In this document: piece by piece, positions 1-64,000 of the stretch | Numbering within the stretch: the first letter of the stretch is position 1 | Layout: every line of letters begins with the position of its first letter | Source of the DNA: Gammaproteobacteria bacterium | GTDB taxonomy: Bacteria > Pseudomonadota > Gammaproteobacteria > Magnimaribacterales > TMED112 | Length of the DNA: 64,000 nucleotides | Reading direction: 5' to 3' | Assembly (NCBI GenBank): GCA_038133485.1 | Contig: JAYPTH010000004.1 | Location: 1,023 to 65,022 of the forward strand | Position numbers and translations under genes: made by a program | Notes under the pieces: generated by a model | What the model was told of the DNA's origin: nothing | What the model saw: only the letters and a program-made list of their open reading frames with translations | The model's database searches: none

Positions 1-242
1 GTGTAGTCCAATAAATCACTAATTTCCTTAAAGCCAAAATCCTTTATATCTAAGTCTGTAAAGATTGAAACTGATTGTGGAACTTCACTAATTGGAGTCG
101 GTGTTTTAAGAGCTAAAATTTTATCAGATTGCAGTATAGTGCCTTTAATGACGACTTCTTCAACATCCTTTTTATTATCAACATCAGCATAATGAATTAG
201 TGATATCAAAAACAAAAAAATGATTTTTAAGCTAACTTTCAT
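1..242 (-). CDS. TonB-dependent (siderophore-type) receptor, N-terminal part; runs off the window
   Basis: Manual translation from ATG at 242: MKVSLKIIFLFLISLIHYADVDNKKDVEEVVIKG...KTPTPISEVPQSVSIF. Signal peptide, TonB-box-like EEVVIKG and plug-start PQSVS motif; Fur boxes directly upstream. Not in the ORF track. Confidence 0.85.
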   Translation of the reverse strand, partial: MKVSLKIIFLFLISLIHYADVDNKKDVEEVVIKGTILQSDKILALKTPTPISEVPQSVSIFTDLDIKDFGFKEISDLLDY

Positions 243-253
243 GGAATTTATCT

Positions 254-272
254 AATGAGAATGATTCTCATT
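254..272. promoter_or_regulatory. Fur box 1
   Basis: Perfect 9-1-9 palindrome AATGAGAAT-G-ATTCTCATT upstream of the TonB receptor; matches the gammaproteobacterial Fur consensus. Confidence 0.85.
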
Positions 273-282
273 TGGCTATACT

Positions 283-301
283 AATGAGAATGATTCTCAT
301 T
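283..301. promoter_or_regulatory. Fur box 2
   Basis: Identical palindrome; part of a 23-bp direct repeat (252-274 = 281-303). Confidence 0.85.
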
Positions 302-347
302 TGCAACATAAGTAGGAAAAAAAAGAAAAATTAATTTATTATTAGCT

Positions 348-1514
348 ATGGGTTCAGATTATTTATCAAATAAAACTAGAGGTTTTTTACCAAATGAGGA
401 TCCTTTAAGATCTGTAAAAAACTCATCTCAGGCTACTAATCTAATCGCTAACATTTCATCAGAACTACCAAAACTTCTACTAACTAATAAAATTCGACCA
501 ACGATTGATAAATTGGATAAAGATGAGCTTTCGTTCAGTCTGGATGATTATGATCAAGCCGATTTAAATCTTTTATTTGCTCAATTATCCTTTGTTTCCC
601 ATGCTTATGTTTGGGGTGATCTGAAACCAACTAAAACCCTGCCTGCCTGTATTGCTAAACCTTGGGTCAGTCTAGCTGAGCACTTTGACCGCCCTCCTAT
701 ATTGAGTTATGCATCTTATTGTTTACATAATTGGTACAAAATTGATAGTAAAGAAGATATATCTCTCGACAATGTTGCTTTGATCAATAATTTCCTAGGA
801 GGAATAGATGAAGATTGGTTCGTAACAATTCATGTTTGTATTGAAAACGCAGCTAGTCCAGCCATTGGAGCTGCTGCCAATATTGTTAAAAATAAACTTT
901 GGGCAAATGAAGATCTGCTAATAGAGCAACTTAAAATTATTAATGCTTCGATGAATGAAGTTAATAAAATCTTTAGGTTGATGCCCGATAAATGTGATCC
1001 TTATATTTATTATCACCGGGTGCGTCCGTATATTTTTGGCTGGAAGAACAATCCAGATTTACCGGAAGGATTAATTTACGAGGGCTCTTATAACAATCAA
1101 CCACAACTCTTTAGAGGGGAGACTGGGGCTCAAAGCTCAATCATTCCAACATTGGATGCATTATTTTCAGTTCACCACGAAAGAGATGAGTTAAGAGATT
1201 ATTTAGATGAAATGAAGCTATATATGCCAAAAGAACATAGAGATTTTATTGAAATAATTGCTTCAGAAACAAAAGTAAAAGAAGCCATTAAAGAAAACCA
1301 AAAGTTAAGCGACCTTGTAAATTTATGTTTAGATGAAATGTCACAATTTAGATCGCAACATCTTCAATACGCGGCTGATTATATACACAAGCAAAGTGTA
1401 AAGACCACTTTATTTGGCACAGGAGGCTCCACAGTAAGAGGCACGGGCGGCACTCCATTTATGAAATATCTTAAGAAGCACCGAGACGAAACAGATAAAT
1501 CAAAACAATCATAA
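348..1514 (+). CDS. Indoleamine 2,3-dioxygenase family heme enzyme
   Basis: IDO-family motifs HAYVWG, RPPILSYA, EDWFVTIHV, YHRVRPY, GETGAQSS, YMPKEHR, FRSQH, GTGGT. Confidence 0.85.
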   Translation: MGSDYLSNKTRGFLPNEDPLRSVKNSSQATNLIANISSELPKLLLTNKIRPTIDKLDKDELSFSLDDYDQADLNLLFAQLSFVSHAYVWGDLKPTKTLPACIAKPWVSLAEHFDRPPILSYASYCLHNWYKIDSKEDISLDNVALINNFLGGIDEDWFVTIHVCIENAASPAIGAAANIVKNKLWANEDLLIEQLKIINASMNEVNKIFRLMPDKCDPYIYYHRVRPYIFGWKNNPDLPEGLIYEGSYNNQPQLFRGETGAQSSIIPTLDALFSVHHERDELRDYLDEMKLYMPKEHRDFIEIIASETKVKEAIKENQKLSDLVNLCLDEMSQFRSQHLQYAADYIHKQSVKTTLFGTGGSTVRGTGGTPFMKYLKKHRDETDKSKQS

Positions 1515-1566
1515 TTTTTTGTATAAAAGCTATTGAAAAATTTATTTCTACAAGCAATATAGATAA

Positions 1567-3180
1567 ATGATTAAGAAAATTTTTACTGCTCTTACACTTG
1601 TTATTTTAACAGCATGTGGTGGAGGCGGTGGAGGCTCAGAGCCAGCACCAGTCCCTCAACCAACGCCAGCACCAACGCCAGCACCAACGCCAGCACCAAC
1701 GCCAGCACCAACGCCAGCGCCAACGCCTGAACCAGTTACCAATGTTACTTACAGCGATGACTTTGAAACATACTCATCAACCAACGAAAATTTAGCTCCT
1801 TGGGATGCCTATATTAATCAGTTTGATGGTGATGGAAATAGAACAGGAGGATATGCTGTAACTCCAGCACCAATAGCCGGTGATATTAGTGCTCTAGTTG
1901 ATGAAGATAATAACTACGTCAATATCTATAGTAACTATCAGGACGGCACTCATAATGGAGGGTCTATTGAAGCTAATTTCTTTAGAGAGCTTGGTGAAGC
2001 AGAAGGATACATTACTCAAGATATGGTTGGCACTTACAGAATGTCATTTAGTGCAAAACATCCAGACTCAGATTCCAATAGGTGTGGAGGCACCAACGCA
2101 ACAAATGATGCAACTGGTGGCGTTTGTAAAGCCTTTATTAAAGTTTTAAATTCGGGAGACTTTTCTTCTCTGCTCTTTGAAACTACTGATACCACAGAAT
2201 TAACAACTGAATGGCAAACATTAACATTAGATTTTGAAATTACTGAAGGTATGGTTGGGCATATCTACCAATCAGGGTTTATGAATACAGCAGGCAACTA
2301 TGCTCCGACTGGGGTTCATTACGATAATGTCACTGTAGAATCTTATACACCAGAGCCAACACCAGCACCAGCTGCATCAGTTTGGATTAATGAATTTCAT
2401 TATGATAATGCTTCAACAGATGAAGGAGAGTTTGTAGAAGTTGCAGGAGCGGCAGGTACAGATTTAAGTGAATATAAAATAGTCTTCTATAACGGTAATG
2501 GGGGATCTAGTTATGGAGAAGAATCACTAAGTGGAACTTTAGCTGATCAATCTGGCGGCTATGGTACAGCTACAGTTGATAAGTCAGGCATACAAAACGG
2601 TGCTCCAGATGGTATAGCTTTAGTAGCGCCTGATGGCTCATGTTTACAATTCATAAGCTATGAAGGTCAAATGACTGCTTCTGGTGGTGCCTGTGATGGA
2701 CAAACTAGTGAAGAATTAAGTGTTAGTGAAGGTAGCAGCACGCCAGCCGGTGAATCATTACAGCTTTCTGGTTCTGGTACTAGTTATTCAGATTTTACTT
2801 GGGAAGGCCCTTTAACAAATACTAAGGGTGCAATAAACACCAACCAAACCTTTGGTGCTGGAACTTCCTCATATACTGTCACCAACGAAGGCAACGACTA
2901 CATTATTGACGATGTAAAGCATGCCAGTGTTAGTGTCAAACGTGGTTCAACTGTTGTTTTTGATACATCATACTTTGGTGGAGGCCATCCATTTAGGTTG
3001 AGTGTTACAGAAGACGGTAGATGGAATAATGGTGAGGAATACACCGATGGAGTTACCAGAGACGGTAATAACTCATTAACCTGGGTGGTGCCAGCAGATT
3101 ACAGTGGTGACACCATGTACTACTACTGCACACTCCATAGTGGTATGGCTGGTGCTGGAAAAATAAATATTATTGATTAA
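1567..3180 (+). CDS. Multidomain lipoprotein: Pro/Thr linker, beta-sandwich domain, lamin-tail-like domain, C-terminal cupredoxin-like domain
   Basis: Lipobox LTAC+GGGGGG; (PTPA)n linker; WINEFHYDN..D.GEFVEV (LTD-like); C-terminal HPF...YYYCTLHSGM. Confidence 0.7.
   Translation: MIKKIFTALTLVILTACGGGGGGSEPAPVPQPTPAPTPAPTPAPTPAPTPAPTPEPVTNVTYSDDFETYSSTNENLAPWDAYINQFDGDGNRTGGYAVTPAPIAGDISALVDEDNNYVNIYSNYQDGTHNGGSIEANFFRELGEAEGYITQDMVGTYRMSFSAKHPDSDSNRCGGTNATNDATGGVCKAFIKVLNSGDFSSLLFETTDTTELTTEWQTLTLDFEITEGMVGHIYQSGFMNTAGNYAPTGVHYDNVTVESYTPEPTPAPAASVWINEFHYDNASTDEGEFVEVAGAAGTDLSEYKIVFYNGNGGSSYGEESLSGTLADQSGGYGTATVDKSGIQNGAPDGIALVAPDGSCLQFISYEGQMTASGGACDGQTSEELSVSEGSSTPAGESLQLSGSGTSYSDFTWEGPLTNTKGAINTNQTFGAGTSSYTVTNEGNDYIIDDVKHASVSVKRGSTVVFDTSYFGGGHPFRLSVTEDGRWNNGEEYTDGVTRDGNNSLTWVVPADYSGDTMYYYCTLHSGMAGAGKINIID
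1660..1728 (+). repeat. 12-bp coding tandem repeat CCAACGCCAGCA (PTPA)
   Basis: Four exact units, one variant unit and one partial unit. Confidence 0.95.
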
Positions 3181-3539
3181 TTAACTGTAATAGTTATTTC
3201 ATCAGAATAAATTGGGCTGCTATGCGGAATGTGAACATAATTTCCAAGTAGCAGCCTTAATTTATAAACGCCCTTCTCTAAATTTAAAACAGTTTCTGTT
3301 TGTCCTTTTCCAAAATGTAAATGATTAGCATCAGCAGGAATTGGTTTAGTAAAATCTATAGGAAAATCTACATTTATTAATAGATGGTGATGGCCAGTCA
3401 TTTCTATATCATAACCAGCAGGAGCAACACCAAATTCCTTAAGACCAAATATTACAGTTACAGGACCAGAAAATTCTTGGCTATCTTTGGGTTCAATGAA
3501 ATATAAATTAGCTTCTGCTAAGACTAGGCTGCTAATCAA
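3177..3539 (-). CDS. DUF4399-family exported protein
   Basis: GHHHLLIN, HLHFGKGQTET, LLLGNYVHIPH motifs; TTG start is uncertain. Confidence 0.75.
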   Translation of the reverse strand: MISSLVLAEANLYFIEPKDSQEFSGPVTVIFGLKEFGVAPAGYDIEMTGHHHLLINVDFPIDFTKPIPADANHLHFGKGQTETVLNLEKGVYKLRLLLGNYVHIPHSSPIYSDEITITVN

Positions 3540-3544
3540 ATAAA

Positions 3545-4306
3545 CTAAAGCGATCCTTTTAATAATCCTTCTCCAATTAAGAACTTATTTATACCTTCCT
3601 TTTGATAAATATCCAAGGTTTCAACCTTAGAAAAACCAGATTCCGCAATAATGTTTATACTTTGCAAATCCTTAAAATAACGATGAAAAATTTCTAAAGC
3701 ATGCATATTATTGGTTTCTAATGTTTTAAGATTTCTGTTGTTAATGCCTACGTAGTCTAAATTTTGATTTAATACTTTGCTTAATTCCTGTTCTTCGTGA
3801 AATTCTAAAAGAACATCTAATTCAAGAGATTTAGCAACATTGATTAATTTATTCAACTCTTGTTCTGAAAGATATTCTGCAATTAAAAGAACACAGTCAG
3901 CTCCTATTGATTTGGTCTCATATAGTTGCCACTCATCAAAAATGAAATCTTTTCTTAAAATACTCAAATCAGTGTGTTTTGCAATTCCAGATAAATCATC
4001 TTTTTGTCCAAAAAAGTAACTCTCTTCAGTTAATACAGAAATATTTGTGTAGTCAGCCGACTCATAGGATTGAGCGATAGCAATTGGGTCGTAATCAATT
4101 TTAATTATTCCTGCTGAAGGTGAGCCTTTTTTAGTTTCAGCAATAATCTGATATTGATTATCTGATGTACTCAATGTGTTATAAAAGTTTTTATTTCTTG
4201 GTTCTTGTTGCGAAATTTTATCTATGAAATCATCAATGGAAATTAGCTTTTTACCAGCTTCTACATCCTTCCTTTTTGAGGCAAATATTTTATCTAGGTA
4301 ATCCAT
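3545..4306 (-). CDS. trpC: Indole-3-glycerol phosphate synthase
   Basis: IIAETKKGSPSAG, SVLTE, LRKDFI, GINNRNL, AESG. Confidence 0.95.
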   Translation of the reverse strand: MDYLDKIFASKRKDVEAGKKLISIDDFIDKISQQEPRNKNFYNTLSTSDNQYQIIAETKKGSPSAGIIKIDYDPIAIAQSYESADYTNISVLTEESYFFGQKDDLSGIAKHTDLSILRKDFIFDEWQLYETKSIGADCVLLIAEYLSEQELNKLINVAKSLELDVLLEFHEEQELSKVLNQNLDYVGINNRNLKTLETNNMHALEIFHRYFKDLQSINIIAESGFSKVETLDIYQKEGINKFLIGEGLLKGSL

Positions 4307-5307
4307 TGGTTTGTTGCTTTTGCATACATATTTAGTTTTAAAAGCACTTTTCCTGAAAGTAATTCTTTTTTAGCTAAACTGATGCCCTCCTCTAAGTTGC
4401 TAACAATGCCAAGCAAATATAAACAAAGACCTGAATTTAGGGCTACCATATCTAGTCCTGGGCCTCTTTTACCATTAAGGATTTCTATTCCAAAAAGATA
4501 AGCTTCCTCAAGAGAATTAACTTGTATATCTTCAATAGAACATGCATCAAAGCCATAATTTTTTGGGTCAAGCTCCCATTCGTTAATTTTGGCACCATTA
4601 ATCTCAGTAATAAATGTAGGCTCATGTACACAAACTTCATCTATATCTGAAAATGAAGTTACCACCATACCACGCTTAATACCGTTATTTTGTAGAGCTT
4701 TAGCCATATGTTTATTTAATTTCTTATCAGAAGTTCCAAGTAATTGAAATCTAGGTTTTGAAGGATTTACTAATGGGCCAAGTACATTAAAAATAGTTCT
4801 GACTCCAATATTTTTTCTTACTTCAGCTACATTTTTTATTTTTGGATGTTGATTTGGTGCAAATAAAAAAGCGATGTTCATAGATTTATAGATGTTTAAT
4901 AGTTGATCAGTCGGTGCTTGGAGATTAATCCCTGCACGTTCTAGAAAATCAGCACTTCCTGATTTACTAGTTATAGAGCGATTGCCGTGTTTAATAACTT
5001 TTCCACCACAAGCTGCTACTGTAAATGCTGACAGTGTAGAACAATTAAAGATAGACTTACCAGATCCCCCTGTCCCACAAGTATCTATATAATTGCTATC
5101 TAAATTTGAAGTAAATGTCGAAAACTTCAATACCTCTTTAGATAATGATGCTAAATGCTCATAGTTAATCCCTATTGAATTTAAAGTCAGCAATATTTTT
5201 TCTTTATCATCATATGAGCTATCTTCGCTTATTAGGTGCTCAAATATGAAAGACAATTCTGATTTATGCGCTTCAGGTGCTTTTAGAATATCAAGTAAAT
5301 TAAGCAT
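4294..5307 (-). CDS. trpD: Anthranilate phosphoribosyltransferase
   Basis: DTCGTGGSG, KHGNRSITSKSGSAD, RTIFNVLGPLVNP. Confidence 0.95.
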   Translation of the reverse strand: MLNLLDILKAPEAHKSELSFIFEHLISEDSSYDDKEKILLTLNSIGINYEHLASLSKEVLKFSTFTSNLDSNYIDTCGTGGSGKSIFNCSTLSAFTVAACGGKVIKHGNRSITSKSGSADFLERAGINLQAPTDQLLNIYKSMNIAFLFAPNQHPKIKNVAEVRKNIGVRTIFNVLGPLVNPSKPRFQLLGTSDKKLNKHMAKALQNNGIKRGMVVTSFSDIDEVCVHEPTFITEINGAKINEWELDPKNYGFDACSIEDIQVNSLEEAYLFGIEILNGKRGPGLDMVALNSGLCLYLLGIVSNLEEGISLAKKELLSGKVLLKLNMYAKATNQWIT

Positions 5308-5881
5308 ATTGATTTATAAAATTATCAATCAATTTAGATCCTTGTTCAGTAAATATAGATTCAGGATGAAATTGAATTCCGACTGTTGGGTACTTTTTAT
5401 GCTTTACAGCCATAATAGATTGATCGTCTTTTTCATCACACCAAGCCAATATCTCAAGTTCTGGTGATAAGCCCTCACGTGATATTACGAGGCTATGGTA
5501 GCGCATAACATGATATGGTTCTTTTACGTTTGTAAATATAGATGTTTTGGTGTGCTTAAGTAATGATGTTTTTCCATGCATTATATTATTTGCGATAGTA
5601 ATTTTGCTTCCAAATGCTGCACCAATACATTGGTGACCCAAACATATGCCTAGAATTGGTTTAATTTTATAAAAAGATTTAATTAGATCTAAACTTATAC
5701 CTGCATTATTAGGGTTTGATGGCCCTGGACCTATTACAAAAATTTCAAAATCTTTTTCAGCAAGCTCATCAATAGAAATTTCATCATTTCTAAATACTTG
5801 GACTTTATGATCAAGCATTAAAAGCTGGTGCTCAATATTAAAGGTAAAGGAATCATAATTATCAATAAGGCAAATTTTCAT
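5300..5881 (-). CDS. trpG: Anthranilate synthase component II (glutamine amidotransferase)
   Basis: IDNYDSFT, GPGP, GICLGHQ, RYHSL, QFHPES. Confidence 0.95.
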   Translation of the reverse strand: MKICLIDNYDSFTFNIEHQLLMLDHKVQVFRNDEISIDELAEKDFEIFVIGPGPSNPNNAGISLDLIKSFYKIKPILGICLGHQCIGAAFGSKITIANNIMHGKTSLLKHTKTSIFTNVKEPYHVMRYHSLVISREGLSPELEILAWCDEKDDQSIMAVKHKKYPTVGIQFHPESIFTEQGSKLIDNFINQYA

Positions 5882-7320
5882 ACGTATCTCAGAGCCTCTT
5901 TAAAAACCTTCAGTTTTGATTCGGTTTCTTCCCATTCTTTATCTGGATCTGAATCATGGACTATCCCTGCTCCTACACCAACTTTTACACAATCATCAAA
6001 ATGAATTCCTGTACGAATAACAATAGCTGTATCCAATGATCCATTGAACCCTAAGTATCCTACAGCACCACCGTATATACCCCGAGGTCTATTTTCAAGC
6101 TCACTCAGGATTTCCATTGCTCTAATTTTAGGTGCTCCACTCAGTGTGCCTGCAGGCAATGCAGCTTTCATGCAATCTATTTGAGAAACGTTTTGTTTAG
6201 CCTTACCTTTTACATTAGAAGTCATGTGCATTACGTGTGAGTATTTTTCTACAATCATCATCTCATCAACTTGAACTGTCCCTGCAATACATACTTTAGA
6301 AAGATCGTTTCTAGCCAGATCGACCAACATCATATGTTCTGATTTCTCTTTTTCATCTTCTATGAGATCTATCTTGTTAGTTAAGTCTTCAGATTTAGTT
6401 GAGCCTCTCTTTCTTGTTCCCGCTATGGGTCTGATAGTGACCTGATCATCTGATTTTTTTACTAATATTTCTGGAGATGAACCTATTATTCTGAAGTTCT
6501 TGAAGTTCATATAATACATATAAGGTGAAGGGTTAATTAAACGTAGTGCTCTATATAGAGTATATGGATCGTATAAGCCTTCAAAGGTAACTTCTTTAGA
6601 TAAAACAGCTTGCATAATCTCACCTTCTACAATTTGTTGTTTTATTTTTTTGACTTGTGATATGTATTCTTGTTGATCAACATTGGCTTCTGAGCTAACA
6701 AAATCAGTAGCAATATTTATATTTTGATTAACAGAGGGCTGCAAGCTAAAAATAGCTCTTTTTATTTCTGAAATTCTTTCTTTTGCAGCCTTATACCCTA
6801 GTTCATTCTGATCTTCGGTATTTACGATGATATAAAAAGTTCCCTTGAAGTTATCAAAAATAATTAACTCCTTACAGAGCATTAGAGAAATTAACGGAAT
6901 TTCTTGTTCTGGAAAAGAAACCCTAGATTCTATAAAAGAAAAAGATTCATAGCTGAAATATCCGACTAGACCGCCCAAAAAATCTGGAAGTGCATCAATT
7001 TTTGGGGAAGAATAAGATTTAGTAAGTTTATCTATATGGTCAAAAGCATTTATCACCCTATGTTTTGATATTTGAAGATCATTATGGATATGAACTTCAT
7101 CTTTAAAGTATTCATATTTAGTATTTGATGGCATGCTCATAATGGAATACCTGCCCTTTACTTCATGTGATTTAGCTGATTCAAATAAAAATGTGTTTTC
7201 TATATTATGAAAATTTGAGTAAACATAGAGTGGGCTAATTAAATCAGCAATAAATTCCTCATAAACAGGAATGTGTGTATATGATTGATTGCAGTATTTC
7301 AAAAATTGGTCTTTATCCAT
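5878..7320 (-). CDS. trpE: Anthranilate synthase component I
   Basis: NPSPYMY, GSSPE, RPIAGTRKRG, EHMMLVDLARND, PAGTLSGAPK. Confidence 0.95.
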   Translation of the reverse strand: MDKDQFLKYCNQSYTHIPVYEEFIADLISPLYVYSNFHNIENTFLFESAKSHEVKGRYSIMSMPSNTKYEYFKDEVHIHNDLQISKHRVINAFDHIDKLTKSYSSPKIDALPDFLGGLVGYFSYESFSFIESRVSFPEQEIPLISLMLCKELIIFDNFKGTFYIIVNTEDQNELGYKAAKERISEIKRAIFSLQPSVNQNINIATDFVSSEANVDQQEYISQVKKIKQQIVEGEIMQAVLSKEVTFEGLYDPYTLYRALRLINPSPYMYYMNFKNFRIIGSSPEILVKKSDDQVTIRPIAGTRKRGSTKSEDLTNKIDLIEDEKEKSEHMMLVDLARNDLSKVCIAGTVQVDEMMIVEKYSHVMHMTSNVKGKAKQNVSQIDCMKAALPAGTLSGAPKIRAMEILSELENRPRGIYGGAVGYLGFNGSLDTAIVIRTGIHFDDCVKVGVGAGIVHDSDPDKEWEETESKLKVFKEALRYV

Positions 7321-8092
7321 TTTTTATAGCTTTTAGAATAGGGTTAAGGAAATCTTTTATTTTGGTTTCAGAATTAGGCTCTCCAAGCAATTTTACAATA
7401 GCGCTACCAATTACAAAGCCATCTGCATGCTCTTTGAATTCATTGATTTGTTCTGAGCTATTTAAACCGAAACCAATTACTACTGGTAATTCGGTTTTTG
7501 CTCTTAGTTGCGTAATCTTTTGTAATACCTCTCTGGAATTAATATTGCCAGAACCCGTAACGCCTCTTTGACTTATAAAGTAAACAAAAGAAGGATCATT
7601 GCAAAGACATAATTCAATTTGATCTTCAGGGGTAGTAGGAGCAATTAATTGAATAAACTCAATATTGCTATCACGGAATTTTTTATATATATCTGTCTCA
7701 ACATATGGCAGATCAACAATTAGAAAACCATCTATATTGGCCTCTCTAGCTCTAGCAATGAATAAATCCAAATCTGGTGATATAAATGAATTTGTATAGC
7801 CCATTAAAATAATTGGTGTGTCATTGTTTTTTCTAAATTGGCTAATTATTTCTAATGCTTTGGATAAATTGAATCTCTTAGACAAGACATCATGATGAGC
7901 AGATTCAATTATTTTTCCTTCTGCTATAGGGTCTGAAAATGGTAGCCCGACCTCAATAAGATCAGCTCCTAGCTCATTAAGCAGATCTAATGTATTTGAA
8001 AAAGTTTCTTCATCAGGGTAATTAGCTACAACATACGGGATAAATGATTTTTGATTTAATTTTTTTAAACTGCCGAATTTATTTTTGATCAT
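7313..8092 (-). CDS. trpA: Tryptophan synthase alpha subunit
   Basis: [31 protein letters not shown]. Confidence 0.95.
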
Positions 8093-9245
8093 TTTGCATT
8101 ACCGAATATAAATCTTTATCACCACGACCAGACATATTTACAACTACATTGAGATCTTTATCTAAACTTGACAGTTTATGTAGATATGCAATTGCATGAG
8201 CTGTTTCCAAAGCTGGGATGATACCCTCAAGTTTTGAAGCTTTGTAAAATGCGTCTAATGCTTCACCATCATAGATTTTTACGTACTTGGCTCTTTTAAT
8301 TTCATCTAAATATGCATGTTCTGGACCGACACCTGGATAATCTAATCCAGCAGAAATACTAGATGTTTCAAGTATATTCCCATCATCTGATTGCAGAATT
8401 TTTGTTTTTGCACCATGCAGTACGCCTGTAGTTCCGTCTGAAATTGATGCACTTCCAACATCAAACTCATTTTTTCCACCTGCTTCAATGCCAATAAGCT
8501 CAACTTCTTTATCCTCTATGAATGGAAAAAATACCCCCATAGCATTAGAACCTCCACCCACACAAGCAATGATCATATCTGGTAGTGATCCAATTTGAGC
8601 AAGCGATTGCTCTTTTAACTCATAACCTGCTATCGCATTGAAATCACGCACTATTGTTGGATACGGATGGGGGCCAGTTACGCTACCAATAATATAGTGG
8701 GTATCATCGACATTTGTTACCCAATCTCGAATAGATTCATTCAATGCATCCTTAAGAGTAGCAGTACCGCTAGTAACGGGTATAACTTCAGCTCCTAGAG
8801 TTTTAATTTTAAAAACATTTAACTCTTGGCGGACAATGTCAGTTTGCCCCATATAAATCGTACAATCTAGGTCTAATTTTGCACATATCGTAGCTGTTGC
8901 AACACCATGTTGTCCTGCACCTGTTTCAGCGATAATGCGCTTCTTTCCGAGTTTTTTTGCTAATAATGCTTGTCCAACAGTGTTGTTGATTTTGTGTGCA
9001 CCTGTATGATTTAAATCTTCTCTTTTAAACCATATCTTTGGTCCACCAATGTAGTCAGTATATTTATTAGCAAAATATAAAGGTGATGGTCGCCCTACAT
9101 AATCTTTATATATAGAATTTAATTCTAGCTTGAACTCTTCATCAGTTTTGACTGAGTCATATAATTCATCTAATTCTCTTAAAGCATAAGATAAGGTTTC
9201 CGGTATGAATAATCCTCCAAACTCTCCAAAATAACCTTTATTCAT
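8079..9245 (-). CDS. trpB: Tryptophan synthase beta subunit
   Basis: [46 protein letters not shown]. Confidence 0.98.
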
Positions 9246-9831
9246 TGCGAAAATCCTTTAACATTGATAATTTTTTTGAATCTTTGATGCCTGGTGTTAC
9301 CTCTAAAGAAGAATTTAGATCTGCCCCCCAAACATTTAACTGATTTAGCCTTGTCAAATCAGCTATGTCAACACCACCAGCAATCATAAAATGAGATAAA
9401 TCTAAATTATCCAATAAGGACCAATCAAACTTTTTTCCAGTTCCTCCAAGTCCAGTGCTCATATTATCTAGTAAATAAACTGTATTTTTAATTGGTTTTA
9501 ATTGAGAAAGGTCATATTGTTTCATTCCTGTTGCTGAAATTGGCAAAAAATTCATGCCATTTGATATGAAACCTTCATATATGCCATATATCTGAAATGA
9601 TGATGACTTATTAAAACTTTGTATATGCTTAACTGTTTCCTTTGTCGGCTTATGTAATAGAGCAACAAATTTTTCATTCAAGCTATATTTCTTACACATA
9701 ACTTCGGCCCATTCCATTTCAACGCATCTGGGGCTTGATTCTATGAAGTTGAAACCTAAGTAATCGACGCTCATCTCCAAAAGGAGTTTAATATCTTCTT
9801 CTCGGGTTAACCCGCAAACTTTAATTCTCAT
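9238..9831 (-). CDS. trpF: Phosphoribosylanthranilate isomerase
   Basis: [28 protein letters not shown]. Confidence 0.93.
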
Positions 9832-9841
9832 TTAAAAAATT

Positions 9842-10270
9842 TTACTGCGGATCTATATCAGATTCAGATGAGCGACCTCGCCAACCTGCTTTGTCAAATA
9901 TTCTTAAGTAAACCAGCTGATCATGGTCACTTTCATTGATAATTTTTACGTAATCACCTTCTTCAGCTAACACTACATCACCAGCGGAAAGAGAGTATTC
10001 GTCTTTATGCATTATTCCATGTGATGGGTCAGTTCCATGTCCATCCTGACTATTTGCGTATTCAACAACTTCCATAATTCCTCGACCAGAAATAACAACA
10101 AAAACAACTTCACTTTCAAGCAGTCTATGCCCAAATGTTGACATATTAGGTTCAATAACAGTTTTACTTGCTATAAGCTTGCTTAAAAGGTCATTTGTCC
10201 AGACTGTGTAGTTATCTCCTTTTCTTTCAGGAACACCACCAACTCTAAAATTTACGTATTTTTTTGCCAT
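9842..10270 (-). CDS. Cupin-fold protein
   Basis: GH...E..FVVISGRG.M and LSAGDVV beta-barrel pattern. Confidence 0.65.
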   Translation of the reverse strand: MAKKYVNFRVGGVPERKGDNYTVWTNDLLSKLIASKTVIEPNMSTFGHRLLESEVVFVVISGRGIMEVVEYANSQDGHGTDPSHGIMHKDEYSLSAGDVVLAEEGDYVKIINESDHDQLVYLRIFDKAGWRGRSSESDIDPQ

Positions 10271-10309
10271 GAAAAGTTATTCTATCCAATTTTAAATAAA
10301 AAGAAATTA

Positions 10310-10714
10310 CTAACGCCAGATTTCTGGATTAAACAAATGTTGTTCCATTGTCTTTTGTATAACTTCAAGGCTTTTTTGTGGTCTTAATAAAACTTTCATC
10401 TCAACAAACTTTCCCTCTTGATTCCATTTAAAAGTATCGACACCATTTATTTCAACTCCATCAATGGTGCAATTGAATTCCAACATTGCATCCTGTTTTC
10501 CAATAATTTGTCTTGTATATTTAAAATTATCAGCATTCAAAAATGTTTTGCTTGCTGCAATGAGATATATAAAGCCCATATATTTATCTTTGGGTTTAAA
10601 TACTACAGGAGAATAAAAAAGGAATTTATCATCAAGAATATTAAATAGAAGTGAAAAATCTTTATTGTCTAAAGATTTATGCCACTGCATAACTGGATTA
10701 TTTGTTTCTTGCAT
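10310..10714 (-). CDS. SnoaL/NTF2-like protein
   Basis: FYSPVVFKP, LEF..IDG.EINGVD, GK..EMKVLLRP. Confidence 0.8.
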   Translation of the reverse strand: MQETNNPVMQWHKSLDNKDFSLLFNILDDKFLFYSPVVFKPKDKYMGFIYLIAASKTFLNADNFKYTRQIIGKQDAMLEFNCTIDGVEINGVDTFKWNQEGKFVEMKVLLRPQKSLEVIQKTMEQHLFNPEIWR

Positions 10715-11804
10715 ATTCCTCTACTTCACGCCATACCCTTGCAGTATTACCACCAAGAATTTTAGTAATATCATTTTTAGAGTATCCTCGAGAATGTAAT
10801 TCATCGATTAAATTTGGAAAATCAGAAACATCTTTAAGATTAATTGGTAATGTATCGCCTACCCCATCGTAATCTGAGCCAATTCCAACATGATCTACGC
10901 CCACTAATGTAACTGCTCTATCAAAATGATCTACCACTTGCTCTAAAGTTGCAAAAATATAATCTTCAGTAGCATTTGCATCATTGCTGCGTTGCTTATC
11001 AATAATAAAGCTAGAACCAAAATTAATCTGTAAAACCCCTCCATTTTCAGCTAATTTTATTAACATTTCATCTGAGACATTGCGTTCCCAGCCTGGTGTA
11101 AAATGTCTCATAGATGAATGGCTGGCTATAACAGGGGCTTTAGACAATTCCAGAACCTCAAAAAATGCATCATCTGAAACATGAGAAATGTCGATCATCA
11201 TTCCTACATTATTCATTTCCTCAACTAATTCTCTTCCGAAAGGACTTAAACCACCCCAACGTTTATTTTCATCATAAGAAGAATCAGAAATATGGTTACT
11301 CTCAGAATGAGCTAATGTGATATACCGTATACCTTTATCATAAAAATATTTAACTCTGTCTAGCTTACCTTCTAGGGGAGCACCATTTTCCATACCTAGC
11401 GCAATGCCAATTAGATTTTGCCCTGGAAGGTTTGCTAAGTATGTGGTTTGATCCAATAAGAAAAATTTATCAGGATTATTATCGATAACATCATTGATCA
11501 TAGCTATAAGTTCATTTGCCACCGTAAAACTTGTGCCTTCTCTTTCTGTCTGGGCTGGTAGATAAATAGAAAAGAAGGGAACATTTAAACCGCCAGATAG
11601 CGCCCTGTAGTAATCAAAATCAAATGTAGTTGTTTCTGATATATCTTCATATCTATTGTCTTGATCTAGTTGAGCTTTTAGTCGATAGGGAATGTCAATG
11701 TGAGTATCAATGATTAAATTTTCCTGAGCGAAATTTTTGGAATCAAATTCAGACGAACAATTAACTAAAATCGTTATAGCTAAGATCCTTATATAGTTAT
11801 TCAT
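10698..11804 (-). CDS. Membrane dipeptidase (peptidase M19), probable lipoprotein
   Basis: IDTHID, MENG, TLAH, DISH, ASHS, GSDYDG. Start moved to MNNYIRIL (8-nt overlap with the upstream gene). Confidence 0.9.
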   Translation of the reverse strand: MNNYIRILAITILVNCSSEFDSKNFAQENLIIDTHIDIPYRLKAQLDQDNRYEDISETTTFDFDYYRALSGGLNVPFFSIYLPAQTEREGTSFTVANELIAMINDVIDNNPDKFFLLDQTTYLANLPGQNLIGIALGMENGAPLEGKLDRVKYFYDKGIRYITLAHSESNHISDSSYDENKRWGGLSPFGRELVEEMNNVGMMIDISHVSDDAFFEVLELSKAPVIASHSSMRHFTPGWERNVSDEMLIKLAENGGVLQINFGSSFIIDKQRSNDANATEDYIFATLEQVVDHFDRAVTLVGVDHVGIGSDYDGVGDTLPINLKDVSDFPNLIDELHSRGYSKNDITKILGGNTARVWREVEEYARNK

Positions 11805-12588
11805 ATCTGCCACCTGCAATTTTATTTCCAATGAAGCGAATAAATGGTTTTGGTAAATACCCTAGGCCGCTAACTAGGAATCTATATATTGCGCCCGGGA
11901 TAACAACTTCTTTATTTTTAAACATACCAGTTATACCTTCTTTGGCAACTTGGTCTGCAGAGAGTTTCATGAATTTTGGTACCTTATCCATCCTGTCTTG
12001 AGTGCCACTAACTGAATGAAATTCTGTAACTGTAAATCCAGGACACAAAGCTGTAGCAAAAATATTATTTTTGTTATAAGCAACATTCAAAGCTTCCACA
12101 AATCGATTCATAAATGTTTTTACAGGGCCATATAGAAATGCAAATTCACCACTTGGTGGGGCATACCCAGCTACTGAGGAAACAACCATAATTTTTCCAC
12201 CACCTCTGTTTTTGAGATGCTTGATAAAAAGCTTTGATTGCATAATGACTGAAAGCCCCAAGACTCTTAAGCAATCTTCCTCGTCAGAAATTGAGACTTC
12301 TTCAAAAGTTCTATGATGTTGGTATCCAGCATTTAAAATTAATAATTCTATATCTAAGGCTTTACTTACGGTGAAATCATAAATTCTTTCTGGCGCTTGG
12401 CTATTAGTTAGATCTTCTACAATAAATAGAACTTCAACATTAAATTTGTCTTTAATATCTTCAGAAATTTGAATTAGTCGATCTTCTCTTCTAGCAACTA
12501 GTAGTAAATTATAGCCTTTCTCAGCTAGTTGATATGCTAGCGCTTTACCAATGCCAGCAGTTGGTCCTGTAATTAATGCATAACTCAT
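11797..12588 (-). CDS. Short-chain dehydrogenase/reductase
   Basis: LITGPTAGIG, NAG, SS, YGPVK, LCPGFT. Confidence 0.9.
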   Translation of the reverse strand: MSYALITGPTAGIGKALAYQLAEKGYNLLLVARREDRLIQISEDIKDKFNVEVLFIVEDLTNSQAPERIYDFTVSKALDIELLILNAGYQHHRTFEEVSISDEEDCLRVLGLSVIMQSKLFIKHLKNRGGGKIMVVSSVAGYAPPSGEFAFLYGPVKTFMNRFVEALNVAYNKNNIFATALCPGFTVTEFHSVSGTQDRMDKVPKFMKLSADQVAKEGITGMFKNKEVVIPGAIYRFLVSGLGYLPKPFIRFIGNKIAGGRYE

Positions 12589-12806
12589 AAATAATCTCCA
12601 TCTATTTACAATTATAAAATTAATTTTTCAAAATAAGGATAATATATGTGCTTGTTTATTAATCAGTCTGCCTATTTTTTAATCAATGAAAATATCGAAA
12701 ATATTTTGAAGATAATTTATTTTAAATATTTTTTGGTGTAAAACTATTATTTTTAAAGGGTTTTCAGACATCATAAAAAAAAGTACTATTTTTTTTAACA
12801 ATATGC

Positions 12807-12835
12807 TTGCAAACAGAAAAACACTTTTATAAAGT
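12807..12835 (+). promoter_or_regulatory. Sigma70 promoter for the downstream ncRNA
   Basis: TTGCAA (12807-12812), 17-bp spacer, TAAAGT (12830-12835); A/T tracts upstream resemble an UP element. Confidence 0.65.
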
Positions 12836-12841
12836 AGATCT

Positions 12842-13066
12842 TACCTCGCGGTAACAGACTGAAAAGGGAACTGCAGAACCCAAACCAGAAAGAAACCACA
12901 GGCAGAGAACAGAAAGGTGAAAGTTCAAGCAAGCTTAGCCGGCAAACAAGCAAACTTGACCACCAAGGATAAAAGAGATCTTATCCAAGGATGCAAAAGA
13001 TAATCTCACTTTTGACACCTACTGATCTCGAACTTAAAGAAAACTGAGCTTGCTCAGTTTTTTTTT
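12842..13066 (+). ncRNA. Structured non-coding RNA, ~225 nt, family unassigned
   Basis: Flanked by a promoter and an intrinsic terminator; five nested helical regions found by eye with A-rich unpaired segments; no credible ORF. Confidence 0.8.
13040..13066 (+). terminator. Rho-independent terminator
   Basis: Inverted repeat AAAACTGAG-CTTG-CTCAGTTTT running into a 9-T tract. Confidence 0.9.
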
Positions 13067-13092
13067 GTCTCAAAAATCATTACAATCCAACA

Positions 13093-13908
13093 GTGAAAGT
13101 TTTCTATTTAGGTCCAGAAGGCACAAACTCTAATTTAGCAGCTCTTGAAATATTTCCTGGAGATTTTTCTTATGTTCCTCTACCCTCAATTGAAGATATA
13201 TTTCAGAAAGTAGCACTAAGTCATTCTTACTATGGAGTTATACCATTTGAAAACTCTTATCAAGGCGTAATTAATTCGTCCTTAAATTGCCTTATTGACT
13301 ATGATTTAAAGATTGTAAAGGAATTAAATTTTGCTATTAGCCATTCATTTTGTTCATTAAATAAAAGTCTCGATAAATTGAATGTATCAAAAATTGCCAG
13401 TCACCCCCAAGTTCTAGGTCAATGCAGTAGTTGGTTAAATAAAAATTACCCTAATGCTGAAAAAATTGTATGCACTAGTACAGCAGAAGCTGCAAAATTA
13501 GCAAGTCATAGTAATGAGATTTTCTGTATCGCTAATGAATATGCAATAAAACTTTTCAATCTCTATTCACATGAAAAAGATATTCAAGATTCTGCAACCA
13601 ACTCAACACGTTTTTTAGTGATTGGTAAAATGATTGAAGAAAGCTCAGAAAAAAATAAAACTTCAATAATGATTAATATTGCTGATACTCCTGGATCACT
13701 TATTAAAATTTTACAGCCATTTGCTGAGCTCGGTATTAACATGACAAGAATTGAAACAAGACCATCCAGAAATAATCAATATCTGCATACCTTTTTTATA
13801 GATTTTGAAGGCTGGTTTGAAGACAGCAAGGTCCAAGAACTATTAATTAATCTAGAAAATATATCTGAAGAACTAAGGGTAATAGGTTCTTACCCGGTGC
13901 AGTCTTAA
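13093..13908 (+). CDS. pheA: Prephenate dehydratase (PDT+ACT, no chorismate mutase domain)
   Basis: YLGPEGT, PFENS, SHPQ, NSTRF, PGSL, IETRPS, FFIDFEG, GSYP. Confidence 0.92.
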   Translation: MKVFYLGPEGTNSNLAALEIFPGDFSYVPLPSIEDIFQKVALSHSYYGVIPFENSYQGVINSSLNCLIDYDLKIVKELNFAISHSFCSLNKSLDKLNVSKIASHPQVLGQCSSWLNKNYPNAEKIVCTSTAEAAKLASHSNEIFCIANEYAIKLFNLYSHEKDIQDSATNSTRFLVIGKMIEESSEKNKTSIMINIADTPGSLIKILQPFAELGINMTRIETRPSRNNQYLHTFFIDFEGWFEDSKVQELLINLENISEELRVIGSYPVQS

Positions 13909-14861
13909 CTATTTGCTTCAAGGTGTTCCACTAAGGGAACGCTAAACTCATTTAAAATTTTTTGGCTTAATAGGTGGCCCATAGTTTCAACCTCTATAAA
14001 ATTACTATTTCTAATCAATTCTTGGGTTCTTCTGCCCTCAGATATTGGGATAAGTGGATCTTTTGTACCATGAATAATTAATGTGGGTGTAGTGATGTAT
14101 TGAATATTATTAATGCGATCACGATCAGCAATAATAGCTAATAACTGTCTAGAAAATCCTGAATCATTTGGACTTCTATTGATATTCTCTTTGACTCCAT
14201 TTCGAAATTGTGGGGTATCGAAATTATCTTCCCCTGCACTTAGAAGTGTATAGATTTCAACAGCTCTATCAATTCTTTCATTTTCGTTTAATGGTTGACC
14301 TGCCCTATTTCGTAATAACTGGCCTAATCGACCTTTAGGAGCTGTGCTTGCATCAGGAGCTTTTGCCATAGATGCTATTTGCGTAAAAGAATAAAACCTC
14401 TCAGGATTATTTATCAGAACATGTTGTGAAATCATGCCTCCCATTGACATGCCAATTAAGTGGGATTTTTTTATATTTAGTTCATCTAATATAGCTATTA
14501 TGTCGTCAGACATGTCGTCAAGAGAATATGGAGTCTTTATGGGAAGATTAAGATAAAATTTAATGTAGTTTAGTAAGACATTTGGTGTACCAGAAGATTC
14601 AAAACTGGTTGATAAGCCGACATCTCTATTATCAAAAATGATTGGTCTGTAACCGTTCTGTTGTAGATGGTTTAAAAGATAATCAGGCCAAAATGTTAGC
14701 TGGCCACCTAAACCCATCACAAGTATGACAGGCGTATTCTCCTGAGGGCCTAAATCTCTATAGAATATTTCTACCTCACCGTTTTTAGCAAAACCTTCAT
14801 TTGCTGAAAAAAGGTGAGTTGATAAAAGAAGACAAAATAGAAATTTAATCACCTTTCTCAC
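13905..14861 (-). CDS. Exported alpha/beta hydrolase
   Basis: Signal peptide; FDNRDVGLS, GMSMGG nucleophile elbow, HGTKDPLIP, MGH. Confidence 0.9.
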   Translation of the reverse strand: MRKVIKFLFCLLLSTHLFSANEGFAKNGEVEIFYRDLGPQENTPVILVMGLGGQLTFWPDYLLNHLQQNGYRPIIFDNRDVGLSTSFESSGTPNVLLNYIKFYLNLPIKTPYSLDDMSDDIIAILDELNIKKSHLIGMSMGGMISQHVLINNPERFYSFTQIASMAKAPDASTAPKGRLGQLLRNRAGQPLNENERIDRAVEIYTLLSAGEDNFDTPQFRNGVKENINRSPNDSGFSRQLLAIIADRDRINNIQYITTPTLIIHGTKDPLIPISEGRRTQELIRNSNFIEVETMGHLLSQKILNEFSVPLVEHLEANS

Positions 14862-14868
14862 GATTATT

Positions 14869-15213
14869 TTATTTAATAAGATCGAATATCTTCTCGTCTA
14901 TATTTCGTAAAAAACTATAGATTGTTACTAGAATAAGTGACAGACAGATAGGGTACATGTAAGTTTCAATAAACATTAAGGGCTCGGTAAAAATTTGATG
15001 AAAATTGCTAATAAGAGAAAATACTAATTCATGATTTAATGCACCAATCACAGTGAATACAAGAAAAAACATTAAATCGAGGATTCCAATAGATGCAGAC
15101 GTCTTAATAGTCGATAACATTACTATGTATTTAGCAAGAAGTTGGCTATTTTTTACCTGGTAGTTTTGCAACTTCTCTGCCTCGATGGCTTCTTTTAATC
15201 GTTTACTTATCAT
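14869..15213 (-). CDS. Small two-TM membrane protein, possible anti-sigma factor
   Basis: Two hydrophobic segments; overlaps the stop codon of the ECF sigma gene. Confidence 0.55.
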   Translation of the reverse strand: MISKRLKEAIEAEKLQNYQVKNSQLLAKYIVMLSTIKTSASIGILDLMFFLVFTVIGALNHELVFSLISNFHQIFTEPLMFIETYMYPICLSLILVTIYSFLRNIDEKIFDLIK

Positions 15214-15704
15214 TTTAATTTATCCACAGAGCGTTTAATAACTGACTTAACGGTATTCAAATTCATATTTAAAACTTTAGCAATATCAGCATTCTTATAG
15301 TCATAAATATATTTCATGGTCAAAATTGTTCTCTCTTCAGTTGAAAGAATGCTTATTATTTTATAAAAATCTCTGTCGCTAGAACTCTTATCATCACTTG
15401 CAACATGTTCCATATTTTCTTCTAAGTTATATTTAGAGTTTTTTTTAAATTCTGTACGAAAACAATTAATAGCAATAGTTGCTAACCAGCTCCGAAATTC
15501 CTTTGATGGATCATATGATTTTAAGTAAGAAATAGCTCTAAGAAACGTTGATTGCGTTAAATCCTCAGAAAACATTTTATTGCCAGCGGTAAGACGCATC
15601 ATAAATCCATAAATATAATTTGAGTGTCTCTTAACAAGTTCTGAAAAATGTTCATTACCTTCTTTTAAACATTTTTCTACTATCTCCTGATCTGTGGTCA
15701 TCAA
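15210..15704 (-). CDS. ECF RNA polymerase sigma factor
   Basis: EDLTQSTFLRA, FRSWLATIAIN (region 2); DIAKVLNMNLNTVKS (region 4). Confidence 0.92.
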   Translation of the reverse strand: MMTTDQEIVEKCLKEGNEHFSELVKRHSNYIYGFMMRLTAGNKMFSEDLTQSTFLRAISYLKSYDPSKEFRSWLATIAINCFRTEFKKNSKYNLEENMEHVASDDKSSSDRDFYKIISILSTEERTILTMKYIYDYKNADIAKVLNMNLNTVKSVIKRSVDKLK

Positions 15705-16243
15705 ACATTCGTTGAGTTACCCTGTTTAGTAATGCGATTACCAATAAAATCAGCCAGACCAATGAAAAAAATAAGTGAACCAATGCCTGAAAGTGGGTTG
15801 AATAAATCGCCAAATAAAAGAAGGCCAAAAAATATTAATCCAAGCCCGGTTCCAGTAGTAATAAATCCTTGATTAGTATTTTTTTTCTTTTCTTTTTCAT
15901 ATCCAGGAAGTGATTTGATTACTTCTAAAGTGAGCTCTTGGCCATTATTGAGCGCTGTTTGCAAGGTTTCATGAACAAGCTTTGCTCTTCTATTCTTAAA
16001 TATATTCACTATCAGCACTAACCAAATTGGGAGACCAAAAAAAATTATCACAAAAAATAATCCTGTTAGACGTCCTAGATAAGTGCCTCTATCCCATGGT
16101 GCATTTGAGGAGATGTCATTGCTGTTTGGGGAGATGCTATCTATGCTTGCTTGAACATAAACACCGATAGAGTGTATGAAGTAATTTATTGAATCAGATA
16201 TAAATTGACCCAAAAGAAGTATTAAATCGCTTAAAGTTTCCAT
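15701..16243 (-). CDS. Membrane protein upstream of the ECF sigma (DUF6249-like)
   Basis: TM helix, HET...AL..GQEL, then two Gly-rich TM helices; context is typical of such proteins. Confidence 0.6.
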   Translation of the reverse strand: METLSDLILLLGQFISDSINYFIHSIGVYVQASIDSISPNSNDISSNAPWDRGTYLGRLTGLFFVIIFFGLPIWLVLIVNIFKNRRAKLVHETLQTALNNGQELTLEVIKSLPGYEKEKKKNTNQGFITTGTGLGLIFFGLLLFGDLFNPLSGIGSLIFFIGLADFIGNRITKQGNSTNV

Positions 16244-16279
16244 CTATCAAATATACTAACAGTTGATTTAAATAGTTGC

Positions 16280-17071
16280 ATGTTCAAAGATTTTTTTTTA
16301 GAAGATATTCAGCTTAGACAAGACTTTGAAACTCCTTCAAATAAATATGACTATGGCAAAGTCTTAATAATTGGAGGTAATGATTTATATGGTGGTGCTG
16401 TTTTATTAGCAATTGAGGCAGCACTTAAATCTGGATCTGGAATTGTTTATGTGCATACAAAAAATAAATATATTCCAGAAATATTAACAAAATACCCCTC
16501 TGTAATCTGTCTGTCTGAATTATCTCAAATAAATAAATATGATGATTTAACCGTGGTTGCTGGACCAGGGACGGATGAATCATTTGCTGATGACAAGATA
16601 ATTAATTTTTTATCACTCGATTTTAAGAATGTAATTCTTGATGCAGGCTTTATTGGTTTAGTGAAAAAGGTTAATTTTTCAAAACCGCCTATTATCACTC
16701 CACACTCAGGAGAAGCATCAAAACTTATTGATATAACAGCACAAGAAATTAATACAAATAGGCAAAAGACAGCTCAAATCATTTCAGAGAGGTTTAATTG
16801 TATAACTGTCTTAAAAGGCCCTAATACATTAATTTCATATGGAACTACATATTTACGTTCAAAAAATGGCAACAATATTCTTGCTACAGCCGGTACAGGA
16901 GATATTTTAGCGGGATTAATAGGTAGTCTTTGCGCTCAAGGGTCTAATCAATTAGAAAGCATCAAATTAGCCGTGGCAGTGCATGGTAAATGTGCTGAAG
17001 AATTTGGCAAGAGAGGGATTTTAGGAACTGAGTTAATAGACTTAATTAGAATTAAATTGTCTCAGTTATAA
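16280..17071 (+). CDS. nnrD: ADP-dependent NAD(P)H-hydrate dehydratase
   Basis: KYDYGKVLIIGG, GPG, LDAG, TPHSGEA, LKG, LATAGTGDILAG. Confidence 0.9.
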   Translation: MFKDFFLEDIQLRQDFETPSNKYDYGKVLIIGGNDLYGGAVLLAIEAALKSGSGIVYVHTKNKYIPEILTKYPSVICLSELSQINKYDDLTVVAGPGTDESFADDKIINFLSLDFKNVILDAGFIGLVKKVNFSKPPIITPHSGEASKLIDITAQEINTNRQKTAQIISERFNCITVLKGPNTLISYGTTYLRSKNGNNILATAGTGDILAGLIGSLCAQGSNQLESIKLAVAVHGKCAEEFGKRGILGTELIDLIRIKLSQL

Positions 17072-17931
17072 AATTTTCTCCATAAATTTAGACCAAATAT
17101 CAATGATAAAAACCAAAGTAAAAGCTCAACGTAATTTGGATTTGAATTGTAACCGAAAAAGCCTTTAGCAAACTCACCTACATAACCTGAGTCATGTAAT
17201 GGATGGTAATAAAGATCTTTAGTTTTATCGTATCTAACCAAAAAATCATTTTCTGGTTTATCAGCTGTTGGCTGCAAGATATCCCAAGGACGGGATATCT
17301 GTTCTTTTTCAAGGTAACCAGATTTTTCTAAATATTCTTCAGCCTCATGAGTGCCATAAGCTATCATGCCTGATGCTAATAAAACTAATAGAAGTGTTGT
17401 TCCTTTAAAGAATGGTTTCAAGTTTATTCTCTTTCCTAAAACAACTACTAGGTAACCAATATAAAGTGCCAAGAGTGCCCCTAAAACAAACCCGACAATT
17501 GAAAATCCATCGCCTCTATCTTGAGCAAGCAACATTACAACTGTTTCAAAACCTTCCCGAAGTATCGAAAAGAATACAACCCAGAAAACACCCCAAGATG
17601 ACATTTTAAGTGCTTGTTCTGTTTTAGATTCAAGATCCTTTCGATCAGAAACATGCTTGGAAAGCCAAAATACCACATACCAAATTAATCCTGCAGCTGC
17701 ATACATGAATAACGCTTCAAATAGTTTTTCATAGCGAGTGTCACCTGCAATTGATTTTAGATAAACGACAATAAATGCTACTACAATACTAGCTAACACT
17801 GAGGCGCCAACTCCCAGCCACAACTTTGAAATTGCTTCACTTAAATTTGAACGAGATAAGAAGCTATATATTATGCCAACAATTAAAGACGCTTCCAGGC
17901 ATTCTCTAAATACTATTATGAATTCGTTCAT
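17062..17931 (-). CDS. FTR1/EfeU-family iron permease
   Basis: Two RExxE motifs (FRECLEA, LREGFET), multiple TM helices, Fur box upstream. Confidence 0.9.
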   Translation of the reverse strand: MNEFIIVFRECLEASLIVGIIYSFLSRSNLSEAISKLWLGVGASVLASIVVAFIVVYLKSIAGDTRYEKLFEALFMYAAAGLIWYVVFWLSKHVSDRKDLESKTEQALKMSSWGVFWVVFFSILREGFETVVMLLAQDRGDGFSIVGFVLGALLALYIGYLVVVLGKRINLKPFFKGTTLLLVLLASGMIAYGTHEAEEYLEKSGYLEKEQISRPWDILQPTADKPENDFLVRYDKTKDLYYHPLHDSGYVGEFAKGFFGYNSNPNYVELLLWFLSLIFGLNLWRKFYN

Positions 17932-17944
17932 TGTTAAGAAATAT

Positions 17945-17965
17945 TAATGAGAATGATTCTCATTA
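17945..17965. promoter_or_regulatory. Fur box
   Basis: Perfect palindrome TAATGAGAAT-G-ATTCTCATTA 13 bp from the FTR1 start codon. Confidence 0.9.
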
Positions 17966-17990
17966 GCAATGAAAATAGTTCAAATTATAG

Positions 17991-18953
17991 CTACTTTATA
18001 GTTATTGATTCTTGAGTAAGGTTATTTAGATAAAATGGTTGGCCTGGTTGAGAAGTTGAGAAAATAACTTCATCAGAAATCAACTTTTCAATTAATTCAG
18101 GAGGTTCATATAAATCTTCTTTTGATAAAAAGAATGTTCCCCAATGAATGCCATATGCATATTTAACATTAAGATCATTATAAATTTGTACAGCTTCTTC
18201 AGGATTAACATGATGTTCCATTTCTATTTCCCGCGGTGCATATGAACCAATTGGAATAAATGCCACATCAAGATTTTGCATAAAGTCTGGAAAATCTATA
18301 AATCTGTTGTCGTAGGCAGTATCGCCAAAATGTGCTGAAGAATAGCTATTTGATGAAACATACCAGCCGCCCCAAAGGCTTACTTTTTTGTCAAATAGAC
18401 CACGAGCTGACCAGTGCTTAACTGGGAAAAAAACAATACGAATGTCTTGATCTATTTCTTCATCCCACCAATTAAATTCTTTCACATTGATTAAGCCTTT
18501 ACTGTTTAATAGTTTTCGATCACCCAAAGGAACATAGAACACAATTTCTTGATTTCTTTCCTGAAGTGATTGCAAGCTTGGAATATCAAGATGATCGTAA
18601 TGGTTATGAGATATAAAAACCTTATCAATTTTAGGTAGATCTTTAATTTCAATTGAAGGGGGGATAATTCGTTTTGGGCCGATAAATGAAAATGGAGATG
18701 ACCTTTCTGAAAAAATTGGGTCAAATAAAATATTAACTCCTTCTAGATTCATATATATTGTTGCGTGCCCTATCCAAGTAAATGAATTAGTAAAACTCTC
18801 TTCATTTGTCCATGCCTTAGATATGCCAATATTTTCTCCATCACCTCTTGAATCAAGGGTGTTTAATAATGATTTAAATTCACTGAAGGTATAAATAAAT
18901 AAGGCTATAAATAAGACAGCTATAAAGTACCAGACATATTTAAATATTTTCAT
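17991..18953 (-). CDS. MBL-fold metallohydrolase (NAPE-PLD/RomA-like)
   Basis: TWIGHA, DPIFS, SHNHYDHLD, HWSAR, GDT, PIGSY, IHWGTF. Confidence 0.9.
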   Translation of the reverse strand: MKIFKYVWYFIAVLFIALFIYTFSEFKSLLNTLDSRGDGENIGISKAWTNEESFTNSFTWIGHATIYMNLEGVNILFDPIFSERSSPFSFIGPKRIIPPSIEIKDLPKIDKVFISHNHYDHLDIPSLQSLQERNQEIVFYVPLGDRKLLNSKGLINVKEFNWWDEEIDQDIRIVFFPVKHWSARGLFDKKVSLWGGWYVSSNSYSSAHFGDTAYDNRFIDFPDFMQNLDVAFIPIGSYAPREIEMEHHVNPEEAVQIYNDLNVKYAYGIHWGTFFLSKEDLYEPPELIEKLISDEVIFSTSQPGQPFYLNNLTQESITIK

Positions 18954-19023
18954 CTCGATAAGATTAGGTAATTTATAGATAAATTTAAAGTCTTTTCATA
19001 AACTGTTACTTAAGATTCATATT

Positions 19024-19545
19024 ATGAGAAGAATAGTCACAGGTCATAATGAAAAAGGCAGATCAATCGTAGTTAGTGATGGACCTCCACCAAAATCTAT
19101 TGGAGAAGAAGTGGGTGGTTTATTTGAACTATGGAGCACAGATGCTGGTGATGTAGATTCCTCGGAAAAATCAGATAATGCTGATACTGAAATTTTGTTG
19201 TGCCCCACTAAAGGCGGCACAAAATTTAGGTATTTTCAAATCAACCCCTTACCAGAAGGAGTGCCACTTGATCTTATGAATCAAATTGCTCACGAAAACT
19301 TTTCCCAAGTAGGCGCTGCACATACAAGAGTAGATACCGCTAAACATCCTGCTATGCATAAGACTGAAACTATAGACTATATTATTTTACTTAAGGGGGA
19401 AGTTACTCTTATCCTTGATGAGGATGAAATTGATTTAAAACCTTTTGATGTCGTTGTACAAAGAGGCACAAACCATGCTTGGCAATGCAAGGGCAATGAA
19501 CCAGCACTATTTATAGCTGTCTTAATAGATAAGAAAATTTTGTGA
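19024..19545 (+). CDS. Cupin domain protein
   Basis: MRRIVTGH, MHKTETIDY, DVVVQRGTNHAW. Confidence 0.88.
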   Translation: MRRIVTGHNEKGRSIVVSDGPPPKSIGEEVGGLFELWSTDAGDVDSSEKSDNADTEILLCPTKGGTKFRYFQINPLPEGVPLDLMNQIAHENFSQVGAAHTRVDTAKHPAMHKTETIDYIILLKGEVTLILDEDEIDLKPFDVVVQRGTNHAWQCKGNEPALFIAVLIDKKIL

Positions 19546-20384
19546 CTAGACTTATTAAGTTAATCTTTATTTGTGTGGTTGTTTTTTCTTGTTCAACAAG
19601 CTATGTAAAAATTAACTCTGAAAACTTTGATAGTAGAGTTAAATACATTGTTATTCATTACACATCAGAAAACTTTGCTGAAAGTTTAAGATTGTTGACA
19701 ACAAAAACTGATAGGCCAGTGAGTTCGCACTATTTAATTCCTGAACTAAACGATAAAACTTATGAATTAACTACAACTAAGCCTTATCTATTGGTAGATG
19801 AACATAATAGAGCTTGGCACGCTGGAATAAGTTATTGGAGTGGTGAAAGAGGATTAAATGATAATTCAATTGGCATTGAAATTGTAAACACCTCTGGTTG
19901 TCAAAAAGGTATTGAACAATTAATTGACCATGAAGACCTAAATAATTCTTGTTATTTTTTATCTTTTCCTAAACAACAAATTACAGTGCTTGTGAATTTA
20001 ATACGTGATATTTTATCAAGGTATCCTGAGATAAAACCTTATAACATTATCGGACATTCAGATATAGCTCCAAATAGAAAGATTGATCCTGGGCCCCTAT
20101 TCCCATGGAAAACGCTATACGAAAATGGTTTTGGAGCTTGGTATGAGATGGAAGACTACATTTATTTTCAGAACCTCTTTAAGACACAATTACCAACTAC
20201 CCTTGAAGCGCAACAACAACTAGAAATCTATGGTTATGAAATTGAGTTAAATGGTATCGAAGATAAACAGTCTCGTGATGCAGTCAGAGCATTTCAAATG
20301 CATTTTAGACCTTCAAACTATAGCGGCTATTTTGATTTAGAGACTATCGCAATTTTGTATGCTTTAAATAAAAAATATAGATAA
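19542..20384 (+). CDS. amiD: N-acetylmuramoyl-L-alanine amidase, AmiD-like lipoprotein
   Basis: VIHYT, VSSHYL, RAWHAG, SIGIEIVN, GHSDIAPNRKIDPG, AFQMHFRP; lipobox. Confidence 0.85.
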   Translation: MTRLIKLIFICVVVFSCSTSYVKINSENFDSRVKYIVIHYTSENFAESLRLLTTKTDRPVSSHYLIPELNDKTYELTTTKPYLLVDEHNRAWHAGISYWSGERGLNDNSIGIEIVNTSGCQKGIEQLIDHEDLNNSCYFLSFPKQQITVLVNLIRDILSRYPEIKPYNIIGHSDIAPNRKIDPGPLFPWKTLYENGFGAWYEMEDYIYFQNLFKTQLPTTLEAQQQLEIYGYEIELNGIEDKQSRDAVRAFQMHFRPSNYSGYFDLETIAILYALNKKYR

Positions 20385-20385
20385 A

Positions 20386-20407
20386 AAATGCGGCCAAAGC
20401 CGCATTT
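20386..20407. terminator. Probable bidirectional terminator
   Basis: AAATGCGGC-CAAA-GCCGCATTT between convergent genes. Confidence 0.8.
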
Positions 20408-20410
20408 AAA

Positions 20411-20836
20411 CTAATTGAAAATAATCCTATTTATCATTTCTACTCTGATAATTTCTCGAATATCTTCATATCCTTGAGCTCTTTCAGTTTGATCTTGTTC
20501 TGAAATAACTTTACGAAATTTTTCTTGAAACTCAGCTTGTTGTTCATCAGTCCATGGATCCAAACTTGCATAGCTTGGATAGTTTATGGCTAGATATACA
20601 TAGCTATTATTCCCAACGTAAACATTGAATCCATCAATCAGGCCCATCTCCTGTTGAATTTTATTTGCAGCTACCCAGGTTTTCTCCAGACCATCTAAAT
20701 AATCTTGTAGATAATTTGTTTTAACCTTAACAACAGTTAATTGGGTAACTCCTGGAGCAGGTTCTCGACTTGGTTCATCTTCTTGAGAAGATGCAAATAT
20801 TGAAAAAGTAAGTAAAAGTGAAAGTAAATATTTCAT
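20411..20836 (-). CDS. Hypothetical secreted protein
   Basis: Signal peptide, strong SD (GGAGGA), 141 aa; no family recognised. Confidence 0.75.
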   Translation of the reverse strand: MKYLLSLLLTFSIFASSQEDEPSREPAPGVTQLTVVKVKTNYLQDYLDGLEKTWVAANKIQQEMGLIDGFNVYVGNNSYVYLAINYPSYASLDPWTDEQQAEFQEKFRKVISEQDQTERAQGYEDIREIIRVEMINRIIFN

Positions 20837-20918
20837 AGTTCCTCCAACTTTTGATTCTATAACAATGTATAAAAAAAACTACTTTAAATATGTGTCTAAG
20901 TGAATGACATCAAGAAGA

Positions 20919-20994
<76 letters not shown>

Positions 20995-21033
20995 ACAGGT
21001 GTAATTATATAAACAAATTATTATTTTTAAAGT

Positions 21034-21771
21034 CTAAGATTTATCCTGTATTTTTTTTTCAATTCCTGATAAAAACCCTCTCAAAAAATTGACTTCCATT
21101 TCATCTAAACCAATACGTGTAAATAACCTTTTTATACGTGCCCCTATCTGTCTTGGGTTTCCTTTGTTGTAAACCTCTAGTTGTTCGGCAACATTGATAA
21201 AATGATTTATAAGGTTTTGGATATGGTTACTTTTGGCCATGGGAACATCCCATGTATTTGAATCAGCAGCTTTAGATTTTAACCAATAATCAAGATATAG
21301 CTGATAACAAACTACTTGTACCGACATTGCAACATTAAGAACAGGATAATTTGGGTTTGCAGGAATTGATACATGCAAATTAGATAATTGTAATTCATCG
21401 TTGGTAAGGCCCCGATCTTCACGACCAAATAAAATTGCAGTCTTAGCTGTTTTAGAATTTTTAACAATTTTAGGTGAGGCTGTTTCTAATGATTCGCATG
21501 GCCATGGCACCCTTCTCATCCTTGATGAGGTTGCTACAACAAAATTTATATCTTCAAGAGCATCAGCAAGTGAAGTTACAACTTTAACTTTATCAATCAT
21601 ATCTGATGCATTTGCAGCCATAGCAACAACATCATCAGATGGAAATTTTCTTGGATTAACTAGAACTAACTCAGAAAAACCCATCGTTTTCATAGCCCTT
21701 AATGTTGATCCAATGTTTCCTGAATTTGTTGTTTCAATAAGAATTATTTTGACTTGACTGTCTAAATCCAT
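21034..21771 (-). CDS. trmJ: tRNA (cytidine/uridine-2'-O)-methyltransferase
   Basis: GNIGSTLRAMKTMG, FGREDRGLTNDEL, LNVAMSVQ; divergent from suhB. Confidence 0.92.
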   Translation of the reverse strand: MDLDSQVKIILIETTNSGNIGSTLRAMKTMGFSELVLVNPRKFPSDDVVAMAANASDMIDKVKVVTSLADALEDINFVVATSSRMRRVPWPCESLETASPKIVKNSKTAKTAILFGREDRGLTNDELQLSNLHVSIPANPNYPVLNVAMSVQVVCYQLYLDYWLKSKAADSNTWDVPMAKSNHIQNLINHFINVAEQLEVYNKGNPRQIGARIKRLFTRIGLDEMEVNFLRGFLSGIEKKIQDKS

Positions 21772-21783
21772 AATATAGTCTCT

Positions 21784-22590
21784 ATGTCATTACCACCAAT
21801 ATTAAATAGAGCCCTTAAAGCTGCATACGAAGGCGCTAACGAGATTATTCATTTTAGTAAAAGAATTGATAATCTAGAAGTTATTTCTAAGGGTAATAAT
21901 GATATTACAACGAACCTCGACAAAAAGGTTGAGGAAAAAGTTTTTGATTACTTAAAAACTTATTACCCAGATTTTGGATATTTCGGTGAGGAATCTGGAA
22001 TTGAGGGAATTAATGATAAAGATCAGTATTGGGTCCTAGATCCCCTTGATGGCACTAGAAATTTTGCATATCAATATCCTCACTATGCACTATCACTGGC
22101 TTGTATAAGTGAAGGTAAGGTTATATGTGCAGTAATAATAGATCCTGTCAGAGATGATGTATTTTGTGCTGGTGAAGGAACTGGATCATTGCTTAATAAC
22201 AAAAGAATCAGATCTAGCAACAAGAAAACCCTTACTAACGCAATGCTTACAAACGTTGGACACACAAATCAAAATCAAAATTATTCATACTCCATAATGG
22301 ATACTATTTCTGAGCTATCTAATTACAACATTACACTCAGAAGGTCTGGGTGCACTGCTTTAGACTTAGCATACGTTGCAGCAGGCAAAGTAGATGGTTT
22401 TTGGGGCTATGGTTTAGAGATATGGGACAGAGCAGCTGGCTTGTTTATTGCTCAAAACGCTGGATGTCTTAGTAGTTCATTTGATGGTATTCCTGATACC
22501 TTTAGTCATGACCATTTAATTATATCTGGCCCTAGATGTTTCAAAGAATTGTCTAGATGTGTTCAAAAAGGTTATCAGTCTAAAGAATAG
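21784..22590 (+). CDS. suhB: Inositol monophosphatase family protein
   Basis: GEE, WVLDPLDGTRNF, RRSGCTALDLAYVAAG, WDRAAG. Confidence 0.9.
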   Translation: MSLPPILNRALKAAYEGANEIIHFSKRIDNLEVISKGNNDITTNLDKKVEEKVFDYLKTYYPDFGYFGEESGIEGINDKDQYWVLDPLDGTRNFAYQYPHYALSLACISEGKVICAVIIDPVRDDVFCAGEGTGSLLNNKRIRSSNKKTLTNAMLTNVGHTNQNQNYSYSIMDTISELSNYNITLRRSGCTALDLAYVAAGKVDGFWGYGLEIWDRAAGLFIAQNAGCLSSSFDGIPDTFSHDHLIISGPRCFKELSRCVQKGYQSKE

Positions 22591-23486
22591 CTTTCTTCAG
22601 GCTCGTTTTTAGGTTTTTCCATATCTTTTGTACTCAAATTGAGCCCTAATAAAACCCCAACAACGATAACAATTGATGAATAAGAACCGACTATAACCCC
22701 TATGGAAAGTGCCAGACTGAAATTTTGTAGTGCCGCACCACCAGCAACCAATAGTGCCACCAAAACCAATAATGTGGTGAACGAAGTAACTAATGTTCTT
22801 GTAAAGACTTGATTTAAGGATAAGTTAATTAAAGTTTCGCTACTCCCTTTAGCATTTTTATCTAAAAGGTTTTCTCTGATTCTATCAGAAACAACTATTG
22901 AATCATTCAATGAATAGCCAACAATAGCTAGTATTGCGGCCAAGACAGAAAGATCAAAAGTTAAATTAAATAATGAAAAGATTCCCAAAATTATCAGAAC
23001 ATCATGTACAAGAGCAGCAATTGCACCATAACCAAATTTAATTTGGAATCTAAAAATGATATAAAGCAGAATAGCAAAGATTGCTACAAGTATTGCAATA
23101 CCACCTTTATCTCTAAGCTCTTCACCAATCTGAGGAAAGATAGTTTCACTTTTCGTGACTTCACCTAAATTATCCTTTTCTTGTAATTTTTGAATAACAG
23201 TTTCTGCATTTAAATTTAAAGATTCATCGCTTTGAAATTTAATTAATACATCTTCATCACTACCAAAATTTAAAACCACGAAATTTGCTCCTTCAATTTC
23301 AGAAAGGTTTTCTCTAATCTTTTCAAGATTGGCTTTTGAGGGGTATTTAAGCTCAACAGAAACACCGCCGGTAAAATCTAGTCCTAGATTTAATCCCTTA
23401 AAAAAAAGTGTTAGGATCGCAATAAGCAACATAGAGCCTGAAAAGATAAGTGCTTGCCTATTAAATTTGGTGAATGGTATATTCAT
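22575..23486 (-). CDS. secF: Protein translocase subunit SecF
   Basis: GLDFTGG, HDV, GYSLNDSIVVSDRIRE, RTLVTS. Confidence 0.96.
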   Translation of the reverse strand: MNIPFTKFNRQALIFSGSMLLIAILTLFFKGLNLGLDFTGGVSVELKYPSKANLEKIRENLSEIEGANFVVLNFGSDEDVLIKFQSDESLNLNAETVIQKLQEKDNLGEVTKSETIFPQIGEELRDKGGIAILVAIFAILLYIIFRFQIKFGYGAIAALVHDVLIILGIFSLFNLTFDLSVLAAILAIVGYSLNDSIVVSDRIRENLLDKNAKGSSETLINLSLNQVFTRTLVTSFTTLLVLVALLVAGGAALQNFSLALSIGVIVGSYSSIVIVVGVLLGLNLSTKDMEKPKNEPEESYSLD

Positions 23487-25321
23487 ACTTTTAACTCTTT
23501 TACATCCCTGTAGCCATAAATTAAATTTACAAAAGATCTTGTAACAAATATGGCAGTAAATATCGATGTGATTATGCCAATACTTAACGTTACAGCAAAA
23601 CCTTTTATAGGGCCTGTTCCAATTGCATATAGGATTAGAGCAACTATTAGTGTAGTTATATTAGCATCCATAATCGTACTAAAAGCTTTCGCAAACCCAT
23701 TCTTTATCGCGTTTTGGGGATCAATATTATTTTTTAATTCTTCAGAGATTCTAGCGAATATTAGTACATTCGCATCTACAGCCATGCCTACAGTCAGAAC
23801 AATTCCGGCAATGCCTGGTAATGTTAAAGTTCCACCAACAACCGACATGATTGAAACTACTAAAATTAGATTACACATCAAAGCTATGTTTGCTGACAGC
23901 CCAAACAATCTATAACGAACAAACATAAATATAAAGACAAGAATGAACCCAATAATAATTGAGTTAACACCTTTTTCTATGTTTTCTTGTCCCAAAGTAG
24001 GCCCGATAGTTTGCTCCTCAACAAACTTCATTGGTGCAGCAAGCGCGCCAGCTCTCAACAAAAGTGCTAATTCGCTAGCCTCAGTAGAACTTGATAGTCC
24101 TGTTATTCTAAAGCTCGTCCCTAATACCGCCTGAATTGTAGCATTGCTAATGATGCCTTTCTCTATATAGGATTCTTGCACAACATTATCATCTGCATCA
24201 AAAAAAGTTTTCGTTTTTTCTTCGACTAGGACAACTCCCAATCTTCTACCAATATTGCCATTGGTCGCTTTTTGCATAGCTCTACCACCTTCAATATCTA
24301 AATTAATATTCACCTGTGGTCTACCATTCTCATCAAAACTACTTTGAGCATTGGTCACACTATCACCTGTAAGTATTACGATCTTTTCTAAAAATGCTGA
24401 ACCTTGAAATGTTTCTCTGTAGTTAAACTTTTCTTTTCTTAAGAAAGAATCACTATTTCTAGCTTCAAGCCTGAACTCAAGGTTTGCAGTTTTGCCTATT
24501 ATCTTTTTTGCTGAAGCTGAATCTTGTACACCAGGCAGCTCAACAACAATTCTTCCTCTACCCTCTCGTTGAACAATCGGTTCTGAAACACCTAATTCAT
24601 TTACTCTATTTCTCAATGCAACAAGGTTTTGCTCAACTGCATAATCAACTATTTCGGAAAGGTAATTTTCTGTATATCTAAGTTCTAAATCTAGGTTTGA
24701 CTGAATGATCGAATATTTATTTCCACTAGTTGTTATATTATTTTGATTTAGATAATCTCTACCTTTAGTTAAATCTGAGTCGGATTTAAACTTTAGTATT
24801 ACTCTGTCATTAAATGATTGATAATCTGTAAAAAAACCTTGCTTTGCAAATTCTTCAGATAATGATGCTGCTTCAGATGATAAACGTTCCTCGGAGTATC
24901 GCTCCGTATCAACTTCCAATAAAAAATGAATGCCACCTGCTAAATCAAGTCCAAGATTAATGGGGTTGGCACCTAATTCTCTTAGCCATTCCGGGGTTGT
25001 TGGTTCAGAGGTTAATGCAATTATAAAATCACCACTTGAGTAATTTGCTAGCACCCTTCTTGAAGCAAGTTGTGACTCAACGTCTTCTAAAACAATCTTT
25101 ACTGAAGCTTCATCAGTTGTAATAGAATTAAAGGCTATATTTTCCTTATTCAAAGCTTCTTCTAGGCCTGAAATAAAATCTTGATTAATTTGCACTGTAG
25201 AATCTCCAACTGCTATTTGGAGCGATGGTTTTGACGGATAAATATTAGGTAACGCAAATAAACTTCCCAGTATAAGTACTGAGAAAATTAATAAATATTG
25301 CCAAACCTTATATTTATTCAC
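23483..25321 (-). CDS. secD: Protein translocase subunit SecD
   Basis: LGLDLAGG, RVNELGVSEP, VELPG, GMAVDANVLI, DANITT. Confidence 0.97.
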   Translation of the reverse strand: MNKYKVWQYLLIFSVLILGSLFALPNIYPSKPSLQIAVGDSTVQINQDFISGLEEALNKENIAFNSITTDEASVKIVLEDVESQLASRRVLANYSSGDFIIALTSEPTTPEWLRELGANPINLGLDLAGGIHFLLEVDTERYSEERLSSEAASLSEEFAKQGFFTDYQSFNDRVILKFKSDSDLTKGRDYLNQNNITTSGNKYSIIQSNLDLELRYTENYLSEIVDYAVEQNLVALRNRVNELGVSEPIVQREGRGRIVVELPGVQDSASAKKIIGKTANLEFRLEARNSDSFLRKEKFNYRETFQGSAFLEKIVILTGDSVTNAQSSFDENGRPQVNINLDIEGGRAMQKATNGNIGRRLGVVLVEEKTKTFFDADDNVVQESYIEKGIISNATIQAVLGTSFRITGLSSSTEASELALLLRAGALAAPMKFVEEQTIGPTLGQENIEKGVNSIIIGFILVFIFMFVRYRLFGLSANIALMCNLILVVSIMSVVGGTLTLPGIAGIVLTVGMAVDANVLIFARISEELKNNIDPQNAIKNGFAKAFSTIMDANITTLIVALILYAIGTGPIKGFAVTLSIGIITSIFTAIFVTRSFVNLIYGYRDVKELKV

Positions 25322-25620
25322 TGCGATTCAATACTGCTGATTGTCCCTTTTGGTAATTGTGATGAAATGAATTCTTTTTGCATGTTGATTGTGACATTCT
25401 CATTTAATTTTATTGAGACATATCTATCTTTAACGTTATCAATCCGGCCTACAAGACCAGATGAAGTCATAACTTCATCACCTTTTTGCAATGATGATAC
25501 AAGTTGCTCATGTTCTTTTCTTCTTTTCTGCTGAGGTCTGATAGTTACGAAATAGACAAATAGAAAGAAAAATAAAAGCATTAAAAATGGAAAAAAAGTT
25601 GGTGCAGCTGCTTCGTTCAT
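25318..25620 (-). CDS. yajC: Preprotein translocase subunit YajC
   Basis: TM helix then IRPQQKR, LQKGDEVMTSSG, LPKGT. Confidence 0.95.
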   Translation of the reverse strand: MNEAAAPTFFPFLMLLFFFLFVYFVTIRPQQKRRKEHEQLVSSLQKGDEVMTSSGLVGRIDNVKDRYVSIKLNENVTINMQKEFISSQLPKGTISSIESQ

Positions 25621-25627
25621 ATAACTC

Positions 25628-27780
<2,153 letters not shown>

Positions 27781-27802
27781 TGTGTGTATGATATCAATAT
27801 TT

Positions 27803-27887
27803 GGGGATGTGGTGGAATTGGTAGACACGTGCGACTCAAACTCGCATGCCGCAAGGCGTAACGGTTCAAGTCCGTTCATCCCTACCA
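27803..27887 (+). tRNA. tRNA-Leu(CAA)
   Basis: GGGGATG/CATCCCT acceptor stem, anticodon arm TGCGA-CTCAAAC-TCGCA, long variable arm, ACCA end. Confidence 0.96.
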
Positions 27888-27894
27888 ATAAAAA

Positions 27895-28776
27895 TTAAAC
27901 TAGCCCAAAACCATAATCATTTTTAGCAACTAGCCTAACTTTTTTATCTTCATCAGTGAATTGAATTTCTCTAGCATGAAGCATCATCCTGATTTTCTCT
28001 TTCTGTGATCCATATTTATGGTCACCGAGCAATGGAAAGCCTGCATCTGCACAATGAGCACGAATTTGATGTGTACGCCCAGTTATAGGTATTGCTAACA
28101 GATGTGTATGTTCTTTATATTTTTTCTGTACCCTAAATTTAGTCATTGATTGCTTTCCTTCTTTACTGACTGTCGTTGATCTTTTGTCATTATTTTTTTT
28201 TGTTAATAGGCTACTTTCAACTTTTTTAAGAGAGTTTGGCCAACTGCCTACAACAATACATTCATATATTTTTTTTATTTTTCTTTCTCGAAATTGCTTA
28301 TGAATTGATCGCAAAGCAGACATTTTTTTTGCAATAATTAAGCATCCACTGGTTAATTTATCAATACGATGGGCTAAATTAAATTTATCAGAATATGGGT
28401 ATAAGCTTCTAATTATTTCGATTATCCCAAAATTTAAGCCTGATCCCCCATGAACAGCATAATTTGGAGGTTTATTGATAACAATATAGTTCTCCGATTC
28501 ATACATGATGGCATCTTTTATTAGCCTTTGATGATCATTTAAATTAGGAGAATTCATAATATCGGCTTTTTGAGCAAATATTGGGTAAGAAACTACATCT
28601 TGAGATTGAAGCTTATAATCAGGTTTGGTTTTTTTCTTGTTTACTTTGATAGCAGCTTTTCTAATTGAGCTATAGATTTTAGATTTAGGCACTTTCTTAA
28701 AAATCGAAAAAAGAACATTATCCAACCTCCTCCCTTCATTTTCTTTATCAATAATTAAAAATTCAATTTTGTTCAT
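27895..28776 (-). CDS. rluC: 23S rRNA pseudouridine synthase RluC
   Basis: S4 domain, NKP..AVHGGSG, HRIDKLTSG, TGRTHQIR; divergent from rne. Confidence 0.9.
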   Translation of the reverse strand: MNKIEFLIIDKENEGRRLDNVLFSIFKKVPKSKIYSSIRKAAIKVNKKKTKPDYKLQSQDVVSYPIFAQKADIMNSPNLNDHQRLIKDAIMYESENYIVINKPPNYAVHGGSGLNFGIIEIIRSLYPYSDKFNLAHRIDKLTSGCLIIAKKMSALRSIHKQFRERKIKKIYECIVVGSWPNSLKKVESSLLTKKNNDKRSTTVSKEGKQSMTKFRVQKKYKEHTHLLAIPITGRTHQIRAHCADAGFPLLGDHKYGSQKEKIRMMLHAREIQFTDEDKKVRLVAKNDYGFGLV

Positions 28777-28795
28777 TATGCTGTAGAATATACCC

Positions 28796-28956
28796 GTTTA
28801 GCTTTAACTTACTTAAATACAATATATAAAGCTAAGAATTAATTAACTATTAAATGATAAGAACAATGGACAAAAGATCAATTAAATTCAATCGCAATAA
28901 AGTTCCTATAAAGAGCTAATCCATAATGTTCTTATCCTTTTTTTAAAAGGGATAAC
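28796..28956 (+). promoter_or_regulatory. Structured rne 5' leader
   Basis: -10 TAGAAT (28784-28789); inverted repeats TTAGCTTTA/TAAAGCTAA and GATAAGAACA/TGTTCTTATC; alternative hairpin over the RBS. Confidence 0.6.
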
Positions 28957-30882
28957 ATGAAAAAAATATTAATAGACACTAATTCAATTAATGGCAAACG
29001 AAGTGCGTTAATTGATAGTGATAAACTTATCGATTTTGACCTAGAGTTTGAAAACAATAACTTTCAAAAAGGCAGTATACATAAAGCTAAAATTACAAAG
29101 ATTGAAGCAAGCTTAGAAGCTGCTTTTGTAGAATTAGGTTCATCAAGACATGGCTTTCTGCCATTTAAAGAGCTTTCTCCGGAATATTTTGATAATTCAA
29201 AAACAGGCGCAGATAGATTTAAGGTAAAAGAAGGTGACGATATCGTCGTACAAATTGAAAAAGAAGAAAGAGTAAATAAAGGAGCGGCTTTGTCGACCTA
29301 TATTTCTCTCGCAAGCAGATACATTGTCTTAATGACTAATCATCCTTCGGGCGGAGGCATCTCAAGAAGAATTCATGGAGATGATAGAGATAAAGTTAAG
29401 AACCTAATTGATAATCTTCAAGTTCCAGAAGGCATGAGCATTATTATTAGAACGGCAGGCATTGATAGACAAATTGAGGAACTTAATTGGGATATTGAGT
29501 ATCTTAAAAAACTTTGGGTTGAAGTTGAAAGTGCAATTTCAAAATCAAAAGCAACACAACTTATTTACGCTGATCAAAGCTTGATTCAAAAAACAATAAG
29601 AGACTATTTTAAAGAAGACATAGGTGAATTGGTCGTTGATAACAAAGATGATTACGATGAAGCACGTACCTATGCAACTAAGATTGTTCCTGAATTTGTT
29701 GAAAAAATTAAACTATATGAAGAAGAAATACCATTGTTTGCGAGCTACGGTATTGAATCCAAAATTGAATCAGCATTTTCCCGAGAGGTTAAGCTTCCTT
29801 CTGGCGGATCATTGGTCATTGATAGTGGTGAAGCCCTTACCTCTATTGATATTAACTCTGCAAGATCCACAAAAGGAACAGATATCGAAGAAACAGCTTT
29901 AAAAACAAACCTTGAAGCTGCAAGAGAAATTGGAAGACAAGTAAAACTTAGAGACCTTGGTGGTTTAATTGTTATTGATTTTATAGATATGGAAGATGAA
30001 AAAAATAACACAAAAGTTGAAAAAGCTATGCATGATTCAACAAAAAATGACCACGCGCGAATTCAAATGAATAATATCTCAAGATTTGGTTTACTAGAAA
30101 TGTCTAGACAAAGAATTAAGCCAGCACTAAATGATCTTATGGGAAAAACTATCTGGGTAAGATCTATAGCAAGTATATGTGAATCAATTTTTAGATTAAT
30201 TACAGAAAAATCAATAAATAATCGATCCAGCGTGCTTTTGCTTAAAGTCTCGCCTAATGTAGCTAACGAACTGCTTAACAGATATAGAAATAATATGGCT
30301 GAAATTGAGCATAGATTTGGCACTAAGATCATGACATTTATTGATCCATATAAGCAAAATGATAACTACACAATTGAAATAAAGAAAAATGCATTTTTTG
30401 ATTATGAAGAAACTCTAGAAGAATCTTCTCAAGCTTTTCAAAATCGTTCTAGCTACAACTTAAAGGTGCCTAAGAAAAAGGCAAAGGCTTTGGTTGAAGA
30501 TGTAGACTTTAGAAACAAACCTAAAGTTGATCCCAATAAAAAAGGATTATTGGATTCTTTGTTTGGATTTTTTAAGAGTGAAGAAAAACCTGAACCAAAA
30601 AAGAAAATCCGAAAGTTTTCTTCGAAACCAAGAAGAAGTAACCAAAACTCTAATACAAGGAAACCTAAAAACTTTAAAACTGATTTAAAGAGCAGAGATC
30701 AAGGTCGCAAGCCATCAACAAGGGTTAATCAAACAGCGAGGAAGCCTATTAATGGTAACTTGAAAAGTCGACCAGAAAATACTCCAGCTCCCTTGCCAGA
30801 CGATAATATTGGCAACAAGGCTGAGCCTACTAATGAAAGGCCAAAAAGAAGAGCTAAAAATGACCCTAGAGCTAAGAGTTAA
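28957..30882 (+). CDS. rne: Ribonuclease E (short, 641 aa)
   Basis: LEAAFV, HGFLPF, GISRRI, IDINSAR, RDLGGLIVIDFIDM; amphipathic helix GLLDSLFGFFK; Arg-rich tail ending in NDPR. Confidence 0.95.
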   Translation: MKKILIDTNSINGKRSALIDSDKLIDFDLEFENNNFQKGSIHKAKITKIEASLEAAFVELGSSRHGFLPFKELSPEYFDNSKTGADRFKVKEGDDIVVQIEKEERVNKGAALSTYISLASRYIVLMTNHPSGGGISRRIHGDDRDKVKNLIDNLQVPEGMSIIIRTAGIDRQIEELNWDIEYLKKLWVEVESAISKSKATQLIYADQSLIQKTIRDYFKEDIGELVVDNKDDYDEARTYATKIVPEFVEKIKLYEEEIPLFASYGIESKIESAFSREVKLPSGGSLVIDSGEALTSIDINSARSTKGTDIEETALKTNLEAAREIGRQVKLRDLGGLIVIDFIDMEDEKNNTKVEKAMHDSTKNDHARIQMNNISRFGLLEMSRQRIKPALNDLMGKTIWVRSIASICESIFRLITEKSINNRSSVLLLKVSPNVANELLNRYRNNMAEIEHRFGTKIMTFIDPYKQNDNYTIEIKKNAFFDYEETLEESSQAFQNRSSYNLKVPKKKAKALVEDVDFRNKPKVDPNKKGLLDSLFGFFKSEEKPEPKKKIRKFSSKPRRSNQNSNTRKPKNFKTDLKSRDQGRKPSTRVNQTARKPINGNLKSRPENTPAPLPDDNIGNKAEPTNERPKRRAKNDPRAKS

Positions 30883-31657
30883 GAGCTTTTTTAATTAATT
30901 TTCCAGATAAAGATAATTCAGGAGGAATAGGTGGCAATTGGGTTTTACTAAACCACCCCGCCTCTTGAATTTCTTCCTGGTCTAGCATTAACTCTCTGTT
31001 GTCTGACAAAGCTGTAAAAGCCATCATTAGCTGGTTAGGAAATGGCCATGATTGCGAATTAAAGTATTCTAATTGAGTCACCTTTAACCCTACTTCCTCA
31101 AATACTTCTCTTTTTACTGTCTCTTCAATTGATTCACCATATTCTACAAATCCAGCAATGGCTGTAAAAAAATTACTGCCGTTATTATGTTTAACAAGCA
31201 AAATGTCATTTTCATTTTTAACAACTACTAAAATACAAGGTGACATTTTTGGATAATGATCATGCTTACATTGTTCACAAGCTTTAGCGAGATCGTGTTT
31301 TATTGTTGAAAGCCTGCAACCGTGCTGTGGACAAAAATTAAAATGATTAATCCATTTGGACATTTGATAAGCTCGAGAATAAATATTAAGAAGGTTGTTA
31401 TCTAAGTGCATAAAAACTTCTTTTTGGGATAAATAAATCATGTCTAGGGGAGCATCAAATGAACAAAAGTGCAGAACTATTGAGTCCTTATCATTTGAAA
31501 ATATCTCATAACCATTTTTAATATCAAGATCTTCTGAGAAAATGAATGCTTCATCTTTTGTGTTAAAAAGTAACTGGTTTTTTTGGTTGATGAAGACATG
31601 TTTAGCTGTTTTATTCGAGCTTGATATAATTTTAAAAGAAGGAAACATTTCTGACAT
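30872..31657 (-). CDS. nudC: NADH pyrophosphatase / NAD-cap decapping enzyme
   Basis: Zn-finger-like CPQH...CEQC, Nudix box GESIEETVKREVFEEVG, SQSWPFP. Start (MSEMF) is uncertain. Confidence 0.9.
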   Translation of the reverse strand: MSEMFPSFKIISSSNKTAKHVFINQKNQLLFNTKDEAFIFSEDLDIKNGYEIFSNDKDSIVLHFCSFDAPLDMIYLSQKEVFMHLDNNLLNIYSRAYQMSKWINHFNFCPQHGCRLSTIKHDLAKACEQCKHDHYPKMSPCILVVVKNENDILLVKHNNGSNFFTAIAGFVEYGESIEETVKREVFEEVGLKVTQLEYFNSQSWPFPNQLMMAFTALSDNRELMLDQEEIQEAGWFSKTQLPPIPPELSLSGKLIKKALNS

Positions 31658-31682
31658 AATCTGTATAATGTAACCTTTTATT

Positions 31683-33152
31683 ATGGAACTATTAAGCACT
31701 CTCTTTCAAAGCTTTCTAGGAAATGCACCTAATTGGTATAAAAAGTCAATTTTGTCATTCCTAGTTATTAATCCAGTAATTTATTTTACGCTCTTGCAGT
31801 CTGGGCTTGATGGAGGCTTTATTCTCGGATGGGTCCTTTTATTACAATTTATATTTACCCTAATTTTTTCTATACAGTGCTATCCCCTCCAACCAGGCGG
31901 CTTATTAGCACTACAGGCCTTAGCATTAGGCCTAACCGATCCTTATCATGTTTTTCATGAGATAGAATCAAACTTGGAAGTTGTTCTATTGTTGGTTTTT
32001 ATGGTTTCAGCCATTTTTTTCATGAAAGATTTGCTGCTTGTCATTTTTACTCAAATTATTAAATCAATTAGAAATAAAATAGTCTTGTCATTTTTATTTT
32101 TAATTTCAGCTGCTTTCCTTTCAGCTTTTCTTGATGCCTTAACAGTAACCGCTGTTTTGATATCTGTTTGTCTAGGTTTTTATAACATATTCAAAGACCA
32201 TCACCAATCAAACCAAATTTCTGACGATGAATTTAATGAAGGAAAAAAATTTCTGGCTGACATAGTTATGCATGGTGCAGTTGGTACTGCTTTAGGAGGT
32301 GTATGCACTATTGTTGGAGAACCACAGAATCTCTTAATTGCTACTAAAGCTGGTTGGGAATTTACTGAATTCTTTATGCGCATGGCCCCTATAACAATGC
32401 CAGTCTTAGTCATGGGTATTTTAACCTGTTTGTTAATTGAACAATTTAAACTTGCTTCTTATGGAGCGCAGCTACCAGAATCTTTACGGTTAAAAATAAT
32501 TACTTCTGCTGAAAAAAAAGCTAATGAACGCACATCTCTAGAAAGGCTTCAACTCAAAATTGAAGCACTTTTGGGTATATTTTTAATCTTAGCCCTAGGC
32601 TTGCATTTAGCACCAGTTGGAATTATTGGCCTATTTCTTCTTGTTGGTTTAACTTCGCTCAAAGGAATTATCTCTGAGCACAAACTTGGACCAGCTTTTG
32701 AAGAATCGCTACCATTTACAGCGCTGTTAGCTGTCTTCTTTGCCATTGTTGCTGTTATTAATGATCAAGCTTTATTTACACCGATAATAACTGTTGTTCT
32801 TCAGTCCTCATTAGAAGTGCAGGCACCAATGTTTTATATCGCTAATGGTGTTCTGTCTGCTATTAGTGATAACGTTTTTGTTGCAACAGTCTACATGAAT
32901 GAAATTGTATTGGCCCTTGAGAATAATGTTATCAATATAGATCAATTTGATAAGCTTGCCGTTGCTATCAATACAGGTACTAATCTACCAAGTGTGGCTA
33001 CACCGAATGGTCAAGCTGCTTTCCTTTTCCTTTTAACATCATCTCTAGCACCTCTTATTGGATTGTCTTACTTCAAAATGGTTCTTAAAGCACTTCCCTA
33101 CACAATTGTGCTTACTCTAGTTGGTCTAGTTGCTGTAATTATGTTCCTGTAA
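31683..33152 (+). CDS. nhaB: Na+/H+ antiporter NhaB
   Basis: FLGNAPNWYK, CYPLQPGGLL, FLDALTV, GEPQN, NTGTNLPSVATPNGQAAFLFLLTS. Confidence 0.95.
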   Translation: MELLSTLFQSFLGNAPNWYKKSILSFLVINPVIYFTLLQSGLDGGFILGWVLLLQFIFTLIFSIQCYPLQPGGLLALQALALGLTDPYHVFHEIESNLEVVLLLVFMVSAIFFMKDLLLVIFTQIIKSIRNKIVLSFLFLISAAFLSAFLDALTVTAVLISVCLGFYNIFKDHHQSNQISDDEFNEGKKFLADIVMHGAVGTALGGVCTIVGEPQNLLIATKAGWEFTEFFMRMAPITMPVLVMGILTCLLIEQFKLASYGAQLPESLRLKIITSAEKKANERTSLERLQLKIEALLGIFLILALGLHLAPVGIIGLFLLVGLTSLKGIISEHKLGPAFEESLPFTALLAVFFAIVAVINDQALFTPIITVVLQSSLEVQAPMFYIANGVLSAISDNVFVATVYMNEIVLALENNVINIDQFDKLAVAINTGTNLPSVATPNGQAAFLFLLTSSLAPLIGLSYFKMVLKALPYTIVLTLVGLVAVIMFL

Positions 33153-33155
33153 GCT

Positions 33156-34127
33156 ATGCATCTTTTTTCCGTGGCTCCAATGATGAAGAAAACAGATAAA
33201 CATTTTCGTTATCTGTGCAGAAATCTTTCTAAAGATGCTCTGCTATATACTGAAATGATACATTCAAATGCAATTCTAAAAGGGAATAAATCTAAACTTT
33301 TATCTTACTCTGAATGCCAACATCCTATTGCCCTACAATTGGGTGGCTCAAATCCTTCGGATTTAGCTGACGCTGCTGAAATAGCTATTGAATACAATTA
33401 TGATGAGATTAATTTAAATGTAGGCTGCCCTTCCAAAAAGGTTAAATCTGGCAATTTTGGAGTTTTTCTTATGAAGGATATTCCACTCTTGAGCAAATGT
33501 ATTAAAGCCATTCAAAGAAAAATAAATATACCACTCACAGTAAAGTGTCGTATTGGTGTGGATGATTATGAAGGGTCAAAATTTTTAAATAATTTTGTTT
33601 ATCAGCTTAGTGATATTGGTATTTCAACTTTTGCGATACATGCTAGAAAAGCTATTAGTGGGTTAGATACTAAGAGAAATAGGTCAATACCACCACTTGA
33701 ATATCACAGAGTATATGAGATTAAGCAAAAATTTCCTGACTTAAATATAGTCATCAATGGTGGCATAGATTCCATTAAAGAAATTGAAAATCATTTAAAT
33801 CATGTGGATGGAGTGATGGTAGGAAGAAAAATTTATTCTGACCCTCTATTTTTATGTGAAATTGATGAACATCTATTTACTGGAAACTCACATAGCCCCA
33901 TAGTTAGTTTAAATAATTTTATGGAATATATCTTAACGCTAGAAAATAAAAATGATGTAAATAGATCCATTACCCATCTGATGCAACTGCTAAAATCCTT
34001 ATCAATACAAAAAACACAAAGGAATAAACTGTTAACATCACTTAAAGATAATAGTTTTAATATGGGTGATTTATTTAAGGACTTTCAGGTTGATCTTCTT
34101 CAAAAAAATCCAATTCCAAATCTGTAA
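33156..34127 (+). CDS. dusA: tRNA dihydrouridine synthase DusA
   Basis: FSVAPMM, YTEM, QLGGS, NLNVGCPS, HARKA, NR.IPPL, INGGI. Confidence 0.9.
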   Translation: MHLFSVAPMMKKTDKHFRYLCRNLSKDALLYTEMIHSNAILKGNKSKLLSYSECQHPIALQLGGSNPSDLADAAEIAIEYNYDEINLNVGCPSKKVKSGNFGVFLMKDIPLLSKCIKAIQRKINIPLTVKCRIGVDDYEGSKFLNNFVYQLSDIGISTFAIHARKAISGLDTKRNRSIPPLEYHRVYEIKQKFPDLNIVINGGIDSIKEIENHLNHVDGVMVGRKIYSDPLFLCEIDEHLFTGNSHSPIVSLNNFMEYILTLENKNDVNRSITHLMQLLKSLSIQKTQRNKLLTSLKDNSFNMGDLFKDFQVDLLQKNPIPNL

Positions 34128-34803
34128 GAAAATCATCCTCTATTGCACCATCTGCTGATAAATATTCTCTGGATTGTAAATAAGCGTCTCTAACAAAATC
34201 ATACTTATCTCCAACTATAAGATTTTCCGCTATAAGCAATCTTTCTCTTGTTTCAATAACATCCAAGATATTTATCACGATTGAAGCTTCTTCATCTGAA
34301 ATTGAAAAATTACCAGAGAGAAACCAGCTAGTTGGTTTTGACAAGAGGTCTCTTAAAGTAGTGGGGCCAAGTAAAGGAACAAATAAATAAAATCCGGATG
34401 GAACGCCCCAATAGCCTAATGTTTGGCCAAAATCTTCATCATGTTTTTCTAAGCCAACTCGACTTGCAACATCAAAAAAACCAGCTAAACCAAGCGTTGA
34501 ATTTATAATAAATCGACCAGAATCTTGAGCAGCATAACCCAATTTTCCCTGCAATATCTGATTGACTACAGTATCAACCTCTGAGAGATTGCTAAAGAAA
34601 TTTGTAATGCCATTTTTAAGAAATAAGGGAGCATATAGACTATAAAATTCTGCAGTTGGCCTTAGGATAGCTTGATCAATATCATCTGAAACTTCGAAAA
34701 CAATTCTATTAAGTTCTTCAAAGGGATCATACTCATAATCATCACTATCTTGTGAAAACAGGCTTGCAGCTAAAAATAAAATAAAAAAAAGCTTTTTATT
34801 CAT
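34075..34803 (-). CDS. mlaA: MlaA/VacJ family protein
   Basis: DPFEELNR, NFFSNL, RFIINSTLG, EDFGQTLGYWG, GPTTLRD. Confidence 0.92.
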   Translation of the reverse strand: MNKKLFFILFLAASLFSQDSDDYEYDPFEELNRIVFEVSDDIDQAILRPTAEFYSLYAPLFLKNGITNFFSNLSEVDTVVNQILQGKLGYAAQDSGRFIINSTLGLAGFFDVASRVGLEKHDEDFGQTLGYWGVPSGFYLFVPLLGPTTLRDLLSKPTSWFLSGNFSISDEEASIVINILDVIETRERLLIAENLIVGDKYDFVRDAYLQSREYLSADGAIEDDFLTDLELDFFEEDQPESP

Positions 34804-35474
34804 ATGTTATCTGGTAAAAATTCTTCAAATTTTGTCTGCTTAAGTACACTATTATATAAATCATTTTTACTGATTCTAGGAATCGGACCATATTTTGTAA
34901 CATCTGTAAAATGTCCCTCTATAAGATTTTTATCCCATTGACCCTCAGAAAGATTTTCAATAAGCCCTATTATTTTAATATTTAAGGTTTGCAAGAGCTT
35001 TACTGTACGTGCAATATCTGCCATGCAAAGTGGATCATCTACGTATACTAAGAGAGTCTTTTTAATACCTAAATCTTTAAAAATTGTGATGTAAGCATCT
35101 CCTGTGCCAGGAGGCATATCAATGAACAAATAGTCCAATTCAGATGAAAAAGATTTTGTATATAACTCATGCAATATCTTGCTAAGCATGGGGCCTCTCA
35201 ATATTGCAGCATCATTTGGTTTGAGAATAAGATCAGTTGACGCAAATTCAATGCCGTTTACGGAAACGGGTAAAGTTAAATCTTTGAACTTTTGATGATT
35301 AAAGTTATGGCCATGTCCCTCATGCTGAAATAAATTTATTAGATTTGGTCCATAAATATCTGCATCCAACAAACCAACTTTATACCCTTTTTCTTTATAT
35401 ATATGCGCTAGACAATAACTAATTGTTGTCTTGCCAACACCTCCTTTTGCTGAACATATAGCAACTTTTTCCAT
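34800..35474 (-). CDS. mrp: Mrp/ApbC (NBP35) family ATPase, reduced
   Basis: KGGVGKTT, DADIYGP, RGPM, DMPPGTGD; divergent from metG as in other gammaproteobacteria. Start moved to MEKV. Confidence 0.85.
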   Translation of the reverse strand: MEKVAICSAKGGVGKTTISYCLAHIYKEKGYKVGLLDADIYGPNLINLFQHEGHGHNFNHQKFKDLTLPVSVNGIEFASTDLILKPNDAAILRGPMLSKILHELYTKSFSSELDYLFIDMPPGTGDAYITIFKDLGIKKTLLVYVDDPLCMADIARTVKLLQTLNIKIIGLIENLSEGQWDKNLIEGHFTDVTKYGPIPRISKNDLYNSVLKQTKFEEFLPDNI

Positions 35475-35508
35475 ACAATTAAAAGTAACATATAATTTCG
35501 TTAACAAC

Positions 35509-37122
35509 ATGAAATATCTGATAACAAGCGCTTTACCATATGCAAATGCGGAATTACACCTTGGACATGTTCTAGAAATTGTTCAGACAGACGTATGGGT
35601 TAGGCATAAGAATTTAAATGGCGACCAAGCGTATTATTTTTGCGCTAGTGATACACACGGGACACCTGTAATGCTTAAAGCAAAACAATTAAAAATTGAT
35701 CCTGAGGATCTTGTGTCAGATATGAAGAGGAATCACGAAGAGACATTTGCAAACTTTAATGTAAATTTAACTAATTTTCACACGACACATAGCAAGGAAA
35801 GTGAAGACTTTGTTTATGACATATTTAATAAAATTAACGATAAGGGTCACATCTATACTAAGGAGATAGAGCAACTTTATGATGAGAAAGAGAATATTTT
35901 TCTTGCGGATAGATTTGTAAAAGGGGAATGTCCGAAATGTAATTCAACTGATCAATATGGTGATGCATGTGAAAAATGTGGAACAACATATGATGCACTG
36001 GAGCTTATTAATCCAATATCTACACTTTCTCAAAGCAAACCAGTTATAAAAAATTCAAAACACTATTTTTTTGCTTTAAGCGAATTTAAAGATTTTCTTA
36101 AAACAAATATTGATAGTTTCTCGAATCAAGCGCCCGTGAAAGCAAAATTAAACGAATGGCTTGATGGTGAACTGAATGATTGGGATATTTCAAGAGATAA
36201 ACCTTATTTTGGCTTCCTAATACCTGGAGAAGAGGATAAATATATCTATGTTTGGTTAGATGCCCCTATTGGCTATCTATCATCAATTAAACACTGGTGC
36301 CAAAACAACAATTTAAATTTTGAATACCTTCTAAATGATAAAGATACACAATTAATCCACTTTATTGGCAAAGATATTATGTACTTTCACTTACTTTTCT
36401 GGCCCTCTACGCTTGAGGCATCAGGATTTAGACAGCTTAGTGAGGTATATGTTCATGGGTTTATGACTATAGAAGGTGAAAAAATGTCTAAATCGAGAGG
36501 GAATTTTATTTTAGCTGATGCTGCACTAGAGTACGCGGAAGCAGATTTCTATAGATATTATATTTGTTCAAAACTAGGCAATGATATCTCAGATATTGAT
36601 TTTTCCATTGATGACTTTGTTCAAAAAATAAATAGTGATTTGGTAGGGAAATTTATAAATATTCCTAGTAGAACTATCAACTTTATCCATAAATACAACG
36701 AATCTAAAATAATTAATAATCAAACAAGGCTTAATGATTCCTTTTCAAATAGATTTAACCAGATAATTGAGAATACTGATAAAAGAGAATATTCAAAAGC
36801 AATAAAAGAAATTATGAAAATTGCTGATGAAACGAATGCCTATATCTCTGACAATGCTCCATGGAATTTAGCCAAAAATGGTAAAATCAAAGAATGTTTA
36901 GAGATATGTAGTGAAGCAATTAATGTTTTTTATTCGCTAAATACATTACTTATGCCATACATACCAAACATAACATCTAAAGTTCAGAAGATCATGAATA
37001 ATTCTGATGAGCGATATTCAGCTATTTTTAATACAACTTTGGGTGAATTAAATGAGTTTAGCCATATTATTAAAAGGCTAGATATTGAAAATTTTAAAGG
37101 ATTGATAGAAATAAATGAATGA
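35509..37122 (+). CDS. metG: Methionyl-tRNA synthetase (without C-terminal tRNA-binding domain)
   Basis: [38 protein letters not shown]. Start corrected to ATG at 35509. Confidence 0.97.
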
Positions 37123-37447
37123 AATAAATATCGAAGAATTTGCAAACGTAGATTTAAGGATCGCACAAGTTAAGCAAGCAATTGAAGTGCCAGAAGCGGA
37201 CAAGTTAGTCAAATTAATATTAGATGTAGGTGAGTATGGTGAAAAAACTGTCTTTGCTGGCATAAAAGCTGCATATAGTCTTGAGAGTCTGCAAAATAAG
37301 TTCGTTGTAATAGTTAATAATTTAAAACCAAGACAAATGAAATTTGGGCTTTCAGAAGGCATGATTCTGGCTGCTGGACCTGGTGGTGAGGAAATATTTA
37401 TGGTTTCGCCTGATTCAGGAGCTAAGCCTGGTATGAGAGTTAAATGA
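37115..37447 (+). CDS. Stand-alone MetG C-terminal / Trbp111-like tRNA-binding protein
   Basis: [41 protein letters not shown]. Confidence 0.92.
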
Positions 37448-38475
37448 AGACTGATATTATTATTATTGGAGCTGGTCCTGTTGGGCTATTCACTGTCTTT
37501 GAAGCAGGAATACTTGGCTTGAACTGTACGCTTATAGATAATCTTGATAAGCCAGGTGGACAATGTGCTGAACTATATCCTGATAAGCCAATTTATGATA
37601 TTCCAGGCGTTCCGTATCAAACCGCTCAAGAACATGTTGATGCTCTTCTGCAACAAATAAAACCTTTTGATTACAAAATCCACCTCAATCAAAGGGTTGA
37701 TCAAATAAAAGAACATAACAATGAGTGGATTGTGACAACCAGCCAAGGCATGACTTTTGAATCGCCGAATGTTTTTATAGCTGCAGGCGCTGGATCCTTT
37801 GAACCAATTAAACCTAACCTTGAAACAGATATTGCAGGTTTAGAAAATAAACAAATTTTTTACTCCATCAAAGATAAAATGATCTTTAAGGATAAAAAGG
37901 TTCTAATTTTTGGGGGCGGTGACAGCGCACTAGATTGGACTATTGAGCTTCAAAAGATATGTTCAAATGTAAGCCTAATACACAGAAGAGATGCATTTCG
38001 TGGTGCTCCAGATTCAGAAATGAAAGTCAGAGAACTTGCCTCTAACAATAAAATTGAACTTATGACACCATTTATAATTAAAGATGTACAGCTAAATAAT
38101 AAAAATGAGCTTAATGGAGCAAAGCTGTTTAACTCTGAAAGCAAAGAAGATGTTTTTGTGGAAGCAGATTATATTTTATTCTTCTACGGTTTAAATAAAA
38201 AACTTGGGCCCTTGCTAGAATGGGGTTTAGATAATAATGGCAAAAAAATTGAAGTTGAAACAGAATCCTATGAGACTAACAAACCAGGGATTTTTGCAGT
38301 TGGAGACATAAATAACTATCCAGGAAAACTTAATTTAATCTTGTCCGGCTTTCATGAAACAACTTTAGCTGTACAAAAAGCATTTAAGCGAATACATCCA
38401 GATGAAAGAGTTCCCTTTGGCTATACTACCTCAAACACAACTATTCACGAACGTCTTGGCATCAAATCAGATTGA
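37444..38475 (+). CDS. Ferredoxin--NADP+ reductase (TrxB-like)
   Basis: [42 protein letters not shown]; lacks the TrxR CxxC. Confidence 0.9.
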
Positions 38476-39013
38476 ATTAAAGGAAATACATAATGCTTTG
38501 CCTCAATTACAATGCGGCAGATGTGATACTCCTGGTTGTATGGAGTATGCTCAAGCAATACTTGATGGAACACCACATAATAGGTGCTTACCAGGAGGAC
38601 ATGAAAGCCTAAACCAACTAAATAAGATACTGAATTCAGAAATCAAGGATCTTGATAACGACTATGGCCCCACTATAACAAATCAGATATTGGTTATAGA
38701 TGAAGACATCTGTATTGGTTGTGCTAAGTGTATACCGAAGTGTCCAGTCGATGCCATCATTGGAGCCCCAAACAAATTACACCAAATTGATACCAATGTA
38801 TGTACAGGCTGTGAACTATGCATTGAACCTTGCCCAGTAGACTGCATTAATATCAAACCTGTTTCCCCAAAAAAAATGATCAATGCTAAGAGCTCATCTC
38901 AGGAACGTTATGACTCAAAACGTTCACGTTCGGAAAAATCAAAAGAAAAACTTTCATTAGATGTTAAGAGTAATCTTGAAATTGCTAACTATTACAAAAA
39001 TTTAAAACAATAA
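38456..39013 (+). CDS. rnfB: RnfB/RsxB-like polyferredoxin
   Basis: LPQLQCGRC..PGC..YA, CIGCAKCIPKCPVDAI, CTGCELCIEPCPVDCI. TTG start at 38456 inferred. Confidence 0.85.
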   Translation: MASNQIELKEIHNALPQLQCGRCDTPGCMEYAQAILDGTPHNRCLPGGHESLNQLNKILNSEIKDLDNDYGPTITNQILVIDEDICIGCAKCIPKCPVDAIIGAPNKLHQIDTNVCTGCELCIEPCPVDCINIKPVSPKKMINAKSSSQERYDSKRSRSEKSKEKLSLDVKSNLEIANYYKNLKQ

Positions 39014-39018
39014 TTGCA

Positions 39019-39037
39019 AATGATAATGATTCTCATT
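39019..39037. promoter_or_regulatory. Fur box upstream of bfd
   Basis: AATGATAAT-G-ATTCTCATT, one mismatch from the other boxes. Confidence 0.85.
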
Positions 39038-39048
39038 ATTATTTAGGA

Positions 39049-39219
39049 ATGTACGTATGTATATGTAAAAAGATCACAGAAAATGAATTAAAAGATTCAT
39101 ACGTGAGGTGTGATTGCAATATCATCCAATCTGAAAAAGATCTAGGCTTTTCATCAAAATGTGGTAAGTGTCGCCCTTCTATTGAATCAATAGTTAAGAA
39201 GATTCAAACAAAAAAATAA
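39049..39219 (+). CDS. bfd: Bacterioferritin-associated ferredoxin (56 aa; absent from the ORF track)
   Basis: MYVCICKKITE...KCGKCRP; SD AGGA; directly upstream of bfr. Confidence 0.92.
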   Translation: MYVCICKKITENELKDSYVRCDCNIIQSEKDLGFSSKCGKCRPSIESIVKKIQTKK

Positions 39220-39229
39220 TTTTTCTTTA

Positions 39230-39248
39230 AATAAGAATGAGTATCATT
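39230..39248. promoter_or_regulatory. Degenerate Fur-like box upstream of bfr
   Basis: AATAAGAAT-G-AGTATCATT, three mismatches from the local consensus. Confidence 0.5.
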
Positions 39249-39302
39249 AGCAAAATTCGTTATTTGCTTGATTTTTAACTCCAATAACAATATAAATTCA
39301 CT

Positions 39303-39776
39303 ATGCAAGGAAACGACAAAGTCATCGCACACCTAAACAAAATTCTTTACAACGAATTACGCGCAATAAACCAATATTTTCTGCATTCTCGTATGCTGTC
39401 TGATTGGGGTTTAGATAAATTTGCTGATTATGAATACTCTGAATCCATGGATGAAATGCAACATGCAGACAAACTAATTCAAAGAATACTTTTTCTTGAG
39501 GGTTTGCCTAATCTACAAGATCTTGGTGTGCTATATATTGCAGAAGAAGCAATTGAAGTGCTAGCAAATGACTTAAAGCTAGAACATGAAGCCATACCAG
39601 ATTTAAGGGATGCAATTAAACATTGTGAAAGTGTAAAAGATTTTGTTTCTAGAGATTTGCTTCAGAAAATCCTTGAGAGCGAGGAGGAACATGTTGATTA
39701 TTTAGAAACTCAACTCGCCCTTGTAACTAAGATTGGTAAAGAGAATTACCTACAAAGCCAGATTAAATCAGCTTAA
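39303..39776 (+). CDS. bfr: Bacterioferritin
   Basis: NELRAINQYFLH, DEMQHAD (heme-ligand Met), RILFLEGLPNLQ, EEEHVD. Confidence 0.97.
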   Translation: MQGNDKVIAHLNKILYNELRAINQYFLHSRMLSDWGLDKFADYEYSESMDEMQHADKLIQRILFLEGLPNLQDLGVLYIAEEAIEVLANDLKLEHEAIPDLRDAIKHCESVKDFVSRDLLQKILESEEEHVDYLETQLALVTKIGKENYLQSQIKSA

Positions 39777-40073
39777 AACTTCCTGTAACTCTTCTGATTC
39801 GTGGAGTTCTGAAACAATATCACATCCGCCAACTAACTCGCCATTGACAAAGAGTTGTGGAAAAGTGGGCCAATTTGAAATTGAGGGTAATGTTTGCCTT
39901 ACTTCAGGAAATTCAAGTACATCTATATAGCTGAACTCAACATCATATGAAAATAATATTTGAGCTACTTTTGCAGAAAATCCGCATTGAGGCTGATAAG
40001 GCGAGCCTTTCATAAATAACAGAATCTTATTACTTTCAATTTGTTCTTTAATGTCAGCTACTACTTTATCCAT
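39768..40073 (-). CDS. grxD: Monothiol glutaredoxin
   Basis: FMKG, CGFS, WPTFPQL, GGCD. Confidence 0.95.
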   Translation of the reverse strand: MDKVVADIKEQIESNKILLFMKGSPYQPQCGFSAKVAQILFSYDVEFSYIDVLEFPEVRQTLPSISNWPTFPQLFVNGELVGGCDIVSELHESEELQEVLS

Positions 40074-40815
40074 TTATTACCTCTAAATATTTTTCTATTG
40101 TTGCACCAAATCCATATGATAAGGAATCACATATTATGGCATGGCCAATAGATACTTCATCAATTAATTGTAAATTTACTAACTCTTTTAAATTTAGCAG
40201 ATTAAGATCATGACCAGCATGAACCTTTAAACCCATATCTTTCGCTTGTTTAGCTAATACTCTAATTTTTTCAAGCTCAGTATCTATAATGCTCTGATTG
40301 CGTGATTCACATGCTATTGCATAAGGGCCCGTAAAGATTTCTATAGCTTGAATTTCCTCTGGAATCAGAGTGACAAGGTCATTTGTATCAGAATCTACAA
40401 AAATACTTAGCAAGGAGGCATAAGGTTCTAATTGTTTAGCGTATATCTTTAATTCATTTTTTTGACTGTGGGTCCAACCATGATCAGATGTAAGTTGATT
40501 TAAATCATCAGGAACTAAAGTCACTTGGTAGGGTTTATTTTCTTTAATTATTTCAATAAATCCTGGGAAGCTTCCATGAACGGCCTCACTTGGGTTGCCC
40601 TCAATATTTAAAAGTTTTTGATGTTCATCAGTAGTTTGCTTTAATTTAAAAACATCTTCTGGTGTTATATGTCTTTGGTCAGGTCTTGGGTGAACAGTTA
40701 TGCCGCTTACATTATATTTTAGAGCTTCAGTTGCAAATTCATCTAAAGATGGTTTACCCTCCCCTCTAGCGTTCCTGAGCAATGCTATCTTATTGAGATT
40801 TACACTTAATTTCAT
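40066..40815 (-). CDS. pdxJ: Pyridoxine 5'-phosphate synthase
   Basis: LSVNLNKIALLRNAR, TVHPRPDQRHI, QVTLVPD, AGHDL, EVSIGHA. Confidence 0.95.
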   Translation of the reverse strand: MKLSVNLNKIALLRNARGEGKPSLDEFATEALKYNVSGITVHPRPDQRHITPEDVFKLKQTTDEHQKLLNIEGNPSEAVHGSFPGFIEIIKENKPYQVTLVPDDLNQLTSDHGWTHSQKNELKIYAKQLEPYASLLSIFVDSDTNDLVTLIPEEIQAIEIFTGPYAIACESRNQSIIDTELEKIRVLAKQAKDMGLKVHAGHDLNLLNLKELVNLQLIDEVSIGHAIICDSLSYGFGATIEKYLEVING

Positions 40816-41866
40816 ATTTGCTATTGAATAACCAATTATAATTTGGTTTATAGAGTTTTAAATAAAGGTTTCTAAAAAGTTTAGCAGGCATACCCATCTG
40901 GTATCTTTGTTTATTTAAATTAGATTCTGTTCGAATTTTATTTATTAATTTATTTCTATTTTGAAAAGCATCATTGAGAAAAATATTACAATCTTTACTT
41001 TTGTTGAAAAAAGCAGCGTCGATAAGCCCTTGGGCTGCACCCTGAGCTAAATGTGGAGTAATGGCATGAGCAGAATCTCCGAGTGAAATAATCTGTCCCT
41101 TGCCCCAATTATTTGTCTCTGATGCATATATATCTTTAACTACTAGTGGGCCAGCATTATTAATTAAATTAGTAAACTTATGATTAAGTATTGAGTCTAA
41201 AGCTCGAACATCAACATTCTCTAGATCTATATAAAGCTTGTCCGTATTAAGTACTAAAGTAAATGCTGTTTCATTCTGAGTAAGAGGATAAGTTACAAAA
41301 TGCATGTTCTCATACATGAAATTATTGAATGATTGAAATAATGTATCTGTATATGTTGAGATTCCCCAGATGGCTTTAGAGCTAGTTTTAGTGGCATTTT
41401 TATTGGTTATTGAATTAGCTCCCATGCAATCAATGAACAAGTCACATTTATGCTCTTCCCCATCAATGAGTAGTGAAACATTGCTATCATTTTGTTCGAC
41501 ATTGCTAATAGCTTTGGAGTGAAATATTTTATCTGCAGAAATAGATGATTTAAAAATGGTAATTAAATCAGACCGTCTAATAAAAAAAGTTCCAGTACCA
41601 TCAAAGTTTTTGGTTGATAATTCATTTAATTTTTTATTGTCTGCATAAACATCTAAAAATTTACGTTCAATAGATTTTTCTTTGACAAGGTCGTAAAGAT
41701 TTAATTCACTAAAAACAAAATGGCAATTTGATGCAAGCTGTATTCCTGTAGTTAAATATTGAGGCTTAACAGACTGCTCAAGAATTTTAAAATCAATCCC
41801 TTTTTTTTGTAAATAACAGCCAACAGCTAAACCTGTAATACCTGCACCACCAATAATTACTTTCAT
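40790..41866 (-). CDS. FAD-dependent monooxygenase (group A, salicylate-hydroxylase-like), divergent
   Basis: GGAGITGL, DCMG (DG-like motif), GDSAHAITPHLAQGAAQGLIDA. Confidence 0.82.
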   Translation of the reverse strand: MKVIIGGAGITGLAVGCYLQKKGIDFKILEQSVKPQYLTTGIQLASNCHFVFSELNLYDLVKEKSIERKFLDVYADNKKLNELSTKNFDGTGTFFIRRSDLITIFKSSISADKIFHSKAISNVEQNDSNVSLLIDGEEHKCDLFIDCMGANSITNKNATKTSSKAIWGISTYTDTLFQSFNNFMYENMHFVTYPLTQNETAFTLVLNTDKLYIDLENVDVRALDSILNHKFTNLINNAGPLVVKDIYASETNNWGKGQIISLGDSAHAITPHLAQGAAQGLIDAAFFNKSKDCNIFLNDAFQNRNKLINKIRTESNLNKQRYQMGMPAKLFRNLYLKLYKPNYNWLFNSKYEIKCKSQ

Positions 41867-41905
41867 TTCTAGAGATTTTGTATTTTGTAATTATAATCTA
41901 AGAGT

Positions 41906-41982
41906 GCGCTTGTAGCTCAGCTGGATAGAGCGCTTGGCTACGGACCAAGAGGTCGGGAGTTCGAATCTTCCCAGGCGCGCCA
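41906..41982 (+). tRNA. tRNA-Arg(ACG)
   Basis: 77-nt cloverleaf; anticodon arm CTTGG-CTACGGA-CCAAG; GCCA end. Confidence 0.97.
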
Positions 41983-42050
41983 TTTTAAAGATCAAATTAA
42001 AATGATATAAAATTTAGAATTTCTCTATATTTAGCTTTTAATATAACTAT

Positions 42051-43724
42051 ATGAAAAATATATTTTTTTTAATCTTTATTCTTTTAAACATGCTACATGG
42101 ATATGACAGAATAACTGGTTTGCCATTTGCAAGCAGGTCAGAAGTTATTGCAGAAAATGGTATGGCAGCAACTAGCCACCCTCTGGCAACAGATGCGGCA
42201 ATAGAAATTTTAAAAAATGGTGGTAATGCTATTGATGCTGCAATAGCTGCAAATGCAGTTTTAGGTCTTGTAGAGCCAACCGGTTGTGGTATTGGTGGAG
42301 ATTTATTTGCCATTGTCTGGGATGCCGAGACAAAGCAATTGTATGGTTTAAATTCCTCAGGGCCAGCACCGAAAGCCATGACGATAGATTTTGTGAAAAA
42401 CCAAGGCTTTGCACAGATTCCTGCTTATGGCCCACTTCCTGTAACAGTACCTGGGGCAGTAGCTGGCTGGGCTGCTCTGCATAAACGTTTTGGAAAGAAA
42501 AATTTTAAAAGTTTATTTTCTCAAGCTATCAATTATGCTGAAAATGGTTTTCCAGTAACAGAACTTATAGCCTACTACCTCAATGGTTCAAGTAGACGAT
42601 TTAAAGACTATCCAAATTTCTCTGATGTATGGATGCCAGATGGAGCAACTCCAAAAAAAGGGGAAATATTTAAAAATCCTCAACTAGCAAATACATATAA
42701 ACAGATTGCTTCATCTTATGGCAATACATTTTATAAAGGTAAAATAGCTAAAGAAATATCAGAATTGATAATTTCACAGGGAGGGCTGTTAGACGAAGAT
42801 GATTTATCCAATTTTGTCCCAGAGTGGATAGATCCAGTTTCAACCAACTACAGAGGTTATGATGTCTGGGAACTTCCTCCTAATGGTCAAGGTATAGCGG
42901 CCTTGCAAATTCTTAATATTCTTGAGAACTTTGATATAAGTTCAATGGACTTAGATTCAGCTGAATATGTACACCTTTTTACTGAAGCTAAAAAATTAGC
43001 ATTTGAAGATCGAGCATATTTTTATGCAGACCCAAATTTTTCTGAAATTCCAACAAATATTTTAATTTCAAAAGAATATGCCAAAGAACGTCTGCCTCTT
43101 ATTGATATGAATAAAGCAAGTAGCAAATATGATGCTGGTATAGAACATGGAGATACTATATATCTCACGGTTGCTGATAAATATGGCAACATGGTCTCAC
43201 TGATTCAGAGCAATTATAGAGGCATGGGTTCCGGTATGGTGCCAAAAGGTTTAGGTTTTATGCTTCAAGATCGTGGTGAAATGTTTAGCTTAGACCCTGA
43301 ACATAAAAATTCTTTAGTTGGTGGCAAGCGACCTTTCCATACAATCATTCCTGCTTTTATTACAAAGAATGATCAACCATACATTTCTTTTGGATTAATG
43401 GGTGGAGCCATGCAGCCACAAGGACATGCACAGATTGTGATTAATTTAATTGATTTTGGTATGAATCTACAAGAAGCAGGTGATGCGCCCAGAATTAGGC
43501 ACGCTGGATCATCACAACCTACAGGAGAAATCATGCTTGATGGTGGCTATATAAGCTTAGAAAGTGGTTTCTCAGAAGAGACTAGAGAAAAATTAATACA
43601 AATGGGCCATAAATTACAATATGACAAAGGTAGTTTTGGTGGATATCAAGCAATAATGTTGAAAGATGGTGTATATTTTGGAGCTTCTGAAAGCAGAAAA
43701 GATGGCCATGCTGCCGGTTATTAG
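42051..43724 (+). CDS. ggt: Gamma-glutamyltransferase
   Basis: GGNAIDAAIA, GIGGD, VPG, PPNGQG, DTIYL nucleophile Thr, RPFHTIIP, MGG.MQPQGH. Confidence 0.93.
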   Translation: MKNIFFLIFILLNMLHGYDRITGLPFASRSEVIAENGMAATSHPLATDAAIEILKNGGNAIDAAIAANAVLGLVEPTGCGIGGDLFAIVWDAETKQLYGLNSSGPAPKAMTIDFVKNQGFAQIPAYGPLPVTVPGAVAGWAALHKRFGKKNFKSLFSQAINYAENGFPVTELIAYYLNGSSRRFKDYPNFSDVWMPDGATPKKGEIFKNPQLANTYKQIASSYGNTFYKGKIAKEISELIISQGGLLDEDDLSNFVPEWIDPVSTNYRGYDVWELPPNGQGIAALQILNILENFDISSMDLDSAEYVHLFTEAKKLAFEDRAYFYADPNFSEIPTNILISKEYAKERLPLIDMNKASSKYDAGIEHGDTIYLTVADKYGNMVSLIQSNYRGMGSGMVPKGLGFMLQDRGEMFSLDPEHKNSLVGGKRPFHTIIPAFITKNDQPYISFGLMGGAMQPQGHAQIVINLIDFGMNLQEAGDAPRIRHAGSSQPTGEIMLDGGYISLESGFSEETREKLIQMGHKLQYDKGSFGGYQAIMLKDGVYFGASESRKDGHAAGY

Positions 43725-43800
43725 CGCCTGTAGCTCAGTTGGATAGAGCACTTGGCTTCGAACCAAGGGGTCGGGAGTTCGAGTCTTCCCGGGCGCGCCA
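43724..43800 (+). tRNA. tRNA-Arg(TCG)
   Basis: 77-nt cloverleaf; anticodon arm CTTGG-CTTCGAA-CCAAG; GCCA end. Confidence 0.95.
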
Positions 43801-43802
43801 AA

Positions 43803-44660
43803 TTATTTAGATTTTTCCATATTGGAGAAGAATACACCAATTAAAATTAATACGGCGCCAGCAATAAGCGTTTTAGTTATAACTTCATCTAAAAATACAA
43901 TTCCTAAAGTAATGCTTGATAATGGAACAAAGTAAGTAACATAAGAAGCATTGATAGGCCCTATTCTTTTAATTAGCTTAATAAATATTACATAAGCTAA
44001 TGAAGTATTAATAATCCCAAGGAGCGCTAAATAAAGCCAAGAAGTTGAGGAAATTTGATTAAGTGTTGAGGTGTAATTTAGTAAAAATGGCAACATGATT
44101 ATGGCACCAACAATGATAGAACCCATGCCGATAAATGAATTACTTAACTTGTCTGGTGTTTTAGCTAAATATATACCTGCAACTGCATAAGACATAGAAG
44201 CAACTATACATAAGATACCAGAGAATGTGTCTAAAGCACTAGACGGCCCTACTAAAACAAACAAACCGATAAAACCTAATAGCACTCCTGCTAATTTTTT
44301 ATAGGAGAATTCATTTCTATAAAGAGAAAATAATAATAACGCAGTCAAAATTGGTACAGTTGCTTGCAATATTGATAAAGATCCAGCACCAAGTTTTAGA
44401 GATGCATAAGAAAATAAAGTAAAGGGTAAGGCTGTATTTAGTATGCCTATTAATACAAAAGAAAATCCATGATCATGAAATGAATATTTTTTCATTTTAT
44501 TTAAAAAGAATGGCAAGATAAAAATTGCTGCAAGCTGCATCCTAATTGAAACAATCTGTAATGGTTCTAGGCCGTCAAGCACTAACAGACGAACAAATAA
44601 AAATGATCCGCCCCATAAAATGGATACAAGTACTAAAATTAAGAAATCTCTGGTGTTCAT
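43803..44660 (-). CDS. DMT/EamA family transporter
   Basis: About ten TM helices; LWGGSF, LGAG..SILQATVP, LIKRIGP, LGIVFLDE. Confidence 0.92.
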   Translation of the reverse strand: MNTRDFLILVLVSILWGGSFLFVRLLVLDGLEPLQIVSIRMQLAAIFILPFFLNKMKKYSFHDHGFSFVLIGILNTALPFTLFSYASLKLGAGSLSILQATVPILTALLLFSLYRNEFSYKKLAGVLLGFIGLFVLVGPSSALDTFSGILCIVASMSYAVAGIYLAKTPDKLSNSFIGMGSIIVGAIIMLPFLLNYTSTLNQISSTSWLYLALLGIINTSLAYVIFIKLIKRIGPINASYVTYFVPLSSITLGIVFLDEVITKTLIAGAVLILIGVFFSNMEKSK

Positions 44661-44662
44661 GC

Positions 44663-44692
44663 AAAAAAAAGCCCCTTAGTGTATAAGAGGCT
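44663..44692 (-). terminator. Rho-independent terminator
   Basis: Minus strand AGCCTCTTA-TACAC-TAAGGGGCT then a U run; the stem contains a G.U pair that works only on the minus strand. Confidence 0.85.
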
Positions 44693-44853
44693 ATTCCATA
44701 AGTAAATATTATGGTCGGATTGGATTAAGTTATTGTCAGTAACTACCTCCCAATAATCCTAAGTTGTTATATATACTAATTTGGATCACCTCCTTATGCA
44801 GAGAATTAATCTAACACGTTGTACTCCTCTGGTTTAGCAGAACGTGCGACTCT
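44663..44853 (-). ncRNA. Putative ~190-nt sRNA or leader RNA with a 16-nt complement of the 16S rRNA 3' end
   Basis: Hairpins GCACGTT/AACGTGT, GGATTA/TAATCC with AGTTA/TAACT, CCATAA/TTATGG, then a terminator; TAAGGAGGTGATCCAA at 44796-44781. 5' end inferred from a TAATAT -10-like hexamer. Confidence 0.65.
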
Positions 44854-44880
44854 AAATCAATATTAATTTAATTATTAAAT

Positions 44881-45045
44881 TTAGAAAAGAGATTTTTGTA
44901 TTAAAGAATCATCTTTGGCTGACTGCAATAAACAGATGAATTCTTTAGCTTGATCAAGATTATTTGAAAAATATTGAAAGGCAATTTTTTTAATTGCCAT
45001 TTCATCAATTGGGTCTTTTAAAAAATAATTTGTTAGTTCTTTCAT
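44881..45045 (-). CDS. 54-aa hypothetical SOS-regulated microprotein (absent from the ORF track)
   Basis: MKELTNYFLKDPIDEMAIKKIAFQYFSNNLDQAKEFICLLQSAKDDSLIQKSLF*; fills the gap exactly and starts at the LexA box. Confidence 0.7.
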   Translation of the reverse strand: MKELTNYFLKDPIDEMAIKKIAFQYFSNNLDQAKEFICLLQSAKDDSLIQKSLF

Positions 45046-45064
45046 ACTGTATAAGTATACAGTA
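45045..45064. promoter_or_regulatory. LexA (SOS) box
   Basis: TACTGTATAAGTATACAGTA = CTGT-N8-ACAG, 18/20 to the E. coli consensus TACTGTATATATATACAGTA; overlaps two minus-strand TATACT -10 hexamers. Confidence 0.88.
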
Positions 45065-45073
45065 TATTTGGAT

Positions 45074-45102
45074 AAAAAAAAGGGGAGGTTACCCTCCCCT
45101 TT
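45074..45102 (-). terminator. Rho-independent terminator of the TonB receptor gene
   Basis: Minus strand AAAGGGGAGG-GTAA-CCTCCCCTTTTTTTT. Confidence 0.92.
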
Positions 45103-45119
45103 AAATCACGACTAAATGA

Positions 45120-48100
45120 TTAGAATCTCCAGTTAACTGCAGCAGTAACTTCTCTACCAACTAGGAATAAGTTGATCTCACGATCAAACACGTCTTCTGT
45201 GCCGTCATAATCCATTACGTTGTTAAAGATGACTCTGAATGTTAGGTCGTCTGATGCTCTATATCCAATACCAGCATCCCAAAGAGTATACCCTTTGAAC
45301 TCTGTAATTGGCTTACCATCATAACCTATGTATTCATCATCGTACTGTCTAAATGCGCTAATGACTCCACCTGATCTTGAGTTACCTGATAGGTATGCAT
45401 ACCACTTATCATAGCTGTACTCGAAAGATGTATCGTAGAACCACTCATCATTTCCGAATTCTCCTGTTGTGTCAGCAAGGTCATCTGGGTTACCACTGGC
45501 AGCATTCTTGAAGTATACCTGTTGGTATGCTCTCCATCTGACTGCTAATGAACCAAGATCTGTTGCAACGTTATCTCTAGTAACGAATGAAAGAGCTTCA
45601 GAAACTTCTGTTCTAAAGTCTGCATTCCAGATGTATGTTGCAAATTCAATTAAACCTGCGTTCACAAGACCTGCTGTCCAGCTTACGAGCTGACCATCAG
45701 CGTCTCTTGTGAAGTTATCACAATATTTATTTGGATAATCTTCGAAGTCATAACATGCAACCAAGTTATCACTTAGTGAGAATGATGTTACATAGTCTTC
45801 TAGATTAATCTTAATGTAGTCTGCTGAGAATTGTAGATCACCAAACAATACGTCTGACCACCAGCTAGGCTGATAGATAAGACCTAATGCTTCAGTGTCA
45901 GCAATTTCGTTAGAAAGATTTGGGTTACCACCCTCTAAACCTTGAACAGTAGCGTTAACACCAATACTCACAAAGTCTGGAGCCAATCCTTCAGCAAGAC
46001 AGTTTCTTTCTCTAACATCTGGTGCTCTACCTAATCCTCTGTATCTAAAGTCACATGGATCTGGTCTAGCAAATGCGTAAGAAACAACCTGCTCTAAGAA
46101 AAGGTCACCTAAGTTAGGTGCTTTAACAGCTGTTTGTTCACTAACTCTAACTGTAATGTCATCAGTAACTCTCCATGCCAAAGATGAAGCCTCAACATCA
46201 TATGTTCCAGCTAAGCTGTTATCAATATTTCTTGCTGAGAAGTCAAAGACCAATGAATCAACAAATGGCAATGTGAAATCACCACCTACTAAAGGTACGG
46301 ATACCTCAAAGTATGTAGCATCAATTTCATAGCTACCACCTACATCTTTTCTAGAAGCACTTCTTGTCAATGCATTTGGTTGAGCAGCACCTGACATGGT
46401 TGTTATTGGAGAGTAAACAGTATCACCTCTTTCAACTCTTCCTTCCCAACCTATAGCCATACCAACTGTACCGGCAGGCATTTCAAAGATGTCACCAGAC
46501 AATGAAGCGAAAGTCATTTCCTGTGAAATAACACCTTGCTGTCTAATGTCTACGCCGACGTAGTCTCTAGCTGCTTGTGATGGTGCGCCTCTACCCATTA
46601 CGTTTAGTGGAGCACAATCCCCTGGGGAACCAAGGATACTACCACCAAATAATGTATCACCATAAATTGGTGTTGGAGGACCGTATACGTAAACATAGTT
46701 TAGTGGGTTAAATGCAGGATCGTAATTCATCTTACAATCAATCTCACCTGTTGCTGGGTTTATGCCAACATCAAGTGCAGCTGCATATCTAGCACCGATA
46801 ACTGCTGGTGCACTAGAATAAATAACTGTTTCACCAAAGCTATAACCTGCTGAGTATAGGAATTCGTTATCGTCAAGTGCAAAGTTACCTTCTACACCCA
46901 TGGTAAAGAATTCAGTATCGTTTCTATTTTCAATGGTATAACCACCGTCCCCCTTTTGTAGAAGGTCAACGTGAGATTTTGAAACCCATAGGGAATCTTG
47001 GCCATTGGCTGCAATAATATCTCTTGAACCCGCTGTGAGGTAAGGGTTGTCAATACCTATGTAAATTGGTGTGTCTTGTCCTGGAGCAAACGCATATGTT
47101 GAGTATGGATAACCAGACTGGTTACCATAGTCGAATGCAAAGAATCCATTTTTATAGACATCCAAATATAGTTCTAAATTGTCAGTAATATCGTATGTTG
47201 AGAACATGCTGAAGTTTAATCTTTCAAAGCCTGCTCTGAAGGTGTCATAGTCACCTCTAAAGCCATCATCACTATCGATAGCGAAGAAAGCGTTACCATA
47301 TGGAATACCAACGTTAAATACACCTAAGTCACCTGGTCCTGTGAAGTGATAGTGATTACCATCAGGCCATAATCCATAATATGGGTTTGAAGCATATGTA
47401 GCACTAAGTGCTAGTTCTGTATAACCTGGTGATGCTCTACCTGTTTCTGGTAGGGTTGATAATGTTACACAACCATGTGGAGCAACAGTTTCGCCATTAA
47501 AGCTGCCATATCTTGCAGCATAAGGCACTGTACTACCTTTACCAATCCATTGTGATTGATATGGTGCATCAGCATTGTATGCGTTAGCTCTGAATAAGCT
47601 ACCACAATCACCTGTAGCCTTGTTGTAGTATCTATCTACGTCTCCAGTAAATACTGTACCAACTTCATCGTACTGGAAGTTAACAACAATATTACCTCTG
47701 CCGTTAGCAAAGTTACCACCCATTGCATACTGGAAGCTGATATCTGAAGAAAGACCAGCATAGTCATCATAGATTAATGAAGCATTAGCTCCTTCAAAGT
47801 CATCTTTAAGTATGTAGTTGATAACACCTGCAATAGCATCTGAACCATACACAGCAGAACCACCAGCATTAACAACTTCAACTCTATCAATCATGACAGA
47901 CGGGATGTTGTTAAGGTCAACAGCGGAACCACTAGCACCAGATCCTATCGGAGCTGTAGAACCAATAAATCTTCTACCATTTACAAGAACAAGCGTTCTA
48001 CCTGAACCTAGGCCGAAGTTGTTAGCAATAGCCTGACCCACACTAAGGTCACTCTGGTTACCAAAAGCTCCACCTGAACCCTGTGTTAGTGAGTTTGTAA

Positions 48101-48374
48101 CTCCTATACCAGGTAGGTCAAATAACGCATCAGAAGCATTTGTATAGCCTCTGTTTTCGTATTCCTCGCCATAAATAATTTGAATTGGTTGTGAAACTTC
48201 ATATTGGCTTCTAGCAATTCTAGAACCTGTCACAACCACTTCTTCTGGCTCGGCTTCATCTTCATCCGCAGCTACTTCTACCACTTCTTCAGATGCTGAA
48301 TCAGCACCTTCTTGGGCAAAAGTAAAGCCAAAGAATCCGAGGGAAATCAAAAGAAAAAGTAATCTTTTAGTCAT
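45120..48374 (-). CDS. Large TonB-dependent receptor
   Basis: Signal peptide, EEVVVTGSRI, RTLVLVNGRR, VDLNNIP, GSAVYGSDAIAGVIN, C-terminal WRF. Start moved to MTKR (SD GGGGA). Confidence 0.95.
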   Translation of the reverse strand: MTKRLLFLLISLGFFGFTFAQEGADSASEEVVEVAADEDEAEPEEVVVTGSRIARSQYEVSQPIQIIYGEEYENRGYTNASDALFDLPGIGVTNSLTQGSGGAFGNQSDLSVGQAIANNFGLGSGRTLVLVNGRRFIGSTAPIGSGASGSAVDLNNIPSVMIDRVEVVNAGGSAVYGSDAIAGVINYILKDDFEGANASLIYDDYAGLSSDISFQYAMGGNFANGRGNIVVNFQYDEVGTVFTGDVDRYYNKATGDCGSLFRANAYNADAPYQSQWIGKGSTVPYAARYGSFNGETVAPHGCVTLSTLPETGRASPGYTELALSATYASNPYYGLWPDGNHYHFTGPGDLGVFNVGIPYGNAFFAIDSDDGFRGDYDTFRAGFERLNFSMFSTYDITDNLELYLDVYKNGFFAFDYGNQSGYPYSTYAFAPGQDTPIYIGIDNPYLTAGSRDIIAANGQDSLWVSKSHVDLLQKGDGGYTIENRNDTEFFTMGVEGNFALDDNEFLYSAGYSFGETVIYSSAPAVIGARYAAALDVGINPATGEIDCKMNYDPAFNPLNYVYVYGPPTPIYGDTLFGGSILGSPGDCAPLNVMGRGAPSQAARDYVGVDIRQQGVISQEMTFASLSGDIFEMPAGTVGMAIGWEGRVERGDTVYSPITTMSGAAQPNALTRSASRKDVGGSYEIDATYFEVSVPLVGGDFTLPFVDSLVFDFSARNIDNSLAGTYDVEASSLAWRVTDDITVRVSEQTAVKAPNLGDLFLEQVVSYAFARPDPCDFRYRGLGRAPDVRERNCLAEGLAPDFVSIGVNATVQGLEGGNPNLSNEIADTEALGLIYQPSWWSDVLFGDLQFSADYIKINLEDYVTSFSLSDNLVACYDFEDYPNKYCDNFTRDADGQLVSWTAGLVNAGLIEFATYIWNADFRTEVSEALSFVTRDNVATDLGSLAVRWRAYQQVYFKNAASGNPDDLADTTGEFGNDEWFYDTSFEYSYDKWYAYLSGNSRSGGVISAFRQYDDEYIGYDGKPITEFKGYTLWDAGIGYRASDDLTFRVIFNNVMDYDGTEDVFDREINLFLVGREVTAAVNWRF

Positions 48375-48405
48375 AATAATCCCCAAATTAATTAAAAATT
48401 AACTT

Positions 48406-48436
48406 ACTTTATCGCTCGAAATGGGCGTTTTGTCAA
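48406..48436 (-). promoter_or_regulatory. Possible sigma70 promoter of the TonB receptor
   Basis: Perfect TTGACA (48436-48431) and TAAAGT (48411-48406), but a non-ideal 19-bp spacer. Confidence 0.4.
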
Positions 48437-48500
48437 GAAAAAAGAATGAAAAAAGATAATTGAAAAGCTTATAAAATGAGGCTTTTGTTTACATTCTTGA

Positions 48501-48591
48501 TGGCGGAGAGAGAGGGATTCGAACCCTCGGAACGCTATTAACGTTCACTCACTTTCCAGGCGAGCACCTTCAGCCACTCAGTCATCTCTCC
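48501..48591 (-). tRNA. tRNA-Ser(GGA)
   Basis: GGAGAGA/TCTCTCC acceptor stem, anticodon arm CTCGC-CTGGAAA-GTGAG, long variable arm, GCCA end. Confidence 0.96.
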
Positions 48592-48601
48592 GAAAGACGC
48601 A

Positions 48602-49333
48602 TTATATCTGATAAAATTTAGAATGAAACCTTACCGGAATGATGGAAATCCCACCTCTTCTCTCAAAATGTCCTGCAATAGATTCAATGCCATAATCGCT
48701 ATTAATTAAATTAGTGAATATTTGTTCAATGCATGCTTCATGAAAAGTGTTCACATCAAAATATGTGCCTAAGTAATTTTGGATATTTGACTTGTCGATG
48801 TCTGACAAACTACCCTTTATGTAAATTTTTGCAATATCAGGCTGATCTGTAACAGGGCATAAAGATCTAAATCCCGTAAAGAGATGATCAGATATTAATT
48901 CGTTAGTTTCTTTGCTTTCTGTTAGAGGGGTTGTAGATCTAATTACTGGTAATGTTGCACATTCTAAAGTTGGATAGATGCTATCTTCAAGCACAACATC
49001 ACTTTCAGTTAACTTATCAAGTTCTTGTTTAATTATTGCCAAAACATCTTTTTGACAAGCAAATCTCCTATAAACCAAAGAACCTATATAAAGCTTCATA
49101 GATTTTGATTCAGGAATAGCTTTAGACTGAGCATCTATCTTAATACAGATCTCATCCTGATTAAGGCGGTTTGAATCATCTAGCCATAAGAGCTCATGAA
49201 TATTCCATGCATCATAACCTGTAAAGTAAGTGCTTTCTAATCCTTCCCTTTGCTCAGATCTGTTGATTGGATATAGCACAGAGGGATCATAGCTTTGTGG
49301 TACCCCTACTTTTTTACCTAAGGGATTGCCCAT
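48602..49333 (-). CDS. queF: 7-cyano-7-deazaguanine reductase (bimodular), divergent
   Basis: YDPSVL.PI.R, ESKSMKLY, SLCPVTDQPD, FHEACIEQIF, RRGG. Confidence 0.85.
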   Translation of the reverse strand: MGNPLGKKVGVPQSYDPSVLYPINRSEQREGLESTYFTGYDAWNIHELLWLDDSNRLNQDEICIKIDAQSKAIPESKSMKLYIGSLVYRRFACQKDVLAIIKQELDKLTESDVVLEDSIYPTLECATLPVIRSTTPLTESKETNELISDHLFTGFRSLCPVTDQPDIAKIYIKGSLSDIDKSNIQNYLGTYFDVNTFHEACIEQIFTNLINSDYGIESIAGHFERRGGISIIPVRFHSKFYQI

Positions 49334-50107
49334 CTACTCCCTTATCCCAACGCCTTTTCTAATTAGATGGTATGCCAATAGAAAGAAGGCAATAGTAAAT
49401 GTGCAAATCAAGCTTACACCGATCAGTGGGTCAATCTCAGATGTGCCCAACATAGCGTATCTAAAAAAATTCACAATATATAAAATTGGGTTTAATTGTG
49501 AGATAAGTTGCCATTCAGGATTGAGAATATTTATTGAATAAAATATTCCACCTAAATAAATCAAGGGTGTTAGAACAAAGGTTGGAACTATACTCACATC
49601 GTCAAATGATTTGGCATAAATTCCATTCAATAGACCCAATATCGAAAATAATAAGGATGTGAGGATTATTGAAATTATCGTTAAGAATAAACTGTCTATA
49701 GTTATTTGAACAAAAAATAAACTGGTCAACACAACTACCAGACCAACTAAAAAGCCACGCGCAATCCCACCTACTAAGAAACCACATAAAATCGCCCAAG
49801 AAGGCATGGGTGAAACAAGGATCTCTTCTATTGATTTTTGGAACTTGGTGCCAAAAAAAGCTGAGGCAACATTTGCGTAAGAATTAGTAATTACTGAAAG
49901 CATTATTAGACCTGGGACCATAAATTCAATATAGGAGAACCCCTCATAGCCCGGCATTTCTCCTATTCTTCTACCTATCAGAGAACCAAATATTAAAAAA
50001 TATAAAGCCGTAGTAATTGCTGGAGGCACTATGGTCTGTATCCATATGCGTAGAATCCTTCTGATGTTGGCATATGAGAGTGTTTTAAGAGCTTGAAAAT
50101 AATTCAT
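49334..50107 (-). CDS. yadH: ABC-2 permease (YadH-like)
   Basis: RIWIQTIVPP, PGLIM.SVITNSY.NV, FDDVSIVPTFVLTPL.YLGG.FY. Confidence 0.88.
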   Translation of the reverse strand: MNYFQALKTLSYANIRRILRIWIQTIVPPAITTALYFLIFGSLIGRRIGEMPGYEGFSYIEFMVPGLIMLSVITNSYANVASAFFGTKFQKSIEEILVSPMPSWAILCGFLVGGIARGFLVGLVVVLTSLFFVQITIDSLFLTIISIILTSLLFSILGLLNGIYAKSFDDVSIVPTFVLTPLIYLGGIFYSINILNPEWQLISQLNPILYIVNFFRYAMLGTSEIDPLIGVSLICTFTIAFFLLAYHLIRKGVGIRE

Positions 50108-51015
50108 TTTTTACTGGTTAATTTAATAAATAGTTCTTCTAATCTGTTAGTTTGATTTCTTATATTTTTTACATTTAGCTCCTCTATTTCTTTTGCCTTA
50201 AATAGATCATTTAAATTTTGATCTTTACTTAGCGTCACTGAAAATTTATTTTCACTCAAGCCATGGACTGCATAACCTGTCAATCTAAAATCTTGTGGGA
50301 TGGTTTCAGATGTCTCAATGATGAAGACTTGGTCATCAATTTGTTTTAGTAATGCATTCATGGAAGTGTTTTCAATAATTTCTCCCTCATCAATGATTGC
50401 TATATTTCGACACAAATTTTCTGCTTCCTCTAAATAATGTGTAGTGAGAATTATTGTGGTGCCAAGTTGATTAATTTCCAATAAGAAGTCCCACAGACTC
50501 CTTCTTAGTTCAATATCTACACCCGCCGTAGGCTCATCTAGAATTAACAATTCAGGTTCATGTATTAAAGCCTTTATAATCATAATTCTTCTTTTCTGGC
50601 CGCCTGATAGCATCCTTGCCTGATCATTTCTTTTATCCCATAAGCCAAGCTTCTTTAAATACTTCTCTGCCCTTTCTAAAGCTGTTTTGTAATCAACGCC
50701 ATAATAACCAGCTTGAGTCACGATAATGTCTATGACTTTTTCGAATTGTGAAAAATTAAATTCCTGGTTAACAACACCAAGCTTAGACTTTGCCAAACTA
50801 AAATTTGTATCTATATCGATATCACAAACGTTCACAGATCCAGATGTCTTATTTACTAATGATGATATGATTCCAATCACTGTAGACTTACCAGCACCGT
50901 TTGGGCCTAAAAGGGCAAAAAAGTCCCCTTTTTTGACATTAAGATCAATCCCTTTCAGAGCAACCACTTTGTTGCTGTAAGTTTTTTTAAGGTCCTTTAT
51001 TTCTAATGCAAACAT
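50104..51015 (-). CDS. yadG: ABC transporter ATP-binding protein (YadG-like)
   Basis: GPNGAGKST, LSGGQKRR, LILDEPTAGVD, NRLEELF. Confidence 0.88.
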   Translation of the reverse strand: MFALEIKDLKKTYSNKVVALKGIDLNVKKGDFFALLGPNGAGKSTVIGIISSLVNKTSGSVNVCDIDIDTNFSLAKSKLGVVNQEFNFSQFEKVIDIIVTQAGYYGVDYKTALERAEKYLKKLGLWDKRNDQARMLSGGQKRRIMIIKALIHEPELLILDEPTAGVDIELRRSLWDFLLEINQLGTTIILTTHYLEEAENLCRNIAIIDEGEIIENTSMNALLKQIDDQVFIIETSETIPQDFRLTGYAVHGLSENKFSVTLSKDQNLNDLFKAKEIEELNVKNIRNQTNRLEELFIKLTSKK

Positions 51016-52197
51016 TTAATTTCTCTTGGATAGGAAGCCAACCGCTTCTGATATTCCACCAATAGTTAATGGGAACATTTTCTGATCCATCAAGGTAGAA
51101 ATCATTCTAATGGTAGAAGTATAGTCCCAATGGTCTTGGTGTACAGGATTAAGCCAAGCGGTTTTATAAAAATAGCTTTGAATTTTTGAAAGCCATTTCT
51201 CTCCTGACTCATCATTCCAATGCTCAATGCTGCCGCCAGCATTGGTAAGTTCATAAGGCGCCATACTAGCATCTCCGACAATCAAAACTTTATGATTTTT
51301 ACTAAATTTATTTAAGATGTTTTGGGTTGGAATACGATTTTCATTCCTGCGAAAATTTTCCTTCCAGACCGATTCGTATATGCAGTTATGAAAGTAGTAA
51401 TATTCAAGATTTTTAAATTCAGATTTAGCTGCTGAAAATAGTTCCTCACATACTCTTACAAATGGATCCATTGAGCCGCCAACATCGAAAAAAACAATAA
51501 GATTTATGTCGTTAAGTTTTTCACGCAAATATTCTAATTCTAGATACCCAGCATTTTTTGCTGTGGATTTTATTGTGCCATCAAGATTAAATTCCCATCT
51601 ATCGCTTGTGCGTGTCATCTTGCGTAACTTTCTTAAAGCTACTTTGATATTTCTCGTTCCCAACTGCAGTGAATCATCTAAGTTCTGGAATTGTCGCTCT
51701 TCCCAAACTTTAGCAGCCATTCCTTTGTTCGATTTTCCTCCTACCCTTATTCCATTTGGGTGGTGGCCTGCATTGCCAAAAGGTGAAGTTCCTGCAGTAC
51801 CTATCCATTTACTTCCCCCATGATGTTCTTTTTCTTGTTCTTCGAGACGTTTTTTAAACTCTTTCAATAATTCATCTAACCCTCCTAAGGACTTAATTTT
51901 TTTTAACTCCTCTTCTGACAACTCCTTCTCAAATTGTTGTCGCATCCACTCATCAGGAATTAACATCTTTAAAATATCATCCATATTCTTGATGCCTCTA
52001 AAATATACATCAAAAGCTCTATCGAACTTGTCAAAGTATTTTTCATCTTTCACTAGCAAAGTTCTGGAGAGAAAATAAAAATTATCCCAATCTGCAAAGA
52101 CTAATTTTTTGTCTAGACCATTTAAGAGATCAATAAATTCACGTAAGGTAACCGGCACCCCATAACTTTTTACTGTGTTGAATAAATTTACCAGCAT
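51016..52197 (-). CDS. VWA-domain (CoxE-like) protein
   Basis: DVGGSM MIDAS-like motif, WIGTAGTSPFG, VGDASMAPYE, WLNP; paired with a MoxR ATPase. Confidence 0.88.
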   Translation of the reverse strand: MLVNLFNTVKSYGVPVTLREFIDLLNGLDKKLVFADWDNFYFLSRTLLVKDEKYFDKFDRAFDVYFRGIKNMDDILKMLIPDEWMRQQFEKELSEEELKKIKSLGGLDELLKEFKKRLEEQEKEHHGGSKWIGTAGTSPFGNAGHHPNGIRVGGKSNKGMAAKVWEERQFQNLDDSLQLGTRNIKVALRKLRKMTRTSDRWEFNLDGTIKSTAKNAGYLELEYLREKLNDINLIVFFDVGGSMDPFVRVCEELFSAAKSEFKNLEYYYFHNCIYESVWKENFRRNENRIPTQNILNKFSKNHKVLIVGDASMAPYELTNAGGSIEHWNDESGEKWLSKIQSYFYKTAWLNPVHQDHWDYTSTIRMISTLMDQKMFPLTIGGISEAVGFLSKRN

Positions 52198-53036
52198 TAG
52201 GTATTTCGCTTTGACATAAATGCAAGCCTTTGAAGCAACTCAACATCTTGTTCGTTTTTAAGCAATGCACCATATAAAGGTGGCACTAGATTAGACTGTT
52301 TAGAGGCTAAAACCTCTTGTGCTAATTCATCAGACACAAGCAACTTTAACCAATCTACTAACTCAGACGTGCTTGGTTTTTTCTTAAGTCCAGGGACTTT
52401 GCGAACATCAAAAAAAGTATCTAATGAATCTTTTATCAATCTCTTTTTAATTTTGGGTATGTGGATATTAATTATTTTTTCCAGCACTTCTCGGTCAGGA
52501 AAAGCAATGTAATGAAAGAAGCATCTTCTGAGAAATGCATCTGGCAAATCCTTTTCATTATTAGATGTGATGATGACCAAAGGTCTATGTTTGGCTTTAA
52601 TAGTTTGATCTAGCTCATAGCAGTAAAATTCCATTCTATCTAGTTCTTGAAGGAGATCGTTTGGAAATTCGATGTCGGCTTTATCTATTTCGTCAACAAG
52701 CAATACCACTCTTTCATCAGAGGTGAAAGCATCCCATAACTTTCCCTTTTTTATATAATTAGCAATATCACTAACCTTATCGTTGCCAAGTTGAGAATCT
52801 CTCAATCTTGAAACAGCATCGTACTCATATAAACCTTGTGAAGCTTTTGTGGTTGACTTAATGTGCCACTCAACCAATCGCATGCCCAATGCCTCTGCTA
52901 CTTCTAATGCAAGCATAGTTTTACCTGTACCAGGCTCACCTTTTACCAGTAATGGCTTTTCAAGTGTTAAGGCCGCATTTACAGCGAGTTTAAGGTCTTC
53001 AGTTGCTACGTATTGTTTTGTGCCTTGGAATTTCAT
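52197..53036 (-). CDS. MoxR-family AAA+ ATPase
   Basis: GEPGTGKT, YEYDAVSRL, LLVDEIDKAD, LPDAFLRRC. Start moved to MKFQG. Confidence 0.92.
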   Translation of the reverse strand: MKFQGTKQYVATEDLKLAVNAALTLEKPLLVKGEPGTGKTMLALEVAEALGMRLVEWHIKSTTKASQGLYEYDAVSRLRDSQLGNDKVSDIANYIKKGKLWDAFTSDERVVLLVDEIDKADIEFPNDLLQELDRMEFYCYELDQTIKAKHRPLVIITSNNEKDLPDAFLRRCFFHYIAFPDREVLEKIINIHIPKIKKRLIKDSLDTFFDVRKVPGLKKKPSTSELVDWLKLLVSDELAQEVLASKQSNLVPPLYGALLKNEQDVELLQRLAFMSKRNT

Positions 53037-53072
53037 TTTGACTAGGTTAGAGTTTATCAAAATTAATTACAA

Positions 53073-53852
53073 ATGTTATTGGCAGATTGTTGCTTTAATG
53101 CAACTCATGAAAGTTTTAATGATGACTTAGATCAAGTATTTCTTGATGCTATGAATAGTGGTGTAAAGTATTTTTTTACTCCAACCTCTCAAGAAACTGA
53201 AATTGATGGTTTGCTCTCAATGTGTGATCAAAGAGATAATTTATACGCTGGTATAGGCATACACCCACATCATGCATCAGAATTAAGACCTCAGACGCGA
53301 CAAAACCTGATGAGTAAGAAGAATGCAAAAATAAGAGCAATAGGTGAAATAGGGCTGGATTACTTTAGAAATTTTCAAAGCCATGATGTGCAAAAAAAAT
53401 GCTTTGAGGAACAACTTGATATCGCGAAAGAGATGAAGCTTCCAGCGTTTCTTCATCACAGAGATGCTTTTAAAGATTTCTTTCCAATCCTAAAGCCTTA
53501 TGCTTTGGAATTGCCGCAAAGCATTGTGCATTGCTTCACAGGAACTAAGGAAGAATTAACTGCATTCTTGGATCTGGGTCTCTTTATAGGTATTACCGGC
53601 TGGATCAATGACCCACAAAGGGGTGAGGATGTTAAAAAGTTAGTGAAATATATCCCAGATGATCGATTATTAATAGAAACAGATGCGCCTTATTTGCTGC
53701 CGAAAAATATTCAAGTTAAACCAAAAAATAGACGAAATGAACCAAAGTATTTAATTGAAGTAATAAAGCTAATTGCTGAAACAAAAGGTCAAAATCTTGA
53801 AAGCCTAGCTAGAAGTACTACTCAAAATTTCAGAAAGTTATTTAATTGTTAA
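53073..53852 (+). CDS. tatD: TatD family nuclease
   Basis: GIHPH, GEIGLDY, HHRDA, VHCFTG, GITGW, ETDAPYL, RNEP. Confidence 0.93.
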   Translation: MLLADCCFNATHESFNDDLDQVFLDAMNSGVKYFFTPTSQETEIDGLLSMCDQRDNLYAGIGIHPHHASELRPQTRQNLMSKKNAKIRAIGEIGLDYFRNFQSHDVQKKCFEEQLDIAKEMKLPAFLHHRDAFKDFFPILKPYALELPQSIVHCFTGTKEELTAFLDLGLFIGITGWINDPQRGEDVKKLVKYIPDDRLLIETDAPYLLPKNIQVKPKNRRNEPKYLIEVIKLIAETKGQNLESLARSTTQNFRKLFNC

Positions 53853-56138
53853 ATCAATTAAGCGAGGCAATGCTAAAAAAGCCAAAATCATAGATATGAA
53901 AATAGCTAGTGCAGAAAGAGTGCCAAATAAAATTGTTGGAATAAAATTTGAAAATATCAATATTAAGAAACCAATTATTATGGTTATCCCAACTATAAAA
54001 ATAGCATGCCCAGCTGTTTTGAAGGTAGTGTTTTCTACTGCATAGTGATCTTGGTTACTGTAAAGATTTATCTCCTCTTTTTCTTTGATGTAACGCCAAG
54101 CAAAATGAATAGCATAATCTACCGACATCCCAACTGAAATTGAAGCAATAGTAATAGTCATAATATCAAGCGGAATGTTAAGTAGGGTCATGATGCTGAG
54201 CACTGAACCAACAGCCAGGCCAGGTATAACCAAAATGCATAATGATTTAAGAGCAGACCTAAATAATATAAGTAGCATTAGAAAAATTAAACCGAAAACA
54301 AAGCCTAGAGATTTTATTTGCGAATTAAATAGACTTTGCAATAAATTGTTATACAAAACACCCAATCCAGTGATTTGATATGAGTAGCCTGTATCTGAGA
54401 GCTCTGTTGTTAAGACAGCATGCAAACCATCAATAAGTTTCTTCCTATTTAAGTTCTCTTGTGAATCTACTATACGTAAGCTTAATCTCACTTCTCTATC
54501 GTCAGCTGATATATAGTCCTTAATAAGATCGCTGGCTGTTTCACTCTCTAATAAGGTATTTTTTATAAAAATTAACTCAAGATCTCCTAGAGGATTTTCG
54601 TTATTTAAGCTTTCTGCTAAGGAAATGCCATTAACAATACTTAGAACTTTTCCAACTCCTTCAACTTCCTCAACTTTTTTTTGTATTGATTTTAAAAGAG
54701 TCATGCTATCTTGTTTCCACCAATACTCAGGAACCTCTGAACCTTCACTGTAAAAAAAATCTAGCTCATCTTGCATCTCTATATTTTTTTCAGGCATTAA
54801 AATAGTTATGTCTACAGGCGTCGTGCCGCCTAGCTCGGTATCGATAAGTGACATGCCCTTATAAATTTCAGTATCTTGTTTAAAGTAGTCTATAAATTTG
54901 TTCTCCACCTTAAGGTTGGATGCAAGATAGATAAAAAGCGGGATGCATAAAAGGATCAAAGGTATTGTTATTGCTCTAGCTAATAAGCGAATTGGGTTTA
55001 TAAAATTCGCCAACCACTCACCAAAGTTAAAGGCATTATTCTCTTTCAATTTTTTTATAAATACACAAAGAGATATAAATACAAAGCTGACGATGAAATT
55101 TATTGCAACGCCCCACATCATCATTTTTCCAAAATCAATTACAGGCTTAATACCGCTTAACATTAGTGCACCAAATCCTGCAATAGTTGTTATAGCGGTG
55201 TAAAAACAAGGTGTAAAAATCTCAGTTAGAGCATCTAGATAGTTAGAATCTTCATTTTTTGTGTTTTGCAGATTTACTAAGATATGAACAGAAACAGCAA
55301 TTGAGGTTATCAGCAACAGTGCTAAAAAATTTGAGGAAACTATGCTTACTGGCCAATTAAAAATACCTAGTGATCCGATGACAATGTACATTACAAGTGC
55401 AGCATTTCCCATAATAATGGCAACTGGCCAAAAACCCTTAAATAGAATTATTAAAAGCAAACAGAAAACTAAGAAAGTTACTGTGCCAAAAACAAGAACA
55501 TCATTCTGGATAAAATTGATAGTATCCTCAACTATCATTGCTGGGCCAGCTAGATAGGCCTCTCCTCCCCAATTATTTAAAACAGATCTAATTTTTGCAA
55601 CAGCTAGAGGAAAATCAGTTTCACTATTTAAATTGACTTGAATTGCAAAAATATCACCGTCCGAATTTAAAATTAAATTTTTAAAAATTGGACTATTTTT
55701 AAGCTCATCTAGTGCTTCATCAAAATCTACTTGGTCTTTTAATAAATATTTATCATTATTACCAACCTTAAGCAATGGAACTTTTGGTTGCTCCAATATT
55801 GGAGCATCAAGTATAGAGGTTGTGTTTCGCACGCTCTCAAGTGCTGTAAGATTTGCGGCTAAATTATTAAAACTCTCAAGAAAACCAATATCAAATTGTT
55901 GGTCTCTATTGGAAACTGCAACTACTAAAAACTCACTGGAGCCAAATCGCTCATTTACTTCCTCATAAGACTTATAGGCTAAATCATTGTCTAAAACTAA
56001 GGTTTCAGATGAGGCGTCAAATCTGAAATTTGAAATACCAGATGAAGCCAATCCTATTACTAAAGCTAATAGAATTGTAGTTAGTTTCGGATGGGTTTTA
56101 ATAGATTTAAAAAAGCTGTAGATTAATTTTTTGAGCAT
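53838..56138 (-). CDS. MMPL/RND-family transporter
   Basis: Two repeats of one TM + periplasmic domain + five TMs; TTIAGF, GMSVDYAIH. Start moved to MLKK. Confidence 0.88.
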   Translation of the reverse strand: MLKKLIYSFFKSIKTHPKLTTILLALVIGLASSGISNFRFDASSETLVLDNDLAYKSYEEVNERFGSSEFLVVAVSNRDQQFDIGFLESFNNLAANLTALESVRNTTSILDAPILEQPKVPLLKVGNNDKYLLKDQVDFDEALDELKNSPIFKNLILNSDGDIFAIQVNLNSETDFPLAVAKIRSVLNNWGGEAYLAGPAMIVEDTINFIQNDVLVFGTVTFLVFCLLLIILFKGFWPVAIIMGNAALVMYIVIGSLGIFNWPVSIVSSNFLALLLITSIAVSVHILVNLQNTKNEDSNYLDALTEIFTPCFYTAITTIAGFGALMLSGIKPVIDFGKMMMWGVAINFIVSFVFISLCVFIKKLKENNAFNFGEWLANFINPIRLLARAITIPLILLCIPLFIYLASNLKVENKFIDYFKQDTEIYKGMSLIDTELGGTTPVDITILMPEKNIEMQDELDFFYSEGSEVPEYWWKQDSMTLLKSIQKKVEEVEGVGKVLSIVNGISLAESLNNENPLGDLELIFIKNTLLESETASDLIKDYISADDREVRLSLRIVDSQENLNRKKLIDGLHAVLTTELSDTGYSYQITGLGVLYNNLLQSLFNSQIKSLGFVFGLIFLMLLILFRSALKSLCILVIPGLAVGSVLSIMTLLNIPLDIMTITIASISVGMSVDYAIHFAWRYIKEKEEINLYSNQDHYAVENTTFKTAGHAIFIVGITIIIGFLILIFSNFIPTILFGTLSALAIFISMILAFLALPRLIDLTIK

Positions 56139-56416
56139 GGTGGAGAAGCTTGAAATTCTTGTGATTTTTCCCACTCTGCAAATGTCTTTGCAACTATAGA
56201 TATCGCATGAATTTGCTCGACGTAATGACCCAAAGCCTTGTATACCATTTGATGTCTTTGGAGTAGTTTCTGATCATTAAAATCATTTGAGACAATGATA
56301 ATTTTGATGTGTGAAACCTGACCAATATAATTTGAATGATTGGGACTTTCATCGAGCACTTCTAAATGCTCTGTTTTTATTGTTTCCTTAATCAAATTTT
56401 GAATATTTTTAATCAT
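56123..56416 (-). CDS. bolA: BolA family protein
   Basis: LEVLDES..H, SHIKIIIVS..F, RHQMVY, IHAISI, SPPC. Confidence 0.9.
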   Translation of the reverse strand: MIKNIQNLIKETIKTEHLEVLDESPNHSNYIGQVSHIKIIIVSNDFNDQKLLQRHQMVYKALGHYVEQIHAISIVAKTFAEWEKSQEFQASPPCSKN

Positions 56417-57146
56417 CTTTTTTAGTTAGTCCTTGTGATTTATTTTTGCGAAATATAGGCAGATCCCCTTCATCTACTTCTTCAAAATTTCCATATACTC
56501 TTGGTTTATCTACATATTCATTAAATAAATATTTAATAGCTACAAAGCCAAATACAAAGCCCCCAATATGAGCGAAATATGCAACACCATCATAAGTATT
56601 GCCAGCTGCACTTATTAGTTGGCCTAAGATCCAAAAACCAATAACTATATTGGCTGGCACTCTCATAATTTGAACAAAAATTAAAAACCATACAAAAACC
56701 TTTACTCTTGCAGTTGGGTATAAAACAAAATAAGCGCCCATAATGGCAGCTATACAGCCACTGGCACCAATCATTGGTACATCTAAGCCACCGGAAAAAA
56801 GTGATTGAAAATAAGCTGCAAACACTCCACCAAGAAAGTAAAAAATTAAAAAATTCCTTCTGCCTAAGTGTGACTCAACATTGTCTCCATAAATATACAA
56901 AACCACCATATTTGAGAATAAATGCATAAAGCCACCATGTAGGAATGCTGATGTAACTAATGTGTGCAAATTGGTAAATTCTGAAAATACAGATGGTCTG
57001 ACGCCAAGATCATTAACAAGCTGCTGATTTGCTGATCCAATTGACATTTGGTAAAGAAAAATTAATACATTTAAGCCGATAAGAGTCCAAGTTAAGATTG
57101 GTGTTCTAGCAGATGGGTTCTCGTCTGCAAATGGAAAAAAAATCAT
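56409..57146 (-). CDS. Rhomboid intramembrane protease
   Basis: FLHGGFMHLFSNM, GASG, AHIGG. Confidence 0.92.
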   Translation of the reverse strand: MIFFPFADENPSARTPILTWTLIGLNVLIFLYQMSIGSANQQLVNDLGVRPSVFSEFTNLHTLVTSAFLHGGFMHLFSNMVVLYIYGDNVESHLGRRNFLIFYFLGGVFAAYFQSLFSGGLDVPMIGASGCIAAIMGAYFVLYPTARVKVFVWFLIFVQIMRVPANIVIGFWILGQLISAAGNTYDGVAYFAHIGGFVFGFVAIKYLFNEYVDKPRVYGNFEEVDEGDLPIFRKNKSQGLTKKDD

Positions 57147-58135
57147 TTGATAGGCACCAGCGAACTTATAAATTGCTCAGCAACTTGATCCCAGGTATAT
57201 TTTTTTGACGATTCATAGACTGTTTCTCGATTTACTTTCAATGCTCTGTCAACTGCATCACTTAAATCTTTATCAGAGAGTGCGCCATTAACACCCTCAA
57301 TAACAATATCTTTGGGGCCTGTGACATTAAAACCAGCTATTGGTGTTCCACATGCCAATGCTTCAATTAAAACTATGCCAAAAGTATCTGTTTTAGAAGG
57401 GAATACAAAGCAAGATGCTTTTCTATATAAATCAGCTAAATCTTTGCCACTTTTATAGCCCATAAAGCGTACATCTGGATATCTCTTCTTGAATTTTTTT
57501 AACATTGGTCCACCACCAACAACAACTTTCTTTAGGGTGGATTTCATTTTTAAAAACTCTTCGATATTTTTTTCAATAGCTACCCGACCGACATAAAGAA
57601 GATACCCATCTTCCGCCACAAAACCCTCTGGGTAAAAGATTTCACTATCAAAACCTCTAGACCATAAGACTAAATCAGTAAACCCATTTTCGGTAAGCTC
57701 ATCCATATGACTTTGAGTATTTACTAAAGTTTTGACAGCAGAATTATGAAACCACTTTAACAATCCATTGGTTACATCAAGACCAATTCCAAACCTCTCA
57801 TAAACATATTCAGGAAATTTTGTATGTATTGCAGATGTATAGGGGAGTTTATGCTCAAGGCAAAAATGTCTCGCTGTAATGCCTAGGGGCCCTTCAACAC
57901 TAATATGTATATAATCTGGGTCTATTTTTTTAATCTTATTTTTTAAATCCCAGAAATTCCATGCAACTGAAATCTCAGGATAATTAGGTAGTGGAAAAGT
58001 ATGAAAATGTCCCGGATGCAATACTTCTACCTTAAATTTTTTTGCTTCCAAGTGTTCAACTACTTTAGTCATAGTTGTGACAACTCCATTGATTTGAGGC
58101 AGCCAAGCATCTGTAACAATTAATATTTTTTTCAT
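57143..58135 (-). CDS. GT4 glycosyltransferase, Agt-like glycolipid synthase
   Basis: TDAWLPQINGVV, EGPLG, HTKFPEY, VGRVAIEKN, FPSKTDTFG..LIEALACG; coupled to the plcP-like gene. Confidence 0.82.
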   Translation of the reverse strand: MKKILIVTDAWLPQINGVVTTMTKVVEHLEAKKFKVEVLHPGHFHTFPLPNYPEISVAWNFWDLKNKIKKIDPDYIHISVEGPLGITARHFCLEHKLPYTSAIHTKFPEYVYERFGIGLDVTNGLLKWFHNSAVKTLVNTQSHMDELTENGFTDLVLWSRGFDSEIFYPEGFVAEDGYLLYVGRVAIEKNIEEFLKMKSTLKKVVVGGGPMLKKFKKRYPDVRFMGYKSGKDLADLYRKASCFVFPSKTDTFGIVLIEALACGTPIAGFNVTGPKDIVIEGVNGALSDKDLSDAVDRALKVNRETVYESSKKYTWDQVAEQFISSLVPIK

Positions 58136-58905
58136 AGCGTTGAAATTGTCTTAATTTTATTATTTTTTTGCAGCTGGACTAAAGACATCTCCCCATCAAA
58201 ATTTTCTACTACAGCAGTACAAGATTCAATCCAATCCCCAGTGTTAATGTATGAATAATTTTGATGTCTCTTTATTTCCGGAATATGGATATGACCACAC
58301 ATTAAAGCATCGTAACCATTTTCAAGACATTCATTTTTAATTAACTTATGGAAGTTTCCGGCTTTGTTTACTATTTTTTTTGTTGTGCGTTTTAAAAATT
58401 TAGACAAGGGTCGGTTAAGAAAAATTAAAAAGTCGTAAATTAGCCCTCCAAGTTTAGAAACCCACTTTGCATTTGAAGTCACAACATCATATTGATCGCC
58501 GTGTATGACAAGGATTTTTCCATATTTTTTATTAATTATTACTTCTCTATCAGAGGCCTTAAACGATAGAAGAGCATCTATTATTTCTGGGTACGGAGAC
58601 CCCTTCTTTCGGAGTTTGTTTGTCTCCTGTTCATCTCTGAGAGGGTCATCGTGATTTCCAGTAATAAAAAGTACATTTTTTCCTTTGTTTTGAAAATCAA
58701 TAAAAAGTTCTAATATTTTGTGGTGAGCATTTGGCCAATAAAAATTATCCTGCATCGACCAAAGATCGACTATATCGCCCACTAGATATAAATCTTGAAA
58801 ATCTACCTGTTCTAGGAAAGCTAAAAGCTTCTCGTTTTGGCACCCATTGAAACCCAAATGGATATCAGATAAGAATATAGATTTGTATTGATTTATATGA
58901 TTCAT
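58132..58905 (-). CDS. plcP: PlcP/LpxH-like metallophosphoesterase (probable phospholipase C)
   Basis: SDIHLG, GDIVD, GNHD, HGD, GHIH, NTGDWIESCTA; adjacent to a GT4 gene. Confidence 0.72.
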   Translation of the reverse strand: MNHINQYKSIFLSDIHLGFNGCQNEKLLAFLEQVDFQDLYLVGDIVDLWSMQDNFYWPNAHHKILELFIDFQNKGKNVLFITGNHDDPLRDEQETNKLRKKGSPYPEIIDALLSFKASDREVIINKKYGKILVIHGDQYDVVTSNAKWVSKLGGLIYDFLIFLNRPLSKFLKRTTKKIVNKAGNFHKLIKNECLENGYDALMCGHIHIPEIKRHQNYSYINTGDWIESCTAVVENFDGEMSLVQLQKNNKIKTISTL

Positions 58906-58923
58906 GTAGCATTATTTTAATCT

Positions 58924-59847
58924 ATGTCATTAAAACAAACACAGAAAATTACTATTTGGGCGTTTAAAGATGGAAAAAAAGGTCATGAAAAACAAATTGA
59001 TGCCCTAATTTCGGAAATAGCACTTCATAAAAATGTAGTCATCTATGAATTTAGCGCATTTGATGCATGGCAAAATCATAACTCTAGACCAAACATCATA
59101 ATTGGAGCTGGAAATAATACTCACCAACTGATGTTAAAAGCCAAAAAAGAACATCCTTCAGCAAAAACAATAGTGCTAATGAAACCATCTCTAAGGCCTA
59201 CACAATGGTTTGATATCGCAATAGTTCCTGATATAGATACCTATTATTTTGGAAAACCTGACAACGTGATTACTACACAAGGTGTATTATCAAAATATTC
59301 TGATCAAGACCCCAAGCCCAAAACTGGCTTAATTGTGATTGGCGGTAAAAGTAGACATTTTCTATTTCGCAAAAAAGTTGTGCAGCAACAAATTGAGTGG
59401 ATTTTAAATGACTTGTATCAAGACTATGAATGGAAGATCACAACCTCACCCAGATCACCAGATTTATCTCTCCCCAAACATCCTGGTAATGCGAAATTTT
59501 TTAGCTGGAAAGACACAGATGAAAATTGGCTATCCAACGAGATTAAACAAAGCGAAATTACATTTTTAACACCTGAGAGTGTTTCAGTGCTTTATGAGGC
59601 GCTATCAACAAAAACTCAGGTCTACGTTTTTCATCACGAACTTCATGCTGATGACCATGGTCAAAGACAAACAAAGGTAACAAAAAATATTACAAAATTA
59701 AAAAAACAGAATCTTATTGGGTATATAGAATCAAAAAGGCACACTTTTTCCAGATCAATCAAATCTGCTGAACTATTCCATCCAAAAAATAAAGAGCCAT
59801 TGTCAGAAGTAAAAAGAGTAGTGCAGGAACTGTTAAGAATACTATGA
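58924..59847 (+). CDS. ELM1/GtrOC1-family putative glycosyltransferase
   Basis: DGKKGHEKQ, IVLMKP, IGG.SRHF, TTSPRS, TPESVSVLYEAL. Confidence 0.75.
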   Translation: MSLKQTQKITIWAFKDGKKGHEKQIDALISEIALHKNVVIYEFSAFDAWQNHNSRPNIIIGAGNNTHQLMLKAKKEHPSAKTIVLMKPSLRPTQWFDIAIVPDIDTYYFGKPDNVITTQGVLSKYSDQDPKPKTGLIVIGGKSRHFLFRKKVVQQQIEWILNDLYQDYEWKITTSPRSPDLSLPKHPGNAKFFSWKDTDENWLSNEIKQSEITFLTPESVSVLYEALSTKTQVYVFHHELHADDHGQRQTKVTKNITKLKKQNLIGYIESKRHTFSRSIKSAELFHPKNKEPLSEVKRVVQELLRIL

Positions 59848-60827
59848 AAATTTTGCATCTTTTCTCGAGTAAAGTCTTTTCAGGATTGGAGCGTCATGTT
59901 GAAGAACTTGCGTTTGAACAATCAAAAAATGATGATGTTTTAGTGGTTGGTCCAATCAAACTTAAAGGACACTTTAGAAGCGCTTATGAAGCTATCAATA
60001 CAAATCAGTGGAGATTCTCTCCCATACTGAACCTACAGCTAAAAAAAGTCGTTAATCAGTACCAACCAGATATTGTTCATACGCACGCTTACAAAACTAC
60101 AGATCTGATTGCTAAGCAAAATAATAAAAAATTTTTTCATGTAGCAACGATTCATGGAACAAAAAAAAGAATAAAAGCTTTTGAAAAAGCAGAATTCATT
60201 TTTGGTGCAAGCAAAAGATCTCTAGAAAACATAAAAAACCCTAATAATTTAGTTTTAGAAAATTGGGTTGATGAAAGCAGATTTGAAAATTTTAAAAAAA
60301 GTATTGCTGATCGGTATATCTATGTCGGACGTCTTGAGCAGGTAAAAAATCCAATGCGCTTGCTTAAAGCATGGAAAAAAATAAAACACAAACTTGATTT
60401 TTATGGTGATGGTCCACTAAGAGACCACTTATTAAAATATATCAAACAAAATAATCTGGATGATAGGGTATGTTTTATGGGTGAGGAGCAAGATGTAAAA
60501 AAGATCTATAGGAATGCTAAAGCTGTCTTAATTTCATCTGACAGAGAAGGATCGCCAAAAGTTTTATTTGAATCTTTATTTTGCAATATACCTGTTCTAT
60601 CAACAAAGACAGGCATTATGCCTGATATACTTCCAGCGTCATGTGTATCAGAGGCTAATGATGATGAATTTGCTGAGTTATTGGTTAAATGGATAGACCA
60701 ACCCAATCTCCTTGCCACAGAACAGTATCATCTATACACAGAAATTAAGCAAAAGAATACTTTGTCTATTCAATCCGATATTGTTCTAAAAAAGTATCAA
60801 GAAATATCTTCTAAGGCATCAAGATAA
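59844..60827 (+). CDS. GT4 glycosyltransferase
   Basis: SGLERHV, DIVHTH, VGRLEQVKN, SDREGSPKVLFE. Confidence 0.85.
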   Translation: MKILHLFSSKVFSGLERHVEELAFEQSKNDDVLVVGPIKLKGHFRSAYEAINTNQWRFSPILNLQLKKVVNQYQPDIVHTHAYKTTDLIAKQNNKKFFHVATIHGTKKRIKAFEKAEFIFGASKRSLENIKNPNNLVLENWVDESRFENFKKSIADRYIYVGRLEQVKNPMRLLKAWKKIKHKLDFYGDGPLRDHLLKYIKQNNLDDRVCFMGEEQDVKKIYRNAKAVLISSDREGSPKVLFESLFCNIPVLSTKTGIMPDILPASCVSEANDDEFAELLVKWIDQPNLLATEQYHLYTEIKQKNTLSIQSDIVLKKYQEISSKASR

Positions 60828-61900
60828 AAAGATACAGTCTTTGCGTGCATAAGATCTGAAGTTAGATACACATTATCGGGCACATTCTCAAATTCTATTA
60901 ATTCCTGAACCTTGTCTGAGAGAAGCTTAAAATCGCCAAATACAACTTTGCCCTCTGGATAACAAATATCTAAGACCTCTCCAGCACCCCCTCGATTCCA
61001 TCCGCATATTTTTTTACCCATCATGGCAGCTTCTAATAATGTTCGACCAAATGGTTCAGGTTTGCTTGAAAGATTAAAAACAATATCAGATAAAAAATAG
61101 ATATCTCTAATATCATTAATAGCATCATAAAATTCTATTCTTTCGCCCAGCCTGTAATTTTGAATTAATTGTTTGAGCTCTTTAACATACTTAGGTTTTG
61201 CAGAGTTGTATGGACCAACGATTAATCCAGCAAACTCTGTTGGCAAATCAGAAAGAAGCTTAATAAAAGATTCTTGACCTTTCCAGCTTGATAATCTTCC
61301 TGGAAATGTAAGTAGATGCTTATTTTTTAGGTTTGGAAATTTGAGAAAAAAGTTATCAACATAGTTCTTTTGAGGACTATATTTCTTATTAAAGTAATCA
61401 CTATCTGAGCCACGATAAATCAACTTAGGTGCGCTCTTGAGGTGTTGCTTATAATTGCTATTTATGTAAGTTTCGACGGTTTTAGAAATTGCAATTACCT
61501 TATCAAAACTTGCCATAATTCGGCTATAGAATGGTGTGCTATATAGTCCATGAAAAGTTGAAAAAATCAGTGGTCTTGGGTTTTTTAGAAAAAGTTTTGA
61601 TGCTTGCAAAACCCATGCAGGAACTCTTGACCTAATATGCACAATATCTGGAGAAATTTCATTAATAACATCTGCAAGTTTTTTTGCTTTAAGTAAAGTA
61701 AATAAACTTTTCTTAGCAACTCCTATATGGATATGCTGGCCACCATCTTGAATCAGATTTTTGACTTGTCTTCCACCATCAGAAATGACATAAGAAGAAT
61801 GTCCATTTTTTGTAAGATATTTATTAAAATCAAGAACACCTCTTTCAACTCCTCCCGTATTCAAGTTGGGAAGTATCTGGATTATTTTTAATTTTCTCAT
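60797..61900 (-). CDS. GT4 glycosyltransferase
   Basis: GGVERG, HIRSRVPAW, STFHG.YS, GRLSSWKG, PEPFGR..LEA. Confidence 0.88.
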   Translation of the reverse strand: MRKLKIIQILPNLNTGGVERGVLDFNKYLTKNGHSSYVISDGGRQVKNLIQDGGQHIHIGVAKKSLFTLLKAKKLADVINEISPDIVHIRSRVPAWVLQASKLFLKNPRPLIFSTFHGLYSTPFYSRIMASFDKVIAISKTVETYINSNYKQHLKSAPKLIYRGSDSDYFNKKYSPQKNYVDNFFLKFPNLKNKHLLTFPGRLSSWKGQESFIKLLSDLPTEFAGLIVGPYNSAKPKYVKELKQLIQNYRLGERIEFYDAINDIRDIYFLSDIVFNLSSKPEPFGRTLLEAAMMGKKICGWNRGGAGEVLDICYPEGKVVFGDFKLLSDKVQELIEFENVPDNVYLTSDLMHAKTVSFYLDALEDIS

Positions 61901-62133
61901 CCTAGTGTGTTGACGCGTATCCTCCCATACCTCGTCTCTTCAAAAACCACATCAATAGTCTTTAACGACTTATTTACTATCTCAATCATTTTAGATGAAT
62001 TACCACAAATTATAATTAAAGGGAGTGAGTTTTGGTTATTAAGCACAAAATCCTCCACCGCATCCTTAACCTCATGATGTCTTACTCCATGTAGATCTAA
62101 ATGTAAAATGTGGTCTTCAAAGAAAGTCTTCAA
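61897..62133 (-). CDS. Small Smr-domain-like protein
   Basis: LDLHG and IICGNS pattern; TTG start. Confidence 0.6.
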   Translation of the reverse strand: MKTFFEDHILHLDLHGVRHHEVKDAVEDFVLNNQNSLPLIIICGNSSKMIEIVNKSLKTIDVVFEETRYGRIRVNTLG

Positions 62134-62140
62134 ACAGTTA

Positions 62141-63106
62141 CTAATTCCTATATATCTTTATCGTTTTTGTGCCATTAGAATGCCTGTATGCTCTAGCCAT
62201 GGCTGGGGTATTAAATTCCATAGCAACCTGGCCAGCTTGGTCAAGGACAATAACGCCTCCATCTGCCCCAATAGCTTTTAATTCATTAATGACTTCTTCT
62301 GCAGCATTATTAATAGAAATCTCTTGGTATTTTGCACGGTCACAAATTTCTTTCGCAACATTAAATCTGATAAAGAATTCACCATGGCCTGTGCCAGATA
62401 CTCCGCATCCACCGTTCTCTGCCCAAGTGCCTGCTCCTATAATAGGCGCATCACCAATTCTGCCGGGCATCTTGTTTGACATGCCTCCAGTTGAAGTTCC
62501 AGCTGCAATGTTGCCATAAGCATCTAAAGCAACCACTCCTACAGTTCCCATTTTATTGTCTTTATTCTGTTTTCGAACTCTCTCTAATTTTTCTTTGGAG
62601 TAAAAATAACTTGGATCAACTATTTCTAAACCTGCAGACTTTGCCACTTCTTCTGCACCTTCCCCACCAAACATTACATGCTTCGTTTGTTCCATGATAT
62701 GTCTTGCCAGTTTAATTGGGTTTTTTACAACTGATACACCGGCAACAGCTCCTGCATCTTGATTCTTTCCAAACATAATTGAGGCATCCATCTCTTGTTT
62801 CTCTTCTGAGGTGTACACCGACCCCTTGCCGGCGTTAAACAGTTCATTATTCTCAAGAATTACAATTGCCTGCTCCACGGCATCTAAGCTACTTGATCCA
62901 TTTACAAGCAAGCCATAACCTACATCCAGAGCATCTTCTAAACCTTTATAGATGCCTTCTATTTGCTCATCTGGCATATTGGCAAACCAGCCTGCTCCAC
63001 CATGTATTACGATTGCTATTGGTCCAGTTTTTTCTACGGAGTTTAGTTCTAATGGGAAATTGAAAAAAATTAATGTTAAGAAATAAAGGCGAAATTTTTT
63101 ATTCAT
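62141..63106 (-). CDS. iaaA: Isoaspartyl peptidase / L-asparaginase
   Basis: IHGGAG, FNAGKGS, MDASIM, GTVGVVALD, TSTGG, GRIGD, TGHGE. Confidence 0.93.
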   Translation of the reverse strand: MNKKFRLYFLTLIFFNFPLELNSVEKTGPIAIVIHGGAGWFANMPDEQIEGIYKGLEDALDVGYGLLVNGSSSLDAVEQAIVILENNELFNAGKGSVYTSEEKQEMDASIMFGKNQDAGAVAGVSVVKNPIKLARHIMEQTKHVMFGGEGAEEVAKSAGLEIVDPSYFYSKEKLERVRKQNKDNKMGTVGVVALDAYGNIAAGTSTGGMSNKMPGRIGDAPIIGAGTWAENGGCGVSGTGHGEFFIRFNVAKEICDRAKYQEISINNAAEEVINELKAIGADGGVIVLDQAGQVAMEFNTPAMARAYRHSNGTKTIKIYRN

Positions 63107-63983
63107 TTTTTCTATAATATGCTACATAGTCTACAACCAATTTCTTTACATCAGGACAATTTTCACGACTGCGACAATATTCATCAGATCGGGGATCGCC
63201 TGGAAAATTTCCACCAACTGCAACATTTATTAACATATGGAATTGCTCAAGAAATGGGTTTGGATTCAATGCATCCAGATTACTGTAGGGTAGCTGATAT
63301 ATGGAAGAACCATTCAAAAACCACTCAAAACCCTCCTCGTCCCACTCTAAACTCATCACATTATGATCATCTGGGTTTGTAAGTTTAGTTAATTGATTTA
63401 GGTAGGTCGTTTTCCCGACAAATCGGTGGTAATCATGGCCATAGTGAACGGTAGTAAAAAGCTCATTTGATTTTGTGTTGACTGTTTCCATTAAGTCAAT
63501 TTCACCACTTTTAGGCCAACCGCCATACCTATAATACTCTGGCAAAAACCATAGCGCGGGCCAAACACCTGTCATCTCTGGAACGCTGAACGAAACATCT
63601 ATTTTTCCGAATTGAAACAACTGATTACTAGAAGAATTTAACCGTGCACTTGCATATTCGCCATCGGAGTATGTTGGAATAATAAACAAACAATCATTAG
63701 CCAAGTAAACATTATTTTCGTTATCGCCATAGATTTGTTTTTCGTTATTGCCCCAACCTGGAATGCCATAATTTGAGCCATCGCCATACATGTAGCTCCA
63801 TATAGCCTCGTCTAAAACGGTATCAGAGAAGTTATCAACCCACTCTAAAGTGTAATTATCATAAGCATTAGGAGTATTTTTAGGGCAATAATCAAATGTA
63901 TCTGGTATTTCAGGAATAATTGGTTGGGGTATCTCAGACTTTTGCGAATTATTTGAACACCCACTTAGAGCAAAAACTAACAC
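63099..63983 (-). CDS. GH16 glycoside hydrolase (laminarinase-like) lipoprotein; true start may lie beyond the window
   Basis: GWGNNE.Q.Y, WPALW, WPKSGEIDLME catalytic motif, NVAVGG; lipobox LSGC; frame stays open to the window edge. Confidence 0.9.
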   Translation of the reverse strand: MLVFALSGCSNNSQKSEIPQPIIPEIPDTFDYCPKNTPNAYDNYTLEWVDNFSDTVLDEAIWSYMYGDGSNYGIPGWGNNEKQIYGDNENNVYLANDCLFIIPTYSDGEYASARLNSSSNQLFQFGKIDVSFSVPEMTGVWPALWFLPEYYRYGGWPKSGEIDLMETVNTKSNELFTTVHYGHDYHRFVGKTTYLNQLTKLTNPDDHNVMSLEWDEEGFEWFLNGSSIYQLPYSNLDALNPNPFLEQFHMLINVAVGGNFPGDPRSDEYCRSRENCPDVKKLVVDYVAYYRKNE

Positions 63984-64000
63984 GAAAAAAACGTGAAAAA

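Follow-up and report, generated by a model that had tools for sequence, protein, structure and literature searches.

The IMES-1 RNA motif was reportedly described by Weinberg et al. in 2009, and the RNA has since been said to be among the most abundant non-ribosomal RNAs in coastal seawater; we know of no function for it. In the openly accessible literature that we searched, no paper names IMES-1 or IMES-5, and the main text of Weinberg 2017 does not name IMES; the relation of IMES-1 to IMES-5 and the pseudoknot discussed below may already be drawn in Weinberg 2009, in subscription journals or in supplements. Two other kinds of RNA, 6S and CsrB/RsmZ, are like IMES-1 abundant, stand-alone, structured and terminator-ended, and they act on a protein, which is also the mode of action that we favor for IMES-1; IMES-1 is nevertheless a member of neither, 6S being a separate gene in the genome studied here and CsrA not having been found in that genome's family. 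In purine-riboswitch-type junctions, two neighboring hairpins pair through their loops beside conserved joining strands. The likeness of IMES-1 to these is one of folding and not of membership: its junction is four-way, and it has no constant regulated gene and no known ligand. Dupont 2012 (PMC3358033) had assigned to the genomes of SAR86A and SAR86B an RNA that is abundant in the metatranscriptomes of Shi 2009, and from the shared carbon-metabolism context we infer that this RNA is identical with IMES-1.

How does the locus compare with the described family? The stretch of DNA analyzed (the window, 64,000 nucleotides) was searched with Rfam covariance models, and IMES-1 (RF02034) matches positions 12849-13042 of the plus strand over the whole model (1-191 of 191, E = 4.3e-27), with 127.4 bits against a curated gathering cut-off of 81. 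No other Rfam family matched the region 12842-13066, and the other Rfam matches in the window are five tRNA genes only (20922-20994, 27803-27884, 41906-41979, 43724-43797 and 48504-48591). A reading made from the sequence alone had proposed an RNA either new or related to the IMES class; the second proposal was right and the first wrong, because the Rfam model gives full-length IMES-1, and the consequence foreseen for a strong Rfam hit has followed, in that novelty is gone, the match being complete and far above the cut-off, and a host lineage, SAR86, has been assigned. The region is not a new RNA class. It is the single IMES-1 gene of a marine SAR86-order genome of ~1 Mb and 35% G+C (0.96 Mb; 964 kb in 25 contigs, 89% complete), and the marks of the family were all found in it: the model score, the 5' hairpin loop, the covarying junction, the joining strands and high marine RNA abundance. 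Between the Rfam family and the window's copy, P1, the junction, the conserved strands, the marine origin and the abundance are all alike, and nothing essential differs. The window's clade scores 110-140 bits with the IMES-1 model, versus ~190-206 bits for another family of the order (f3 of the four families, f1 to f4, in which f1 is the window's own), so the Rfam seed resembles f3; in the window's clade P1 has an additional GGG/CCC pair, and AAGGA is followed by one more U. The features are as follows.

11797-12588, minus strand: short-chain dehydrogenase (SDR) gene
12807..12812, plus strand: -35-like hexamer TTGCAA, a conserved upstream element
12830..12835, plus strand: -10-like hexamer TAAAGT, with a 17-nt spacer to the -35-like hexamer
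12842..13066, plus strand: IMES-1 RNA gene with terminator (RF02034 match 12849-13042; contigs of RNA runs over 12840-13064)
12844..12902, plus strand: P1, a hairpin of three tiers whose internal loops are conserved (the Rfam P1 extended by an outer CCU/AGG and the clade-specific GGG/CCC)
12844-46/12900-02, 12850-52/12895-97, 12859-61/12886-88 and 12866-68/12879-81, plus strand: P1 pairings CCT/AGG, GGT/ACC, CTG/CAG and GGG/CCC
12871..12876, plus strand: palindromic hexamer CUGCAG in the P1 apical loop
12905..12917, plus strand: 5' strand of P2 (GAGA 12905-08, CAG 12910-12, AGG), pairing with 13018-13029
12925..12959, plus strand: P3 hairpin, TCAAG/CTTGA and an inner part
12967..12986, plus strand: P4 hairpin, 12967-72/12981-86, loop AAGAGAUC
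12975..12979, plus strand: P4-loop half GAGAU, pairing with 13003-13007
12994..13014, plus strand: P5 hairpin, 12994-99/13009-14, loop AUAAUCUCA
13003..13007, plus strand: P5-loop half AUCUC, pairing with 12975-12979
13018..13029, plus strand: 3' strand of P2 (CCU, CTG 13022-24, TCTC 13026-29)
13040..13066, plus strand: intrinsic terminator, stem CUGAG/CUCAG, loop CUUG, nine U
13093-13908, plus strand: prephenate dehydratase gene, starting 27 nt past the terminator

The minimum-free-energy fold of the region (-53.1 kcal/mol, z = -2.8, equalled by 2 of 200 shuffles) has the layout drawn in the sequence-only reading, and every helix named there lies where it had been placed, P1 coinciding with the Rfam P1. 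Across 108 distinct homologues, 87.3% of cells pair, compared with 71.9% in shuffles (none of 500 reaches the observed value) and only 24-46% when the partners are slid; 577 cells have changes on both sides, and 23 of the 36 pairs have two-sided changes. P2, P3, P4 and P5 covary strongly, above chance, which was the check that the earlier reading had asked of its own model. The outer GAG/CUC of P2 is kept in 100-101 of 108 sequences while its inner pairs vary between GU, AU and GC, and the outer GAGA/UCUC extends beyond the Rfam model, its fourth pair being A-U in 36 and U-A in 7. All five basal pairs of P3 show two-sided changes (96.5% of cells pair), as do 5 of 6 pairs in P4 (93.8%) and 5 of 6 in P5 (98%), and the P2 and P4 helices stand as first proposed. 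For P3 and P5 the original proposal needs trimming: TCAAG/CTTGA covaries in P3, but the U-A pair of the basal GGTG/CACC is broken in 40 of 108 sequences without compensation, and the CAAAAG/CTTTTG stem of P5 covaries, but its AGG-TG/CA-CCT extension does not. The extension competes with the Rfam P2 pairing of AGG 12915-17 with CCT 13018-20, and a C variant (G-C in 5 sequences) is tolerated by the Rfam P2 pairing only.

P1 is a harder case. Its stems vary in step over 98 distinct P1 segments, judged by eye; the MAFFT alignment of P1 alone (A2) shifts the f1 rows, and for this reason no column-wise pair count is given. RNAalifold, run on alignment A1, missed P1, and when the segments are folded singly, only 38 of 98 form a single hairpin that leaves the hexamer open, many f3 folds pairing CUG with CGG inside the loop. 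The joining strands of the junction, GGUGAAAG, CCACCAAG and AAGGA (CAAGGA), are invariant columns of the alignment. The RNA has two domains. In the 5' domain the three-tier P1 presents a 10-nt loop that hardly varies and has a palindromic hexamer at its center; in the 3' domain P2 closes a four-way junction over P3, P4 and P5, whose joining strands are long, rich in purines and nearly invariant.

The region sits in a 504-nt gap between two genes, and IMES-1 is a stand-alone gene with its own conserved sigma-70-type promoter and a strong intrinsic terminator. A promoter had been proposed upstream from the sequence: of 108 distinct upstream regions, 106 do have an element TTGNNN-16/17-TANNNT at the same position (TTGACA in 52), but the window's own copy is weak, matching the consensus at 8 of 12 positions, and a consensus scan does not list it. 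From the spacing we infer a transcription start at 12842 +/- 1. The proposed terminator lies at 13040-13066 as expected and recurs in each of the 31 homologues in alignment A1, one stem pair switching from A-U to U-A in 12 of them; the scan lists the hairpin on the minus strand only, and the nine T (13058-13066) were read directly on the plus strand. The surroundings differ between families, with SDR divergent and prephenate dehydratase codirectional in f1, ETF-QO upstream and a convergent DUF1285 gene in f2, and a variable context in f3, where the neighbors include pyruvate kinase, KDPG aldolase, malate synthase and the oxaloacetate decarboxylase beta subunit.

In the assemblies of four metatranscriptome runs, which come from three studies, contigs span 12840-13064. 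Their summed depth over IMES-1 reaches up to 5.4e4, 338, 1.7e6 and 268 in the four runs, a rough measure of expression that sums relatives at least 90% alike and does not show the ends of the RNA; contigs running into the next gene have depths of 4.55, 8.45, at most 31.6 and 0 in the same runs, that is, 40 to 50,000 times below IMES-1. The description of the RNA as an abundant marine one is borne out by these depths. No contig of the four runs was found over 12600-12839, an absence that does not count as evidence for a start site. The RNA is transcribed alone, and the product would be ~200-225 nt long. One contig stops at 13043 and continues with 13 A, and another, ending at 13064, folds back on the terminator; these ends could reflect poly(A) tailing or could be library artefacts.

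The host lineage of IMES-1 is SAR86 (order Magnimaribacterales). An IMES-1 match was found in 43 of 61 genomes of the order (23/29 in f1, 10/11 in f2, 8/10 in f3 and 1/10, a weak one, in f4), and the window's family is probably the CHAB-I-7/TMED112 family of Freel 2024 (PMC11582366). In a wider pattern scan with one genome per species, checked with nhmmer, at least 101 of at least 123 loci are true IMES-1, and among the matches listed their titles are almost all 'SAR86 cluster bacterium', the holders including SAR86A, SAR86E, TMED112 and two complete genomes; the closest named copy among these matches, 93.9% identical, is from 'SAR86 cluster bacterium isolate MED-G83' (named through an identical entry). 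The other 22 loci of the scan, in Bacteroidota, Dehalococcoidia and others, are chance matches by nhmmer. Two MAGs titled Porticoccaceae also have a true IMES-1 that scores 168 bits; the contigs that carry it are 57 and 316 kb long, and its neighboring genes give no clue. Around one of these MAGs, IMES-1 was found in 1 of 41 genomes, which is that MAG itself. Among viral contigs, three of seven pattern matches are IMES-1 fragments at the ends of short contigs and are uninformative.

Several genomes have two IMES-1 copies (loci L004, at G031:C2:70485-70991, L083, L103 and L056/L057). Those of G031 stand in tandem ~125 nt apart, the upstream copy being without the outer CCU/AGG pair of P1. In G040, copies lie in opposite orientation at each end of one 279-kb contig (L008, G040:C2:1-1722), and a large serine recombinase gene adjoins one of the two; the arrangement could mark an integration site or could be an assembly artefact. 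A 3.4-kb contig in a genome of the window's genus carries an f3-type IMES-1 of 192 bits (L009, G024:C31) and was probably mis-binned.

The weak matches in f4 proved to be a different family, IMES-5 (RF02995), at 124 bits against a cut-off of 96.1 bits for its covariance model. IMES-5 was found in 10/11 genomes of f2 and 8/10 of f4 but in 0/10 of f3 and 0/29 of f1; it was matched neither in the window's genome nor in any of the 29 genomes of its genus. It shares the plan of IMES-1, with a 5' hairpin whose loop reads A(A/C)CUCGAGAC, followed by GAAGGGUGA and a closing helix round three hairpins, the last two of which carry complementary loops. Unlike IMES-1, it is shorter (150 positions), has GAAG/CUUC in place of the outer P2 pairing GAGA/UCUC, and is without the AAGGA linker. 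The link between the two families, suggested by this shared architecture, is accompanied by a weak cross-match of the IMES-1 model on IMES-5 loci (34 and 28 bits). In nine f2 genomes, the coordinates put IMES-1 and IMES-5 on one contig, 13-14 kb from each other (e.g. G039:C1:423882-424032 and 437697-437880). The sister family IMES-5 fills the gap in the one SAR86 family that is without IMES-1: one RNA, the other or both were found in 51 of 61 genomes, in all seven single-contig genomes and in each of the four families, a distribution that hints at a core role. Neither RNA was found in the other 10 of 61 genomes, which are 60-94% complete.

The complementarity between the P4 loop (GAGAT) and the P5 loop (ATCTC), which the sequence-only reading had taken for a kissing-loop pseudoknot, is real. 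The GAGA/UCUC loop-loop pairs are kept in 100-101 of 108 sequences, the remaining 7-8, an f2 subclade, keeping only GAG/CUC. A fifth pair takes the form U-A in the window's clade (25 sequences) and A-U in an f3 subclade (20) and is missing in 63, the two forms being separate ways of adding it. Within IMES-1 the four core pairs never covary, and further instances of GAGA and UCUC, in the linker between P1 and P2 and in the 3' tail, make other pairings possible. In IMES-5 the same two loops read GGGU (P4) and ACCC (P5); among 17 distinct sequences, G-C is exchanged for A-U once, wobble changes occur twice, and 97% of the cells pair. On this comparative evidence the P4 and P5 loops probably pair with each other, and the pseudoknot would lock the junction into a rigid shape.

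Is IMES-1 one of the known housekeeping RNAs in disguise? The earlier judgment set it apart from 6S, tmRNA and RNase P, and rightly: each of the three has its own gene in the same genome, 6S (RF00013), whose fold is a rod with a central bubble, at G000:C1:71683-71855 with 47.1 bits, and no 6S match falls in 12842-13066. The small SRP RNA carries a domain IV hairpin with a GNRA loop and an AGCA motif. It (RF00169) was matched neither in the window's genome nor in the 61 genomes, and the two genome-wide matches to the domain IV motif lie elsewhere than the region and do not pair. The protein side is missing as well: none of the 61 genomes has a match to the Ffh M domain (PF02978), a search of them for the SRP54-type GTPase domain (PF00448) gave only weak P-loop matches of at most 26 bits, and the DTAGR motif occurs in no ORF of the window's genome. 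Control searches for SRP were positive in 12-14 of 14 genomes. No signal recognition particle component was found in the closed isolate genome CP151794.1 either, and the particle was thus not found anywhere in the SAR86 order (61 genomes and CP151794.1), an absence that Dupont 2012 (PMC3358033) notes tentatively. L20 and PheS, which stand on the missing-gene list of that paper, are present in the window's genome at a contig end. We considered IMES-1 or IMES-5 as a stand-in for the SRP RNA and rejected it, Ffh and FtsY being missing too and the two Porticoccaceae MAGs with IMES-1 having Ffh. CsrA (PF02599) was not found in the window's genome (89% complete) or in f1 (0/29) or f3 (0/10), whereas it was found in f2 (11/11) and f4 (10/10), which shows that the search works; Hfq (PF17209) was found in 0 of 61 genomes, a control search being positive in 5 of 14.

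What, then, might IMES-1 do? The best joint explanation, which we hold to be very probable, is a stand-alone IMES-1 gene for a two-domain structured RNA with putative partner binding in trans. As to the last part, unpaired letters conserved across the order, helices that change freely and extreme abundance together suggest that the rigid RNA would act in trans by binding a conserved and abundant partner, a protein or the ribosome, and not varying mRNAs; we offer this mode of action tentatively, at somewhat below even chances. In the window's genome the partner would not be CsrA or Hfq.

The alternative that survives best is that IMES-1 is a base-pairing sRNA controlling carbon-assimilation mRNAs, as Dupont 2012 (PMC3358033) suggests for the SAR86A/SAR86B RNA, having found it abundant in a variable carbon-metabolism region and deduced RNA-based control. 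The f3 neighbors listed above fit such a role, but the neighborhoods of f1 (SDR, prephenate dehydratase) and f2 (ETF-QO, DUF1285) are different, so context gives no common target; moreover, the lack of an Hfq match in the 61 genomes speaks against it, as do the conserved unpaired strands, which are purine-rich and held within a compact junction. We consider this role unlikely, though worth keeping in mind.

Quite unlikely is the idea that IMES-1 assembles with itself: the palindromic P1 loop would join two molecules into a dimer, larger particles made of RNA only might also form, and the P4/P5 pairing would be made within or between molecules. The conserved 5' hairpin loop, AACUGCAGA at 12869-12877 of the window, follows the pattern A[ACT]CT(GC|CG)AGA in 98 of 98 distinct P1 segments; its hexamer is CTGCAG in 79 and CTCGAG in 19, a central GC-to-CG swap that preserves the palindrome, and it is CTCGAG in 18 of 18 IMES-5 copies. 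That both hexamers are palindromic, and that IMES-1 and IMES-5 of f2 genomes carry the same one (CUCGAG), suggests loop-loop dimers. The loop is predicted to be open (unpaired probability 0.77-1.0 at 12872-12877), and a 6-bp loop-loop duplex is computed at -9.9 kcal/mol. This is reminiscent of the HIV-1 dimerization initiation site, where, as in IMES-1, a hairpin loop of 9-10 nt contains a 6-nt palindrome with A on either side, although the molecules are unrelated and dimerization of IMES-1 is a proposal only. Large bacterial RNAs that form RNA-only multimers are reported in a preprint (bioRxiv 10.1101/2024.12.08.627333). Against self-assembly, there are only two hexamer states, which fit a single change at the split between pairs of families, a random double change would keep the palindrome in 3 of 15 cases, and the palindrome was spotted after the fact, among many conserved motifs. 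[quoted passage not shown]

Could the RNA instead be a cis leader that controls the prephenate dehydratase gene as a riboswitch or attenuator, switching at the terminator? A kissing-loop junction followed by a terminator resembles riboswitch aptamers, that gene begins 27 nt downstream of the terminator in the window, and in 11 of 13 f1 loci an ORF follows on the same strand at the same distance (prephenate dehydratase in the two Pfam-checked loci). Outside f1 the reading is refuted, the ORF downstream being convergent at all 9 loci of f2 and the f3 neighbors varying, so IMES-1 is not a leader there; no alternative antiterminator pairing is evident and the terminator, with its nine U, is strong, which leaves a leader very unlikely overall. 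That IMES-1 is a CsrA sponge of the CsrB/RsmZ kind or a further 6S-like RNA is highly improbable: the invariant AAGGA between P4 and P5 and the several GGA motifs counted by eye in one f3 copy (G052) would suit a sponge, yet for f1 and f3 both possibilities are contradicted, the first by the CsrA searches given above and the second by the canonical 6S gene and by a fold that is no 6S-like rod. That the region encodes a small protein, from an 18-codon ORF at ATG 12991 on the plus strand (the ATG follows AAGG in all f1 copies) or from the ORFs of 30-52 aa listed on the minus strand, is next to impossible, as f2 and f3 copies have no ATG, substitutions track base pairs and not codons, and the stop is not conserved within f1.

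IMES-5 itself (L157-L174, e.g. G032:C1:369930-370077) is confined to the two families that encode CsrA, f2 and f4 (IMES-5 in 10/11 and 8/10, CsrA in 11/11 and 10/10), and it carries two or three ANGGA-like motifs, counted by eye; it might be a CsrA-binding RNA of these families. They are probably sister families, so that the co-occurrence of IMES-5 and CsrA may be a single event.

The favored reading of the locus thus remains a stand-alone gene for a structured IMES-1 RNA that may bind a partner in trans. The observation from which the analysis started was correct and careful, and it concerned a known family in a known host lineage: IMES-1 is assigned to SAR86, and in the lineage of the window it can be excluded as a CsrA-, Hfq- or 6S-type RNA. 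The window adds no new class of RNA, but it makes the question of what IMES-1 does easier to test. The closed genome of isolate HIMB1674 holds both IMES-1 and IMES-5, so that wet-lab tests are now possible and the function of these RNAs can be put to the test in culture.

Follow-up and report, generated by a model that had tools for sequence, protein, structure and literature searches.

A putative ribosome-engaging small RNA of SAR86 bacteria with an extended complement of the 16S rRNA 3′ end

The locus and the architecture of its RNA

The window, i.e., the whole 64,000-nt stretch of DNA that was analysed, comes from a SAR86 gammaproteobacterium (contig JAYPTH010000004.1, positions 1,023 to 65,022), and its minus strand encodes, from about 44853 to 44663, an RNA of ~190 nt whose ends are predicted and which is followed by an EamA/DMT transporter gene (hereafter the DMT gene). 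An earlier sequence-only reading had placed a structured, terminated RNA at 44663-44853, and our estimate of the transcript agrees with those limits; the SD-like motifs GAGGAG (44829-44824) and GGGAGG (44751-44746), the terminator (44692-44670 plus a U-run), and the DMT start codon 2 nt after the U-run that it had described were likewise found in place. The features of the locus are as follows:

44860..44865, minus strand: predicted −10 box TAATAT, with transcription start inferred at ~44853/44852
44815..44846, minus strand: P1 hairpin, CACGTT (44846-44841) pairing with AACGTG (44820-44815)
44799..44831, minus strand: pseudoknot, P1 loop CAGAGGA (44831-44825) pairing with TTCTCTG (44805-44799), immediately 5′ of the SD
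44782..44796, minus strand: SD1, UAAGGAGGUGAUCCA, complementary over 15 nt to the 3′ end of the clade's 16S
44736..44780, minus strand: mini-ORF, AUU (44780-44778) plus 13 codons plus UGA (44738-44736)
44746..44751, minus strand: SD2, GGGAGG, within the mini-ORF, its end 7 nt ahead of the stop codon
44717..44759, minus strand: P2, a three-tier hairpin, inner stem AGTTA (44744-44740) pairing with TAACT (44732-44728)
44696..44714, minus strand: P3 hairpin, CCATAA pairing with TTATGG, present in the MFE folds of 9/9 same-genus sequences
44663..44692, minus strand: intrinsic terminator, stem 44692-44670, then a run of 8 U
43803..44660, minus strand: EamA/DMT transporter gene (Pfam EamA, E = 5e-39)

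The predicted −10 box was not called by a consensus promoter scan; a TAnnnT box is aligned in 37/37 SAR86 copies, with T11 and A12 invariant in the alignment. Copies from family f2 carry TGn before the −10 box as well as a TTGGAA-like −35, and a Pho-box or sigma-54 reading of this promoter was set aside for an extended −10 sigma-70 promoter, which fits better as judged by eye.

Each of the six P1 pairs is paired in 100% of the 12 same-genus sequences and four of the six have changed on both sides, and in other families the letters of the stem are quite different while its position and complementarity are kept. The pseudoknot, which takes in the GAGGAG motif, is paired in 90.5% of cells within the genus, with two-sided change in just one of its seven pairs, and across families its pairs take the forms CAGGG:CCCTG, AAGGGG:CCCTT, CAGAG:CTCTG, and GAGAA:TTCTC (own script); on these alignments, support for it is moderate. 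In P2, whose 7-nt loop CTGACAA (44739-44733) presents the UGA stop, two-sided changes were found in three of five pairs of the inner stem and two of four of the middle stem, and the TGAC of the loop is invariant across the 37-sequence SAR86 alignment. P3 was left out of the formal covariation count, its register differing among subgroups. The terminator stem is 98.8% paired in the same-genus alignment, a GC hairpin and U-run close every SAR86 copy, and terminator-like sites numbered two against 0.2 expected.

Over the whole structure, 96% of cells are paired in the 12 same-genus sequences and 11 pairs have changed on both sides, a level of pairing and covariation matched by none of 500 shuffles, with slid controls 35–50% paired. 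The genus alignment was used for these counts; RNAalifold on an all-family MAFFT alignment, in which the 5′ domain was misaligned between families, returned only seven pairs. The fold z-score is modest (−1.73) and was counted against the explanation favoured below.

Complementarity to 16S rRNA and the mini-ORF

The plus-strand letters at 44781-44796 are TTGGATCACCTCCTTA, the 16-mer on which the sequence-only reading had centred, and they are as it had given them: the sole match in the window at ≤2 mismatches (shuffles predict 0.04) and single-copy in the organism's own 964-kb genome. Its remark that no other rRNA sequence lies nearby was borne out by an Rfam search of the window, which returned zero rRNA. 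The organism's own 16S is truncated by a contig end (model positions 9–754 only), and the 3′ end was read from same-genus relatives, two of which (G008 and G010) have 16S that terminates in ...GGGGCTGGATCACCTCCTTA. Against this clade 16S, the proposed perfect 16-nt complement holds for the last 15 nt, and the 16th base of the RNA lies opposite a C. In the conservation check that had been suggested, AAGGAGGTGATCCAAATTAGTA was unchanged across 12/12 same-genus copies (own copy counted); outside the genus the variants are GATCAAAA and GGTGGTCC, the latter an A-to-G change that retains G-U pairing to the rRNA.

Among the 51 genome sites with at least 8 contiguous nt of 16S complement, SD1 has 15 and the runner-up 10, and the energy of the SD1:anti-SD duplex (−27.2 kcal/mol) is stronger than that of the upstream regions of all 683 long ORFs (median −6.4, minimum −19.9 kcal/mol). 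SD usage by genes is low in this genome (15.7% of 654 first ATGs vs 9.7% of 621 internal controls). With a 15-nt complement that occurs nowhere else in the genome, a duplex beyond those of 683 gene upstream regions, and an A-to-G variant that retains a G-U pair, SD1 would seem to be a selected ribosome-binding site, with binding itself predicted. Other complementarity to rRNA was seen, i.e., a 13-nt match (two of its pairs G-U) that joins 16S to the P2 loop in the G008 copy, and G-U-rich matches of 11–15 nt to 23S; these were dismissed as being at about chance level by a rough estimate and not kept by other copies.

The AUU begins 8 nt past the GGAGG and opens a frame that reads ISIYNNLGLLGGSY in the window (AUU read as I). 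Fourteen codons and a TGA are kept in 42/42 distinct SAR86 copies, which encode 23 distinct peptides, and relatives outside SAR86 have a frame of 13–15 codons ending in TGA, TAG, or TAA (23/23) with the stop codon, whichever of the three kinds it is, in a hairpin loop. These relatives were retrieved with an ATTARTA-containing pattern, so their AUU is given by construction and the frame and stop position alone are independent. No ORF of at least 30 aa with an ATG, GTG, or TTG start was found after the SD, in agreement with the earlier statement that no ATG ORF follows. The SD2 position is occupied by CAGGRG or TAGGAGG in all SAR86 copies, by a second GGAGGTG in Acidimicrobiia-type and Trueperaceae-type relatives, and by GAGGTG in the Abditibacteriota-type; Pseudomonadales-labelled relatives have CCTCC motifs there instead. 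SD2 is separated from the stop by 7 nt in SAR86 and by 11–13 nt in other lineages.

Since the peptide is not conserved from lineage to lineage, it looks as if selection falls on the act of translation or on ribosome binding, and not on the peptide product. The constant length of the ORF in SAR86 could equally reflect RNA structure, and two of the three frame-keeping 3-nt indels fall within repeats of the trinucleotide AGT, in which slippage by itself produces multiples of three.

Distribution, neighbouring genes, and relatives

The RNA pattern was present in 43/266 SAR86 genomes from three of the four families (f1 11/29, f4 18/50, f2 13/47, f3 0/139), and a reversed-pattern control gave 0 matches. 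Absence from f3 was assessed with a 22-mer pattern at ≤2 mismatches and with BLAST in 10 f3 genomes. Of 29 same-genus genomes, 18 (one with 97% completeness) lack the pattern, and the RNA is therefore dispensable. Two matches were found in viral contigs, neither of which has the layout of the RNA.

The surroundings of the RNA vary. In genus g1 it lies ahead of the DMT gene; the f4 copies come after a DASS transporter gene and point towards a convergent SDR gene; and in f2 it lies 54–136 nt upstream of genes with their own −10 and SD. The g5/g13-type loci of f2 have a co-oriented downstream gene in 10/10 cases, the three that were typed by Pfam being alkaline phosphatases, and these phosphatase genes carry their own TAAAAT box and AAGGAG SD. 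Given the −10 box in 37/37 copies, the RNA's own terminators, and its varied contexts, it is independent of neighbouring genes and best read as a stand-alone sRNA gene.

The DMT gene, whose ATG is without an SD, adjoins the RNA in 12/12 same-genus loci with a gap of 0–4 nt, and DMT orthologues of 70–73% identity occur without the RNA in four genomes of the same genus (G012, G017, G005, and G029), in one of which (G012) synteny is retained and a ~70-nt AT-rich spacer stands in place of the RNA. RNA-library contigs (records 4, 8, 9, and 10) span the terminator into the DMT gene; the libraries are four runs of one study, available as contigs only, whose depth is no gauge of expression. None of these contigs covers 44832-45100, and contig ends fall at 44825 and 44827, which implies neither a 5′ end nor upstream silence. 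One of these contig ends runs into adapter-like letters. The DMT gene stands outside the RNA family and is most likely a passenger of terminator read-through in g1.

Beyond SAR86, a 21-nt core and the layout of the RNA recur in records labelled Abditibacteriota, Acidimicrobiales, Trueperaceae, and Pseudomonadales, and in most lineages a second GGAGG or GAGG copy lies inside the frame. The window RNA had no match in Rfam, which the sequence-only reading had recommended searching, either at gathering or, over 44500-45200, at E ≤ 10; it thus falls below the gathering cut-offs of both Ms_IGR-5 (RF02471, 45 bits) and CC2171 (RF01867, 75 bits), and the models of these two families found no match at E ≤ 10 in the organism's own genome. 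Ten non-SAR86 loci were also without an Rfam match at gathering. Ms_IGR-5 surfaced only in more permissive searches on other loci with the exact 21-nt core, over the full length of the model, with 49.1 bits for L131 (above the cut-off), 42.1 for L128, 36.9 for L096, 26 for L144, and 31.5 for another, and the CC2171 model scored weakly at the same place on L143 and L144 (23.2 bits against its cut-off of 75).

The Rfam consensus lines of Ms_IGR-5 and CC2171 contain AAGGAGGUGGUCC and AAGGAGGUGAUCCA, respectively. Ms_IGR-5 was first seen in Mycobacterium smegmatis, and its consensus opens with GGAAGGAgGugGuCc and continues with a second GAGGUGg and then CCGCuaGC. Of its landmarks, i.e., AAGGAGGUGGUCC, the second GAGGUG, and the stop hairpin CCGCUAGC, the window has SD1 and SD2; its stop is also in a hairpin loop, though one of different sequence (CUGACAA), and the 3′ domains are unalignable. 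Both are stand-alone terminated sRNAs, but the SAR86 RNA has an additional 5′ hairpin and pseudoknot and other 3′ hairpins, and SD1 of the actinobacterial type is paired to an anti-SD copy within the RNA, a partner of which no comparably long equivalent was found in SAR86. Ms_IGR-5, an actinobacterial sRNA, is described in one preprint as validated yet uncharacterised and as NAD-capped (bioRxiv 10.1101/2021.12.14.472595), and another report lists it as validated by RNA-seq in Streptomyces lividans (PMC8079986).

The CC2171 consensus GAAAGGAGGUGAUCCA, as read from the printed line only, has a 14-nt identity with the SD1 of the window (AAGGAGGUGAUCCA), which is the only part shared, and a GUG directly after it. 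This Caulobacter sRNA was confirmed by Northern blot in Methylorubrum, its function being stated as unknown (bioRxiv 10.1101/2022.01.24.477521). A covariance-model search for CC2171 in 111 genomes returned zero members, the genomes probably not being Alphaproteobacteria, and a pattern search in 401 genomes gave 7 one-mismatch matches against 5 for reversed-pattern controls, again in a class that is probably not Alphaproteobacteria since it was drawn around G266 and includes G267 of the Acidimicrobiales; neither outcome bears on CC2171. From these comparisons of sequence and layout, the SAR86 RNA would seem to be distantly related to sRNAs that are widespread in bacteria. Reports that mention Ms_IGR-5 and CC2171 call them uncharacterised or of unknown condition. 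A full-text literature search, limited in reach and so leaving absence unproven, found no account of this ribosome-binding core or of its function.

Interpretation and comparison with known systems

We favour, with moderate confidence and on sequence grounds, the explanation that the locus encodes a stand-alone 'mini-mRNA' sRNA, which acts through ribosome engagement, has its own promoter and terminator, and is the SAR86 form of a wider class. The conservation, structure, complementarity, conserved frame, and independence from neighbours that it draws on are observations. The conserved core would be a translation-initiation module, in which an SD complementary to the last 13–15 nt of 16S is joined by an 8-nt spacer to a weak AUU start and a 14-codon frame whose UGA would be shown in the P2 loop, and the SD2-like GGAGG would be near enough for the anti-SD of a ribosome with the stop codon in its A site. 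SD1 would dock 30S subunits very tightly; some of these would initiate at the AUU, translate the mini-ORF, and melt P2, and termination would take place inside the P2 loop. The RNA would then act by ribosome occupancy and remodelling, the peptide not being the effector. A full 15-bp SD helix leaves 1–2 bases before the AUU, which in 30S geometry is seemingly too few for P-site decoding; SD1 probably either pairs in full or serves initiation, not both at once. Relatives carry an internal copy of the anti-SD, e.g., UGGACCAUC or GACCACCUUCU, with which the 3′ part of their SD1 pairs, and part of the SD1 extension may be retained for such intramolecular pairing.

A bolder proposal, to which we give a small chance of being right, is that the RNA is a ribosome-parking factor, with SD1 capturing 30S subunits and SD2 holding the stop-arrested ribosome, and that it serves for hibernation or titration in a clade in which neither RMF nor HPF was found; Ms_IGR-5, and perhaps CC2171, would act alike. 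One or two ribosomes would be immobilised per RNA via their anti-SD tails, and a corollary, if this is true, would be a selective down-tuning of minority SD-led mRNAs such as those of the f2 alkaline-phosphatase neighbours.

Several other readings share parts of this evidence. That the RNA is purely a 30S decoy or sponge, with the SD tethering 30S subunits, the IF3-disfavoured AUU blocking their escape, and free subunits being lowered or the anti-SD blocked, is unlikely, though it would suit an SD:anti-SD duplex that is the strongest in the genome, the presence of two SD-like sites on each RNA of SAR86 and of most relatives, the little use that genes make of SDs, and starts that are non-AUG in all relatives (AUU here, GUG or UUG possible in the consensus lines of CC2171 and Ms_IGR-5). 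It would also suit the absence of the RMF and HPF/S30AE families, each found in 0/266 SAR86 genomes with positive controls run, except that this absence is common to carriers and non-carriers of the RNA; loss of RMF/HPF as a carrier-specific trait was accordingly discarded as having no discriminating power. A conserved frame with a placed stop codon suggests, against a pure decoy, that ribosomes traverse the mini-ORF, the patchy spread of the RNA is ill-suited to a housekeeping role, and contig depth in the four RNA libraries, a poor gauge of levels, is not above that of the adjoining gene. It is more doubtful still that SD1 is a STAB-SD-type stabiliser, a 'bumper' shielding the RNA or a read-through mRNA from 5′-end-dependent decay with the functional part elsewhere, e.g., in the P2-P4 loops. 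The very strong 16S complementarity of SD1 and its position, ~55 nt from the predicted 5′ end and ~120 nt ahead of the DMT start, away from any long ORF, would be in keeping with this, but conservation across phyla peaks in the SD-spacer-AUU segment while the 3′ domains differ, and a stabiliser has no need of a conserved start at 8 nt or of a conserved in-frame stop; stabilisation is in any case compatible with the mini-mRNA explanation and does not exclude it.

A cis-acting leader or attenuator, in which passage through the terminator to the DMT gene would be set by ribosomes on the mini-ORF or by a ligand bound to the pseudoknot, would account for a DMT ATG that is too close to the U-run in all 12 loci for a separate promoter, for the RNA-library contigs that cross the terminator, and for the co-oriented genes downstream of the g5/g13-type loci. 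We nevertheless judge it improbable: no alternative pairing was found, the terminator being retained in all 36 folds of nine sequences, which were folded once without constraint and three times with a single-stranded segment imposed (SD, stop region, or entire ORF), and the stop codon lies ~45 nt ahead of the terminator stem, beyond the ribosome's reach. The convergent next gene in f4, the phosphatase genes with signals of their own, and the lack of functional relation among downstream genes across families argue the same way, and a dedicated DMT attenuator under ribosome control, as the sequence-only reading had proposed, was rejected because contexts differ in other families and same-genus genomes have the DMT gene without the RNA. 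Of the three options which that reading had offered, the mRNA of a tiny non-ATG peptide fits best, by virtue of the AUU frame in SAR86 and in the relatives, though the product is not conserved. A true micro-protein, i.e., a 14-residue peptide (ISIxxLxG[IL]xGGxx in SAR86) as the product and the RNA as its structured mRNA, is very improbable, even with the frame open in all 42 copies, an I-S-I..G..GG pattern that recurs within SAR86, and some third-position changes that retain Gly (GGT, GGA, GGG). The peptides ISSKLLGTSEVGGR, ISSSRKLIGRGERES, and INRCEMTSGGARRG of other lineages share only residues dictated by conserved nucleotides, it is the SD-like GGAGG that makes up the conserved Gly codons, and selection on structure is seen in the 5′ and 3′ domains of the RNA.

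Three sRNA groups that were catalogued or seen separately, i.e., the SAR86 RNA (outside all Rfam families), Ms_IGR-5 of Actinobacteria, and, probably, CC2171 of Alphaproteobacteria, share a core of 13–15 nt complementary to the 3′ end of 16S, which is universally conserved. A non-AUG mini-ORF with its stop in a loop can be read in SAR86 and in the Ms_IGR-5-like groups, and the consensus lines of Ms_IGR-5 and CC2171 allow the same reading. If functional, the core would define a conserved class of ribosome-engaging regulators open to direct experiment in cultured species such as M. smegmatis, Streptomyces, Caulobacter, and Methylorubrum, and it would bear on the intact anti-SD of SD-poor lineages such as this SAR86 genus. 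For annotation, the region should be labelled an sRNA gene and not a DMT leader.

Among known systems, several were tried and rejected. A metabolite riboswitch was rejected on zero matches to Rfam classes and on downstream genes that are unrelated (EamA, alkaline phosphatases, or none). For a CsrB/RsmZ-type CsrA sponge, three AGGA motifs are present, but the organism's own genome (89% complete) gave no match to Pfam CsrA. Type I toxin ORFs are hydrophobic, usually of about 19 or more residues, and accompanied by an antisense RNA; the frame here has 14 codons, the peptides of relatives are charged (e.g., ISSSRKLIGRGERES), and no antisense promoter or terminator was called. The leader-peptide attenuators (trp, his, and pheL, and the erm and cat leaders) have, as here, a short ORF before an intrinsic terminator that adjoins a gene, whereas the SAR86 RNA is without regulatory codon runs, an antiterminator, a stop near the terminator, or a fixed downstream gene.

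Closer likenesses concern the ribosome itself. RMF blocks the anti-SD region of 16S, and an RNA that paired with those 15 nt would take the site of RMF, the SAR86 element differing from RMF/HPF in being an RNA and not a protein. In prfB an SD-like element precedes UGA-C, and the SAR86 RNA likewise has GGAGG or GGGGG 4 nt before the last sense codon and then UGA-C; a prfB-type +1 frameshift site was rejected, there being no long ORF after the stop in any frame and a terminator ~70 nt on. The AUU start of infC, through which IF3 regulates its own synthesis, resembles the pairing here of a weak AUU start with a good SD. The STAB-SD of cryIIIA in Bacillus thuringiensis is an extended, 16S-complementary SD that lies >100 nt before the start codon and is thought to bind 30S without initiating; SD1 is also extended and lies >100 nt ahead of the DMT start, but in the SAR86 RNA it is followed by a start at the ideal distance and a 14-codon frame, and the terminated RNA also occurs with no gene behind it.

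An extended complement of the 16S rRNA 3′ end in a conserved RNA

The minus strand of this SAR86 window encodes an RNA of about 190 nt that is conserved, has a covarying structure, and is exceptionally complementary to 16S rRNA.

Layout of the minus strand around the RNA, in order (window positions)
Ends at 45120, minus: TonB-dependent receptor gene, followed by its own terminator
45045-44881, minus: 54-codon ORF, after the receptor terminator
44865-44860, minus: TAATAT box preceding the RNA
44846-44815, minus: hairpin P1, 5′ part of the RNA
P1 loop with 44805-44799, minus: pseudoknot, its 3′ strand between P1 and SD1
44796-44782, minus: SD1, single-stranded, complement of the 16S end
44780, minus: AUU opening a 14-codon frame
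44738-44736, minus: UGA; the frame enters hairpin P2 and stops in its 7-nt loop
Between P2 and the terminator, minus: hairpin P3
44692-44670, minus: terminator, then eight U, 3′ end of the RNA
ATG after the bases GC past the U-run, minus: EamA/DMT transporter gene (Pfam E = 5e-39)

Two additional SD-like motifs, the terminator, and an ATG 2 nt past the U-run are all as the sequence-only reading had described them. That reading had also claimed a 16-nt perfect complement of the 16S 3′ end, remote from other rRNA. The 16-mer is present on the plus strand at 44781-44796 (TTGGATCACCTCCTTA), is the sole match in the window even at up to two mismatches (0.04 in shuffles), and is single-copy in its own genome (964 kb, 25 contigs); an Rfam search of the window returned no rRNA. 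Because the 16S gene of this genome is truncated by a contig end, the 3′ terminus was taken from two same-genus genomes, where it reads ...GGGGCTGGATCACCTCCTTA and is followed by the spacer. By this sequence the minus-strand RNA is complementary to the last 15 nt of the clade’s 16S, so that the claimed match stands over 15 positions and fails at the 16th base, which lies opposite a C. Among the 51 genome sites with a contiguous complement of at least 8 nt, the longest is the 15 nt found here and the next best is 10 nt. The predicted duplex of the site with the 16S tail has an energy of −27.2 kcal/mol; the 25-nt stretches preceding 683 long ORFs reach −19.9 at the lowest, and their median is −6.4.

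A BLAST search with the 225-nt region produced near full-length matches in 11 of 29 other same-genus genomes (153-224 nt, 73-84% identity) and, in other families, a 27-nt core only. The proposed check for homologues was run with the 22-mer AAGGAGGTGATCCAAATTAGTA, which was recovered at up to two mismatches in 43 of the 266 genomes of the order (SAR86 families f1, 11/29; f4, 18/50; f2, 13/47; f3, 0/139), and the reversed pattern, used as a control, gave zero matches. Each copy in a 37-copy alignment has a terminator, the −10 box is aligned, TGAC is invariant, and the invariant core reads GGAGGTG..TC.A.ATTA.TA. A hand-drawn structure (P1, pseudoknot, two P2 tiers, and terminator) was 96% paired in 12 same-genus sequences, with 11 pairs altered on both sides; none of 500 shuffles was as good, and slid controls were 35-50% paired. 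The pseudoknot is almost invariant within the genus and takes the forms CAGGG:CCCTG, AAGGGG:CCCTT, CAGAG:CTCTG, and GAGAA:TTCTC between families; the P1 stems are wholly different between families, yet still complementary. The single-sequence fold is unremarkable (z-score −1.73). One f2 genome, G051, holds two copies (contigs C8 and C51), with the core variants GATCC and GGTCC.

The mini-ORF and its translational setting

The RNA contains a short reading frame that is conserved along with the placement of its stop. GGAGG and AUU are spaced 8 nt apart, and the 14-codon frame from AUU to TGA is found in 42/42 distinct SAR86 copies. In the 23/23 distinct copies from outside SAR86, where the AUU is present by construction since the loci were fetched by a pattern with ATTARTA, the frame spans 13-15 codons and closes with TGA (11), TAG (10), or TAA (2). 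Two of three frame-preserving indels fall within AGT repeats, and in most lineages a small inverted repeat can be seen with one arm on either side of the stop. A second SD-like motif precedes the stop by 7 nt in SAR86; a second GGAGGTG (Acidimicrobiia-type and Trueperaceae-type copies) or GAGGTG (Abditibacteriota-type copies) precedes it by 11-13 nt, and the Pseudomonadales-labelled type has CCTCC motifs in its place. Judging by usual SD-to-P-site spacings, a ribosome whose A site holds the stop would have this second motif within range of its anti-SD.

We lean towards the best-supported reading, that of a stand-alone sRNA gene in which selection has kept a core module for ribosome docking and mini-translation. 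Of the options suggested earlier, the mRNA of a tiny non-ATG peptide comes nearest to it. Ribosomes would bind the RNA and translate the mini-ORF, this translation would remodel P2, and such ribosome-driven remodelling would be the RNA’s mode of action. We think it unlikely that the RNA is purely a 30S sponge, as in the decoy role suggested earlier. A functional micro-peptide is very improbable: mini-ORF peptides have nothing in common beyond residues dictated by conserved nucleotides. The SAR86 frames encode 23 different peptides. A STAB-SD-like stabilising role is compatible with the docking and mini-translation reading rather than exclusive of it; as an explanation in itself we rate it improbable, behind the sponge and the attenuator discussed below.

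SD use in this genome is low, with a 4-mer SD before 103/654 first ATGs (15.7%) versus 60/621 internal ATGs (9.7%), a rough figure as the first-ATG rule misplaces some starts; G is only slightly enriched, at −11 to −8 of first ATGs, and strong SDs occur in a subset of genes. RMF (PF04957) and HPF/RaiA/S30AE (PF02482) were each found in 0/266 SAR86 genomes, a set that includes 57 with a completeness of 90% or more, in searches whose control genomes were positive, and SAR86 may be without both classical hibernation-factor families. A search of the window’s genome for CsrA found none. Its infC (IF3) frame (L149, contig C12, ~1417-1500, minus strand) has no in-frame ATG before the conserved basic N-terminus, and its candidate starts are ATT and TTG, with no visible SD.

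Adjoining genes and the attenuator alternative

The RNA is independent of its adjoining genes and is not a DMT-specific device. A ribosome-controlled attenuator of the DMT gene (43803..44660, minus strand) was suggested in the sequence-only reading, and the DMT ATG lies 0-4 nt past the U-run in 12/12 same-genus loci. RNA-library contigs (four libraries, one study), which give no strand and no ends, span 44400-44827, crossing the terminator and entering the gene, so read-through transcripts, or DNA carry-over, exist. Against this alternative, the f4 copies sit after a DASS-type transporter gene and opposite a convergent short-chain dehydrogenase gene, and all 10 distinct loci of the f2 genera g5 and g13 have a gene of the same orientation 32-136 nt downstream. 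Orthologous DMT genes (70-73% identity) occur in 4/5 other same-genus genomes searched, none with the RNA upstream. The terminator also stayed intact in 36/36 predicted structures of nine same-genus RNAs, each folded freely and under three constraints that kept open the SD/AUU, the stop region, and the entire ORF in turn. We therefore regard attenuation of the DMT gene as unlikely, somewhat more so than the sponge.

Three of the f2 downstream genes were typed with Pfam as alkaline phosphatases, two PhoA-type (L016, L020) and one PhoX (L060), and six more resemble them by their N-termini only. These genes, of which the PhoA and PhoX types are unrelated, lie 54-136 nt past the RNA terminator and have their own TAAAAT box and strong AAGGAG SD; their presence could tie the RNA to phosphate scavenging, or could mark a gene-insertion hot spot.

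Genome G012 keeps the order of receptor, small ORF, and DMT gene, with a ~70-nt AT-rich spacer (L150) replacing the RNA. The spacer contains ATTAGTAGTTAATCCAA, similar to two separate RNA pieces, ATTAGTA and TTAATCCAA, a likeness by which it may be a deletion remnant. In the window, upstream of the RNA, a 20-nt inverted repeat, TACTGTATACTTATACAGTA (45045-45064, minus strand), overlaps the ATG of the 54-codon ORF and has the form of a LexA (SOS) box of gammaproteobacteria. The window’s genome contains a gene with a LexA DNA-binding domain. The small protein is possibly SOS-induced and had no Pfam match; its N-terminal half (YFLKDPID..IKKIAFQYF) is conserved in G012, as is the box.

Relatives outside SAR86 and known RNA families

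The window RNA matches no Rfam family, and neither the shared super-SD/mini-ORF core nor a function was described in the literature we searched. The window also holds a full-length IMES-1 RNA (RF02034) at 12849-13042 on the plus strand (127.4 bits, cut-off 81), with a terminator-like hairpin and U-run behind it, which places this marine-metagenome motif in a SAR86 genome. A SAR86 genome paper (PMC3358033) mentions an abundant SAR86 ncRNA from metatranscriptomes, which could be IMES-1 or the window RNA.

Scanning the whole collection for the core gave 61 places, 48 with the SAR86 layout and three chance-like; by record label, the other ten belong to Abditibacteriota (5), Acidimicrobiales, Kiloniellaceae, Trueperaceae, and Pseudomonadales/Gammaproteobacteria (2). 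Another 18 non-SAR86 copies came from metagenomes. In these relatives an internal near-copy of the anti-SD (UGGACCAUC, GACCACCUUCU, or CAUCACCUCC) is able to pair with the 3′ part of SD1, and the ribosome-binding site looks self-masked; the only such partner found in the SAR86 RNA is a short CCCUU/CUCUG strand engaged in the pseudoknot. In the Kiloniellaceae-titled MAG G266 the RNA (L096) is of the Acidimicrobiia/Ms_IGR-5 type, and another Ms_IGR-5-like site scores lower (20.7 bits); the genome’s class sample included an Acidimicrobiales genome (G267), and title and placement seem at odds.

Under permissive Rfam settings, non-SAR86 relatives matched the entire model of Ms_IGR-5 (RF02471; L131 49.1 bits with a cut-off of 45, L128 42.1, L096 36.9, L143 31.5, and L144 26) and, weakly, CC2171 (RF01867, 23.2 bits); the window RNA matched neither model at E ≤ 10. 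Published sources describe IGR-5 of M. smegmatis as a validated, NAD-capped, uncharacterised sRNA (bioRxiv 10.1101/2021.12.14.472595), also present in a cold-stress transcriptome, list IGR-5 in S. lividans as RNA-seq-validated (PMC8079986), and report CC2171 in Methylorubrum as Northern blot-confirmed, with no known condition or function (bioRxiv 10.1101/2022.01.24.477521). In the printed consensus lines, Ms_IGR-5 starts with GGAAGGAgGugGuCc and CC2171 contains GAAAGGAGGUGAUCCAGUG. The window RNA appears to be a divergent variant within a class whose known representatives are all uncharacterised sRNAs.

Follow-up and report, generated by a model that had tools for sequence, protein, structure and literature searches.

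A LexA-boxed microprotein gene of SAR86 bacteria whose product carries a predicted clamp-docking tail

The window, i.e. the whole stretch of 64,000 nucleotides of SAR86 DNA that we analyzed, contains a gene of 54 codons adjoining a LexA (SOS) operator, the predicted product of which ends in QKSLF, a pentapeptide resembling the motif that binds the β sliding clamp. Comparison with related sequences lends good support to the view that this gene encodes a small protein which is induced by damage and docks on the clamp by its tail, and we lean towards a reading in which a LexA-repressed three-helix microprotein would be tethered to the β clamp by its tail. The parts of this reading differ in strength: the architecture of domain, linker and motif is highly likely by comparison, binding of the tail to the clamp is predicted with some confidence, and an effect as a putative brake or switch acting on replication or on translesion synthesis is put forward tentatively. 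Both LexA regulons and clamp-binding motifs are textbook knowledge; for a stand-alone damage-induced microprotein with a clamp-docking peptide as its sole recognizable feature we found no description in the searchable literature. A preliminary description of the locus had listed the ORF, the adjoining LexA box, the terminator upstream of it and the QKSLF end, and reading the sequence and the ORF list confirmed all of these (Table 1).

Table 1 Features of the microprotein locus and their positions in the window.
Feature	Position	Strand	Basis and remarks
54-aa microprotein gene (54 codons and stop)	44881..45045	minus	ORF list; stop codon 44881-44883
QKSLF, C-terminal pentapeptide resembling the clamp-binding motif	44884..44898	minus	ORF translation
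LexA (SOS) operator of the TACTGT-N8-ACAGTA type, TACTGTATAAGTATACAGTA, 20 nt	45045..45064		last base is the A of the ATG of the ORF
Two TATACT hexamers, candidate -10 elements within or over the operator	45066-45061 and 45059-45054	minus	read from the sequence
Intrinsic-terminator-like hairpin (45102-45079, 10 pairs) with T run	45069..45102	minus	terminator scan
TonB-dependent receptor gene, Plug domain	45120..48386	minus	ended by the hairpin 45069..45102, which separates it from the microprotein ORF
Conserved structured sRNA without an Rfam match	44663..44852	minus	covariation; own -10-like TAATAT 44865-44860, own terminator 44692-44670

The microprotein ORF almost certainly is a genuine gene that codes for a protein in a SAR86 bacterium of a TMED112-type genus. 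Homologues at the genus level were found in the window's genome, in 14 of the 29 other genomes of the same genus and on 41 metagenome contigs, which amounts to 56 loci; weak tblastn and profile matches inside long ORFs (E > 1e-4) were discarded as chance. None of the 45 distinct microproteins of this genus-level family is affected by a frameshift, and variation is highest at third codon positions (32/21/40 variable columns for the first, second and third position). The preliminary description had proposed conservation of the ORF as a check, and homologues are indeed present in the genus and in metagenomes and under purifying selection (dN/dS 0.05-0.15), the median dN/dS being 0.154 over 410 pairs and 0.048 over the 30 close pairs (47 distinct sequences). 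The genus-level proteins share only 35-52% identity. Read by eye, the protein encoded in the window is hydrophilic and slightly acidic (7 K, 5 D, 3 E), and no hydrophobic stretch of membrane length is visible in it.

The operator, which we take to be close to the E. coli LexA consensus box, is identical over all 20 nt in 55 of the 56 genus-level loci and differs by one base in the remaining one, and it lies against the ATG in every locus. Compared to the 20-mer preceding umuD of the same genome, it has two mismatches. The bare core CTGT-N8-ACAG is no rarity, since it occurs twice in the 64-kb window compared to 0.5 expected occurrences, and six of 100 shuffles reach the same number. Throughout the 964-kb genome, an intact core with at most three mismatches to the 20-mer consensus is found at only three sites, namely before umuD, the microprotein ORF and lexA, and these same three sites recur across the genus. 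The boxes are located 2 nt before the lexA ATG, 5 nt before umuD and 8 nt before recA, the last being weaker, with a single core mismatch. The lexA gene, whose presence had been proposed as a further check, was found at G000:C10:29872 of the genome; it encodes LexA_DNA_bind and Peptidase_S24 domains and carries its own box of the same type. The SOS box as such also proved to be conserved outside the genus, in 48 of 50 loci of a sister family (see below), where the spacer letters differ and the exceptions are one locus at a contig end and one without a box within 45 nt. Taken from the operator as observed, repression and induction of the microprotein gene by LexA are very probable, and the gene is one of only three or four operons in a minimal LexA regulon. 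Metatranscriptome contigs from four runs (16 runs include part of the stretch) cover the TonB-receptor gene and the region of the sRNA and an EamA-like gene and leave 44842-45079 bare, which is neutral with regard to repression, since contigs cannot show absence.

The promoter is placed by the two TATACT hexamers only, since a sigma-70 scan returned no promoter-like site on the minus strand and its sole match lies on the plus strand within the palindrome. With 8 nt between the end of the second hexamer and the ATG, the mRNA would have little or no leader. The upstream terminator is present in 14 of 15 genome loci, the exception being L011, and the terminator scan found two terminator-like sites compared to 0.4 expected.

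According to two sources, the clamp-binding motif reads Q-phi-x-L-F or Q-phi-x-L-x-L (10.64898/2026.05.27.728225; PMC9690074), with positions 1, 4 and 5 contributing most to binding and an alanine at position 2 weakening it less (10.64898/2026.05.27.728225). QKSLF fits at Q1, L4 and F5, and K2 does not follow the preference for an aliphatic residue. An aliphatic position 2 is not strictly kept in this lineage, since the UmuC of a relative carries QTDLF; the other UmuC frames of the genus carry QMSLF and, in the window's genome, QMNLF. Genome-wide, QxxLF is located at the exact C-terminus of 2 of 1749 ATG-initiated ORFs of at least 50 aa, the expectation being 1.6e-4 per protein. SOS-regulated clamp clients with such a motif, i.e. 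the Y-family polymerases including the genome's own UmuC, share with the microprotein the type of LexA box, the short Q-x-x-L-F peptide and the regulon. In contrast to them, the microprotein has no catalytic domain and no match in Pfam, NCBIfam or PHROGs, fits its three-helix domain, linker and motif into 49-84 aa, and carries a lysine at position 2 in the version of the window.

The preliminary description had further proposed conservation of the QxxLF end among homologues as a check, which gave a mixed result between the window's genus and a sister family. Only 11 of the 44 distinct proteins of the genus fit the pattern Q-x-x-[LMFI]-[FLI] or Q-x-x-[LMFI]-x-[FLI] when it is sought in the final 12 residues; the tails of the other 33 read xSSIxF, YFN, NKLS or truncated EQKN, ten of them being truncated and without a hydrophobic end. 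The sister family consists of LexA-boxed ORFs of 70-84 aa, which are present in 97 of 139 genomes and in all 9 genera of a second SAR86 family. It was reached only by SOS-box scans of other SAR86 genomes; the genus-level profile was too narrow and missed it, with a search against 1.84 billion representatives returning 5 proteins, all of the same genus-level family. Aligning the two families with hhalign gave a probability of 91.8% (E 7.2e-7, 30 columns), and both have in common an AF[KQ]YF core as well as the gene order microprotein, sRNA, EamA-like gene.

All of the 49 distinct sister-family proteins and all of the 120 top database matches end in a clamp-binding-like peptide that fits the same pattern, for instance QLEFSF, QLELF, QPELL or QLAMF, compared to 27 of 874 control ORFs. 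The glutamine of the tail is invariant, and the columns of the preceding linker are hypervariable without a consensus. Position 2 is occupied by L in 37 of 50 loci, by P in 12, proline not being aliphatic, and by M in one, and the codons of the motif vary synonymously (CAA/CAG, TTA/CTA/CTT, GAA/GAG, TTT/TTC). Compared with this family, the protein of the window's genus is shorter and divergent, with a deletion of 8 core residues, a box that reaches the ATG and, in most lineages, a degenerate tail. Comparison indicates that the ancestral and most widespread form of the protein joins a small acidic domain of three helices to a clamp-binding-like peptide by way of a variable and probably disordered linker. 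The family is large, with 570 protein clusters at 90% identity, every one of which is unnamed or hypothetical, and it is abundant in ocean metagenomes.

The AF2 model of the window's protein (mean pLDDT 73.9) contains helices at residues 2-10, 15-25 and 30-53, with a three-helix core over approximately residues 1-42 and a variable tail behind it, which is modeled as the end of the long helix with a pLDDT of 52 in the last block and not as a clear coil. For a sister-family member, three helices were modeled within residues 11-48 (block pLDDT 86-93 over 11-50), and the tail as a coil at 58-72 (block pLDDT 62-70 over residues 51-72). Foldseek detected nothing in the PDB for the window model at E up to 0.001, and its best value for the sister-family model was E 9.2. 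VIA-align matched the window model to generic helical proteins (best Z 6.1) and the sister-family model to scattered helix-turn-helix domains (best Z 3.4), far below a meaningful level. The preliminary description had not recognized this as a known SOS gene, and we agree after family searches, which covered any curated models of the DinI, YebG, DdrR or PsiB type in the libraries: Pfam contains no family for the microprotein even at E up to 10, NCBIfam gave two chance-level matches with one member each (E 0.067 and 0.24), the best values for PHROGs and PDB sequences were E 0.0094 and 1.3, respectively, and the ESM Atlas contained no usable match.

The strongest alternative, which we nevertheless consider unlikely, is an SOS checkpoint effector whose three-helix domain acts on the division machinery or on RecA, LexA or UmuD, the tail serving either for degradation, as a tag, or for docking on a partner other than the clamp. 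It draws on the 33 of 44 genus proteins without the motif, in which core and operator are fully conserved, so that the core evidently functions without the motif in the window's genus. SulA (PF03846) was not found in any of the five genus genomes searched (four 91-93% complete, the window's 89%), and a precedent is DdrR, described as a genus-restricted, cytosolic SOS division inhibitor of 76-78 aa without a recognized domain in Acinetobacter, which lacks SulA (PMC13689564). Moreover, a third SAR86 family has a different LexA-boxed ORF of 62 aa with a hydrophobic C-terminal half, from which we conclude that small lineage-specific SOS effectors turn over in this order. The microprotein resembles SulA, SidA, YneA, SosA and DdrR in being small, lineage-restricted and under direct damage control, which in its case is predicted from the operator; with DdrR it also shares a cytosolic nature and the absence of a recognized domain. 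It differs from SulA in lacking homology to PF03846, and from SidA, YneA and SosA, which are transmembrane proteins according to their abstracts, in that no transmembrane segment is visible. Against such a target speaks the conserved Q-x-x-hydrophobic peptide at the C-terminus, which points to the clamp and not to the divisome: an invariant glutamine followed by hydrophobic residues at +3 and at +4 or +5, placed where a variable linker ends, is a specific match to the clamp motif. We know of no degron rule that requires the glutamine. The two readings, docking on the clamp and action on another target, are mutually compatible.

It is also conceivable, albeit improbable, that QKSLF is incidental in the window, i.e. 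that its last codons are kept by promoter elements of the downstream sRNA and that the peptide does not serve for docking in the genus. Across the 18 nt that encode QKSLF and the stop codon (CAA AAA TCT CTT TTC TAA), the lineages of the window and of G010 are identical, and the G008 lineage differs only in the codon that changes S to D. Among 8 distinct sequences there is one synonymous change (TCG, in one metagenome sequence), at a median dS of 1.27 elsewhere, where synonymous sites are saturated. A -10-like TAnTAT follows the stop codon of the ORF in 14 of 15 genome loci, L007 having TATATT as read by eye, and the tails of the other lineages of the genus fit no motif. The near identity of the codons implies that a constraint at the DNA level, e.g. 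by the sRNA promoter, may add to the conservation within the genus. What argues against a purely incidental peptide is the sister family, which retains the motif despite free synonymous variation, together with the lack of a convincing -35 hexamer over the last codons as read by eye. In addition, a DnaN tree of 21 rows places QK[SD]LF in two of the deep ORF-bearing lineages of the genus, which fits an ancestral motif that decayed in the crown clade, with the basal branching of the tree being unresolved; genomes without a complete dnaN were left out, and the dnaN of the window's genome is interrupted by an assembly gap.

The sRNA starts about 30 nt downstream of the ORF and no terminator lies between the two, so that a LexA-derepressed transcript would run into it. 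In the alignment of this element, 95.3% of cells are paired and 13 pairs are changed on both sides compared to at most 4 in slid controls; a stretch of 13 nt in it is perfectly complementary to the 3' end of the 16S rRNA, and Rfam has no match for it. Two other SAR86 families have the element by itself, at a great distance from any such ORF, and in the NKLS-tailed lineage the six complete loci (L009, L010, L110, L111, L112, L116) lack it beside the ORF. A riboswitch-like leader of the EamA gene is unlikely, as in two other SAR86 families the RNA comes behind the gene of a 436-aa transporter and has a convergent gene opposite it; a leader role is still conceivable where the RNA does precede EamA, as in two families. 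Known classes were dismissed as well: no CsrA gene was found that would go with an sRNA of the CsrB/Rsm type, the 6S RNA is located elsewhere in the genome, and SRP RNA was discarded in view of the missing Rfam match. A 14-codon mini-ORF initiated by ATT inside the sRNA does not look coding (variable columns 8/10/10, stop lost in one sequence). A functional linkage of ORF and sRNA was likewise not upheld, since their shared order with the EamA-like gene is most simply explained by inherited synteny.

A small LexA-boxed ORF directly followed by a structured sRNA also recalls an SOS-induced toxin, either SocB/RipA-like or of type I like TisB/DinQ, with the sRNA as its antitoxin, and clamp-targeting toxins do exist (PMC12795458). 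This arrangement is nonetheless very improbable here. The protein is not a hydrophobic membrane peptide as TisB and DinQ are, the sRNA lies on the same strand and is not antisense to the gene, and its separate occurrence in two SAR86 families and absence from the six NKLS-tailed loci do not suit an antitoxin. SocB (Caulobacter) and RipA (Streptococcus pneumoniae), compared here by description only, are members of toxin-antitoxin pairs not described as LexA-controlled, whereas the microprotein locus has LexA control and no gene for a protein antitoxin adjoins the ORF. Least credible of all is a box unrelated to LexA, either a chance palindrome or a site serving another purpose such as a roadblock behind the TonB-receptor gene, which the frequency of the bare core and the missing minus-strand promoter call might suggest but which is countered by the conservation of the 20-mer beside a fast-evolving ORF, by its presence with other spacer letters in the sister family and by the same motif before lexA, umuDC and recA.

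Under the preferred reading of a LexA-repressed microprotein with a clamp-docking tail, LexA would repress the gene by binding an operator that extends over the likely -10 hexamers as far as the ATG. Upon DNA damage, RecA-stimulated cleavage of LexA would release a leaderless or nearly leaderless mRNA without a Shine-Dalgarno sequence. The tail of the protein would then dock in the β sliding clamp's hydrophobic pocket and thereby carry the three-helix domain, in the course of the SOS response, to the replisome. Two outcomes can be envisaged: competition with polymerases for the pocket might act as a replication brake or control polymerase switching alongside the co-regulated UmuDC, or a partner of the N-terminal domain might be recruited or blocked. 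A broader and more doubtful scenario is that the SAR86 microprotein serves as a clamp plug or adaptor, i.e. as an SOS checkpoint at the level of the replisome, and that a single locus might let damage throttle both replication and translation, as the transcript would also enter the sRNA with its complement to the 16S rRNA. If true, such a checkpoint would be the counterpart of the role of SulA at the divisome, with no described equivalent.

Should the tail bind the clamp, the microprotein would represent a new kind of SOS effector and a compact natural tool for the study of polymerase traffic at the clamp, and the closeness of the operator to the E. coli consensus should facilitate heterologous tests. 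SAR86 ranks among the most abundant bacteria of the surface ocean, where UV is an obvious source of DNA damage. Near-consensus LexA boxes are found in these streamlined genomes of about 1 Mb before lexA, umuDC, sometimes recA, and the microprotein gene, and the fact that this gene has been kept under LexA control in such a genome argues for its importance in surviving DNA damage. Judged by its sequence and its relatives, the microprotein is probably a regulator of replication or repair, induced by damage and so far undescribed.

The preliminary description had reported a LexA-boxed ORF of 54 codons ending in QKSLF, two TATACT hexamers and an upstream terminator, all of which we could confirm in the window sequence. 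Besides the window's own genome, the gene is present in 14 of 29 other genomes of the genus (tblastn and profile) and on 41 metagenome contigs (pattern scan). The box lies against the ATG in all 56 loci, with an identical 20-mer in 55 and a single change in one, which answers in the affirmative whether homologues conserve ORF and SOS box. The 45 distinct proteins of the genus (49-56 aa, one ending at a contig edge) include homologues that share no more than 35-52% of their residues with the window's protein. Variable columns by codon position number 32, 21 and 40 (first 42 codons, 47 distinct sequences), and the median dN/dS is 0.154 (410 pairs), falling to 0.048 among the 30 pairs whose dS is under 0.5. 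We conclude that the microprotein gene is real and under selection. For the window's protein, AF2 on a 14-row alignment predicts helices at residues 2-10, 15-25 and 30-53 (mean pLDDT 73.9); no relative of this three-helix core was found by sequence (Pfam, NCBIfam, PHROG, PDB, ESM Atlas) or by structure searches with both models. Three genomes of the genus (G017, G028 and G029; 95, 97 and 90% complete) carry lexA and lack the microprotein gene, and the EamA gene, which lies downstream in the window, has another upstream neighbour in G017, G005 and G029.

Features of the microprotein locus (window coordinates) and LexA boxes elsewhere in the window's genome, G000 (contig coordinates).
Feature	Position	Strand	Remark
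Microprotein ORF	45045 to 44881	minus	54 codons and stop, end QKSLF
LexA box of the microprotein gene	45045-45064		20-mer TACTGTATAAGTATACAGTA; its final base doubles as the A of the ATG
TATACT hexamers inside the LexA box	45066-45061, 45059-45054	minus	read from the sequence
Terminator-like hairpin	45102-45079		closes the TonB-dependent receptor gene, upstream of the microprotein ORF
Structured sRNA	44663-44852	minus	about 190 nt, between microprotein ORF and EamA gene
LexA box before umuDC	G000:C10:14945-14964		
LexA box before lexA	G000:C10:29851-29870		
LexA box before recA	G000:C7:11733-11752		weaker

The bare core CTGT-N8-ACAG occurs 2 times in the window against 0.5 expected, and since 6 of 100 shuffles reach 2 this is not rare. 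The second occurrence (window 5019-5034, CTGTAAATGCTGACAG) is devoid of the A/T-rich spacer of working boxes and is probably due to chance. A simple sigma-70 scan of the window called no minus-strand promoter for the microprotein ORF. Metatranscriptome contigs from four runs stop near the TonB-receptor terminator (window 45084-45146), although contigs cannot show transcript ends.

A lexA gene, expected from the preliminary description, is encoded in the window's genome (assembly of 964 kb, 35% G+C, 89% complete). When the genome was scanned for the 20-mer with a tolerance of 1 core mismatch and 5 mismatches in all, seven sites were returned, only three of which combine an intact core with at most 3 mismatches. 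These lie 5 nt before umuD in an umuDC operon (Peptidase_S24, then IMS domains), in contact with the microprotein ORF, and 2 nt before lexA; the recA box has one core mismatch and ends 8 nt upstream of its gene. The distance from box end to start codon is 0-8 nt in all four cases, which suggests SOS transcripts with little or no leader in this genome. Shine-Dalgarno-like words precede only 107 of its 632 long ORFs, compared to a background of 8%, and therefore a leaderless or Shine-Dalgarno-free start is normal here. Throughout 30 genomes of the genus, three places repeatedly carry a box whose A/T-rich spacer is near consensus: lexA, a site about 15 kb from lexA on the same contig, and the microprotein ORF. 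The second of these is umuDC in the window's genome, and a UmuC-like frame is present at the two other loci examined. One genome of the genus has a box upstream of a helicase-like gene, which from its N-terminus we take to be UvrD-like. In another SAR86 family (genome G036, L188:1519-1704, plus strand), a LexA box abuts the ATG of a distinct ORF of 62 aa; the C-terminal half of its product is hydrophobic by eye, no Pfam family matches, and the product is possibly a membrane-type SOS effector there.

A box scan of five complete SAR86 genomes from three other families recovered lexA, umuD, recA and, in two genomes of one family, a boxed ORF of 70-72 aa with an LAFKYF core and the end QLELPFN or QLEFTF. 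These are the same two places at which the window's protein had given weak tblastn matches (E 0.0096 and 0.054). Searched with a profile of the two ORFs, that family, hereafter the sister family, proves to carry the gene in 97 of its 139 genomes and in all 9 genera; the profile also matches the window's ORF at E 0.0029. We examined 50 sister-family loci, 30 returned by the search and 20 chosen to cover other genera: the box is situated 4-16 nt before the ATG in 48 (one of the others is at a contig end, one has no box within 45 nt), the core of the sRNA follows downstream in 42, and an EamA-like gene, named from its N-terminus only, follows in the five that are long enough. An hhalign comparison aligns the two families over 30 columns (91.8% probability, E 7.2e-7), and from this match together with the shared position we conclude that they are homologous. 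The sister family comprises 570 clusters in a large protein database, without a Pfam domain, and the 120 database proteins listed are unnamed or called 'hypothetical protein'.

Within their last 12 residues, all 49 distinct sister-family proteins conform to Q-x-x-[LMFI]-[FLI] or Q-x-x-[LMFI]-x-[FLI], as do all 120 of the database proteins listed, compared to 27 of the 874 long ORFs that the window's genome supplied as a control. The tails read QLEF[STAL]F, QMEFSF, QLELPFN, QLELFS, QLELL, QPELLH, QPELSF, QPELI, QPELFSENRCS or QLAMF; the motif Gln is invariant, the residue two after it is nearly always Glu, and the 15-25 linker columns preceding the motif have no consensus. AF2 on the 49-row alignment places three helices at residues 11-48 (block pLDDT 86-93 over residues 11-50) and leaves the last 15 residues as coil (block pLDDT 62-70), the predicted architecture being a folded domain whose flexible tether bears a short linear motif. 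In 10.64898/2026.05.27.728225 the clamp-binding motif is defined as Q-phi-x-L-F or Q-phi-x-L-x-L and the greatest weight is given to positions 1, 4 and 5, and PMC9690074 gives it as QL(S/D)LF; as judged from sequence, the sister-family tail matches the published definition. UmuC of the genus has QMNLF, QMSLF or QTDLF as its motif, and the last of these indicates that a non-aliphatic position 2 is tolerated in this lineage.

Within the genus, the QxxLF end put forward in the preliminary description is present in only 11 of the 44 complete distinct proteins (QKSLF in 9, QKDLF in 2), which speaks against that description, and the other 33 fit no motif: 13 end in xS-I-x-F, 5 in YFN, 4 in NKLS or NRLS and 1 in SSFTK, and ten have a truncated tail, ..E[QK][KN]N, that lacks a hydrophobic end. 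On a DnaN tree of 21 rows, which omits genomes lacking a complete dnaN and leaves basal branching unresolved, QK[SD]LF occurs in two deep lineages and the remaining tails fall mostly in one crown clade. In the window's assembly, a scaffold gap of 100 N (G000:C1:17837-17936) deletes the dnaA 3' end and the first dnaN domain, so that the clamp sequence of this genome is available only from about residue 112. The stretch of 18 nt that codes for QKSLF and the stop is identical in the window's and the G010 lineages, the G008 lineage differs in the S-to-D codon only, and a synonymous TCG occurs in a single metagenome sequence. As synonymous sites of the genus family are saturated outside these codons, constraint at the DNA level may help to hold them in the window's genus. 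In the sister family, synonymous codon changes occur at every conserved position among the 25 proteins with a QLEFxF end, and the constraint therefore acts on the peptide. Since most lineages of the genus lost the motif with core and operator intact, the three-helix core must have a function independent of the motif.

The neighbouring sRNA is equipped with a -10-like hexamer and a terminator (44692-44670) of its own. Across 29 distinct sequences 95.3% of cells pair, several helices covary, and 13 pairs are changed on both sides compared to at most 4 in slid controls; a candidate pseudoknot joins CAGAG with CTCTG, in other families CAGGG with CCCTG. No Rfam family matched. Searching 266 genomes of the order for its 23-nt core with up to 3 mismatches returned 47 genomes from three SAR86 families, in single copy in all but G051 (two), and a variant lies downstream of the microprotein gene in a fourth. 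In two families the sRNA adjoins the microprotein gene; in the other two it occurs by itself behind a transporter gene. It is missing in the NKLS/NRLS-tailed lineage (L009, L010, L110, L111, L112, L116), where the EamA gene begins about 70 nt after the microprotein gene with nothing between. A 13-nt stretch (window 44783-44795, minus strand reading TAAGGAGGTGATC...) is presumably a perfect complement of the 16S rRNA 3' end. It is unique in the window's genome, and in other families an A is replaced by G, which would still allow G-U pairing with the rRNA. The mini-ORF of 14 codons that follows the stretch is not coding-like. Metatranscriptome contigs from four runs (window 44761-44827) span the sRNA together with its terminator and reach into the beginning of the EamA gene, and one ends at 44827 with adapter letters; as with the contigs above, transcript ends cannot be read from this. 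With the model of the small bacterial SRP RNA (RF00169), nothing was found at E up to 1 in G000 and five single-contig SAR86 genomes of four families (G008, G017, G032, G034, G036), with 13 of 14 control genomes positive, and a regex search of the window's genome for the conserved loop of this RNA gave no convincing site; either this first-look filter misses the SRP RNA, or that of SAR86 is unusual.

The main rival to clamp docking is that the microprotein is a checkpoint effector acting on another target. SulA was found in none of the 5 genus genomes searched, and DdrR of Acinetobacter, a small, cytosolic, genus-restricted SOS division inhibitor according to PMC13689564, provides a precedent. 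The many genus lineages with an intact core and operator and no motif count against a simple clamp picture. Under clamp docking, the most likely reading, LexA would repress the microprotein gene, DNA damage would release its leaderless or near-leaderless mRNA, and the tail would dock in the clamp pocket, placing the three-helix domain at the replisome, where it could compete with polymerases or bring in a partner. According to the titles and abstracts searched, neither a stand-alone clamp-motif microprotein under LexA control nor the SOS system of SAR86 is the subject of a paper. The small clamp-targeting proteins SocB and RipA are known as toxins (PMC12795458), and small SOS effectors are known as division inhibitors. 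Compared to these, the microprotein would work like a clamp client, as predicted from its motif, and is probably controlled like an SOS gene by its LexA box, while standing outside every named family.
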